From NCBI GenBank assembly GCA_964057225.1, contig OZ059894.1:16492001-16556000 (forward strand): DNA of 64,000 nt, in the 5' to 3' direction. A model generated the notes under the pieces. The model was not told the DNA's origin and searched no databases. It saw only the letters and a program-made list of their open reading frames with translations. Position 1 is the first letter of the stretch; each line of letters begins with the position of its first letter. This stretch comes from Auanema rhodensis. Its lineage: Eukaryota; Animalia; Nematoda. A program made the translations under genes and the position numbers. This document shows positions 1 through 64,000 of this stretch, piece after piece.

Positions 1-1515
1 ACGTACGACTTTTAGAATTAGGAAACTTCGAACTTCTTCGACGATTTGCTTCATATACATTTGTTTTAATATTCAGACTCTTTTTGTTACCAATTTCATC
101 ATCAGGAACTGTAATGTTTCGTCCTGTATCGTTTCCCATGCTCAAAAGTTTATTCGTGTCTTCTTGACTTTTATTGGTCGGAAGATTGCCCACAACTTCA
201 CAGTTCCGACGACGGAAATAATTTTTATCCTGAATATAATTTTAAAAATACAAAAAAAAATTAAAAGCAACCTGGTATCCTGATTGATTCTCACTTGGAA
301 TAAATGGTTTAATTTCTGCTGTATTTACTGCTTGACAGATCTCCTGTGAATTAGAATTAGAAGAGCTATTCCGTACTGTTTTGAATAACTAAAAATTCTA
401 ATTAAGTAAACAACAAATTTAAATCCTACATCGTCCCAAGGCTCAAACCGAGATAAAGTACTATATGATTTATTAAGATGTTCTAACACGTTACGATAAT
501 TCTTATCCTAAATTTTTTTAAATATACGTTGATTTGCTTGGATTACCTGATGTGATGCATTATGGGGTACGCTATTTATAGAAGTAGCTGGCTGGATCGT
601 ATTCAGATCATTTTTGGCTACCTGTCAACAACTACTAAACGAAAGATAATTGATGCTTACTTGGTTTCTGTTTTGTTCACTTTGAATTGGTACGTTGTTT
701 TCAATATCAAACTTATCTTTAACTTTTTTTACAGCTTCATACAATTGATCGATCTAAATCACAAAAATACAATGAAAGAAGATGATCACGTTACTTTGTT
801 CATTATTGAAGGATTTCTTTCATTTATTGACTTAAGTTCATTGAGCAAAGTATCAAATCTCTGTAATTTTGAATTTAAAGAGAGATGAGGGATTGAAGCG
901 TACAGTATTAAATAGGCTACAAGGTTGGTTTATGTCGTAATTTGCTGTACAATCAGTCACTTTCTTTAAAAAAATACTATTCTACTTCTACAAAGCTTTC
1001 TCCTACCTTTTTTAAATCAGGAAGTTTCAAAGATTCGTCTAAAATAAAATACTATTGTTGAATATGATGTACCTTTAAAGAACAACCATTGTGAACACTT
1101 ATTGAATTTACAACTGGTCGAAGAGCATTGCGTCCTGATTGACAATCAAGTCCTGGAGGGGATTTTCGGATATCCGAACATGACGTAAAATCGAGGTTCG
1201 CCGAATTATTTGGATTCTAATAAGTAAAATATGATGATAAACGAACAGATATTTACTGAGGCGGTCCATGTGAGAGATTTGTTTGTATCATTACTGGTAT
1301 GGCTCACTTGATCATTCAGCACAACATTTCCCAGTTTCTCAGCTTGATTGGCGACCTAATGTGTTTAATTAGAAATTAAAAACTAGTGTTTCTACCGTTT
1401 CAATTAAATTATTCACAACACAACTATAAGTCTTATGGTCATTCTCACTAAACTGCATGAACTCCTTGAAGTTTATTTTCTCCGAGTGTGAAAACTGATT
1501 GCTTCTTTGAGTCAT
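1..1515 (-). CDS. Uncharacterised multi-exon protein, low-complexity and S/N/T-rich; 3' end runs off the window
   Basis: ATG at 1515 downstream of a TTTCAACAG acceptor (MTQRSNQFSHSEKINFKEFMQFSENDHK...). A series of short GT-AG introns follows on the minus strand. No recognisable domain. Confidence 0.5.
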
Positions 1516-1851
1516 ACTTAAAATACTATCTTTCTGTTGAAATGAACAGAAAATAATAAGTATATTAGCGTTGATACACTAATTATAAAGCTATAATTTC
1601 AGAAACCATTTACAGAAAAACAATACAAAATGATAAAATGATAAAACAATATCAACACTTGCAAAAGTTTAAAAATACGCTAAATACGAAATATTGCGCC
1701 AACCAGTAGTAGCTTGCATTAAAACTTTGAAAATAATAGCATTTCTATAAACTTGAAAATTGCTAATGTCTTTTCTAGTAAATATATAAAACAAAATATA
1801 AATGAAGCCTAAAACATAGAAATATTTCAATAGTCTTCTTATTTCTCTTTC

Positions 1852-2181
1852 TCATTGAGATATATGATATGGATCTGTTAAACGAAGATCTGTTCCTCTT
1901 AACCGCAAAACTATACCACATTTTTTACCAGATGATAAAATAGGCTCGGCAGTGGATATTTCTTCACTGTTCAATCTTTATGAGACACAAAAATAGAACT
2001 ATTCTCACCTACACTTCTGAGAACTGTGTTTCGATATACAAGCTTTCCATATTTTGCTAAAGTTTTCTATAAATTTGCATTCGAAAGTTTGAGTAAAACT
2101 TCTTTACATACTATTTTTTGACGACTCAAAACGTGTGAGTAAAACTTTCTTCCAATGAATACTGTCATACATTTTATCCAT
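1852..2181 (-). CDS. Small orphan protein (about 66 aa, 4 exons)
   Basis: Phase-consistent splice gives MDKMYDSIHWKKVLLTRFESSKNKNFSKIWKACISKHSSQKCSEEISTAEPILSSDLRLTDPYHISQ*. It could instead be the 3' part of the upstream gene. Confidence 0.35.
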
Positions 2182-2244
2182 CACACCTGAAGTGTAGCCC
2201 ATTTTAAAAATTAGTCATATAATAGAGTATTTAGCGATAATCGC

Positions 2245-2858
2245 TCATAATTTAACTATAACACAAAAAAAAAAAGTTTATTAATACAAGAGTAAAACCA
2301 ATTAGTTGTATCAGTTTGCTTAAAGTACGAATTAGTTTGTTTTGAAAACTTTAGTTTCTCTTCCGTATTTAGTTACGTACGGCTTCATCATCACATTGTT
2401 ATACTGTAAACGTATATTTGTCTTTAGCATAAAACTTTAACATACCTTCTTCCGTGCAAACTTTTCGGCTTTGGTGCCAAAATCGGGATTCTGCTTGGCA
2501 GCCTTAGCATTCTTTCGCACTTTCGTGCCACGCGAATCATTTTTAGCTTTCTTCATTTCAATGGCTTCAATAAGCTGTTCATGAATTGTTCTCTGTAATT
2601 TTCAGAATTAATTAGTTATCTTTAAAAAAAATAACCAATTGTTCGCTAATTCCATGATAAAATTCAACTTGCACAATATTCATTTTCGTAATCTCATTCA
2701 TCATGTTGATAATATCTTGCTTACAGCATACATCCTTTGGAGCGGCATTAGGATCAGCTTCCTCCACTTTTATAATACTATTAGAAGGATCAGTTAAAGT
2801 AATATTCTTAAAAATAAACTTAAATGAGAAAATCCTAAAAAAAAGTTGAACCTACCAT
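2245..2858 (-). CDS. Small basic orphan protein
   Basis: ATG|GT micro first exon, then NITLTDPSNSIIKVEEADPNAAPKDVCCKQDIINMMNEITKM...KKAKNDSRGTKVRKNAKAAKQNPDFGTK. The 3' end is uncertain. Confidence 0.5.
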
Positions 2859-3454
2859 TTTTAGAAAATGCTGGTAAGTGAATGAAAAAAAAAAGTACTG
2901 TTTTAAATTAGGATATCAATAGAGCACGTATTTCGCATCTGATATGGATATCGTAGTAATATATTATCAGTAACCTCAAAACTAATTTCATAATTATATA
3001 TTATATCGATTACTGTCTGGCGAGTTCCAGCTGCCTTTTATTACCGGCAATTTTTGTAGATTTACGATATTAAATGTCCTTATGGGTGCACTTTAAAAAA
3101 AGATTTGCATATACAGTTATCACGTTTCTTTACACTTGAAAGGAAAACGTATACTGTACTGTTATTTTATTTATTTGCAACAATGACTAACTGAATTTAA
3201 TAGTCTAATTTATAACAATAAGGATTATTATGTTACTATATTAATTCTAGTAAGCTTTTGTACGCTTCATTTTCCATCATCAGATTTCGATCACGAAATG
3301 TTCTTTTGTATGTTAGGGGGAATTTGTGTGCACGTGAATGGATAAATTGTTCCCAATCCATCCGGATACCAGATCCTCGGATGCGTGACGACTAGAATGG
3401 GCGGAGCAAAAAACGGGGAAGAAACCATTGGTTCTGCTACTATTTTCTGAAGAA

Positions 3455-5856
3455 ATGAATATTTTTCTGCTTCTTTTTATTATTAGTGATGTAGTCCATT
3501 CACAGGTAAGAAAATTTGATTTGTTTAAAATTGTGTTCATTGGCATAATTGGTTGAAGGTATTTCTAGTTTTTTTTTGTGACAGAATAATTTTGATTTGT
3601 TTTGTTCCTCCAAAGGAATCAGTATTTTGTAAGTTAAATAGCATAATTCTTGTTATCTTAAAACTAAAGTGAAATGAAGAAACTTCGTAAATCTCTACTG
3701 ACCCCTTTCTTTAAAGAAAGTGAAAGACGTAATGTCCGGGATTTACATTAATACCAGACAAACTAAATAGTATTTTCAACTCACAACTATATATATTCAG
3801 AATATGAATCTGTCACCTTTGATGAGTTTATTGACACCAGAAAGCATGGGACGATTTGCAGAAATAGCTTCAGAATTATCAAATATGGCAGCCAATAACA
3901 TGGCGCAAAATGAGAAAGACACTATGTGAGTACTCTATTATATAATACTTTTTCTTTAAATGAAAACTTTTCTTTAATTCGAATAGCTTAAATGACACCA
4001 CTTAAATCGTCTATCTCTTTGTAATAGACGAGAATAGATTAAATGACGGATATGTGAAAGCTAATTCGATTCAATCTATCGTTTCTTCTAGATGAACTGT
4101 TTTCTGAACTTTAGATATTTGAAAAAAATCAATTTTCACATTTCCATGTATTAATTTTTTTCATATTACTTCGAAATTCGAATTCCATATCTCGCTCAAT
4201 TCTGCCAAAAGCATGAAAATTTTGTTCCATTGTCATGTTTGAAAAACCGGATTGTTGGACTGGATAACGTAGCTAATGTATTTCTTGAAATGGCTAATCT
4301 TGCAATTATATCTGTCAGCTATCCTAAACTTTAATGTTCAATCAATAAAATATAATTGACTAATTAAGGGTACACTTAACTATTAGTTATGCGATTTGTA
4401 TTTTTCTTTTGCCGATTCATACGTTTTACAGGAAAAATTCTGAAGCTCCCAAACAAATTGACACTCAGAATGCGAGACCATCGGAAGTTTTGGGACAAGG
4501 TTTATTTTTTTCTGAATTATAAATAAAAACTGAATTTAAGCAATGTCAAATCTTGCGAGTCAGTCTAGAAATGCTTTCATAGGTGCATTGAATCCCCTCA
4601 CTCAAAATCAGAAACCAGTGGAAGAAACTAAAAAAGATGTACAAACTCGTGAGAAATTCATATAGTTTTTTGAACCATTCCACTATTTAACAGCTCCTGA
4701 TGTTACTACAGCAGCAGCACCCAAACAGAAGATTCCTCCTAGGCCAGAAGGAAAAAACAAGAAAAATCATCCCAAAGGTATGTTAATTTAATATTAGGTT
4801 TTATAAAACTTATTTCACTTTTGTGGCTAATGTCTTGTATTTAGCTCAAGCCAAGAAAGAAGATATCCGTCATGCACCAGTTACAACAGCGAAAGTCGCT
4901 GATGCGAACGCAGTTGTATCGGCTCCTAAAACTGATGCGGTTTGATCTAAAAAAGTAGCTGAGTATTCAACTATTGAAAATAATACAGATCATTTCCCCT
5001 GGTACTAACGCTAATGGAGCCAACGGTGGTGAAAACCCACTTCTTCGATTAGCAAGCCAGTTCTTACAAGGTACTTTCTCTGTTAAATTTAAAATTTAAC
5101 TCTATTTATTTAACAGGAAATGGACAAAATGGACAGAAAGGGGGTTTGTATATATTCATATAATATACTTTTTCATGAAGAATGGTTTCCTATCCTTTTT
5201 TTTTTAGAATTACCCCAAATAGGTCTGAAAGATTTCCTTCCTGGAGCAAAAGACAACTTCGGTATTCCAAAAGGCCAAGGTTTTTATTTTAGTTTTCCAT
5301 TTTTAAATTTTAATTTTTCTCAGGATGTTTCCCTTTCTTATCTGAATTTATGCAAGCTGCATATGGAAACTGTCAGCAGGTTCATAAGATGATAAGCAAA
5401 GCTTGTTCAATAATATGATTTTAGGTCGCTGATGAACGAACTTGGGATGCATGGGGTAATGAACTTAAAAATGCTATTTTAACAGGAGAAATTGATTTAA
5501 TGAAAGCCAGGTAGAACATACTAAAATAAAGATTACCTTCTTATTATTATAGTCAAGAAACATGTCGTCGGGGAGCTGAACGTCAACAATGCGCTGCTCT
5601 TCGTCAAGCCATCTCTAACTGCCACATCATCGAATCTCTACAGATTTCAGGACAATTACAAAGAGCAATGAAAAGATGCGAAGAAGTTTCTGGATTGATA
5701 GATCAGGTATGATTTGATTCCAAGAATGTCATATTTTTTCAACTTTTTCAGAATCCAATGGTGATTCTAGGCCAAATGAACAGTTTAATAGGTGGCGAGT
5801 TTGCTCAAGGATTTTTCAATAAATTCTTAGGAGGTGGATCTCAAAACAGTGGATAA
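3455..5856 (+). CDS. Secreted nematode protein with a Cys-containing C-terminal domain (recalls C. elegans OSR-1)
   Basis: Signal peptide MNIFLLLFIISDVVHSQ. Spliced C-terminus GCFPFLSEFMQAAYGNCQQVADERTWDAWGNELKNAILTGEIDLMKASQETCRRGAERQQCAALRQAISNC...GFFNKFLGGGSQNSG*. The family assignment is from memory only. Confidence 0.75.
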
Positions 5857-6209
5857 CATTTATCCATTTTTGCAATATTCGTATTTACTCTACATACTAT
5901 ATAATATACAGAGTATATATAGACTCCAATAAGTTATCATTGTTCATATGTTATAATTAATATTTGTTTTTGTACTTTGATTAAAAAATAAATATAATTG
6001 TTATTTTCTTTGTTTAATCCTAAACTATAATAGATCAAATGATCCTGGGAAAATTGTTCTGAGATAAATTGATATTCGGGTCCTCGTTATATATTCAATT
6101 TGCTCATAACTTTGGAACATTATCATTATACACTCTGTATTAGACTGCTAGCTCGTTGTATTTAATTATTATCTTTAAATATTATATATATATATATATA
6201 GGGATTACG

Positions 6210-6906
6210 ATGAAATCCTTCTTTGTCCTTGTCCTTCTTGCTGTAGTTGGCGCTTCACATGATTTTGAAGATGGTTCTCATCACGAAATCAACCATGATC
6301 ATAGAAATGAAATTAAGCATATTATCAGGTACTCATCTGTGTTTACTTTTTTTTATATTTTATACTAGACATCATCCAAAGTACCGTATCACTCCTGATG
6401 GACCAGTTCCTCATGCTCCCAGTGGCCATGTTTCTCATGTCCCAGTAAATAAAACTCACTTAGCCCACAATAACATAACGGTTGAGGAACATAACAGTCT
6501 TAAGGTTTCATTAATATCAATTTTATACTAAAATGTTTTTTTAGGATGAAATTGTGTACTTGAAGGAACAATATGCCAAGGTTCGCGCAGAATTTAACCA
6601 TTGGATGGTAAAAAGATATATCGTTTTTGAATGGGTTTAATATTTTAAGACTACTCCATACCATCGTACTGTTGTTCTCCCTGCTATAATCGGAAGCTCA
6701 TTCGGATTGCTAACCATTATTCTCTACATTTTGGTTAAGAAATGCTGCAGAGTATGCAAGAAGTACTATTAACGATGTTGACGTTTTTTATATCACTATT
6801 GTTTAGGAAGTGCAGCCGTACCTACATGGGCCGCAGACAACGATATGATGTTAACGACAAGAAGAATCTGTTAGGTCGTAAGCACGAAAGTGACGACGAA
6901 ATTTAA
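6210..6906 (+). CDS. His-rich type I membrane protein
   Basis: Signal peptide MKSFFVLVLLAVVGA, His-rich ectodomain, TM segment VVLPAIIGSSFGLLTIILYILV, juxtamembrane Cys cluster, tail ...DKKNLLGRKHESDDEI*. Five exons in consistent phase. Confidence 0.8.
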
Positions 6907-7085
6907 ACCGAAACTGTAAATACTGTAACCGTGTACCAAAATTATGTTTTATCCACTAATTAGTAACAATATCAAGAGAATTAATAAATTTTTATAATTA
7001 TATTAAACACTGACATACAAAAAACAACAATTACGTCTACCATGACGTTCTCAACAGATAAGATCTAAAAGTTAAAACATACAAG

Positions 7086-8331
7086 TTAAATAGCTTTGGC
7101 TGCTTCGCTCCTGATCAAATCCCAGTTTGACGAAGAGACTGGTTGGGCTTCAGGAATAGAGACTCCGCTGATCCTCATAAAACCCTTAGCATTCTTCATC
7201 TGAGAAGGGAAAATGTTCAACAATAGATTAAAGTTTCACTTACTCCGACAAGGGCGAAACGACCTACTTGTCCTGCGTGAGAAATGGTGGGCATATCAAC
7301 CTCCGTAACAAAATCGCCAAGTTTGCAGAGTTGCACACTGAGTAACATAACAGTAAAATTCAGTAAAAACCTGAATAAACCTGCTGGAATATCCATAGTC
7401 TTGAGCAATGTTAGCAGGAACATTCAAATATTCCAAGGGTTTCGCAGTAGCAATGAATTCACGATGAGCATAGCGCGAAAGGTCAATGAGATCTTGCTGA
7501 AGGTTATAAAACATTAAAACAATATTCAGAAAATAATAACAAGAAATTACATTTGTAAGATCAGTTTCTTTTAATCCTCCTACATCTACAGCAAATGTTA
7601 GTTGTTTAGCTAAATTCGTACTTATGAGAAAACAAGAAATAATTTCAAACAAACGTGTTCGAGAAACCAATGAGGTAGATATATCGAGTTGAATTCCCGA
7701 CTTAAGAACAGCTCCTAGTAAGACTGAGCAGGAGAGCCAATAAGACTATAGATTTTTAGATATTAATAATATTTGAAAACTTTCACGAATTACCTTATTA
7801 AGAGCTTCGATATGTTCATTATTTGTGGTATTGAAATCGATAAATGCTATATCACATTTGTGAGTAACAGGTGCATTTAAACTACTGTATTCAACTGTTC
7901 CTGATTCATATGTAAGCTCCACCAAACCATAGTTGGAGAGTTTATGAACAGACATATCTGAAAAAGCAATAAATGACTTTAAGGACATGAATGTTTCATA
8001 CGTTTGGCACATGTTAACGGAGTTGACTCATTTCTATTAAGAAGATATGCTTTCTGTGATCCACTTTCGTTAACGTTAACAACTATTTTTTCTATATTAT
8101 CTCTACTATTAAAGATTCTAGCTCGTACATCTTTGAATAAATTAGCATCAACAATAACAGGGGCGGAGCTTGCTGAAAACGATTAAAATTTTTGTAAAAC
8201 CAATCAGTCGTCATAAATGTTTTACCAATTTTTTCTTCAACTGTTCTACTAGTTACTGCTGATAACTGTCTTTTTGCCGAAATAAATTGGCCATTCCTTT
8301 TACTACAAGTTTGAATTAACTTCTTCAGCAT
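7086..8331 (-). CDS. mrpl-39: Mitochondrial ribosomal protein mL39
   Basis: Basic transit-peptide-like N-terminus, TGS-like segment (LNRNESTPLTCAK), AYWLSCSVLLGAVL, and ThrRS-like C-terminal DMPTISHAGQVGRF. Confidence 0.8.
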
Positions 8332-8717
8332 TGTGAAGCTAAACTTTTAAATACTTAATTAAAGTTAAAGACCTGTCAAGTAGTTATAAATTAAAAGCTG
8401 ATAAATGCAATATTCAAATAAAAACATTTTCTTCTAATCTAGTACAATCTAATAAGTTTTTAATTAATCTTAAAACATGAACAAAATATTAAAATCTACA
8501 TAAGCAGTCACTGAAGTGCATTATGTTAAAGGTTTCACCCTATTGACTCCTGAGCGGAACGGAGAGAATTTGCCAACAATGCTTGATACATTTCAATCCT
8601 TAGTTACATATACCATAATTTTAAGCTTTTCCTTTGATCATATATACAATATTTTCATTCTAGGGAATCACAACCTAGTTAAGAGGGATATAACCCCTCT
8701 TATCTTTGTTTTTTGTT

Positions 8718-11105
8718 ATGTCTTGGAAACGAAAACAGTTAGAGTTGCAGCGATGCTGTAGACAACGGTTTGAACTCTCCTTTTTGTTTATTCTCTTTGA
8801 CTTTCCTTGTTTTAGATCAGTTAGATATTGCACTGTATTTGTATTGTTTTTCATAGCTCTGTATGGTTTCACTAAATTACATGATCAGGTTTTTTTCTTT
8901 TTTTTTCTTTTTATTATTGTTTGGTGTCTAGGACCCCAACTTATCTGACTATGAGAAGTTCAAACCCAAGGCAAGCGCTTGGGACTCTGAAGAATTAGCT
9001 GGCGGGCCTGATCCCGGAGCAGTCTTTCATCATGGTATTCTTGGTAATTATGAGCCTAAAGAACCAGAGGTACCTTCTGATCAGCCAGGTGATAGCTTAT
9101 GCCATTATCGTTCAATAATACTGAGTTTAGGAGAAAATGGAGAGCCTGTGCAAGTGACTGATGAAGAAGGTCGAAAACTATCTGTTGCTGCAGTCAATGC
9201 ATTTGGCTTTAATACCTACGTTAGTGATATGATATCCATGAATAGAACTGTTCCTGACATCAGAATGGATGAGTAAGACTATTTCATTTTTTAAAACCTA
9301 TTTGACTTCTCAGATGTAAGTATTGGAATTACCCTGAATCTCTGCCCACGGTATCAGTAGTTATTGTTTTTCACAATGAAGGTTGGACACCACTTTTGCG
9401 AACAGTGCATTCAGTACTACTTCGTTCGCCACCACATCTTATTAAGGAGATAGTAATGGTTGATGACGATTCTTCAAAAGGTTTTTTATTTGACATATAC
9501 TTTTTAATATTTTCTTTTCTCTTTTACAGATCATCTCAAACATAAATTAGAAAAGTATATTACAATGTTTAATGGAAAGGTTAAACTTTTCCGAACCGGT
9601 GAGCGCGTTGGGCTTATTAGAGCTCGTACTTTCGGAGCAAAACACTCTACTGCTGATGTTCTCATCTTCTTGGATGCTCATTGTGAAGTAAATACTAATT
9701 GGTTGGCTCCTCTGCTTTCACCTATTAGAAACAACAGGTTTTTAAAATTTGTTTTCTTTTTTTTAAGTTTTATGTTTGAAGGCGTGTCATGACTGTGCCC
9801 GTTATTGATGGAATCGACTCTGATACATGGGCTTATCGTAGTGTTTATGGAAGTGCAAGCAAACATTTTAGGTTTCAAATTATTTCTAGAAACTAATTTT
9901 AATATTCGTAATTTTAGTGGTATTTTTGAATGGGGATTATTGTACAAAGAAACGGAAATCAGTGAGAGAGAAAAAAATAGTCGCAACCATGATAGTATGC
10001 CATTCAGGTTGGTTACTCGTTATAGTTACTCATACTATTATATTATGCTATTGTTCTATAGATCTCCAACTCATGCAGGAGGACTGTTTGCTATCGATCG
10101 TTTGTGGTTCGAAGAACTTGGATTCTATGACGAAGGACTTCAAATTTGGGGTGGGGAACAATATGAATTAAGTTTCAAGGTTTGGATTTTTTTCTTTATT
10201 TGAGAGTTACTGCGATCGGTTCAGATTTGGCAATGTGGAGGTGGAATTTTATTTGTTCCTTGTTCTCATGTAGGACATGTATATCGTTCCCATATGCCAT
10301 ATAACTTTGGAAAACTTTCTGGAAAGCCTGTTATTTCAACTGTAATTTTTTAGTTTGTTACATTATCAATTATCATTATTAATATCAGAACATGATGCGT
10401 GTCATCAAGACTTGGATGGGTGAATATGAACAATACTATTTTATTCGCGAACCTCAAGCTCAAAAAGTAGATCCTGGAGATATTACTGAACAAATAGCTT
10501 TAAAAAATCGTCTTCAATGTAAAGATTTTAAATGGTAAGCAAATTTTTTCAAAATAATGGCATGAGTATTTTTTAAAGGTATATGGATAATGTAGCTTAT
10601 GACGTTCTGAAAAGTTATCCTCTTTTACCTAAGAATGTTGTTTGGGGTGAAGCTCGTAACCCTCACTCTGGTAATTGTTTAGACAGAATGGGAGGAATTC
10701 CTGGACCATTAGGTGCTTTCGGTTGTCATGGGTATGGTGGAAATCAGGTACAAATTGATTTTAATGTTATAAAGCAGTTTTCTTTTTTATTTAGCTTCTT
10801 CGTATAAACGCCGAAGGTCAATTCTCTCAAGGCGAATGGTGTTTAACTCCTCACAATGGAGGTGTACAGGCAAATCATTGCCAAAAGGGAACAGTCAATG
10901 GCCCGTGGATGTACGATGAAGTATGTTTGCTATCTATTAATTAAAATTAATGCTGGCTAAAATATAGCAAACTGGACAAATAATGACAAAATCAAGACAA
11001 TGTTTAACCATCCATCCACGTGTAAACGAAGTTAAGTTGGAACGTTGCGATGCTGAGAATGAATTCCAAAAATTTGTTTGGAAAGAGTTTTATCAAACAA
11101 GTTAG
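8718..11105 (+). CDS. gly-7: Polypeptide N-acetylgalactosaminyltransferase (GALNT7-like)
   Basis: N-terminal [26 protein letters not shown] (DxH), [22 protein letters not shown], and ricin-type lectin domain (CHGYGGNQ) ending WKEFYQTS*. Confidence 0.95.
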
Positions 11106-11330
11106 ATTTCACAATTTATTTACTGGTATACCATTCAAGGAGTATTATATTATCTATTCTCTAGTCTGTTATATTCTTTTTATGCAATAGCATTTTAGTT
11201 TTATCGTTGAATTTATGCCTTATTTTATTCCATATTCATTAATTTTGAATCCAAATAGGGATTTTACTGGCGGTTGCGGGATTTTCTGTGATGATCATAT
11301 GTACAAATTAATAAATTATTTAATTTTTAT

Positions 11331-12238
11331 TCATTTGCACTCATGAACAATACCATCTTTTCCTATCCAAGCTGTACCAGTGTATAACTGTTTTCCATCT
11401 ACGTAACATCTATACACAGATATACCATCGTCCCCACATCTCATATCAACATCACCTACAACACAAGATTAATGAGAAATATTTTTAAGTTGTTACCTTT
11501 TCTCCAAACTGCGTATTTCTTAACATGAAATTGTGTGTCATCAACATTATCACTGTCGCTACCATTGAAGCAGCCTGAATCAAACAGCTTAATAACAATA
11601 ACCAGGTGATGTATGATAACTAACCTTTCGGTTCTACTCTTGCTTTCCAACCCTGTTGTTGAATGTTACAATATTTTAGAAGGTTATTGCCAACAACAAA
11701 ATGCCCGTCTTTCACAACTTTTTTATCGTTTCCTCTGCATCCTTAGAAGCAAAATAAATAAAAAAAAGTTATAAATAATCTAGAAAACCTTTGAATCTTC
11801 TAGAAATACAACAAATTACAAGGTGCCCAACATAGATATCATCGGAAAAATCGGAAAAATCACTACATACACCCACATTAATTGGTTCTTCGCCAGACCC
11901 TGAACTTGAAATTAAACAAAAAATCTAGAAAAGATTTATACCTTCTACTTCAGATTCATTTGTATCTAGGCAGCTGTACTCAACCCCGTTTTCGATGTAA
12001 CTTTTGGTTCCTACATCAAGAACGTGGCCAGAGTCTGTGAGACAATTCAATACCTGAGCAGAAAAGATATACGCAGAATTATGGAACATCAACTTACTTT
12101 AATTTTATCATTTTCACAAATCACTAGAAAATTATCATTTCTGGTCCACTTTTTCCCTTCTGGATAAGTTTTTCCTCCATCTGTACAGGTAGATTCAATG
12201 ACAATAGGTAGAAGAAGAGCATAGAACATAGTATTCAT
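11331..12238 (-). CDS. Secreted Cys-rich protein (MIG-18 / fibronectin type I-like repeats)
   Basis: Signal peptide followed by repeated C-x-D-G-K-x-Y...W modules (CTDGGKTYPEGKKW; CYVDGKQLYTGTAWIG). Confidence 0.65.
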
Positions 12239-12645
12239 GGCTCTAAACATTATTGCAAAATATATGCGAGAGCAGTAGTTAAGAAGACTTTAGATAGTGC
12301 AAAGCAAACCAATATATCCTCAGAATGAGGTGTAATATGATGAATTATATTAACACCTTAGCATCTGACCCGTGCCAGACGAAGCCTTTAAAGTATTTTT
12401 CTATAACTGTCTCTATGATATAAATGATTTCTGTCCAGAATAGTTTGCAAAATAGTTTATAATTCTACAAATTGTTTATGTACATATTGTAAAAACTTAG
12501 ATAAATGATAAATGACGTTCAAAAAAGAATTTTTGAGCAAAGTGTTCATTGAAATAACGGTAATGTAAAACGGTTTTGAGGGAACTAACGATTATAAGCA
12601 GTTGCATATAACAAATGATCTCCACAAGGTAATCCGTTATTGATT

Positions 12646-13552
12646 CTATTGGGGCACTTCGATTTCACCAGAATCCGATGTGCTTTCCTTGATTTTTTGG
12701 TGGACTTCATTGCGAAAATTGTTGACCTTATCGACAACCGTGAGAAAGAATTCTTTAATTTGTACCAAAGTCTTCTGTAATTAGCACATTTGAAATAACT
12801 TAGTGAAAAAAGAACCATACATCATAATCGAAATTTTCATATTTCTCTTTCAAAATTTCCCACAAATTCAAAACATATTCATGAAGTTTCTTATAATGTC
12901 TTTTGAGCTGACAAGTTGAATCACAATCCTGAAAACAAAAACATAGGATATGATCAGTTAGTGAACAAAAAGTTTCAATGAAAATATATTATTTGTATGA
13001 AAGAATAGTGAAAAAAAATAAAATTGAAAAATCATATGCAAACAAACCTTGCTTGGACGGAAAATCTGTGGAACTTTACTAATTTCTGTTACATTTTTGT
13101 TGCAATCGGATACGATTTTAACAACTTTATAAGTTTCAGCCGAAGAGCAATTGAAGGGATTACGCTCGACATCAATGACCTGATATGAAACGTAAATAGA
13201 ATAGAGAACAGAGTCTTACTTTCAAATCAGGGAATTTATTGATCAATACTTTTTCTTCAGGCAAATTTATGATATCGTTATAAGTTAATCCAATAACTGG
13301 ATATCCTCTTAATCTACCTAAGATAATTTCTAAAGTTAAGACTTGAAAATAAACATGTATTACTTTCAGGTAGCGTAAGTTCAGTACGATGTCCGTTGTG
13401 ACAATGAATTACTTCATCATCTGTATCGCACTCACATTCGTCCAGGCATTCGAAGATATAACCTTCACAAAAAAACGAAAATAGTTATAAAAATATAAAA
13501 TATTACCGTTTATCAAAGGAAATACTAGAAATATAAATAAAGGTAGTTGCAT
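12646..13552 (-). CDS. Small secreted protein with LRRNT-like cap, short LRR-like segment and helical C-terminus
   Basis: MQLPLFIFLVFPLING|YIFECLDECECDTDDEVIHCHN...VIGLTYNDIINLP...VIDVERNPFNCS...DCDSTCQLKRHYKKLHEYV...EVPQ*. Confidence 0.75.
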
Positions 13553-13649
13553 TTTAGAAATCAAGCAGCAGTTAAATTTAAAATTATGTCTCTGCTTTGA
13601 AACCTTTCTTTTATATGATGCTGTTAACAACTGACTCCGAATATTAAAC

Positions 13650-14703
13650 ATGAAAGATTTCGAAGTAGCATTGAAACTGGGGGCTAAGATCAACTCTAGG
13701 GATAGACCGCAGAAAACAAGCTCACAGGAGTAGTAATTGATTTTAATCACATCTCGTGCTTTTCGGACAATAACTATCTATTCCTGAACTTACGCAGTTG
13801 TTTTTAGCTCTTTGAACCCAAAGCAATCCCTCACCACTCCGATGATTCATCCCAGATGTTGAATAAGCTCCCGGATATTTATATTTTATTGTACTGCAAA
13901 CGCAGGGTGATTCATCTTAATCTTTGCTTTATCAACTGCTTACGTCAGTTTCGATTACAATGTGATTTTCATTATTCAGAGAATCTCATAAATTCCAGAC
14001 TTGCCTCTATTGGTGAATTTAATAAGCTTAACATTTTTTTAAAGTAAACAACCGCTTTGCTTCGAAAATCATTAAGAAATAAGAACAGTTGGCAGGCGTT
14101 TTCAAAAAGCACGTGAAATGTTACATGAAGATATCTATCATTTCTTGTTTTTATCTGTATTATATATGTAGTTCCTGAACAAATATTTTAATCTTTTTTC
14201 ATCAAAAAGTTAATTGTATTTATTTACAAATAACAGATAACATGAACAATAACCGCATCAATTATCGTGGATACCACTTACACTGTGATACCCAAACGAT
14301 TTGGCTTGAATTAAGTGAATAGCTGTAGAAAAATACAAACCATCAGCATTAAAAATGAGCAAGATCTAAGGCAGACAAAGAGAATCAGCCATCAAATGCA
14401 ATAGACGAATCATGTTAAAAAAGCCAGCTTAATGAATAAACAGTGGTTGATAAGTCAAGGATAAAGAAAATTGGAAAAAATGAAAACATAGTACATAAAC
14501 TCAACTTCATATTTTTAATTTTCACTCAGCCAATAGTAAATTGTAAAGCTTACGCTACTTTAATTAAATTAAATATGCCGCCAAGAAAATTATACAATGA
14601 TAAAGTTTCCAAATATGTTGTGAATTCATATGAAAATCAGAATCAACCTATCAATATGGCAATACCACCCACTGAGTTCAATGCACTGACCTTTCAATAT
14701 TAG
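13650..14703 (+). CDS. Uncharacterised multi-exon protein; exon structure only partly resolved
   Basis: Plus-strand exons with GT-AG boundaries (...NSRLASIEIRTVGRRFQKAREMLHEDIYHF...; PIVNCKAYATLIKLNMPPRKLY...FQY*). The start codon is uncertain. Confidence 0.4.
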
Positions 14704-14753
14704 CTGTAGGTGACTTCGCAAAGAGTGAAGTCTCGTTCAAAAAAAGATTGAAT

Positions 14754-15583
14754 TTACTCGATTTGCTTGCTAAGTATAAGGTAGTCAAGGCCTCTGTTTT
14801 CATCAGGACACGTGATGTCGGCTTCATAACCTAGTTTGTGAAAGAATCCTAAAGACTTGGCATTGAATGCAAAAACAGTTGCCATGACTTTCTCCATTCC
14901 AGTTCTGGTAAAACAGTGAGAACAATGAGATAAGAAACCCAACAAGAATTATACCTGGCGCAGACGTTTTCTAACGTTTGGATGAGAATAGAACCAATTC
15001 CGTTCTTCTGATATTTTTCCGACACTTGAATTTCATAACTATGAAGCAAGTTATATATTACATAGTATTAGAAAAATATTTACCAATAAACAACAGGGCT
15101 GCTGTGATCAACGTCGAATCTATAATGGGCATAACCAACCTTTTCTCCATCAGGATTATAGGCGATAAGATATCTTAACAAAAACTGATGAACAAAATTT
15201 ATTTGATTATGCTAACCTTGCAGTAGTAGCAGCAAGCTCTTGTTTTTTAGATTCAGGATCCCATCCCCATTGTGATTTAGAATATCTGATATACATTATT
15301 CGTTTGAAGGATCATATGATAATAGCTTACAGATCATACATATTTTCTTTGAAAAGATCAAAAGTCCAAGTAGATTCTTCTTCGGTTAGGTGGGTGGCCC
15401 AACAGGTTTTGAAAGTGATAATTTCCCTATAATATGAACATATTAAAAATTATGAACTACAAATATTCACCCATTCGCTGTTTTTCGGTCTTCAATTGGG
15501 GGAAAACAGTCCAACTGATTAATAGGGTCTTTCATTTTGCTCGCCTTTTTGACGGCTTTCTTTCCTGCTTCAGCTGGTGCCAT
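14754..15583 (-). CDS. NAA40: N-alpha-acetyltransferase 40 (NatD)
   Basis: FDLFKENMYDLYSKSQWGWD, RYLIA, HYRFDVD, VVYCYEIQV, QKNGIG, MEKVMATVF...SLGFF and YLILSK motifs of this GNAT subfamily. Confidence 0.92.
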
Positions 15584-15845
15584 CGCCTGAGAAAACATAA
15601 CTTCTAAACATTGTTAGAAAGACAAAAAAAGTATACGAAACCGAAAAATCGGTTTAAAACAGTGAAAGAACAAAATCTTGACTTATTTACATTTTTAAAT
15701 GATGACGGTCAGATAGTAAAAATATAATATGTAGAGCGAGGCTCATATCTATACCAGTCATAATATTAAACTAGGGTAACTATCACTATAAAAATATATT
15801 TAAAAAAAACATTTCAGAACTAGTTTAAAAAAGGAAAATATTCAA

Positions 15846-16369
15846 TCATATGCTAAACGATTCTCCACAGCCACACGTTCCTTTTATATTAGGATTTCTA
15901 AACACGAATTCACTACTAAGTTTGCCTCTTATATAATCCATTTCGGTACCCAATAGCCCTAATTGGGCCTTTGGTTCTATCCATATCTTAATTCCATCCT
16001 ATAACATCAAATTCTAAAAATATAGCCATAGTGAATCGTACTTGTTCTACTTCTTCATCAAATTTAGCCTTCTCATTGGCATAGTCCAATGTATATGTTA
16101 ACCCATTGCAACCCTTTTGTCTGACCCCAATCTAAAAGAAAAGTTAAATTGAGAAAAGTCTAAATGAAAATTCCACCTTTAGAGCCTTGGCGTCTTGAGA
16201 TTGATCTAGTAAATATTTGACTCTAGAAACCGCTTCGGGTGTTAAAGTAAGTGCAGCTCTAAACAGGAACACGAAGTATAATGACACACTACTAAAAGAC
16301 TGACTTGGTAGCTTTGACACGTGCTAGACCTTTGATAACTCTTGCTGTGGCCCCTCCCAATTTCGACAT
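15846..16369 (-). CDS. ISCA1: Iron-sulfur cluster assembly protein ISCA1
   Basis: ALTLTPEAV, KGCNGLTYTLDY and EFVFRNPNIKGTCGCGESF signature. Confidence 0.96.
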
Positions 16370-16558
16370 CTAACTCAATCACGGAACGGACAGCTAAACT
16401 ACATGCTGTAAAAGACAACTATGAAAACAATGTGAAAGTAAATTGCGATAAAACAAGTTCGTAACGTGAGACAAGATTGTATGTATAAATATATTTAATT
16501 TAACAAAATAAAAATGCGAATTATATTTGATTGCGAAACCGTAATGACCATTTTGAAT

Positions 16559-19007
16559 TTAGAAGATTAATACAGCTTGAGGGACTGTGCTCATATTTCC
16601 ATATTCATTATAACGAACTGTACACATGTCAGCAGGACCTAAGCTAACAATAGTGGCAGAGTAATACTGAAAGAGTAAGCCAATAACAAACATCTACATC
16701 AGTTTTCACTTACTCCGCCGTCCGTCCAAGGGGCCTTACATTGCTGACCCACTTTCCAAACTGGCATGCCTTTGGAGAATCCAGGTCTTTTGTTTTGCTT
16801 GTCGTGGTAAGGCTTACTTCTTGTAAAGGTCAGCGGTGGTCCTATATGCATACTTGACATCTCTGAAATGATGACCAATCACGAAAATTTCGTCATTACT
16901 ACGCTACTCTGAACAATGGTATCATCCATCCCAGGAAAAGCGCCTTGATCAAAAGGTCTAGGAGCTGCCATTTCTCTCTAAATTAGATTTATTAATTGCA
17001 TCCATTTAATTTGAAAACATACAGGGAAGCCCTGATTTTGGTTCCTTGGAGGACGATTGGACGAATGTGGAGCAGGATATCTATCTTGTCTTCCATCATT
17101 ATTGGCCTTCTGTTGGTGACTGCAAAACAAATTGTTAGAATAAATAAATTAGTTGTTCGTAATTGAACAGTTAACAGCATAAAATGATAGATAGTAATAG
17201 TTTGTTCCATAAGTCTGGCAAAAATGCTTTACGATACAAATTATGCCCAATTCGCATTAAGAAAATGGTCCTACGGAAGAAGATTTTACAATAAAACAAA
17301 CAATTCATAAAATACTTCTTCATTATCTCAAAAAATACATTTGAAGTATTGAAGAATATTATTAATGATCAATTATGACTAATGCTAAAAAATTGAGAAA
17401 CCAAAACGCTCATTCGAGAATGCTATTTCTAAATTTAATAACACGCAACCCGGTTGTGTCACAAAGCGCACTAACGCTTACTATTATTGTCTCAAATTTC
17501 ATTTCAATATATAATTAAGCCACTTACTTATGCTCTTGTTGCCTGTTTTGATTTTTTCCCTCTTTATTATGATCTCTATGACTATGCCTAAAATGTAATA
17601 CTTCCATGATTTCTATAACTAGCAGAATAAAGTATACGGATTCTGGTTGAAGTGTTGACGACCGTTAGATTCTGGATTGCGTCTGTGCTGGTCATTGTTC
17701 TGGTTATTCCGGAATCTATCGTTAGGTGCACCTCCACGATTACTTTTTCCCCGACCATCACGAGCATTAAATTTTTCCTATATTTTTTATAATATTTTCC
17801 AAGTTACAGGAAATAGAAACCTTAGGAGCAGGAGCGGGAGGAGGAGCAGAAGCTGGTAAGATACCTCTATTAGTCATAAAGTCAAATAAGGTTGAAGGAC
17901 CTGAGGGTCTGGCAAATTCAGCAGGAACCTAGAAACGTAAAAATAAGTATTGCTTTTAGAAATGACTACCTCTGCATCTTCACTATTCTTACGTCTACGA
18001 CCTGTCTTCGGTTTTTCCACCTTAGGTTTCAGAGGTTTTTCTTTGTCCACGTGCTCAGATGGTTTAGGAACATTTAGAGGAGGAGCGATCTGAAAAAAAT
18101 AATAGACATAATATACTTTTACTTAGAAATACCTTAGGAGCAGCAAAAACTTTTTTAGTTGTATCCTCAACAGCAGATTCGATGTTCTCTTTACGTTGTT
18201 TCAAAAAGTCATCATCTTCATTTTGCTCTTTTTTACCCGTAGCATTTATAAAATCATTCGCTTTGAAATTACGGGAATTGGCTTCCTTATTGCCTTTTTT
18301 GCTTCCAAATGAAACCCACATTGGAGCACAAGTTTGGCTTTTTCTGCCAACTCCTTTCAAAGCGTTCTTAAAATCAAATTTTATTTTTAATATGGTTGAT
18401 TTTGAGTGCAATACTTTTTCAATAATCCACTTCTCTATTAAAGCTTCAACTTTTCCTCCTATTACATTAACGTTGTTGCGTGTAAGAATCAAAAAGTTCC
18501 CTTCGATAGGTATTTTTCCAGTCAGCAGCAGCTTTGTTCCTGGCGGAGTGTTAGAACTGGAAAGTCAGAACTATTAAAAAATGTTCAGATCAAACAGAAT
18601 AACTTTAATCCTTTAATATCTTCCAAGAATAGGGCTGACATAGAGCCATGGCCATCGGTCAGAAAAAGGCGAACTATACCTCCTGTTAAGTGATCACTGA
18701 TTTGGGGATGTGAAACATTTCTGAAACATTGTTTTAGCAAGATTAATATACAAGTTTATACCGGAAACGAGTTATTTGGAGAACAATAGGTCCTTGTAAA
18801 AAAGAGGAATCTTTGGAAATATCACAAAGGGAAGGAGATCCATATTTCCGAATATCTAGCTACAATTGAATAACACTCATTTTAGTTAGCAGAAACCAGA
18901 ATTACATTACACAAAAGGCGTTCTAATTCTTTTTGCTCTTTTGGGACTTCCTCAAGTAAATCTTCAAGCACCGACTCATTAATACGCCATCCAGCACTAA
19001 GAGTCAT
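16559..19007 (-). CDS. tdrd-3: Tudor domain-containing protein 3 (OB-fold, low-complexity linker, Tudor)
   Basis: N-terminal RMI1-like OB fold (GPIVLQI, RLFLTDGH, NTPPGTKLLL, VIGGKVEALIEKW) and C-terminal Tudor WKVGQQCKAPWTDGGYYSATI...TVRYNEYGN. Confidence 0.9.
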
Positions 19008-19229
19008 AATACTAAAATTGAAATAAAGTTAGGAAAACAAAATAGAAGTAATAAACAGTTGAAACCGTTTCTAAACACAAAAACACAGCAGATTAAGAAA
19101 ATGTTATATAGAAATCTACGTTTTTTATAGCAGTAAGCTTATATACAAAATAGTTTTCCGATTATGCAATCACATACACAAGCACCTGTAAATTCGAATC
19201 TAACAATGGGTACATATCACACTTCTTGA

Positions 19230-20096
19230 TCAAAGTAAAACTTTTGCTTGGTAGGGTATACTATGACATATGAAATCTCTAGGTGGGTTAGCAAATTTTT
19301 CCAAACAACATAATTCTCCAATGTTAACAGTTTCCTGCAAATAAACTCTAGGTTGGAAAGTATTTATCGACAAACTCGAGGATGTCGAAAATATGTACAT
19401 TCTCGTTCACCATAACCAGGTACGAGTAAATCAAAAAAAAAAGATCCATCTTCCAATGCTTCGATTTCGTGTATATTACCTAAAATAATATTTAAACAAA
19501 AAATGGTGATGGATTTTTGCAACCTGTTATGGGTTGAACCATAACTACTCCGTCATTAGGAGTTACAATCTTCTCTCCCTCATATAATGCTTCGGAAAAT
19601 TCAGGATGCTGTTGATAGCTGTCTACTGAATAGGACCTTATCTAGAAACGATGCAATCACAGAGAAAAACTAAAACTGCAACCTTTAGGGCACCCCTCAA
19701 ACATTTTATAAAACCGTGAATTTCAGGATGATCATGTAGGGGTAACTTTTTTGACCCCCTACTGAATCCAAATATACTAGCATGAACACCTTTTTCTTCA
19801 TAAACTGAAGAATAAATAACTGGAGCAAAGACAGATTTGCAATATTCAACATCTGGTAATTTTCCTAAATTATCCTAATAAAAATAGAAATAGATCATGC
19901 GAAACCTATAACATCTTCATTGATATTTGAAAAATCGTTTGTTAATAAACGAATTGTAGATTCATCCCCTCGCTGAATTAATCCCGATATTCTGTAATAT
20001 ATCTAGTACACCCACAACTAGCTCATTGGAAAACCTGGACACTTTTCGAAGGAAAGACTCTAGAAGTCTAAGATCACCAGGTGGACGAATAGCCAT
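19230..20096 (-). CDS. ADO: 2-aminoethanethiol (cysteamine) dioxygenase, PCO/ADO cupin family
   Basis: LPLHDHPEIHGFIKCLRG and GNIHEIEAL (3-His iron site), FFDLLVPGY and RECTYF. Confidence 0.88.
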
Positions 20097-20323
20097 ACGC
20101 CCTTAAAACTTCACAACTACATCGGACTGTGAACCGATAGAAAAATATAAGAAAATGAAAATAACATTTTTTCTTTTACATAAATATAATAAAAAAATAA
20201 AAGCTTTATAGAGGGGCAAGATGGAAAATACCCATTATTATGAAAAAGGCAAAAATACCCAGAATGCAAAGTGAAATATGACAAATAATAGATATCACAG
20301 GTAATATCAATAAATAAATAGAA

Positions 20324-23300
20324 TTATTTTAAAACGTTCTCTTGGTCATCATAACCGATAAAAATTTCCGATTTGGGATCGGGATATAATGTACTCCAAA
20401 TCTTGGATGAACATTCGTTATTACAATTATCTATGACAGTATAAAAATTCTCGACCAACGTCTTAAAAAGGTCGACATTATTTACATCAAAAACGGGGAA
20501 AGAAATATTAGCAATGATTGAAGAATCATATATTATGGCAGTCCAGATACCAGCTTGTTCCGGTTTTATTGACAATGGCTGTAAATCTAAGGTTGAAAAC
20601 TGAGATCCATATATGGAGTCATAAGATACGACGGTCTGGAAACAGAAGCATGAGTATATATTGTAAATAGTCAGAATACCTGCTCAGTAATAATTTTATT
20701 AGTGGGATCTCTCCAAAGAAACTTGATCGGTGGACTTGTCTTCGTAGTATTCACAGTAGATGGCATGTTTGGTACTTTTTTCCAGTTAAGTTTAACAGTG
20801 GGTGATCCATTCTTAATCACAAAAGATAAAAGCCCTTTAAAAAGTAAGATAACTACCAAATTAACATATTTGGTAAATCCACGATATAATTCCTCTTTGT
20901 GGTCAAGACCGACACCAAAACTTGCACTATCAAGCTTAAATCCATTTACAATAGATGGAGATACTATAGATGATCTTTCGACCGTATTCACCAATAATTG
21001 TACGACATTGGATTGATCAGCAACCTACAATAATGTTGGATACATAAATATTTGGAGTAACATATTCAATATACCTGTATTGTAAACACTATAAGAATAG
21101 GATGAGAACTTGATTCTCGGAAAGCATCTATCCGTTCGAGGGATAAAAAGCGGAAATCTTTCATTACCGATTTATTAAGCAATGTTTTCGCTAATAAAGT
21201 ATTATCAAGAGCTAAAATAATTTCGAAATCTACAAAAGTGTGGTGTAAAACCTACAAAACCCATCAATATCAGCCTTATAAAAGTTAACGAAGGTAGAAT
21301 TGAAAGACGGATGGCTCGTATGGAGTAATTGAGGCCTGAAACATCGAGCATAATGCTTAATGCTATAAATGAGTCTACCTGAATCTTTGAGCTTGTGCTT
21401 CTGCCATGGCTATTGGTTCAATATCCACAAGACTTTCAAACTTTCGAGCGATATATTGAGCTTTTTGAAGAACAGTCTAAACCTTTACATATATTTGGAA
21501 AAGAATAAATATATAACAAACTTGAAGATTGAATTTAGAAGCATGTTCTTTTTTGAAAACAAGTGGTGAGCATCCACACCAATCAACTACTTTTTTAAGA
21601 GTGGCACAACGGCAACCTGAGAAGGATATCTTTTGAGCTTTTGGAGACGGTTGAAAATGTACCTTGTTTTCTATTCCAATTGGTAAGTCTTAAATGGTTC
21701 GAAAAAATAGTTCCACAAAATTGAGAATTATGTCCAAGCTGAATTATGAAAATCAGGAGCACTATATAACACAGATTCTCACAGTGTGATAAAAGCTTTC
21801 CACTGGCAAGATAATAGACGAAAACAAATATCTTAACTTCTTGGGAAGTTCTTCATCAGATACAGAATATTCAGCAAATTTACGATGAAGCACAATCCAA
21901 TCAGAACCACCATCAATTCTCAAAGATCGTGGAAATTCTCCTCTGAAACAAATTAGTGAGATGATTCTAAATACGAATCAAACCGTTTCCCAATTCTCCA
22001 CATTCTTTCTTCACATTCTTCAAAAACAAAGTCAAACCCTTGTTTTTGAATAAATCGAGCAGTATTATATCCATGACTTGCGAGATATGACATCCCATTA
22101 TTTCTTTAAAAAAGTGACTGTATTAAAATAATAGTAATAGATCACAACTGTGTTAATTGGGCTTCAAGTTCATCCAAAGACAACACAGGAAAATCACTTT
22201 CGGACATGTTCAAGAGGTAATCCCAGTCAGATATATGAGGTATTGTAATAGATCTTCTTATAGCATCTTTTAAAATTGATGTTGAGAAAAGATACAAGTA
22301 GGAAGAAAACCTGTAACCATTTTCAGTAAGGACGCTCCTCCCCAAATTGTACTATGTCCATCTGGTGCAACATAAACATTTCGAAGTTTAGCAGCCACAG
22401 CTTTCATTTCTAAATATATTAAATATAAGTTCAATCAAAACTTGATTGCTTAATTTGTTTATAATTGAAAACTCTTAACATGTTTTTATACAAGAAATGT
22501 TTCATTTTAAAGAATCAAGTTACCTGTAAGCATGTAAAGCTGTCTTTGATCAACATGAATATAATAGAAATGATTTGGAGAATAAATAGCTTTGAGTAAA
22601 CGTTTCACCTAAACACTAGAATATTTCGGAAATCCCTGAATAATTGTATGCCTGTCTATCGTTACGGCCGTTGAGCTGCAGCAGAAACAGAATACGAATT
22701 TGTTTCTGTTGCGAATTTGCAGAAATGATAGTAGTGTTCACATAAGCCGCCTTCGATAGAGTGGTTGCTTCTGAAATTGTTCATTAGGATCATAAATGCT
22801 TTTGATCTTCCTTTTTAATCCAGTCCTGTAAACATCGATAGCATTAAATCCACCACAGAATTCGTTTTCATTTCCAGAACATAAGTATTCCGCACATTTC
22901 TCTTTTGGTAAAGTTGTGGAATTTAGAACATCACCACAGAAACATTCTCTACCAAACTCTAAGCCTGAATAACACGGCGTTTTACACTTTACTGAATTTC
23001 ACGAAACCGTAATAAATAAATCCTGCGCGATAACAGTGTGCAAGACATTTTTCATGAGAATTATCTGTTTTGAATTCATATGTGAAATCAGTCAACGTTC
23101 GTTGCTTTGGCGAATCCGAGAAACATCCCATATGTGAAGACACAAGTGAGGTATCTGAAAATTCTCTGTCATGCAAAAACCTAGTACCTACAAACCATGA
23201 TTAGAACAACTGCTCTCAGGAAACACGTCATGAAACTTTCCATTTTTCAGCTTACAAACTGATTCAGTTAGCTGAAAATTCGTGAAACTTCTGGCATAAT

Positions 23301-23604
23301 AAATTTCGTCCTACTTTCAACCTACAACTCTCACTTTTAACCCGCTCGAGAACACTTTTAGCTAGAGGATCAGTTACTGAGCATGAATATGGATCATCAG
23401 TCTGAAAATAAATATGAATACTATTTGTGGGAAATTCATTTATGGTACAACCTGTTCAACTGCCTTTAGGAAATGAACAGAATGTGTATTCGGCTGTTCG
23501 ATGAAATAATAAATTATAAATATATTTCCGAAGAAAAACAGTATGGTTATGATTACAATAAACAGGGACCGATATATCGGCCATCGCAACATTGAAGAAA
23601 GCAT
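20324..23604 (-). CDS. sqv-6: Xylosyltransferase (WSC domain, GT14 domain, Xylo_C)
   Basis: N-terminal TM, WSC domain (HMGCFSD...CLAHCYRAG), [50 protein letters not shown], and C-terminal WSTLYPDPKSEI. Confidence 0.95.
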
Positions 23605-24179
23605 TTTACTCTGAAACACTTTACATAATGAATAAATTTCAAGAAAGAACCTCACCTAATACTATTTTTTAGAAAAAATTTGTGAACACTTCTTAACACA
23701 TGAATGATCATCTAAACATTTACAGCATCTGGAAGTATAAAATAAACTAAAATCAGAATTATTTTCAACTTTATCTTAAATGCGCACATTTGAGATTTTT
23801 TCAAACTAAACATTCAAACTGGGCATACACGTTATTATATTAGCATAGATATAGCAAATTGTCAAATCGGCAAGTCAAAATAATATAAAAACAGATAAAT
23901 TTCAAAAAAATGAGATATGTACTTAACACAAAGCTGTAAAAAAACATATTTTTTATATACCTACAACATTTGAAGCTGGTTTTCATTCAGTTAAGTGAAA
24001 TAGCAATCTTAAGATATTCTAGCTGAAGCTAGAACAAAACTTGCTCGTCAGACGAAAAATGGGATATCTTAAGTACACGATTTTTTGCGGACTAGTATAT
24101 CTTATTTTAATAGCTTCTTTATAAACCTAAAATTTGGACATTGAGCGGATTTGATTGTTCTCATAGAGACTATTTCGGG

Positions 24180-25856
24180 ATGAGGTCAACCCTACTTCCT
24201 TTTGTAACGCTATTTGAACTAATTTGTGTTGTCTCCACTGAAAAGGCATACTTTTTAGAAGAAGGATCGGATCAAACATATGCAACAGAAGTTGATCAGT
24301 TGGGTTTTTTCTTTACTTTTTAGTATATTTTATATTATTTAAGATCGAATGGAGTTAATGGTCAAATTTTGGATTTATTAGGTCTTGATAATCCTACCTC
24401 AGCTCCTCTAAACAAGCGAAATGATAAAGTAGCTACCTATATGGAAGAACTTTATAAGCAAATTGAATCTGAAGATCAATCATTGTATAAAAAATGAAAA
24501 GAAACATCTTCTATTTTTTCGTTCAGAGAAAACAATCAGAAAGAAAAAAAGGAACGATCTACATGGGGTATAACTGATAGGATATTGGCATTGACACCAG
24601 AAGGTAAAATAAGAGTAACTTAATTCATTGCAAATTGTGTTCTAGAAGTATCTGCTTTTGGAGATAGTATGGTAAGGATGGCATTCAACTCCGAAAACTT
24701 ATTATCGCAAGGAAAAAAATCTATATTAACTCAATCTGAACTTCACTTGTTTTTTAAAGACACAGACTTACCGATTGTCGTTAAATTGTTCTATGAAAAG
24801 TGAAGTAATTTATTTTGATATTAAAATAACTAACTCTTTCAGAGAAAGCAAGTTGATAGAAACTGTAAGGAAAGAGTTTCCTGCAGGAACCAAGGAACTC
24901 ACACTAAACTCCACAGAATGTATTTATAATTGGATTCACAATTCTGTTTCTTCATCCATGTTTGTTCATATTTCTTCAGGTAATACAAGCGTAAAAATAC
25001 TTTTTCTTATCATATTTGTTAAGGAGAATTGTTGGATAGCTTCATAGTGGCTGGTTTTGTTGATGGTAAATTCTTTAATAATAATAAACAAACATTAATT
25101 TTAGCTATTTACAATTTAAATCGCTCATCTTTCTTTTTTTTGGTTACTCAAAAACTATTTGCTTTTCTATCGAATAATTGTCTTGGGTATTTTCATTTTA
25201 AGATGTCCCCCCTGTGAAGAAGCGTGAAAGACGCTCTGTTAATAGTATGCCAACCTCTGTTAATCAACATGACAAAAATGACGATGAAGGGGAGTCGTCA
25301 GATGAGGGTGCGTTATCTTTTCATTTTCATGATCGAGATGGGTGTTGCATTTGTTACACTGTGACTTCGTACATCCAACGTAGATTTATGTTACTCTTCG
25401 CTATAAAGCTAACGTCATTTTGCACTTTGCAACTGATCCCCTCAATTACAGGCGGAGGCTGCAGGCGTCATGGGCTATATGTAAACTTTGAAAATTTAGG
25501 ATGGAAGGTGCGAATTTTGTTATTTTACTTCACCAAAATTTGGAATTCAGAGTTGGATTATTGCTCCTGAAGGGTATTCTGCTTTTTACTGTGGAGGTGG
25601 ATGCTCATTTCCTATGAACAATAGAATGAATGCTTCAAATCATGCCATTGTACAAACTCTTGTAAGAAATATTTCTTCACAGTTTTAAAAGCATGTTTTA
25701 TTTTAGGCTCATTCGGTCCATCCTTCGAGAGCAGAAAATACTAAATGTGCTCCAACTGTGCTCACTTCGTTGAAGATTCTTTTCATAGACAATCATCAGA
25801 ACGTTGTTATGAAAAAATACAAGGATATGGTTGTTCAAGAATGCGCTTGTCATTAA
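24180..25856 (+). CDS. tig-2: TGF-beta/BMP ligand (60A/BMP5-8-like)
   Basis: Signal peptide, prodomain, furin site KKRERRS, and mature domain [28 protein letters not shown]...[11 protein letters not shown]...[10 protein letters not shown]. Confidence 0.9.
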
Positions 25857-26214
25857 CCCACAAAACATAATTGTTTTTATTACTTGCATGTGTATATATT
25901 TTCATTTTTCTAATAATGTAGTTTAGCTTTAAGCGAATTCATAGCTTTAGAGATTTTCTCGCCCATTCCCCGTCATACGTTGGTGTTCCTTAAATAGCAT
26001 ATGTCCCCGTGATTTGTTGGTGCTCTATGTTTTAAGCTTTATTTTTTTCAATATAAACGTTTTAATTTATAGAATCTATCACATATTGCAGGGTAAAAAT
26101 TACCACAATACTTCAGACATGCTCTTCAACATAAGCATATTTGAGCACCAATGAGATTATAAAATGATTTTGTGGGAATATAATAGTTCATAACACATAT
26201 CAGATTTAGAAATC

Positions 26215-27587
26215 TTACTTCATTTCATCGGGAGTCTTCTGTCTCAGCCATGCTGGTGGAACAACCAAAACTAGAACGGTAACACAATACAGCACGACTG
26301 ATATAACGGAAAAATTATATATAAAGTCCAATTTAGTGCCACACTTGAGGCCGAAAGAACATTTAAATCTGAAAATGCTCAATGTGATGAAGGAATGACA
26401 AAGGTTTTTTTTGTTATTTACAAGTGTTTAAAAGTAAAGGGTGTGCTTATTTTTGAAGAATTATCATAGATAAGCGGTTGTAAGAAGATTAGATCAATTT
26501 AGTTTGGATAATATTCTTCTAAATAGACTTACGATCCACTATCGGCGAAGATAGCGTATTGTGTGTATCCAATCAAAGCTTGTATACAGCTGACTAGGAA
26601 GCAAGCAGAACCTACTGTTCTATGCACAGGCATGAATTTTTGTTTCAACTTTAGACTCATGCCTGGTAAGAAGAAGCTAAAGAAACCGAAAGAGAACTAA
26701 ATAGGAAAATAAGTGGTAGTATGTTTGCACGCATTACCTGAGCTAAATAAACCCCCATTACTGCCAGTCCAATCCAGCTGTGAACGGAAGTAAAATTATA
26801 ATTTCCCTAAAAAAACAACTTAATTAATTGTTGTAAAATTGTTAATCATACATCAATATTCTTCTGAAGGATTGCAACGGTTAAACCAACTGCAAAAAAT
26901 CCAATAGCTAATATATGGTAAAGAACATGAACCAATTTCGAGAGAATTTTAATGTCATATCGGTATAAACGGTAGGATAGTAGAGCTGCAAGTTAGAATT
27001 CTTATTTTTTGACCCAGTAAATCATAGCGCAATAAAGTATTAATTCGAATTTATGAGTCGACTGTGTATGTATTAAAGTCAAAAGTGCACAATTCTATAA
27101 GCTGTGCTTGTTACACTTACTAGATTTAAGTGTTAAAAATTCTTATCAAAACACTTCAAGCATAAAACTATCGATTGACCAGATAATCAACTAATACATA
27201 TATTTCAAAAAATTGTTGAAAAATTAGTCATTGCTTGATTAACTGATTACACTATATGCAGGCACTCATAGGGTTTTTTTTCTTTTTTCTTTTGTAATAG
27301 TAGGTCCTACCTTCGCCTTGAAAATATACAAGACCCAGCATCATGAAAAATCCATGGAAGTTTTGTGGGTTTCCTGGTGTGCTTGCACTTGGCCATGCCA
27401 TTCCATAGCCCATTGTATTAAATAAATATGCTGAAATATGGTAATATGATGTGTCTCATGTTTTGAGTACTTTACCTGATAGTATCACCATAGAAAAGCC
27501 ACATATTTGATTAAAAGCTAAGATAATTTCAAAATATCGATGTTTCCATGTTAAAAATGAGTATGGTGAGAGTTCATTAGATGTCAT
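26215..27587 (-). CDS. Cytochrome b561 family ferric/ascorbate reductase
   Basis: NFHGFFM, KLVHVLYH, FTSVHSWIG and MPVHRTVG supply four heme-ligating His residues; six hydrophobic segments. Confidence 0.92.
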
Positions 27588-28461
27588 TCCAAAGTATATT
27601 TGTTTGTAACTACTTGTGAGATATCAGCAATCTTCTTATACAGCTGTTTCCAAAGTAAATATTACCTAAGAATTAAAAACGGTTAAAACTGCTATTGAAT
27701 AAAGGCATGAATGAAGAAGTAAGAAGAGGAGAATGATTGTAATCGTTTTAATGATTGCTAACTCAATACCAATACTATTCATGTAGGTGTGTTAGAATTT
27801 AATGTGTACATGCACATGTGCATAACAGACATACTCACCATACTCTTTGGCATGAATCATTCAAATCATTTTTGAAAGGTTACAGTGAAAGCTAAATATT
27901 CAGGCCATTTCATTAGAAAGAAATTTCAAATTAAAATTATTTAATCTGTAAACTGAGAAAAATATAACATGTGGGAGATTCTGAATGAAAATAACATTTT
28001 GCTCTCATTGAAGAACTTAGACAAAGAAAGAAAAAAAGGTGAATGCAAATGATACATTATCGAGAGCTGTGAAAATGATAAAAAGAAAAAGATGAAAGCA
28101 GGAATAATCAACATTGACCTCAATACTTTCGTGATGTTAGGTCAGTCGAGGCTGGGTACTTTCGTAGCTAGGGATAGACTGATATGTTATCAATTCTTGC
28201 ATAGTTAAACAAATAGCATAATTAAGACTATGAGAAATAAAAATTACAAATTTGAATATGTTTTATTGGAGATGCATTAATATATAGATTTTGGACTACT
28301 TACACTACCGGACCAGTCTGGTTTTGAAGCGTAATTCTCCCATCGCTTCCACCTTATCAGTTTGTCCAGAGGCTACACGTTCTTACGATACACAAATTGC
28401 CGTCAATTGATATCAATCTCATATTTGGACAATGTTTGCACCCTTTCAATACTATCTTTCA

Positions 28462-28466
<5 letters not shown>

Positions 28467-28498
<32 letters not shown>
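28467..28498 (+). repeat. (TC)16 microsatellite between the divergent cytochrome b561 and prx-6 genes
   Basis: Uninterrupted TC run seen directly. Confidence 0.95.
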
Positions 28499-28502
<4 letters not shown>

Positions 28503-28679
28503 TACCCTCTGTCTATCTTTATGTGTCGCTACAACCTTTATTTGCTCCACCCCATTTGTTTTTTTTTGGAAAATGTTGATGATAATGGCTAAAAACAGAT
28601 GATCCTCAGCACTAATTACTGATTTATGCTTTATGAAATACAATGTTGATTGAACTCATTTTTTACATTATAGGAGGAC

Positions 28680-31713
<3,034 letters not shown>

Positions 31714-31817
31714 AATCAAAAATTATTTATAATATAGATATTAAGTTTTAAGAATAAGATGAATTATCAAAAATAAAGCAAACACCGAAATCTTATAATA
31801 TATATTAATAAATACAG

Positions 31818-32705
31818 TTACGGATTCCCTTTCGTCAAATTAGTATTGCCTTTGCGATCTCTGCCAGAAACTTGATATATAGCTAGAATGAATTGTTAAA
31901 CGAATTGTGGGATACACAAACCTTGAATAATTCGAGCATGCTTTTCTGATGCATCCAGATGGGAAGAGGACTCGTGGATTTGTGTATCTTCAAGATCAAA
32001 AAAGGATTGTGTAGATTCAACGGAAAGACTAGTTGTCTGAATTTCATATATTGAAATAGTATTACGGTTAGCATTAACCTCTTCTGATGAATCATCGGAA
32101 GATGATTCTTTAGAGTCTTTAGAGTCTTTTGATTCTTTTGAATCTTTCAAGGAACTCAACTCTGTAGAATTCGCTGTTTTTTTTTCGTCTCTCTCCTCTT
32201 TCACGTCTTTCTGATCTTTTGAATCCTTTGGCTTTTCAACTTTATCAAAATCATGAGGAGCGGGAACTTCTTCAGCTTTTGGCGAGTTCATAACAAGAGA
32301 ATTTCTTTGATGAATATCTCTTTGTGCCACTAAGTCTGTAAACAAAGTTGAGTCAAAAAGGTGTTCCGATCTTACCTCCATATGCTGATCTATTGCCAAT
32401 GTCAGTCCAACAAGCAACGAAGGTTGTAAATGTTAACCCTATAGCAAATGATATGCCCAATCCAAGCGCCCATGGACTACAATATTAAATATTTCATTAG
32501 TTTGTCTGGAAAATCTTTACCTAAAAAAACCCCAGATCAGTTTCCCATCATCTAAATAAGCAGCTGGAGGTATAGCTTCTGTATCATTAAAAAGAACTTG
32601 ACTGTGAACAGAAGTTGTCAATATGAATAAGAGAAATATCTAAACAAGATTATATAAAACAATAATTATTAATATTTATTTAAACATTGCTGTAAAATTA
32701 ACCAT
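31818..32705 (-). CDS. Orphan single-pass membrane protein with K/D/E/S-rich tail
   Basis: Signal peptide, TM segment (ALGLGISFAIGLTFTTFVAC) and a tail with KDS/KES repeats. Five exons in consistent phase. Confidence 0.7.
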
Positions 32706-33142
32706 CTTTGACAGGCCGCTTCAAATACAAAATTGATCAAAAATAAAGCTAAAGAGTGAAGCATCCTTTGTCATCCTGATATTAATTGTAATTAAGAATT
32801 AGCATATGAGATCTTAAACCGTATTCTAATTTATTTTTTAAATTTTCATATTAAATTAGACATTAAAAAAAAATTGTTTTATCTTTTGAAACATATATGT
32901 TTTTTTTTTGGAAAAAAATTATTTTTTTTTCGGAATTGCAATAAAACTGAATACTTATCAATTAATTAAAATATATTTTTTTGGATATAAAAGCTCTGAG
33001 AGACATTAACTTAAAAGCTTATTGGTATTAATGTTTCGATTACCTTTCTTTATTTTCCTCTAATTCCAAAAATTACGTGATTTTCACTTATTATTTTGTA
33101 AGCGTTAAGCTTTGAAAGCGGCTGTTTTCTTTGCCTCTGAAA

Positions 33143-34460
33143 ATGAGCAATGAAGCGCTGAAGCTGCATCCAGGACAATCAGTAGGCTATATTTTAATAA
33201 TCTCCCAAATAGAAATACTTAAATATACAATTTGCATCTTCTTATTATTAATAGGTGGAACGATGGATGATTGACAAAAAGTTAGGTGAAGGTGCCTTCG
33301 GCGCTGTATATCAGGTCAGAGATCCCACTGGCTCTTACGCTCTAAAAATTGAAAGTGCTCATGCTAAGTACCAGGTTATTAAACCAAAATTCTTTTCAAT
33401 GTAATAAGAAAAACTTAGACTTTAAAAATGGAAGTGCACGTTTTAACAGAATTGACAAGCAAAAATAGGCATTTCGTCAGGTATTATATTAATTATCGCT
33501 TATGTGGCAACTGAACTTTCAAGAATATTGGATAGAGGACGCTTTGGTGCATTTAATTATGTAGTTATGACCCTTGTTGGTAAATCGTTACACGATTTGA
33601 GGTAACAATCTCTTTATTGCTATCATCGAATATATTTTACATCATCAAGAAAAGAAACGACTTCTCAACATTTTTCTTTGCCTTGTGCCATTGGAGTAGG
33701 AATTCAAACATTGGAAGCTGTTCAGGATTTGCATGAGATAGGGTATTTACACAGGGATTTGAAACCTGCAAATTATTCCATCGGTCGCGTTGAGATTGGG
33801 GAACTGCGAAAAATATATATTCTTGATTTTGGAATGTGTCGAAAATTCATAAGTGATGATGTACCATATTTCAAAAGATCTGAACATAGAAAAACTGTTT
33901 GAGGGAGTTATTAGAAGACCCCGGGCCCAGGCAGGATTTCGAGGCACTGCACGATATGCTTCTCTCGCATGCCATTTGAACCAAGATTTGTCCAGGTCTT
34001 GAATTTTTTATATTACAAAACAGCAAGTATTTATAGAAAGGATGATGTTGAAAACTGGCTGTATATGCAAATTGAAATGACGATAGGTAGATTACCTTGG
34101 AAAAATGTGAATGATATCGGTCAAGTCTGTTTATATAAAGAATTTACTGTTCAACATCAAGTTTATAGATTGGAGAATATAAAAAAAGATGTCGACATTT
34201 GCCAGGAATAAATGAGCTATTTCCCTCGAATTGTCCCCAGGAATACAGGTGTCAAAAACTTTAGCATCAGAATTTACACTAGATTACAGAACCATGATGC
34301 ACTTGCTGGACGAAACGGATTATTATGCTACGCCACCATATCAAGCAATATTTCAAGTGAGACTCTGGATACTTTCAATTATAATTATTATTTACAGATG
34401 CTACGTAACATATTGGCTCGAACAGGCAGATCAGAATTTCCTTATGATTGGGAACGATGA
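33143..34460 (+). CDS. Tau-tubulin kinase / CK1-like Ser/Thr kinase (nematode-expanded group)
   Basis: LGEGAFGAVY, YALKIE, LHRDLKPANY, ILDFGMCR, FRGTARYASL, RKDDVENWLY and YDWE. Confidence 0.92.
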
Positions 34461-34726
34461 AAAAAAATAATTGTTTATATGAATATTATATCTCCAAAAC
34501 AACCGTACGCGAATCAAATTATATTGTTATTATAAAAACAGTATATCACAATGAGAACTTATCACCATAAACATTAGGACCCAAAACATCTGAAGCTTGA
34601 AGGAATATTAGGGACTTAAGGCTCAAAAAAATAAATAAGGAATGTATTATTCAAGAGCTGATTACTCTCTTTGGTTATTTCCCGTAACTATATGACTGAA
34701 GCAAGGACTTGTTAAACATCAAATTC

Positions 34727-37700
34727 CTATTTTCCAAATATGACTTCATTTAAAGACTCTATTTCCATATCTTTGCAGCATTCCATAGCTCGAACACTGT
34801 TCGTATAGTATTGATAATCTTGACTGACAAACCTGAAAAATGAAAATTGCTATTAACAAAGTTTAAGTTTGCCACACCCGTATGTTAATGTATCATGAGG
34901 TGTTATTCCTAATTTCGCAATTTGTTGTTTGACATGAATTTTGAAGTAACCATGGACTGTCTCGAACAAATTCTAAATGATAAAAATATACTATTAAAGA
35001 ACAAATTAACTTTTAACCTTTATCTGATCACTTGGCATAACACCATGCATTCCATTATGGAACTTTTGAAGTTGTTTGCAAATTTGTTGAAAAGCTATTG
35101 AGGGTAAGCCACCTTTTACTTCCCACTTAAAAAACACAACTGAAGAACTAGAAAGGTAAATTACCGTATTGAGGAAATTCGATATATGATGGTCAATTAC
35201 ACTTGCCAATTTAGTTGAAATTTCATTAATATGATCTTTATAGTCCGTTTGAACCTCAAAGATTCAATTATTAATACGCCTAAATAAAAAAATTACTTGT
35301 TTGAAGTGACGCAGTCTGTGTTTTTGGTCTTCCTTTAAATTCGAATCAAGTTCTGAGACAACAATTGGAACAAAGTACAATACAAATTGAAGAGAACGAG
35401 ATGTTAAGGCTTCAAATAAAGAACAATTTAGTAAACATTACAAAATTTGAATTCACCCAAATTTCGAACAGAAATCGTCCGCAAACCAACTAAATGTAGG
35501 GCCCCAGTTCCCAATATAAGTTGGCAGCAACGACTAAATCTTGAAACTGAAGCAGATAAATTATAAATTGGTACCTATTGAAGCATTTTAAAAGTTCGAT
35601 AATTCGAGATAAAATATCATCAGAAAACGAAGGTAATGAAGCTACACACTCTGCATAATCGGCAAGAATACGGATGAACATCAAAGCAGATCTTAAAACC
35701 CAATAATAAAATGAAATCCAAATGAAAATACAATAATAAAATAATAATTAAATATTTACCCTACTACTACATATTCTTCATTATTTACAACTATAGAACT
35801 AGCAGGATTGCCTTTCTCAGATACTTGGACATTTCTCAGTAAATTCTGTAAGATTGAAAAAATGAAGAAATCTGAAGAAATAAAATTAATACCGTTTTAA
35901 AACAATTGTCAACAATTTCTTGGAAAACGGTAGGCACATCAGCAGCTTTCCAAAGTTCCATATCTAATACTTCCCTAGAACAAGAGGAATAGTTAAAGAT
36001 AATTCCCTTTTCCAAATACCCAATTTTTGTACGTCTTTGATTGTGGAATTTGTCGATATATTCAAGGGAAAGTTTTTGAATACAAAGTGACAATGGGCTG
36101 GCAGGAATGCTCTTAAAAAAATAAATTTTTCCAAATGAAAATATTTCTTACTTGAACTTTATGCCATCCTTGTCCACTACATTTCGTTTGGAAGTTACGA
36201 ACATTTGCAATAACGTCCGCCAGTTGTGTTGGTGTTGTCGAATCATTAACAACATCTTTCATTCGGGCTTGTAAAAGTCGGCATATCCGTTGTTGTGAAC
36301 AATGATAACCATACTCAGCAATTAATGAAATAGATCTTTTCAAGTGAAATATCGAGTGGATTTCCACAGCAATAAGAGCTGAAGGGTCATTCGACGGCCC
36401 ACCAGCCGTATGTATATTCCGAGTTGTTGAATCCTCCTGAGATTTAAGAAAGTTTTAATTGAACGGAAGATTTTAACTTACTCCAAGTTCACTAACCAAA
36501 CTGGACTCTCCAACAATTATTTGACCATTGGTAGAAGTTCTTGCATTAGGTTCATTATTATCATTTGAAATTTTTTCCGACAGTTCCATCATTGTATCTT
36601 GTATTATCTGGATTTCCCATTATTTATTATTAAAACTTATTTTTATAGTACTTGTAATCGTTCGCAAAAACTGTAGAGAGCAGCCATAACGTTTTCAGTT
36701 GTATGAAGAAAATCCGAATACCCTAGCTTTCTAACGGGATCGCCTAGCTGACTGAAAACAATTTCATTGTTCTTGGAAAGTTCAAACATTTGACAACCTT
36801 AATGATGGGTCAAACTCTGTTAAATCCATTCCACTATCAACAACAATTTGCTTAACAACCTGAAAAATATTGTAAAACCCCGTAGTGTTGAATTTGTCTT
36901 ACTAAACGCATGATGCCTTTAACGGCCTCTGCAATTTCAGTTCTCAACACATGAATAAATGAATATTTCCTAACTTGCATGAGTCCTAAAGTTATCGATG
37001 ACAGTTCTCCCTATAATTTTAATGTTAAAAAGCTTTAGAAGATAATATAACCTCATATATAATATGTGTGCCTTCTTCTGGTTTGCCTGCAAACTCTTTT
37101 TGTATAACTTGGGCAAAATCTTCATGCATCATCTTTCCAATAACTCCATAAAGCTCATGAAGTTGAGAAGCAAGGTGTCTTAAAATGTGTAAATATGATT
37201 ATCCATATATACAAAAGCTAAACCTAAAGCATTGAACCCCACTCAGCTCTGATTCTAGAACTTCTAAACTTGTTTCTATGCAATCTATGGCTTTTGGGTA
37301 GTCTGACTGATTTAACATCATTTGAACAGTTGCTTGTGCTTGCCTTAAGCAAGATATATCCTAAAAACAAAATATTCTATACTTCGCTCAAGATATTATA
37401 TTTACCTGAAGTCTCGATAGCATTTTTTGTTTTTGCTCTCGCTTTTCATAGAGTTTCATTATTTTACGGGTTCGCTCACATATCAGCTCAGAAACCGACT
37501 TGAGATTATTTCTATTTTGAAAAAAAATTAATACATGCTTAAAACTTCCAATGATACCTAACAGCTCTAATATCTGACATTGCCATTGTTAGATCTTCAT
37601 GCAAACCTCCATAACTGTGTACCATCTTCCAAAATTCAGATGATTTCGAAACTAATTTTAATGCTAGCCGAGAATCCACAACATCATGCATGGCTTCCAA

Positions 37701-40700
37701 ACGAGAGTTTAACTGATCATAATCACGAAAACATCCCGGCTATAAAAATTGACAGTCAATAACCTCCTAAGCACCTAAAAAAAACCTTTTGTTCCGTTCT
37801 ATCTGGTAGAACCACAGCTAATTTTCCACTTGTTGTGACAGTTAGTGGATCTTTTGTCTCCTTTTGAGGGTAAGTGAAAATGTCCGAGAATGTTAGCCCA
37901 TGGGATAAAATAAAAGAAGGATCAACAAAAATCTGTAAAGAAGGAACATTTTTCAAAACTGAACACAACAACTGAACCTAAATGGTTCAAATATTTTGAA
38001 ATCAGAGAAGAGATAAGCAAAAGACAATAAACAAGCAACCACAAGGACATTAAACTTGCTTGAAGGCTTTAGCCAATATATACTAAACAACACAACAACA
38101 GGTGCTCAGTTCTTTCTTATACTAGCTAGTAGCTGATCGGACCTGGATTTTTCTCTACTATTTTATTATTGCTACCTATGAAGAACATTTTATGAATTTT
38201 CTAATGATTCTCAAATGTTGCAAATTATACTACAGGACCAACAACAACAGCAGCGAAATCGTGAAAAACGGTTAGTTTTAAACTTTTTTTTTTGTCTTCT
38301 TGTAGATGTAAAGTATTTGAAAAAATTAAAAAGGTCACTCACAGAAGGCAGGTCATCGACATCAGCTTTGTCTTCAGTGGCAGTCTGATGTCGAAGTAAA
38401 GCTTTTTTGGCTGCTTGATATTTCTTATAAGTCTAAGCAATTAAATTAAAATGCGAAAAATGCATTGAATAAACCTTTCCTGTACTTTTTATATAAGAGG
38501 TGAACTGTTGGGTGGTAACGGGGGGAATCAACCGTGATGGAGGAACAGAAGATGGAGATACAAATGAATCACCCCAATGTCGGGTAAAAAAGGTAGTAAC
38601 TTCGCTTCGTTTTCGGCTAGGATCCGAAAGAACAGCTGATAGGTTCTGAGTGAAGCTGAAAACAATTGATTATTGAATGTTTGATTGTTTGAATATATAT
38701 GTATATGATATAATTGAAAGTTTTGTCCATATTTTATTTCTGACTTTAAGATTTTCATAGAAAACTATTCAATGGTCAGAATTGAAATTTTTTCAAAGGA
38801 TAATGCATTTAAGAGATACTATCACATTTACGAGAAAACTACGCAAACATCACATTTTATCATTAGGCATTGTCCACCGCTGATATTAGAAGAAAGCGCA
38901 TGCCCTTGGTAATACCCTATTTCCGACTGAAGTTCTCATATATTTACCTGATCCCTTACAGTTCATTCTAAAGCGGATGTTCCCAGAAGGTTAACCCATG
39001 TATGAAGTTTCCGTAACATTTAAAATATAATGAGTACTTTCATTTTTGTAAATATTACAATTGTAAGAAATTGAGTAATATATAGATCAGGAAAACAGGA
39101 AATTGAAAATGACTGTCTTGTCAAATGTTTCCAATTACTTAGTAGCTCATCATCAAGTTCCTCGAGTGTTAATACTGTTGATCAGCATGTCAATTGGCTC
39201 TTGTAGATTACAATAACTAAATCATTAGATTGAAGACACAAATTTGACAAAAACATTAACGTCAAAAGTGTTTGGGCAGCGGAACAGGTTCTACTCTACA
39301 GCATTGGCCCTTATGTCTTCTCATTTTGTCTTACAGACTTATTGCGGTCGAGAGTTGAATGCCATTTAAGACAAGAATAGAGAAAAAGCAAGAAAATGAG
39401 AGAAATATACAGACTAGGGGGAAGTAAAAGAAAGAAAGAAAGAACAAAAGAGAGAGAGATAAGTAAGAAATACTGGAGGAGAAACTAGGAAGGTAGAGGA
39501 ATTGAAAAAGGTTAGAGGGCGTCCCTTCGAACAGTCAAACTACTGAGACAAAGGTAGATTCTTTTTTTTTGATAGTTGAAACAGGTACATGGGATGGCGG
39601 TTGGCCATTCTGTCAAAGTCGCTCATGGTAGTCACATTATCAATCTTCAGCGGTCAGAGCTACCGCCTTTTTACAGTTACTTCTACGCTAACCTAAGATT
39701 GTCATTTTTATGCTTCTTTTTGATGTCGAATTTAAATTCTTTTCTATTCCTATGTACATGTGCTATTAACATATAACAAGTTTGATTACAAGTGAATTTT
39801 TCTAATTGCAAATAAGAATAACAACCAAAACATGCTCGAGGCATTAAAGTCATTTTTGCGCTTGTTAGAACTCATAACTATCAACCCTACATCAAGGAGT
39901 TGACCGTTTTTCATCGCTCTGTTTTATTTTCTGAATCAAAACTCCTTCATATTACAGATATCGCCCGCTGATGTCAAGAGGAGCTGATAAAGAAGACTCT
40001 CCTGAAAGTTCTTCTTTTAAAGAAGCCTGTTTCGGAGAAAAAGCCAGAAAATGGGCATTCTTCTTTATCATTGCTTTACTCGCCATCTTGACTATTAAGG
40101 ATGTCATTGAGCTCGTAAGTTCTGATTTTTAATTTTCCTTTCTTACTTGTTCGCCAAATATTCCAACATTATTATTGGATCAATTAGAAGAAACCGTGAC
40201 CAATTATGCTGGGCCTTGATTGTAAAACCACGCAACCTCACTTTTTTCATTTATTAGAAAAAAACGCTCTTCAGGTTGCTGAATATTGTGAAAATCCAAA
40301 AGAATCAGACATCAATATAGTGTTCAATGAATCAATGAGCATGCCAAATATTACCTTCTGTATGTCTAGAAATCAAGCATGGAGTCATTTTAAAATCAAT
40401 GCTAGTGCTCCTGCTGATGAATGGGACATGATTGTAGACGTAAGCTCATAAAATTACATATGAAAAATTTACAGTTCAACATTCTAGGAAGCGTTTTCGA
40501 ACATGACTGATCATGATTCTTTCTTAACCTCGCTATGGGACTATCGCTTGGTAATGGAAGCCTATGATATGATTGCTACATACAACAGTATGGAACGAGA
40601 AACTACAGGTCATGGATCTGCCAGATCTATTGACGCGTTCCGTTCATTACCCAGACTTGCAGCTAAAAGAGCAACATTCAAGGTTAAAGATGAAAAAATG

Positions 40701-43280
40701 TTTAGACAAATACTTTCAATTTTTAGAAGTGGCATAACATTTTGGAAACTCGTAAAGTATCTTTTGCCGAGTTCACGCAAAAAACAGGATCAGAAGTTCT
40801 TCGCCGATCGATGCAGCGTTTCGAAAGACAAACATTTGATCAAGACTTAGTTATCAAAACTAGTTTGAGAACATCATGGATCTCTAATATGCAAATCTGT
40901 TATCAACCATTATTCCATGAGGAATATGCTATTAATGATCAAGTTAGCTTGAAGCAGAAGTACCAAGGTTTAATTTGGACGGTTTAGGGTAATTTCTTCA
41001 CAATGCTTCTCTCCCACAATCAAGAAAATCTTGATGGAGTAGCTTTGGAATGTATGAGTGTTGATTTCCATGGTCGCCCATCTTCTCTTAACAGATTTAT
41101 GGAAGGTAAAGGACGTGCTAAGGACGGTTTCACATCTGAGGTCAGTGTTACTGATGTGTACCTATTTTTCACTAATTTTCTTTAAGCTTTGTGCCGGACA
41201 AAGACACGAAGTAACAGTTGAAGTAAGAGCCCTTTACGATATGCTTGAGAACGACGAAGAAGGAACAGCTTGTAAAGATCAAGAAGAAGGTGAAGATACA
41301 GAATTCGATTGTCGTTCCAGATGCAGAATGGAAATGATAAGAGTATGTTTCCGAAATGGTAAAATTGACTGAATTACTATCTAATTTAGGGAATGTGTAA
41401 CTGCACGGCCCATTCTCTTAGTTATTTAGCTGACGACTTAGATGATTTTCCCCTGTGTGACTATACTCAATGCGAAGTAGAGTATGTTTTAATTGAATAG
41501 ATAAAAAACACTTAGTTGCTTTTCAATATTACAGTGTTCAAAGAGGAAACTATTCCGATTCTGAATGTTCCAACAAATGTCTTCGCGATTGTCATCAGAT
41601 ACGTTTTGATATTGACCACGAAGTTCAAGGAAAGATGGTTAGATCTGGTATGCTTCTTGATTTTTAAACTTAAAAAGACCACCAAACAAGAACGTAGCCA
41701 AATGGACGTTAATTAAGAAAAAAACAAAATGCATGTCTCGTTATTGATATATCTTCAATATTTCTATGACTGACAAAACTTCCAAAACACCTGTTCACAA
41801 CTACGAAGCAAAAGCAAAATTGAAATTGAAATCAAGCCGAGAATAAAAAAATAATAAATAAAAATTTCTTAGATGAAAACTGCAATTAGCCACTGTCTGA
41901 AGCAGAATAAAACAAATCATATATTTACTCTGTTGATTTCAGATTTAACGCTTATTAATTTGAATTGGGGATCATTCGAGTATCTTTCAATGGAGCAGCA
42001 ATGGAAATATTCCGTAACAGCTTTTATTGCCGCACTAGGAGGATCTATTGGAATGTGGCTCGGACTTTCAATTCTTTCTCTAATTCAGGTTTAAGGCTTT
42101 ATGACTATTTTAAACAAGGCGTAAATTTACAGGGAGGTACCTATTTGTACACATGGTGTACAAGAAAAGTGGTTAAGGAGAAGATTCTTAAAAAGCACAG
42201 CGCAACAGGTGGAGGGAAGAGACGTGATAGCAAGGTAAAACAGTTGACACATGACCAACGGGAAATAGTTTTTTTCCAATCACTTACATCTTTCAACTTC
42301 CTTTCTTTTAACGAAATTATCGACAACAATGTACACTGTCTTTCCTATCTTTCCATAGTACATTTCAGATATCAGATTCAAATCCGGATAGAAAAGTAAG
42401 CAAAATTTCCATAGCAGCCAATCCTTTTGAGAGTCCGTTCACACTTGATGATGAAAAAAACGGGCAAGGACATATCCATAAAGTAGGAACCCAAACTATT
42501 TAGTTATAGCTCTAACACAAGCTTTTCTTTTCATCTGTTCTATCTAGCTTTTAACCACATGATCACACAAAATTTTGAATTTTTTACACAGGAGAAAATA
42601 ATATAGGAAACAGTTAATAAATTTCAGGGCCAGGTGCCGCTTCCAGGATATAGTCGCGACCCAAATCCAACCAAAATTCAAGTCGACTAAAAAATCTCAT
42701 TTTCACACCATAGCCAACGTGTACATAATCATTCCCCTTTACACAGATTACTTTAATCAGAACCCAATATGTGATAATAAAGTGCCCAAAAAAATTAAAA
42801 TAAAGAATTTATTAAATAAAACCAACCTGTTAATTGTAAACACTTTATCCTCAGATACAGATGAAGATACTTGAGGAGGTTCAACTACAAAGCGTTAAAA
42901 TGTTTTCTTTTTTCAATTAATGGATATACCACAAGTATGAAATCGTCGTATGTGTGCTTCATAATCAACATCAGAAACACCTTCTAATGGTAGTTTTTGA
43001 CATACATTGTTTTCGCCGTATCTAAAAAAACTGTTAACATGAAGAAACAATTGATCATCTTCTCACCTGCATACAAAAGATCCACCTTCTTTAGTTGAAT
43101 GAACAACTCTTAAGTGACGGGCGAATTCAGCACCATCATAAAAATCAATCCTGGGAAAACAATAATCACATTCCCTGTAAAGAGACTAAAATTAACTAAA
43201 ACATTAGGTCATGCAAACCGAGGATATCCTGGATCTCGAGGAGGAAAAGAAAACCCTTTACTAGTAGATACTTTTGACAT
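34727..43280 (-). CDS. vps-54: GARP complex subunit VPS54; 4171-nt intron at 38656-42826
   Basis: N-terminal Cys/His domain (CDYC...HLRVVHSTKEGGSFVCRYG..VC.KLPLEGVSD.DY..H) splices in phase 2 to SFTQNLSAVLSDPSR..FFTRHWG. Later motifs: LDMELWKAADVP, LLKCFN..CQLILGTGALHLVGLRTISVRNLAL and WEVKGGLPSIAFQQICKQ. Confidence 0.9.
39958..42690 (+). CDS. del-6: DEG/ENaC family channel subunit, nested antisense in vps-54; possible extra first exon at 38215-38270
   Basis: TM1 WAFFFIIALLAILTI, post-M1 MPNITFC, Cys-rich thumb (CRSRCRMEMIRGMCNC...CDY..C...CSNKCLRDC) and TM2 FIAALGGSIGMWLGLSILSLIQ. The symbol is assigned from recalled linkage to vps-54 in C. elegans. Confidence 0.85.
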
Positions 43281-43701
43281 TATATAATTTATATTATGAG
43301 CATATTCAACCTAAAAGGTCTAAGAATGATAAGAGAAAAATAGCAAGTAGACACTTATTTGATAAGAGTAGCAAACAACACGTTTTTCTAAAACATCATA
43401 CAACTTCAAAAAAAGAAAACTTTTTCAAAAAAGGAGAAAATTACTTAAAAAAATAAAAAAATAAAAATGAAACACGCATGAACTCTAGATCATGCATGTA
43501 CACTTCAGCAATGTAAATTAAACAATGAACGTGGAACTGCGCCCCAGCTGCAGATTCATCATGCACTGCCTGCGCAATTCTTTTTTTTGAATATTTCTGA
43601 AATATTGCAGCTTAGACATTGAGATTGAAGCTACAAATTAACATTGAGCGTTATCCTTCATGATTAAATATTAAAATTAAGTGAAAGATTGAACTTTTAC
43701 A

Positions 43702-46410
43702 ATGTATGTGGTTAGTTCAACATTAAGTCAAACTTAGTTAAAATCTACTTATAGAATTTTCTCTCACCTGATCCAACAAAACCATGCATATTACTGAAAT
43801 GGTCTAATGTGATTATTCTTCTGGATTGTGAAGTTGACTTGTCTCCACATTACCATTTCTTACCTCATATTTTTTCACAACAGTAAGTTATTTTAATTAT
43901 ACTACGAAGTTCAAAAATGCTCTATTAAGCAAGCAATCAAAAAAATATGAAGTACTGAAGTCTGATGATCCTCTTGCTCGATATGATGCTCACAATAAGA
44001 CCGTTTACATTGATGGCCATCCCCAAGTTCTTCCTACCTCTGTAATACAAGAATTTTCCTGCACTTGTGAATAAGTAATATATATTTTTAGTTGAAAGAT
44101 TTGTCGATGGAGTTGGTGGATTGCATTCTCATTTCGAATTGGAACTCTTTACTTGCTCTTCCTTTCTATGTTCATAATACAGGCTTTAAAGGTTCCATAT
44201 ATGCAACTGAACCTGTTATTCAATTTGGAAAGTATGTTTAATTTTATTTCAAGCAAATATTTGGTGGATAAATAGATTAATGATGTCGGAATTGTTGGAA
44301 TATTTTGATCGCATGGTAGTTGACAGAGTTGAAGAAAAATGGAAAACTCCAGCTGATGTCCCGTGAGTTGTTTTATTTTGTCGTTTTGATCACATTTTTT
44401 GCAGACTCAATCATCCATGGGGTAATCCATCTGAATGGAAGCATTTCTATTCAAGGGAAATAATGGAAACCACATTAAATGCAATAACTCCAGTAGCATG
44501 GAGGCAAATGTTTGTAAGTTTTTTATTTATATAATGAAAACTGTAATTGTGATTTCAGACTATTATTGATAACATTAAGATTACTGCCTACAGCAGTGGA
44601 TTTCACATAGGTTCTTGTAATTGGGTTATTGAAGCTGAAGAAGGAAAGGTGCGATAAAGAACAATTAACGTAATATTTCCTCTTAGATTTCATATTTGGC
44701 AGCTTCAAGTGTGAGAAATACTCATGCAAAAGCTGCTGATTGGGAAAAAATAAAAGATGCTGACATCATGCTATTAACTTCATTATCTCCAATTCCTGAT
44801 AATTCGCCTATGGTTTAACAGGGTTGTTCATAGCAAGTTTACTCTTTTGCTTCCAGAGTTCAATGCAATATATTCGAGATTTAATATCCGAAACTTTAAA
44901 GAAGGGTGGTAATGTACTTATTCCTACTTTACCAGTAGGACCTGTGTTTGATTTATTAGATTTGATTGTCGGATGTATTGATAATACTGTAAGTCACAAT
45001 ATTATATTGCAATTTAAGTCGCCCTTCAGACCGGAATCTCACTTGACACGCCTATATATTTCATTTCACCCAGCGCTAAAAGTTCTCTTGCTTATTCCAA
45101 TGTTAATGCAGAATATTTGTCAACGGAGAAGCAGAATAATGTGTTTATACCTCAGGAACCATTCCTTCACTCAGAGGTTTTTTTGTTGAATTTTTCACTT
45201 AACTTTCTCTATTACAGTATGTGAAAAACGGGCGACTTAAAATCTATGATTCTCTTTATGATTCATTTTCAAAGGAATATAAAACTCCTTGTGTAGTAAG
45301 TGTATTTTGTATATACTTTATTTAGTTTCATAGGTGTTATGTGGTCACCCTACTCTTCGAGTTGGAGATGCAGCTCACTTGTTACAAATGTGGGGGAATG
45401 ATAACCGAAATGTTTTCATATCTACAAGTATTTTTTCGTTTTAATGATAAAATTAAAACATATATTTAAGATCCGGATTTTCCATTGCAACAAGTTTATG
45501 AGCCATTCAGAGATTTAGCAGTGCGAGCTTATTTTTACCCAATTGATTCACGTTTAGATTTTGCACAAATCAACAATACTATCATTCCTGATTTGAAACC
45601 TAAGGTTATTTATATCTGTCTTATTTTGATTATTGATTAATTTTCAGTGTATTTATCTCCCAGAGCAATATACCAAACCTATGTTTTTAAGAAGAAAAGA
45701 TCTTTTGGTTCAATTTGTAAGTTTTGTATCATTATTTGGATTTTATGTAAATCTCTATTCCAGAGTCATGTTACACCTCTTAAAGAAAATGAAGCTCTTA
45801 ATATAAAAGCTGTAAATGGCATAAAACGAAAAATTCGTGTTCATTCAGAGGTTCACTGTTTTTTCACTGCTTCTTGTTAATAATACAATTTTAGATAGTA
45901 AAGAAACTTGAAGCTAAGGGCTTCGCTAGCAATACTGATTTCGGATTATGCCATTTGTCGGGTGTTTTATCAGCATACGATGATGATTATGAGCTAACGG
46001 TAATTCCTTTTTATCATTTTCTAATTGTAATTACAATAATACTGTTCTTCAAAAATAATACTATTTTTATTCAGCCTCCTAAGCGAAAGTCTCGACCGAG
46101 ATTTAGTGGGAAAGTAACTCCAGAAGTCGTGGTTAAAGCAATTCAAAAGGTGTGCAGTCTCTAAATTACTTATAGTCTCAGTTCTTGCAGAGAAATTTAC
46201 AACATCGATTGTCCAGTAATCCAGACGGTTCTTTTGAAGTAGATATAGAAAGTTTAAAAGCTACACTGAGGGTTAACAAGGAAGGCAGTCGCACGACTAT
46301 CAAGGTTTTATAGATGGCTTTATCTATATTAAACCTGTTTTTAGGCTGCTCCTGAGCATCGAGGATTATTAGCCGAAATAGTTGCTTCCTACTTAACACC
46401 ATTTGGATAG
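43702..46410 (+). CDS. ints-9: Integrator complex subunit 9
   Basis: PTKPCILLKW...ILLDC, DCILISNWNSLLALPF, GFKGSIYATEPVIQFG, SGFHIGSCNWVI, GGNVLIP, SSLAYSNVNAEYL, GHPTLRVGDAAHLLQMW and YPIDSRLDF. Confidence 0.92.
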
Positions 46411-46579
46411 AAAATACTTGAATATGTAGATTTACGGGTTTTTATATATGAAGACTTTTTATTTTATAATTGTTTTCCTTAGTTTATGGTTAGCTGTTAA
46501 TAGCTCTAATTATTTATTACAGTTTATCTGTTAGGCCACGAGTTTAATTTTATGTTTTGTGTTTTTTATGAAAATATTT

Positions 46580-46650
46580 GTCGTCAGTAGTTACCATATT
46601 TTTTGTCCGCTCGGTTTATCTCAGACAGGGATAACGAATCCTCATCCGAC
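46580..46650 (-). ncRNA. snR38: Box C/D snoRNA, snR38/SNORD1 family (guides LSU rRNA Gm, yeast G2815 equivalent)
   Basis: Terminal stem GTCG/CGAC, C box ATGAGGA (46645-46639), guide GTTATCCCTGT (46635-46625) complementary to conserved LSU rRNA ACAGGGAUAAC, D' CTGA (46624-46621), D CTGA (46587-46584), and a T4 run just downstream. Confidence 0.88.
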
Positions 46651-46720
46651 GATTGGGGGGGGTCGAACCTTCGACCCACTGGCTCACTTGCGCCTCGCCC
46701 CTCTTGACCATATGTCAACC
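46651..46720 (-). promoter_or_regulatory. tRNA-like Pol III internal promoter/leader (A box + B box) fused 5' of the snoRNA
   Basis: A-box-like TGGTCAAGAGG and B box GGTTCGACCC at tRNA-like spacing. Partial acceptor stem GGTTG/CAATC; no intact cloverleaf. Confidence 0.75.
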
Positions 46721-46820
46721 TGAATGTTTATCTTATATGTAACACCATTACCCTATTTTTGTATTTTTAATGCTATTACTTTCAACATATTATGTTTCTT
46801 TTAGAATTGGATATGTGAAT

Positions 46821-47579
46821 ATGCTGAAAAGAGGGTTGCACATACTATCTCATCAGGAGAGACCTCCACTTCTAAAGCCGTTTTGTATAACTGTAAGTTA
46901 TTGTTTTCTCTATTATAAATTATTTGTACGATGAATTACGCATTAGAGATCTTTTGGTATAACATCTTTGTCACTAGGGCATGCCCTAATCAGACATGTG
47001 AGTTATAGAGTTATGGCTTTAGTTCTAACCCTAGCATGTAATTTTCTAAAAACTTCTCAGTGTGGTTATTTTATCCAATACATTAACCCTGCAGTTTTTG
47101 CATTTATTTTTAATATTAGGATCACCTCACATCAGAGAATATTTTTGATCCTGCTGTACAATGGATTGATGAGCCTAGTCAACAAGAATCCAGTTATTTA
47201 TTAGAAGAACCTACGAAGTATCCATTTCATTAACTTCGGATTTTAATCAGTATTCTTTTCTTAGAAAAGAGCAACATGATTATCACGAGGAGTTAGCTAA
47301 AATAAAGAGTGATGGTTGTGCACCTGTTAAAAGAGCATTATGTAAGTTCAACCGGTATTGAGCGTTCTCATAATTCAAATGAAATTTAACACATTCCAAT
47401 TTGTATCATAAAAGAATATATTATAGCTTTACTTATGGACTCTATCCAATCAAGATCGGGAATGAAAACTTCTTTATCTAGCTGTAATGTGACTTTATTC
47501 AATTTTCATTCAACAAAGTATGAAACATTTTCTTTTATTCAAAACTACAATATGATATTCAGGTTCGCTGAACGTTTGA
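46821..47579 (+). CDS. Possible small orphan multi-exon gene
   Basis: Phase-compatible exons (DHLTSENIFDPAVQWIDEPSQQESSYLLEEPTKKEQHDYHEELAKIKSDGCAPVKRALSLLMDSIQSR). Both ends are uncertain. Confidence 0.3.
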
Positions 47580-47715
47580 TCCAGAGAAACATAAATGGGC
47601 TGGTTTTAGTAGAGAATTCCCACATTTTTTCAATGAAAGCAAAGGTACGAACATATTTAATTTAATGATATCCACACGTTTATTAGTTGAAAAATCTTAT
47701 TGAAGCTCTTATTAA

Positions 47716-50221
47716 TTACCATACATTGAAAATTAATAAGTACAAAAGTGATAAGAGATATGATATATTTTGAACGCAGCTGTGATAGGTTGTGGATCTT
47801 AATCGAGGTCTGGGGTTGTTATAGTTATAGTCTGGAAAGATTTAATTTTCGGTTTCTTGGAGATCTTAATAATATTTTTTTAAACTACCTAAACTCGTTT
47901 CATAGTCTATGGGCTCATCAATTTGTCTTGACTTTGCTCCGCCACCACCTCTACTTCTTCTATTGAATACTACAGCTTTTGGACGTGTTGACTGATCTCT
48001 GAATCATGATACTTTTGTTTTTTTTCTATTTAATTTCTTACCTGCTGATGTGTACAAGTTCTTTATCAGTACGACTGAAAGAAGACATCCCTTTTGGTGA
48101 TTCTTCAATATTTTCTTGCTCAAATGCTGACGATATGAGCGGAAATGTTTCATATACATCTCTTTGGGAATGAAGAATCTGCTCTTGATTATCCCGATTA
48201 CGATGCTGAAAATTATTTTTTATTAAAAATATATTTTATGCTCTTCATTTTCTGATTCTCTCACGTAAATACTTTTTTTTCCTTTTTCTGTGCTGCACTC
48301 ATGTTCTTATATAGTGATACAGAAACGTTTGAATCTGATGATATTACGGCTATCACTACGAATAGTGAATAGCTTTTGTTCACTTCTTTGTTGTTCTGAA
48401 TTGAGTTGTCTTACGCATTTTTCGGATGCCATCATCTAACCTAACTCAATTCTCTGAGTTGCTTTAAAGCCGATTTAAAATCTCAGGATAATTTCAAAAT
48501 TTAAATATTGGGTTTCAATTCATCGCTTTTGACGTCACAAATGAGTGTCACATAATTTCTTTCAACGGAACTCCACTCGATTCATTAGACAATACCATTT
48601 CTGTAGTACCCCCATAGCCCATAACCACCGGAAATCAGATTGATTTCGTGGATCTCGTTTAGGCTAGTACGAATGGCACTAAACTAACACAACAAGAAGC
48701 TAAGGTCAACGGCTTGTCTAAGATTTCGTGCAAGAAACAAAAGACCCGACTACTAAATAGTTAGAGTTTATGGATTTTCTTTGAGTACTCACCCCATGAG
48801 GCATTTTCACACGACTCCTGCTGGTTAATGTGTGTGTATTTCCTCTTTGATAAACTGTTACATGACATTGCCAAACTCCAGCATCTTCAGCTACGTCAAC
48901 GGGGCGAATTTCCATGGAAAAATCTCCAGTTAATTCGTCGTAATCAAAAAAATAACGACCATTATTAAGTAGAACTCTTAAGACCTTTTTTCCTGGAATT
49001 CAAATTCTTTTTAGTTACAACGTTGTGGCACAAGTTCTTAATTACCAGCAACTGTCCTTTTATTAAATGTTGTTAGTTTGTTGTACACTCTTTTTTCTCC
49101 ATTTTCAATTTTCAACCATATAGTATCATTCAAAGTCCATGTAACTTCAATCCGAACCTAAATTGCAATATGAAAATAGTAGTATCAGATAGTTTTAATG
49201 TCCTTACGAGGCTATTGCTTGCATCTGCTACATGTGGGCAATTCAATGAGAATGATTCATACTGATGTGACTTTGGGTTAGTAATTGTAAATGCTGCTGA
49301 TTTGTAAGGTGGTGATTTGAGATCTTGAAAATGAATTCGTATTACTGAGGTTTTCATGAGAGTTGTTTTCACATTCCTACTGAGTACTTAGCCCAGTGGC
49401 TAAAAACTTGAAGTCAACTACCTTTTACCTGTTAGAAATGATTAATTTTTGATAGCAATATAGCTTTCATGCTTTCGTAGCAGAGCATAGAAATTGAAAT
49501 TTGTAGTTTGTTATGAGCAAATAGTAACTCTGTCATAACTAACAAGTGAGGCAACTCAATTTCTAAACTTGTGATATGAATACTTAAGTTTATTTTGATT
49601 ACTAGAATAAAGCTCGATCACATTATAATTGAATAAATATGAAAGAAACTAAATATATTTATTCTTTAATACATTCGTGTATATGAATAAATGAATCTCT
49701 GTGATATAAATATTCTTAATGCTCCGAATTTAAAGATTTGGGTTTTCGTATATTATGTTAATGTGTCATTCATCCAATATATTACAATAAGTTTTGACGG
49801 ATTGTGAATGTTTTAAGATGTCTGACAAGCAAAAATTAATATATTTCATTGCAATGACTACTAATCTTTCTTTAAACTATTAAGTATATAAAAATAACTA
49901 ATGTTTTATATGAATTAATTGATCATACTTTAATGAAACATTCGTTTTTGCTACAATCATCCACCACTTTGCTATTTTTAGAATTTTTGAATATAATTGC
50001 AAAATATTTATTCGATACTGACCTCTTGAGTGTCGTAATCGATGCAAGTGCCTAATATTTTGTTGAAAACCTTGTGGCTCTTCGACACTGAATTCAACTG
50101 CTAGCGAAAATTGGCACGTTGAGAAGATAATACAGATCAAAGCAAAAATGGATTGAGATTGTCGCGCCTGGTAGAAAAGATGAATGAAATGCATATGAAA
50201 ATAGATGAAACATACCTTCAT
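47716..50221 (-). CDS. Single Ig-domain cell-surface protein, probably GPI-anchored (oig-like)
   Basis: Signal peptide, Ig core FSLNCP...VTWT...FSMEIRPVDVAEDAGVWQCHV, low-complexity stalk and hydrophobic C-terminus (SYLLSLLYLLIFNVW*). Confidence 0.75.
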
Positions 50222-50699
50222 TATGTTGTGTTGAAGCCCAGCTCAATTCAATGCATCACATAGCACGTCGTGAGTTAGTGTAGTAGATAATTCTAGAAGG
50301 TATCTAAAGAACTATACTAAGAAAGAATAAATTTGTGTTTATGGAAAAGTTTGAAAAGCATCAGAAACAAATAGGGGCAATGCCACAGATTACTCATTGA
50401 GGTTGAATCTGAAGCGTGCGAACTTGGGTCCTCAGTAGAATAAGTTCTATGCTGAAGGAGCTTTTTCACAAGCTCCGCCTCTTGGGGGTCTTTTTACATT
50501 TGATCGACTTATAGCAAGAATCTGTTGTTTTTGTCATTTATAACAAAGTGAAATCATGAGGCTGATATAAATATGATTATTGATTGCAAAGAGACAAATA
50601 TACATCTTTCAATGAATACTTTTTTATGAAATGTTAGTTATAATATAATTCATAACTTCATTCATGTATATATGCTAAAATTGAAAAACTACTTATACA

Positions 50700-52369
50700 G
50701 AAAATATACTTTGTCTTTCTTGAGTAAGATCTCTTTGTTTACGGAGAGTTTAGCCATTTATGTATAAGTTTAGTCCTTTTTTCAAATTGGGCTCATGAAG
50801 TAAATTTGTTTAGAGCAAGGAACTTATTTAGCTGTTGATGAATGAGTTTTTTTATTCTTAAATGATTTAGCTGTGTTCGTTCCGTGTCTCAGAGGATTTC
50901 TTATCCATCATGAAACAAATTGCACAAACTGCCAGACTTTTCTAAGTTAGTACCAAACTGGACTCTTGTTGATTTCTGGACCGAAATTTTATGTTTCATC
51001 TAGTAGAACACAGTTCTTGAGACTAAAAGCGTTCTGAGAAAGTAGCTGTGCTCGAATATTGAATGGATTTTCATAAGATATGTGTGAAAACTCCTTAGTT
51101 TTTGTATTTATTGCGAAAATTGTTTTCTTTTACAAAAGAATCACCGATTAGAAATAGTTCAATTTGTTTTTTTCATCTTCAGCAATTTGCAAAACAGCAA
51201 AAGGAGGCGCATAATGTTAATGCATATCGGGCTGATCTTGCATCCTTATTAGGCATTGGTAGGAAAAAGCTGCTGAAATTACCAAAGCAACTGTTTCCTT
51301 CTGGAGTAGAGGAAAATAATCTCTGCTTTGTTCCAGCTTCTTCCGGTTTGTTTCCGATTTTTGATTTCATTAATTTTGGTATTTAGATGAATCTGGCTGT
51401 CGCTTTGAAAAATCCCCAATCATAGTGTCAGTCTTGCCGGTTGCAAGCCAACAGTCAGCAGTTCTGGACGCATTGAAGGTTTTCAATTTAAACACTTCAG
51501 TTTGAATAACATGATGGATGCATTTAGAAAAATGTAGTTTTACATCATGCGGGAATAGACAGAGATACTCTATATCGCTTTGGAGCTGTCGAATTCATGA
51601 CATTTTTGGATGTTACTCATTTCAGCCATTTGCTTTGCTCAATTGATAGCAGTCTTGATTTTTATACTCATTCAATCAGGAGAAATTCAGCACTATTTCA
51701 TAAGTTTTTCCAAATTACGTTCGTTTCTTTGTTCTCCGTGTTCTGAATGGTTTACATTTCAGACTGCTCCGAAAGCAAGGATTTCAAAGAACAAGTTTTC
51801 ATCCTCCTATTTTAAAACCCTTAAAACGTGTATCTCTACCTCATGCTGCCAAACTAGAGAAGGTTTCAAAGCGGCTGCTCTGTTTTTCTGATATAAATTT
51901 TCAGCTGCAATTGTTTCCTGGTTTACAGTATGCTGTTTCGATAAAACCACGCACTGCATTTTCCTTAAGTGGAACTTTCCTGAACACAACAGATCAAGAA
52001 GGGAATTTTATTGGAAGGTTTTGATTTATTATATATAACAATAAAATATCTGTCAACTATAGTGATCTCCTAATACCATTTGATTTTTGGGTTCAAGCAA
52101 TTGGCAAGCATTCACACAACAAGAAGGTTGAAGATATTGCCAAGTGAGTTCTTTAAAACTGACTTCAATAAAAACTGTTTTTCAGAACAATGTTTCCACA
52201 ATCTTCAACTCGAGTATTCGAAGTTGTCCCTAAAGAATCTAAAATTGGAGAAGTTCCTGATGTATTGCTTGAAGACATGTTTCTGGAGGCAGTGGATGAG
52301 CTGCGTGAATCCAATGATTACAAAAAATATTTGAAGATTCTCAAAGTTAAACGGGAAATCGATAACTAG
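50700..52369 (+). CDS. Uncharacterised multi-exon protein; 5' end unresolved
   Basis: Phase-consistent plus-strand exons (QFAKQQKEAHNVNAYRADLASLLG...; LQLFPGLQYAVSIKPRTAFSLSGTF; DLLIPFDFWVQAIG...KVKREIDN*). Confidence 0.55.
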
Positions 52370-52590
52370 TTGTCTTGTTCTTATTCTCACTTCTTTACCT
52401 CATTCTGATTCTACAGGTTTTCAATTTGCTTTATTGTTGTTTCATGTTATGTTTACAATGTTTTGTATTGCTAAATAAAAGTTTGCACTATCGTCATCTC
52501 TGATTAAACATGTCTTTCGAAACGAGAAGAAAGGAATAAGTAGTTTATCCTTTTTTCCGCTTAGTGCATGAAAAGTGGCATCCGTACAAC

Positions 52591-52662
52591 AGCAGCGTGG
52601 CGCAGTGGAAGCGTGCTGGGCCCATAACCCAGAGGTCGGTGGATCGAAACCACTCGCTGCTA
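52591..52662 (+). tRNA. tRNA-iMet: Initiator tRNA-Met (CAT)
   Basis: 72-nt cloverleaf AGCAGCG...CGCTGCTA with A1:U72, three G:C pairs in the anticodon stem, CAT anticodon and T-loop GATCGAAA (A54/A60). Confidence 0.98.
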
Positions 52663-52896
52663 ATGTTTTACCTTTTAAGAAAACATTATGTGCAGCAGAA
52701 AAATAAAAGCATTTTCTAGTTGATTTTTTAATTTCTTTAGTTAATAAAGTAAACAACTATTCTCTAGTTCTCAACAGTTATCCATTTTATATCCATTTCT
52801 CTCTTTTTGGTAGGCATACTCCAATTAGAACATTTGATCAATCACTAAGTTCCGTCAATGACCTTCATTTCATTCTTCATCTGTACCCGTTCCTAG

Positions 52897-53859
52897 ATGC
52901 GTACCTTTCTGGCTTTGAGTTCAATATTTATTTTGATTTCAGGTATCAATTAAAGATATTTATATCAATTGATTAATCATTTTTTTCTCTTACAGCTGAA
53001 GAGCAAATAAGCGATTGCTTGAAAAAATGTATCACACCTTTGGCAAAGCAAGAACGGAGTTTCAGCCATATATTTAAAAACTTTGATTATGTAAATGAAT
53101 TATAAATATTTAAAAAATATCTTCATTGATTTTTAGGTCTGTGATTTACTAGAAGAAGGTGCATATTGCTCGAGGAAGTGTGTCACCGATGATCAAAGAA
53201 AGTTCCATCAATATTCAACATTTTATAGGATCATTTGTATAGATTATCAAGAAGGTATTCTAATTCAGAATCGTTTGTAATGATCTATCCTAATTAGATT
53301 TGGAACCTCATCTTGAATGCTTAAGCAAGGCAGCTAAGGAAATTGATACAGGTATGATGAACTTTAAATATATTTGTATGTTGTTATCTTTTATAATATA
53401 TCAAAAGCGGGAAGTAAAACAAACGATTGAATTTCAGTTTGTCACGATAAGTGTCATGGAAACAAGTACACTAAAGAAAAGAAAGATGAAAAAGCTGATA
53501 AACAAGCAGAAAGTTGCAGGTGATTATAGATTTTAATCTTATTCAAACACTTTATATGAAAGATAATAAAAAAAGCATTTTTTTAGAACTATAGAGTGTT
53601 CCACCATTTGCTATTATCAAGAATTCGTAGAGGATTGCCCAGAGGCCAAGGACGCCTTATTGGTCAGTAGAGTCAGATTGACTGAACTTATCAGACGTAG
53701 ATTCTAAATAGAAGACTATTTCAGAAATTGAATATTGGCCAAATTCACACAATCGCTAATACTATTCATCCTTTAGCTTTTGAAAAGATGGGAGATGAAT
53801 GTAGAAGAATTCACAACACAGACTATATGAAGAAAAAACTCAACGACTTTCAGGAATAA
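52897..53859 (+). CDS. Secreted Cys-rich helical protein (CPG4-domain-like)
   Basis: Signal peptide MRTFLALSSIFILISA, then CLKKC, VCDLLEEGAYCSRKC, HLECLSKA, CHDKC and C..IECSTICY...DCP pattern. Confidence 0.75.
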
Positions 53860-54290
53860 TCATTAATGATTCTCATTAAAATCTTAACATTTATATTTCG
53901 TTGAGTTAATAAATATTATTTAACATTTTTAATAATTAATATTTAATATTATATAATCTAAAAGAGTTTTATTCAATAATAATAGAACAAAAGATTTCTA
54001 ACTATCAAACATTTCATGTTACTAATGAAATTTCATTTTTAAAGTTCACGTACAGAACACGGTTGAATTTATGCTCCACTGCTAAAGTATGTATTTTTTT
54101 TATACTCTTTGCATAGTTTTCAGTTTTCTATATACTACACCTGTTTTCTTATATATATGTGAATAATTTAACTTTGTTATTGTATATAATTTATAAGTTT
54201 TGTATATATAAAACAAACTACCACTGAGAAAATGCAATATGAAATATTTTATTGTTGTATTTCACTTCAATCAATTTTATATTTCAGAAT

Positions 54291-55673
54291 ATGGCATTAG
54301 GGAGATTTGTAAAAGCATCAACAGTATCAGATTTGTTGAAAAAGGGCATCATCAACAAGTGAGCGTTGTTATTCAAATTATATCTATAGATATCGTTTAA
54401 AATTATAGGGAGGGTGTCCGACTTCTTGATTGCTCATACAGCGTATCACAAAAGTTGGATTGGAAACAGTTCGAACAAGAATTGAAAGGAAAATTTGAAA
54501 TTCTCAATGAACTAAAGACACCGTAAGCATTCCTTCTCATATTATTACTAAACTGTTTAATAGATCCAAGAATTTGTACTTATCTGGGCATATTCCAAGC
54601 GCCGTTCACATGAACTTAGATGCTGCTATGTATCCATCAAAATATGAACGTTTCAGTATTTATCCTCCTGAAGTGTTTGAGAAATATATGCAAGTAATTA
54701 CATATTTTGTATTGATATACATCAAAATTTTAAATCAGCTCTTAGGAATCAACAAAGACGAGCATCTGATTATGTACGGTCGTGGAGCTTTAGGAGGAAT
54801 GATGTTCCCTGCTCGTTTAGCATGGTTATTGAAAGTATTACTTGCTTACGATTCGCTAGGTCTTAATTTAAACTTTATAGTCATATGGTCACGACAAAAT
54901 TTCTTTGATTGATGGTGGTTTTGCTCAATGGGAAAAGAATAGATATGAAGTTTCCACAGAAGATGTCAAACTACCGGTATATAATTGAGTATATTATATC
55001 TCATTGCGATTTAAAGGCTGGAAACTGGGTAGCTCAAGATAAAATTGATGAGCATGTTATAAAATTTGAAGAATTGGAAGAAAAAGATTCTGATGGCAAA
55101 CAATTAATAGAGAAAACTGACGAGGTTTAACTTTTTGTAGTGATGCGAGTTTATATCCTTGTTTTAGAATACCTTCTTAGATTCTAGAGGACGTGGCCAG
55201 TTTGCCGGAACTGAAGATACTGGCTTAGATTCATACAGTGAATATTAATATGTCAAGAAAAGATCATTGTATTATTCTTATAGGAGTCTCTGGTTCTCAT
55301 ATTCCTGGTTTCAAAAATACGCCTTCGGTAGAATTACTAACCAACGATGGAATGATAAAGCCTGAGTCTGATATCAAACAATGTAATTTTTATATAGTTG
55401 TGTGTATGTGTGTATCTTTTCTATTTAGGGGTGGTCAATAATGGTTTGATTGAAGGACAACCAATAATCATCAACTGTAACACAGGCATGCAAGCCTCAT
55501 TATTATCTTATGTTATAGAAGACAGTTTTACAGGATATAAGCCAAGAGTTTATAATGTATAGATAATTTTTAGTTTGATTTATGCACTTTCATATCATTT
55601 GTAGGGTTCACTAAAGGAGATGGAGCAAAGAGACCCAAAGAAAATTTCTGCCGGGCTGATTCATATTCCATAA
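54291..55673 (+). CDS. Tandem rhodanese sulfurtransferase (nematode MPST family)
   Basis: VRLLDCSY, YLSGHIPSAV, ARLAWLLKSYGHDKISLIDGG, LDSRGRGQFAG, GSHIPG, catalytic loop CNTGMQAS and YNGSLKE. Confidence 0.92.
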
Positions 55674-58070
55674 AGTAGATGTTTTTTAATAGTTGTTAGG
55701 CTTTCATAGGGTTTGTTTTTACTATGTTACGATCTGTTTCGTATATTTTTATTTATTGTTTGTTTTGTTTTTTGAATTTTATAAAAATTTTTTGAAAGTT
55801 TTGTATTATGTGTTGACTTAAACGAACAATTGACATATGATAGACACTGACAGACAAGACAAAGAGAAATTTTGAAATTTTCATTGATATACCTTGAGAA
55901 GATCCCTCTCGTATGATCTTTTGGACCTGGTTCCATAATTTATTTCCGTTTTGCCCTTTAAGCTTATCGACTCTTAAATCTTACATAGTGCCAGTAAATC
56001 AGGTTTCCTTTCGTCTGTTATCAGGCGTCAATTACAAAAAATGTGGCCACTGTCAAAGAAAAAAAAGTTATTCTCGATTATTGCCACCTGTGATGACATC
56101 TAGGGCTCCAGCTTATCCATTAATCTTACATGAATTTTTTCTTGGTTCGGAAATGAAACTGTCACTCATATGTAATAGAAAAGTATAAAGCAATTGCGTT
56201 GATTACTTTCTCTCTTCATTCCAATCCACGACAGTTCACAGTTTCTTTTTCTTACAAGCACATGGCTTTTTAGATGTTTGGTTGTGCTTTTGTTCATCAT
56301 TATCTTCAGTTTTTATGAATAATCCGTTAATCATTAAACAATTTTCATTGTTAATCCTCTTTTTTTCTTTGGATTTGAAATTGTTAGCTGTTATATAAAT
56401 GTTTCATTCTAATGTGATTATAGATTAGTTTCTTTTTTCATTGGAATCATTGTTTCTATCTGAGTTCTAGTTGAGCTTCTGATGTCACTAAGCGGGAGTA
56501 ATAGTTTGCTCCTCTCCGTAAGAGCTTCACACTGTCTGATAAGTTCTCGCTGTCAGCATGCTACACACACTGAAAAAATGAACAGTTTCTCTGGGTTTTC
56601 GATGAATATCGAAAATGTCAAATATTTTCGATTGCATCCGTCTTTTCTAGCTTTTAAGTTCTGACAGCTAAAACTTGACGTGATTCACTCATCAAAGTGG
56701 CTTCTTAAACTGTTAGCTCATTTTATGTTATGTACCAATTGTACCTACATCAACTAGCTCAAGGACATTAATGGGACCCGTTGTATCGTAAACAAGAGAA
56801 TGACCGCTCCTCACCTGTCGGCTGACCTAAAACGGAGAAACGGGGAGCATTTTCTGTTTCATAGTAACCTAGTGTTTAGCATTTGGTGGCAACTATCTTG
56901 CATCAATATGATTTTGGAATTCTTACATATTTTATGTTTCCATCAGAATATTTGATTCTTTTAAAATATTTTATGAATTTTATTCAAAGTTGTAGTCTAG
57001 TTTTTCAAAATATCTGTATTTTATCGATTCATTTTATAATATAACGAATATGATGAGAATGATTTTAATCACCGTCGTTCGTCTGCTATCATGAGTGAAT
57101 TTTGTTTCATTCAATTAATATGAATCTTCATTTACATTAAATTCTTTAAATAACTTAACTTTATAAATTATATTTGTTTATATCACTTAAAATAGATCCG
57201 AATTCATAAAACTGTTTTCTTGTTGACAGAAACAGATGATTTTGATTTCAAGTATTTGTATAAAGCTATATATGGAACAAAATATCATTGAAATTTCTCT
57301 GTATTTGGTCATTTTTATTCTCGTCGCTATGTTTTTTTTAATCATATTATAGAATGATATGTTCTATTCTAAAAATTATTATGTATTTTTTAATTCTCTT
57401 TCTAAATTTTGAACCATTGATTTGCCGCTATCATCTCAAATGATCAAACTGTCCTTATTCTCTTTGGTTCCGAAATCTTGAAGAAATGATTCAAAAGACC
57501 TTGGTATATATGGGATTATATATTTCTTAGTTTTGACTTATTCTTTTTAAGTTTTATAATCTTCTTGATTCTGGAGAATAGAAACTGTTAGGCTGTAATT
57601 TAAATATTATGGTTTCAAAATTTGTTTTTTGACGATTTGCCAACAGAAACTTGTTCCTTTCTCTAGCACGTTTTCTCATTTTCTCTCGTTCCCTCCCATG
57701 TTCATGTACGAAGCAAACTGGTCATCTCTCACCAATCATACCCTTAGCAATCCATTTTATTTCTTGGTTTTTTTTTTTTCAGATTTTTCTTCATATTTAT
57801 TAGAGATTCTAGTAATCTCTTTGAAAAGTTTAATATTACTAGCTGTACCCATCTTTGAAGTTTGTTTGATTGTAAAATAATACTTCTCATTGTACAAATT
57901 TAATCTTAATTGAATAATCGTCTGCTTTTTGATCAAGTTTTTAATACGATATGTTCATCGCTTTGTCTACTATTATTCTTATTATATCCTTTTTCTTATT
58001 ATTTTTTCTTTTCTGACAATTTTTTGAAATTTTATTTATTTACGCTTTGCAGCTTTTATTTTGCTAAAAT

Positions 58071-60371
58071 ATGGATGAACCACAAAGGGACAAAAAAAAT
58101 GAGAGTCCCCCATATTTAGCAAATGTAGTTGTTAATGATAGAAAGCCGGTGTCAAACAGAAGTACTTATATCTCAATAGTTGTTTTATTTTTCGTTAATT
58201 TATTAAATTATATGGATCGCTTTACTATTGCTGGTAAGAATTTCTTATCTTGTTTTTTCTCATTTATTTTGAATTTATAGGAGTACTAACAGATATTCAA
58301 ACTTATTATAATATTAATGATGCTGAAGGAGGATTATTACAAACTGTTTTTATTATATTTTTCATGATTTTCTCACCAATATGCGGGTATCTGGGGGACA
58401 GGTTAATCATTTTAGTGCAGTTTAATTAATATTTTCAAAATACAGATATAATCGAAAATGGATTATGGTTAGTGGTCTTATTATTTGGATTCTAGCAGTT
58501 CTTGCGTCAACATTTGTACCGGCAGAAGTAATACTATTTTTTTCCTTTTTATTTGTTTCTTACTAAGATGTTTCTAGCATTTTTGGCTTTTTTTATTGTT
58601 CCGTGGTGTTGTTGGTATTGGTGAAGCATCGTATGCTACAATCTCTCCAACTATCATTGCTGATATGTTTACGGGTTCTAAAAGAAGTCATATGCTCATG
58701 GTTTTCTACTTTGCTATTCCTGTTGGATGGTATAGATCGTCGAAGTGAAGTAAAGTGTTAACCTCTTTTTATTGTAGTGGATGCGGTTTTATTGTTGGGG
58801 CTGAAGTTGCGTCTCTTCTCGGATCTTGGAAATGGGGTGTTCGCATTACAGCTATTTTAGGTATGTGAAAGTCTCAAAACCAACTATGTAAATTATTGTA
58901 AATGTTCTTATAGGAGCTATCAGTGTATTAGCCACTGTTCTTTTTGTTTATGAACCTGAGAGAGGAAAAGCTGAACGTGAAAATGGAGAAATTGCTGCAG
59001 AAGTTAAAGCTACTAGTTATCTGAAAGATATAACATCATTATTGAAAAAGTGAGTAGAAATAGCAAGTGGATTTAGAATTTAGGATATGTATGGCATGAA
59101 CATATTCAAATATTTTCATTTGCTTAAGAGATATGAAGTGAACTGGTTGCTATCTATTGAGAAATTGCTAAACAACATTTGTAACTTTTTAACTTTCTAG
59201 CCCGACTTACATTACTTCAACTCTTGGATATACAGCCATTGTATTTGTGGTTGGAACCATGTCATGGTGGGTACCTACTGCTGTATTGCATAAAGATGCT
59301 TGGAAAAAAGATTTAAATAGTACTCAGTTGTTGGATTCTGATACAAAAGCACAGTAAGTGTTGCATTTATTTCACTTTTATCAATTTCAATTTTAATTTT
59401 ATAAACATGGAAATTCAGGGTTAACATGATATTTGGTGCTATTACTTGTATTGGAGGCATTGCTGGTGTTTTTCTAGGAACTCTCTTTTCATCTGTACTC
59501 AGTTTCAATTTTTAAAGAAAATTTCTTTTTTTGTAGTTTCTTCGTAACGGTACATGGATTTTCCGGTATATTCAGACACCCAGATCAGATGCAATCATTT
59601 GTGGTGTTGGAGCTCTAATTGGTATTCCCACTTTTTATATTGGAGTTCATTTAATTCCTTCTGAAATGGGGGTAACCTGGGTTAGTTATTATTAATACTG
59701 AAAAGTAGTCAAAACTTTATTTATAGGCAATGATGTTCATTTGTATCACTGCTCTTTGCTTCAACTGGGCCACCAATGTAGATATGCAAATGGTTGGTTA
59801 TCAAACTAAATCTATTCAAATCCATGTTTTTCAGATGGTCGTTGTTCCCCATAGAAGGAACACCGCAAATTCATGGCAAATTTTAACCTCTCACTTATTA
59901 GGAGATGCTTCGGGTCCATACATAATAGGATTGGTAAGTTGTTGGAAGTTTATCAATATCCTAGTTTTTTTCATTAATTTTCAGATTTCTGATGCAATAC
60001 GCGGAAACGATAATAGCCCTAAAGCCAATTTCTATTCATTGTTAGAAGCTTTTTACATTCCTAACGTGATACTCATCCTAAGTGCACTTCTGTTCGCAGC
60101 AGCAGCTATGACATTTGTGCGAGACCAAAGAAAATTTGCTGAAGAAATGGGTCAGTAATATTCGTAGAAATGAAAAAAGTGCAAAATAAGATCTTTTTTA
60201 TTGTAAATTTTTTTAAAGAGTATAACTTAGAAAACGCTTTCAAATAAAAATTTATTTTCAGGCACTTTAACTAACCCTAGCCGAACGTATTCTTCAAATG
60301 TCGGTTCAACTAATGAAGCATTTGTAATGAGCAAGCCTGATCTCCGTAAATACGATACTGTTAATGAATAA
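58071..60371 (+). CDS. Spinster-family MFS lysosomal transporter
   Basis: [51 protein letters not shown] and [14 protein letters not shown]. Confidence 0.95.
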
Positions 60372-60891
60372 TAACTTGTACTTATGATTTTTCAATAAAT
60401 TTTTTTTATTTAGGATATTTTTTAATCTTTTAAATTATGCAATGCACTACGTAATTTGATTATATAATGTTTCTAACTTGAAAACATTTTGGAACAAATG
60501 TTAACATATATATCTTCAAAATTCAATTGTTAAATACAAAAACCAAAACTGTATCCCTTTATTTGATCTTGGAAAATAGGAGGAGAGACACCGAAGTAGT
60601 GCCTTGATTGCTGGCGCATTTCCACTCTAAGGCGTTCGTCTAGTGTAGTTTACACATTTGAATATCGATTAAGTTCTTCTGTTTTTAATTGACCTTTTTT
60701 TTTAATTTTTATAAAAATTGATAAGACTGATAGTATAGATGCCCTTTTATAATACTCTTGGAAATTATATACTTTATAAGCATGTATAATAGTTTTCATA
60801 TTTTACTGTTTTAATGACTACAAAACTCTTTTTTTATAACCTGATCTTGTCTTAAACTAAATACCTAATATATTTTCGTTTTCTGATTGTA

Positions 60892-62774
60892 ATGCCGGAC
60901 TTGTCTGCTAATCCGCCTCTGGTGAATGGTCAAAATAATCAGTTGCCAAATTCTGTTGCTGGTTCGGGCGCACAGCAAATGCAAGCTTTTCTAGCACAGG
61001 TTTTTAGTTCCTATTTTTTTTTCTCAGTTTCTTTTTTTAAGGCAAACGCGCAAGCAGTTCAAGCTGCTGCTCAATTAGGTGCTCTTCCCTTAGGAGGTGT
61101 TTATACTTTTTTTAAATACCTTATCGTAATATTTAGCTCAACAACCTGGGGCGAACAATAACTACCCTTTGAACGGCATAGCAAACGGTAATTTGTTACA
61201 ACCGGTGAATCAACAAAGCGGGCCTGGCAACAATGCCGGAAATGCCACCCCAAGACCTGCTATCGGCCAAAATACTAGGCAAGAACCTAGACGAAGTGAG
61301 ATCTACAGGTATTTGTCATGTTAAAGTTGTTTCGTAATGTTTATTTTACTGAAGATATACCTCTGAATATCCACTTTTCGCTTCTGCATGGTCGATGAAG
61401 AAGAATGATAAATTCCGTTTAGCCGTTGGAACTGTTATGGATGTAGGAAACAATAAGGTGAATAATGCTAAATTGTTTATAATTTATATATATATATATA
61501 TAATATAGGTTTCTTTGATTCACCTTGATGATACTGCTAGTCCAGGCCAATTAGTTGAAAGAGGTGTTATACAAACAGATTTTGCTGCTAATTGTATTGC
61601 CTTTATACCTGATTTAGTAAGTAGTTTTTGTTTTTCATTCTTGTACGATTTGTTTTTGCAGGAGAATAATTTTCCTGATCTTATAGCTTTAAGTACAGAC
61701 GGACTAAGAATATATAACATATCCACTGATTGCGTTCTTTCTGAAGAGGCACAATTAACTAGTGTAAGTTATCATTATTTTACTGTTTCCATTTTTTGTG
61801 TTTCTTAAAGAATAAGTCAACTCAATTCTCTGCTCCTTTAACAAGTTTCGATTGGAACGAGGTGGAACCCAGACTAATCGGTACATCTAGTATTGACACA
61901 ACTTGCACCATATACGACGTCGAGGTACTTAATAAGCTAAGATTTATCTTCTGTTATGTCCACATTAAGGTTGGAGCTCCAGTGGGCACAACTCGAATAC
62001 CTTACAATGTTAAAACTCAACTAATCGCCCATGACAAACCCGTTCATGATATTGGTTTTAGTAAAATCCATAATGGAAGAGATCATTTCGCTACTGTTGG
62101 TTAGTTTGTTAATTTTTACGTTGGATCTTAACATATGTTTGTACAGGAGCTGATGGAAGTGCACGTATGTTCGATTTACGACATTTAGAACATTCTACCA
62201 TTGTATACGAAGATCCTGGCAAAAACCCTCTCATGAGATTAGCTTGGAATAAGCACGAACCATGTCATCTAGCAACATTTGCTCAAGATTCCGTTGAAGT
62301 TTGAATTGCTATTTAGACTTTTATTTATTTTTCCGAATTTAAAGGTTGTGATTATTGATATTCGGCAACCGTGTCATCCCCTAGCCAAATTGAAGAACCA
62401 CAGTGGTGCAGTGAATGGAATAGCATGGGCACCTCACAGCTCTCATCACATCTGCACAGCAGGTAATTCTTGGAACATTTTTTGTTTTGAATTTCCAATT
62501 AAACATTTTTATGTTAAGCTCTTGTTGGTAAAATTTAAAAAATTTGTTTTAGGTGATGATTCCCAAGCATTGATTTGGGATTTGACTGTTATGCCTAGGC
62601 CAATAGATGATCCTATTTTAGCTTATTCGGCTCAGGGTGAAGTAAGTTGATATTCCAATTTATTTTTTTATAATTTTTCCTTCTTTGAAGGTAAACCAAG
62701 TTCATTGGGGTGCTGCCCATAGTAATTGGATTTCCATTTGCTTTAACAAATCTCTGGAAATTTTGCGTGTATAG
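60892..62774 (+). CDS. DCAF7/WDR68/AN11 WD40 protein (swan-1/2-like) with Q/A/N-rich N-terminal extension
   Basis: [77 protein letters not shown] and LEILRV*. Confidence 0.95.
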
Positions 62775-63375
62775 AAACTCTAGTCCACCTTATTGCAGTT
62801 AAATAGATTTGAGTTCACTATTTCCCTGTTTTTCTTTTTCTCTTTGTGGGATTTGTGAATGCTCTTGTTATCTCTTTATATGAGTATCACTTTTCATGCA
62901 TTCCTTATCTTTGAAGTATTTTGTTCTAACCTAATTTTGTGATTTTCTTCATTTTTACCCATTTTGCACATATTCTCGGTTTGTGACCGTTATTAATCGA
63001 TTTGTTCCAAACTCTACTAAATTGAAAGCAATTTGTATGTATTTTCCTGTTATTCCGCTTGAAGTTATCTCGTTTAAGTTTGACATTTTACATGTACATA
63101 TAATTTATTACACTTCATTCTTATTTATTTAAGCGAGGTTTGTGCCTCTAGAAATACTTTACATCTATTACCTTAATTTTTTGTTTTATCTTTATCCGTT
63201 TTTAGTCTTTTTCATCGTAGTCGCTTTCCTCGTAAAGAACATTGAGAAAGAATGTGGTGCCGGAAGATTGTGTGCTTATAAGTTTTCTCTTTTTAACGGA
63301 AATAGGTAGATTTTTTGTTTAATAATTTAGTTATTATAATTATTTATTTAGCTTATTTTGTTGTTATTATCAGGT

Positions 63376-64000
63376 ATGGACAAAGCACCGTCTCTTTCGT
63401 CCCAGTCTCATTTTGGGCATATAATTCCTCCAGCTGGTGTGCAACCAGGTACGTTTTTTCATATATTAGTAACCAGTTGTTTTGCTCAGTATTTATTCTT
63501 AAAAGAATGTATTAACAATTGCCAAATAAGTTAATACTGCCGTCCGTATGAATTTGTTTAATTAAAAAAAATACTCTTTGAAAACGTGAGCCAAGCCAAT
63601 TTGATTAAGAATTTTCGAAGAGTCTTTTAAAGTTCTTTATAATTAAAATTGTGAATGTTCAGCTAATTATGTTATTGAAAATTTTATTTTTAGGAAAAGG
63701 AGGGCCTTCTAACTACCATCCTGTTAGTTCCTCACTTTTACAATCCACAAAATCCAGTACCCCAACCGCAGAAGCAGAAGTTGCGCCCAAGGTTCATTGT
63801 GTTTTTTTTTCAAATTTATCGTTATTCTTCAATATTTTAGACGGGAGATTCAGCCACAGTAGCAGAACAATCTCCTCGTGAAGCAGCTCCGGCAGATCTT
63901 TCGACTGTGATAGCTAGTTCAACCCCATCTGTAACAACAGCGAATACTGTCCCTTCTACGACATCGAGTACTCTAACAGTTACTACTCCTTCTGTTCCAA
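63376..64000 (+). CDS. 5' part of an S/T/P-rich protein (partial)
   Basis: ATG just after an ATCAG acceptor, then three exons in phase (MDKAPSLSSQSHFGH...GKGGPSNYHPV...TGDSATVAEQSPRE...), open to the window end. Confidence 0.55.

Follow-up and report, generated by a model that had tools for sequence, protein, structure and literature searches.

The 64,000 nucleotides of Auanema rhodensis DNA analysed here (hereafter the window) probably carry a self-contained snoRNA gene of the nematode UM2 type, predicted from its sequence to be transcribed by RNA polymerase III (Pol III). The window corresponds to G000:C1:16492001-16556000 of a source genome of 181 Mb, which is AT-rich and assembled in 112 contigs. 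The unit lies on the minus strand (46723-46571, 153 nt as a whole) and consists, in order, of a GC-rich leader of 73 nt, a box C/D RNA of 71 nt, five bases and a run of four T (T4). Its GC content is 46%, compared with approximately 30% in the surrounding DNA. The boxes and their spacing, the terminator, the complementarity of the guide, the uniqueness in the genome and the recurrence of the layout were read directly from the DNA. The features concerned are as follows.

46651-46723, minus strand: predicted transcribed leader with a UM2-type internal promoter, from the sequence; its start would lie approximately 9-13 nt upstream of the A box
46700-46710, minus strand: A-box-like element TGGTCAAGAGG, agreeing with TRGCNNAGTGG at 9 of 11 positions, i.e. 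with two mismatches
46659-46669, minus strand: B box GGTTCGACCCC, matching GGTTCGANNCC at every position; 30 nt separate it from the A box
46660-46677, minus strand: palindrome GGGTCGAA-GG-TTCGACCC, 18 nt, folding into a hairpin of 7 bp in the structure predicted for the leader
46580-46650, minus strand: box C/D snoRNA of 71 nt with a guide of the snR38/SNORD1/ceN61 type; boxes and stem read directly, with sub-threshold Rfam matches
46639-46645, minus strand: C box AUGAGGA, read from the sequence, with G for U at position 5
46625-46635, minus strand: D' guide GTTATCCCTGT, 11/11 Watson-Crick pairs to LSU ACAGGGATAAC, the middle G being the predicted target
46621-46624, minus strand: D' box CTGA, from the sequence and the Rfam alignment
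46590-46598, minus strand: second antisense element TATGGTAAC, able to pair over 8 bp with AGUUACCA
46584-46587, minus strand: D box CTGA, read from the sequence
46571-46574, minus strand: T4 run, predicted Pol III terminator, read from the sequence; the first T4 past the leader start
46176-46313, plus strand: last recognisable exon of an INTS9-like (metallo-beta-lactamase/beta-CASP) gene, from its translation and a weak PF16661 match (one exon); context only

The original prediction had named, in a GC-rich island of the minus strand, the A-box-like element, the B box, the palindrome, the guide with its CTGA, and a complete 71-nt C/D snoRNA (46650-46580) followed by a T4 terminator (46574-46571); all of this is borne out. 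In the snoRNA, the C box is located near the 5' end and deviates from the RUGAUGA consensus at one position, the D box is located near the 3' end, and a short terminal stem of 4 bp (GUCG/CGAC) is formed between GTCG at 46650-46647 and CGAC at 46583-46580, which follows the D box. The C' region is degenerate.

Two Rfam runs were made, a scan of the window at gathering thresholds and then a local scan by E-value. At gathering thresholds the sole report in the window was an initiator tRNA-Met. In the E-value scan the snoRNA matched Caenorhabditis ceN61 (RF01647) with 27.2 bits (E 6e-4; gathering threshold 60) and snoR38 (RF00213) with 27.8 bits (E 0.019; gathering threshold 45); the next matches were Tetrahymena TtnuCD17 and Giardia GlsR6, and the guide is identical in all four families. 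An snR38/SNORD1 hit had been expected from such a search, and snoR38 and ceN61 are indeed the top matches, but both stay under their gathering scores. As the scores are lower than the curated cut-offs, the snoRNA falls, on that criterion, outside both families. Despite the low scores the guide, both boxes and the second antisense element align end to end; the ceN61 and snoR38 models are narrow.

The D' guide GUUAUCCCUGU beside CUGA is common to ceN61 (RF01647), snoR38 (RF00213), yeast snR38, human SNORD1 and the A. rhodensis RNA. With ceN61 the likeness goes further, as both RNAs contain the second element UAUGGUAAC and the stretch GGACAAAA, and both are without U at C-box position 5, where ceN61 reads UGACGA. 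On the other hand, the spacer sequences of ceN61 and snoR38 are unlike those of the A. rhodensis snoRNA, and the second element sits in another register with respect to the D box than it does in ceN61. Regarding the C box, another snoRNA unit of the genome (L019; G000:C4:7347525-7347590, minus strand) has the same non-canonical UGAGGA as 46639-46645, and in C. elegans ceN61 the UGACGA is accompanied by a CCGA-like D box; C-box position 5 and D-box position 2 may co-vary.

To find what the guide would pair with, the rDNA of the same genome was located, its SSU, 5.8S and LSU were delimited with Rfam, and ungapped duplexes were scanned. The D' guide, in RNA form GUUAUCCCUGU directly before CUGA, has one outstanding rRNA site, LSU ACAGGGAUAAC, which is the best site across the rDNA unit and is matched in 11 of 11 pairs. 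A guide of this type should present, beside the D' box, at least 10 nt able to pair with LSU ACAGGGAUAAC, and the fifth pair should involve the target G; here the fifth pair is the middle G, LSU position 2903 (L026 numbering). The proposed snR38/SNORD1 guide assignment is thereby upheld, both by the match to the genome's own LSU and by the Rfam snoR38 consensus, in which the guide is identical. The LSU target G is the one methylated via yeast snR38 (Gm2815) and human SNORD1, in the peptidyl-transferase region.

The guide together with the D' box, a 15-mer, occurs once in 181 Mb (the reversed-pattern control gave 0), and this is therefore the sole snR38-type guide gene in the genome. The single match to the guide with one mismatch, at C4:8749749, is not a snoRNA. 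The rDNA itself is found on contig C8 (L026, L027) in two array types. One, at the contig start, repeats every ~8394 bp; the other, at 10.97-11.85 Mb, has a period of ~6567 bp. The ~6567-bp array has blocks in both orientations, both types include full SSU, 5.8S and LSU, and the LSU pattern has 660 matches genome-wide.

In the duplex scan, the LSU sequence AGUUACCA that the second antisense element pairs with adjoins the 5' side of the D' target. The element is kept in ceN61, partly in TtnuCD17, and in two apparently intronic homologues from a metagenome contig, and its distance from the D box varies among these RNAs and that of A. rhodensis. Since with a variable distance the nucleotide selected would vary too, the element is read as accessory pairing, which probably strengthens rRNA binding beside the methylation target; alternatively, it could weakly guide another methylation, at U2895. 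Accessory pairing of box C/D snoRNAs with rRNA was reportedly described by van Nues et al. in 2011, and the A. rhodensis RNA would resemble such snoRNAs in that its second antisense element pairs with rRNA right beside the target. The metagenome scan for guide plus second element returned one contig, MDSQ01088306.1 (L025), from an unrelated eukaryote, and no nematode orthologue. Two snR38-type box C/D snoRNAs are located on it, at 1000-1070 and 1495-1560 (minus), each apparently intronic with GT...AG nearby, and neither has an A/B-box leader. This contig exemplifies the usual intron-hosted mode, with which the nematode layout contrasts.

The start of the leader was positioned from C. elegans 5' RACE data (PMC2527325). 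The A box begins 60 nt upstream of the first base of the snoRNA and the B box stops 8 nt before it, so that the geometry is that of UM2, with boxes approximately 30-33 bp apart and within approximately 70 bp of the mature 5' end. When both strands of the 64-kb window were scanned for A and B boxes (at most 2 mismatches in A, at most 1 in B, spacing 24-45), two sites only were found, namely the snoRNA leader and the true tRNA-iMet at 52591-52662. The U2 snRNA genes of the genome have a common PSE-like motif at about -65 to -40, which is absent from the leader, and in this respect too the unit agrees with UM2, where no snRNA-type (UM1) promoter is expected. At least 35 near-identical U2 genes are located at G000:C1:10.96-11.28 Mb (L034-L040), in arrays spaced ~2.1-2.5 kb, each behind the PSE-like motif GAGTRCACNCGTANNAANTACG.

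It could be supposed that the resemblance to A and B boxes arose by chance in a GC-rich promoter of another type, and that the snoRNA has an independent Pol II promoter that went unrecognised. The two mismatches in the A box, and the fact that no tRNA model detects the leader, agree with this reading. However, one hundred block shuffles gave 0.07 A+B pairs per window (128 kb, both strands), and the pair that was found sits exactly upstream of the snoRNA. The absence of the genome's PSE-like motif and the recurrence of the extended motif GGGTC-N3-GGTTCRA in other leaders also speak against chance, which makes this explanation very improbable.

The UM2-type promoter that we prefer does not make the leader a tRNA. 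The original prediction saw in it a decayed tRNA-like head; the A and B boxes are indeed present, 30 nt apart, but the 'partial acceptor stem' reported with them comprises no more than 3 bp, and the leader cannot be recognised as a tRNA. ARAGORN made no tRNA call on it, and the Rfam tRNA model did not match it, even when 91 nt were searched and E values up to 10 were allowed, which agrees with the pseudogene or absent call that had been anticipated from tRNA detectors. The minimum free energy (MFE) fold of the leader contains no cloverleaf, only 3 of 5 pairs of a canonical T-stem can form, and the fold is not better than that of shuffles (z -1.7). With no tRNA call, no cloverleaf and a stem of at most 3 pairs, the leader keeps the promoter boxes of a tRNA and nothing else recognisable. 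Its descent from a tRNA is a hypothesis published for this promoter type.

The same results bear on the idea of a plant-type dicistronic tRNA-snoRNA gene, in which RNase P and RNase Z would free a functional tRNA. In its favour are the B box, the order in which the elements stand and the plant precedent cited in PMC2527325, but the lack of an ARAGORN call, of an Rfam tRNA match (91-nt search, E up to 10) and of a cloverleaf in the MFE fold, together with a T-stem of 3/5 pairs, refute it at the sequence level and leave it virtually no chance of being right.

The palindrome in the leader had been said to compete with the T-arm. In the predicted fold this is the case, as the hairpin beats the canonical T-arm. 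Its first arm (GGGTC) overlaps the extended B-box motif GGGTC-N3-GGTTCRA, which is common to other leaders of the genome, and the palindrome therefore need not be special to 46660-46677; it is probably incidental, and in tRNA terms GGGTC would resemble the variable loop plus T-stem. The predicted fold of 46651-46723 also stacks the hairpin on a GGGG/CCCC stem, giving 11 bp with a continuous 3' strand, a modelled arrangement reminiscent of the acceptor/T minihelix of tRNAs.

At the other end of the unit the T4 run begins 6 nt past the terminal stem, well within the 40 bp of the mature 3' end in which a stop of at least four T is looked for. It is a minimal Pol III stop, and no internal T4 is found between the leader start and 46574-46571.

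The layout is not confined to this locus. The original prediction had suggested a genome-wide scan for A/B-box leaders abutting C boxes; nine further leader-plus-RNA units were confirmed (loci L002, L003, two in L007, L008, and L019 to L023), but, with 150 of ~27,000 first-look candidates scored by the covariance model R1, their number is not a genome-wide count. Strict patterns (B box, gap, C box) had given 2-5 loci, and a looser A+B+C pattern mostly coding-repeat noise. R1, a sequence-only model built from six leaders, regained its own members and six weak candidates, five of which are leader-plus-RNA units, the sixth (L024) being a partial match only. Two candidates were dropped, namely L009, which is a true tRNA-His, and L010, which has an internal T4. 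Box C/D features are clear in seven of the nine further units, the others being L021, where the C box is unclear, and L023, which may belong to another RNA class.

Each further unit has a B box, often after GGGTC or GGGTT, and its first T4 only past the RNA; in the seven clear ones the snoRNA follows a few bases downstream. None of the nine received a tRNA call, and outside the boxes the sequences of the leaders are unrelated. The spacing of the boxes is 30-31 in four of the six units that have an A box with at most 2 mismatches. This figure calls for caution, since ties were broken in favour of spacings near 32 and the A boxes picked in the remaining units are weak. In 9/9 folded leaders (L002, L003, L007, L008, L019, L020, L022 and window 46651-46723) the predicted structure has a hairpin over the B-box region whose end precedes the snoRNA by 1-10 nt; this is a simple count over predicted folds, and the consensus of the B box is self-complementary in any case.

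The unit was also said to be antisense to the flanking genes. It is located approximately 260 nt past the INTS9-like stop codon, on the opposite strand, and plus-strand blocks that are conserved with a relative (L028) restart at 47263. With the unit on the minus strand, and the INTS9-like gene and the blocks from 47263 on the plus strand, the statement holds. The exons of the INTS9-like gene were searched singly, by reference, and other exons were seen in three-frame translation. Exact-ORF look-ups in transcript contigs gave no match.

On the minus strand a different source of the RNA can be imagined, in which the snoRNA is cut from a longer Pol II transcript, for example by read-through from the Ig-like gene region at ~47.9-50.1 kb, and the boxes are an inactive relic. 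The Ig-like ORF upstream on that strand (48718-48915) and the leaderless, intron-derived snR38-type snoRNAs of another eukaryote (L025) lend this some support. However, a perfect B box stands at the correct distance from the A box, the unit closes with T4 and contains none internally, no splice sites closely flank it, and nine other loci present the same package. Moreover, in C. elegans, where box A or box B was mutated in a CeN37 reporter, both boxes are needed for expression and the whole promoter activity is contained within 100 bp (PMC2527325), i.e. the boxes are necessary and sufficient. Read-through is on balance distinctly unlikely.

A relative was found by searching one INTS9-like exon against protein representatives, which led to contig L028 of assembly GCA_943334845.2. 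Vps54, a channel gene of the ASC type, INTS9 and a tRNA-iMet that is identical are found there in the same order, the syntenic INTS9 gene carries PF16661 and PF10996, and DNA identity with the window is ~69% over 9 kb. The flanks align between window 46300-46502 and L028 8563-8761, and between window 46795-47011 and L028 8842-9050; consequently a stretch of 293 nt in A. rhodensis, in which all 153 nt of the unit lie, has only 81 nt as its counterpart in L028, and the spacer is barely alignable. Neither the guide nor any leader is present at any place in the 17 kb of L028. The unit is likewise absent at a more distant INTS9 locus (L029), and L030 (P0001) has no DNA similarity to the window. A gain in the A. 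rhodensis lineage would, from these alignments, be somewhat more likely than two losses.

Two further features of this region may be recorded. The initiator tRNA-Met is of the animal type (window 52591-52662, plus strand, 57.4 bits) and is 100% identical over 80 nt to L028 17064-17143. Window 47886-51088 aligns reversed to L028 14880-11811 while both flanks are collinear, and therefore approximately 3 kb have been inverted between the two species; the inverted block holds the Ig-like ORF (48718-48915, minus in the window).

The absence of the unit at the orthologous site of the syntenic relative, and the fact that a unit with an internal promoter could in principle retropose, would both fit a dead retrocopy or SINE-like repeat with a snoRNA-like sequence and no function. 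Repetition is, however, not observed. A 160-nt query matches itself alone in 181 Mb, and the single-copy unit is therefore no SINE; the case in which the whole 150 nt would be a high-copy SINE, named originally as one that would overturn the reading, is not what was found. For the same reason a tRNA-derived SINE, which requires dispersed copies, was rejected. No convincing target-site duplication or A-tail is seen at the unit; a candidate duplication read by eye on either side, AGATAAAC, is too short for AT-rich DNA. Furthermore, the unit is the genome's only carrier of a deeply conserved guide, and none of its boxes, its terminal stem or its two antisense elements is damaged, all being in agreement with ceN61, so a functionless copy appears extremely improbable.

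The unit would be movable as a cassette because its promoter lies inside the transcript. One may speculate that leader-plus-snoRNA units are self-sufficient mobile cassettes, spread by retroposition or small segmental copying, and that the sole, essential snR38-type gene was relocated recently, which we regard as rather doubtful. If the cassette reading were general, positions of nematode snoRNA genes would turn over like tRNA-derived SINEs.

The expression of the unit can be pictured in steps, of which the polymerase, the start site, the removal of the leader and the methylation are what we infer. TFIIIC would bind the A- and B-box-like elements of the 73-nt leader, and Pol III would start close to 46720, some 10 nt ahead of the A box. 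Leader and snoRNA would be transcribed together, as an RNA of approximately 150 nt, until the stop at T4 46574-46571. Box C/D proteins would assemble on the kink-turn of C and D and the 4-bp terminal stem, and removal of the leader and of a 9-nt trailer would leave the 71-nt snoRNA. Finally, the D' guide would pair with LSU ACAGGGAUAAC and direct 2'-O-methylation of the middle G. As a whole, the architecture originally proposed stands, i.e. a leader resembling a tRNA promoter, a snoRNA of the snR38/ceN61 type, an oligo-T stop, and a self-contained position antisense to the INTS9-like gene; the descent of the leader from a tRNA and the route of its processing are hypotheses.

What the analysis provides is, first, the correct annotation of an unannotated gene, predicted to be the only guide in A. 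rhodensis for the conserved Gm of the peptidyl-transferase region. Second, the layout of C. elegans UM2 snoRNA genes is extended to another nematode lineage. Third, the presence/absence difference to the syntenic relative is a small handle on the movement of self-contained RNA genes. The locus opens no new question.

Outside the nematodes, the closest parallels are the plant dicistronic tRNA-snoRNA genes (Kruszka et al. 2003, as cited in PMC2527325), in which the upstream functional tRNA is cut by RNase Z, and yeast snR52 with its A/B-box leader (Guffanti et al. 2006, as cited in PMC2527325). In both, as predicted for A. rhodensis, a single transcript carries a Pol III internal-promoter element followed by a box C/D snoRNA; in the plant type, however, the upstream element is a functional tRNA, whereas the A. 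rhodensis leader is not a tRNA by any test.

The nearest known system is the UM2 class of C. elegans. Its box A- and B-like sub-motifs are 33 bp apart (Li et al. 2008, PMC2527325), transcription starts 9-13 bp upstream of box A, at a distance of approximately 70 bp from the end of the mature snoRNA, on its upstream side, the motif is located within a short-lived primary transcript, and termination occurs at runs of at least four T; an origin from tRNA-snoRNA dicistronic genes has been proposed (PMC2527325). UM2 loci are expressed independently of host genes (He et al. 2006, PMC1474057). Among the Pol III-bound TFIIIC sites of C. elegans there are 52 snoRNA sites (Stutzman et al. 2020, PMC6950938), and Pol III factors were detected on box A/B at 51 snoRNA genes (Sin et al. 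2017, PMC5364375); the latter authors cite unprocessed long snoRNA transcripts after NPP-13 knock-down, and for Pol III/TFIIIC occupancy of UM2-type loci both PMC6950938 and PMC5364375 cite Ikegami and Lieb 2013. C. elegans ceN61 has no TMG cap (PMC2200864 supplement).

The C. elegans UM2 loci (Deng et al. 2006; Li et al. 2008) and the A. rhodensis unit share A/B-like boxes approximately 30-33 nt apart in the approximately 70 nt that precede the mature snoRNA, a leader within the transcript (a predicted one in A. rhodensis), and an oligo-T stop after the RNA. UM2 loci are expressed irrespective of their neighbours, intronic or intergenic and on either strand, a behaviour to which the A. rhodensis unit is likened from sequence. 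The two differ in that the species is another nematode and that UM2 loci have expression and ChIP support, whereas the A. rhodensis unit is known by its sequence; moreover, the likeness is to UM2 loci as a class. In C. elegans the layout was described as early as 2006-2008, with promoter tests (PMC2527325; PMC6950938; PMC5364375), and the A. rhodensis unit is therefore an ordinary one. As far as its sequence goes, the locus fits every criterion of the UM2 class, and the model first proposed for it is in effect the published UM2 model, carried to a new species.
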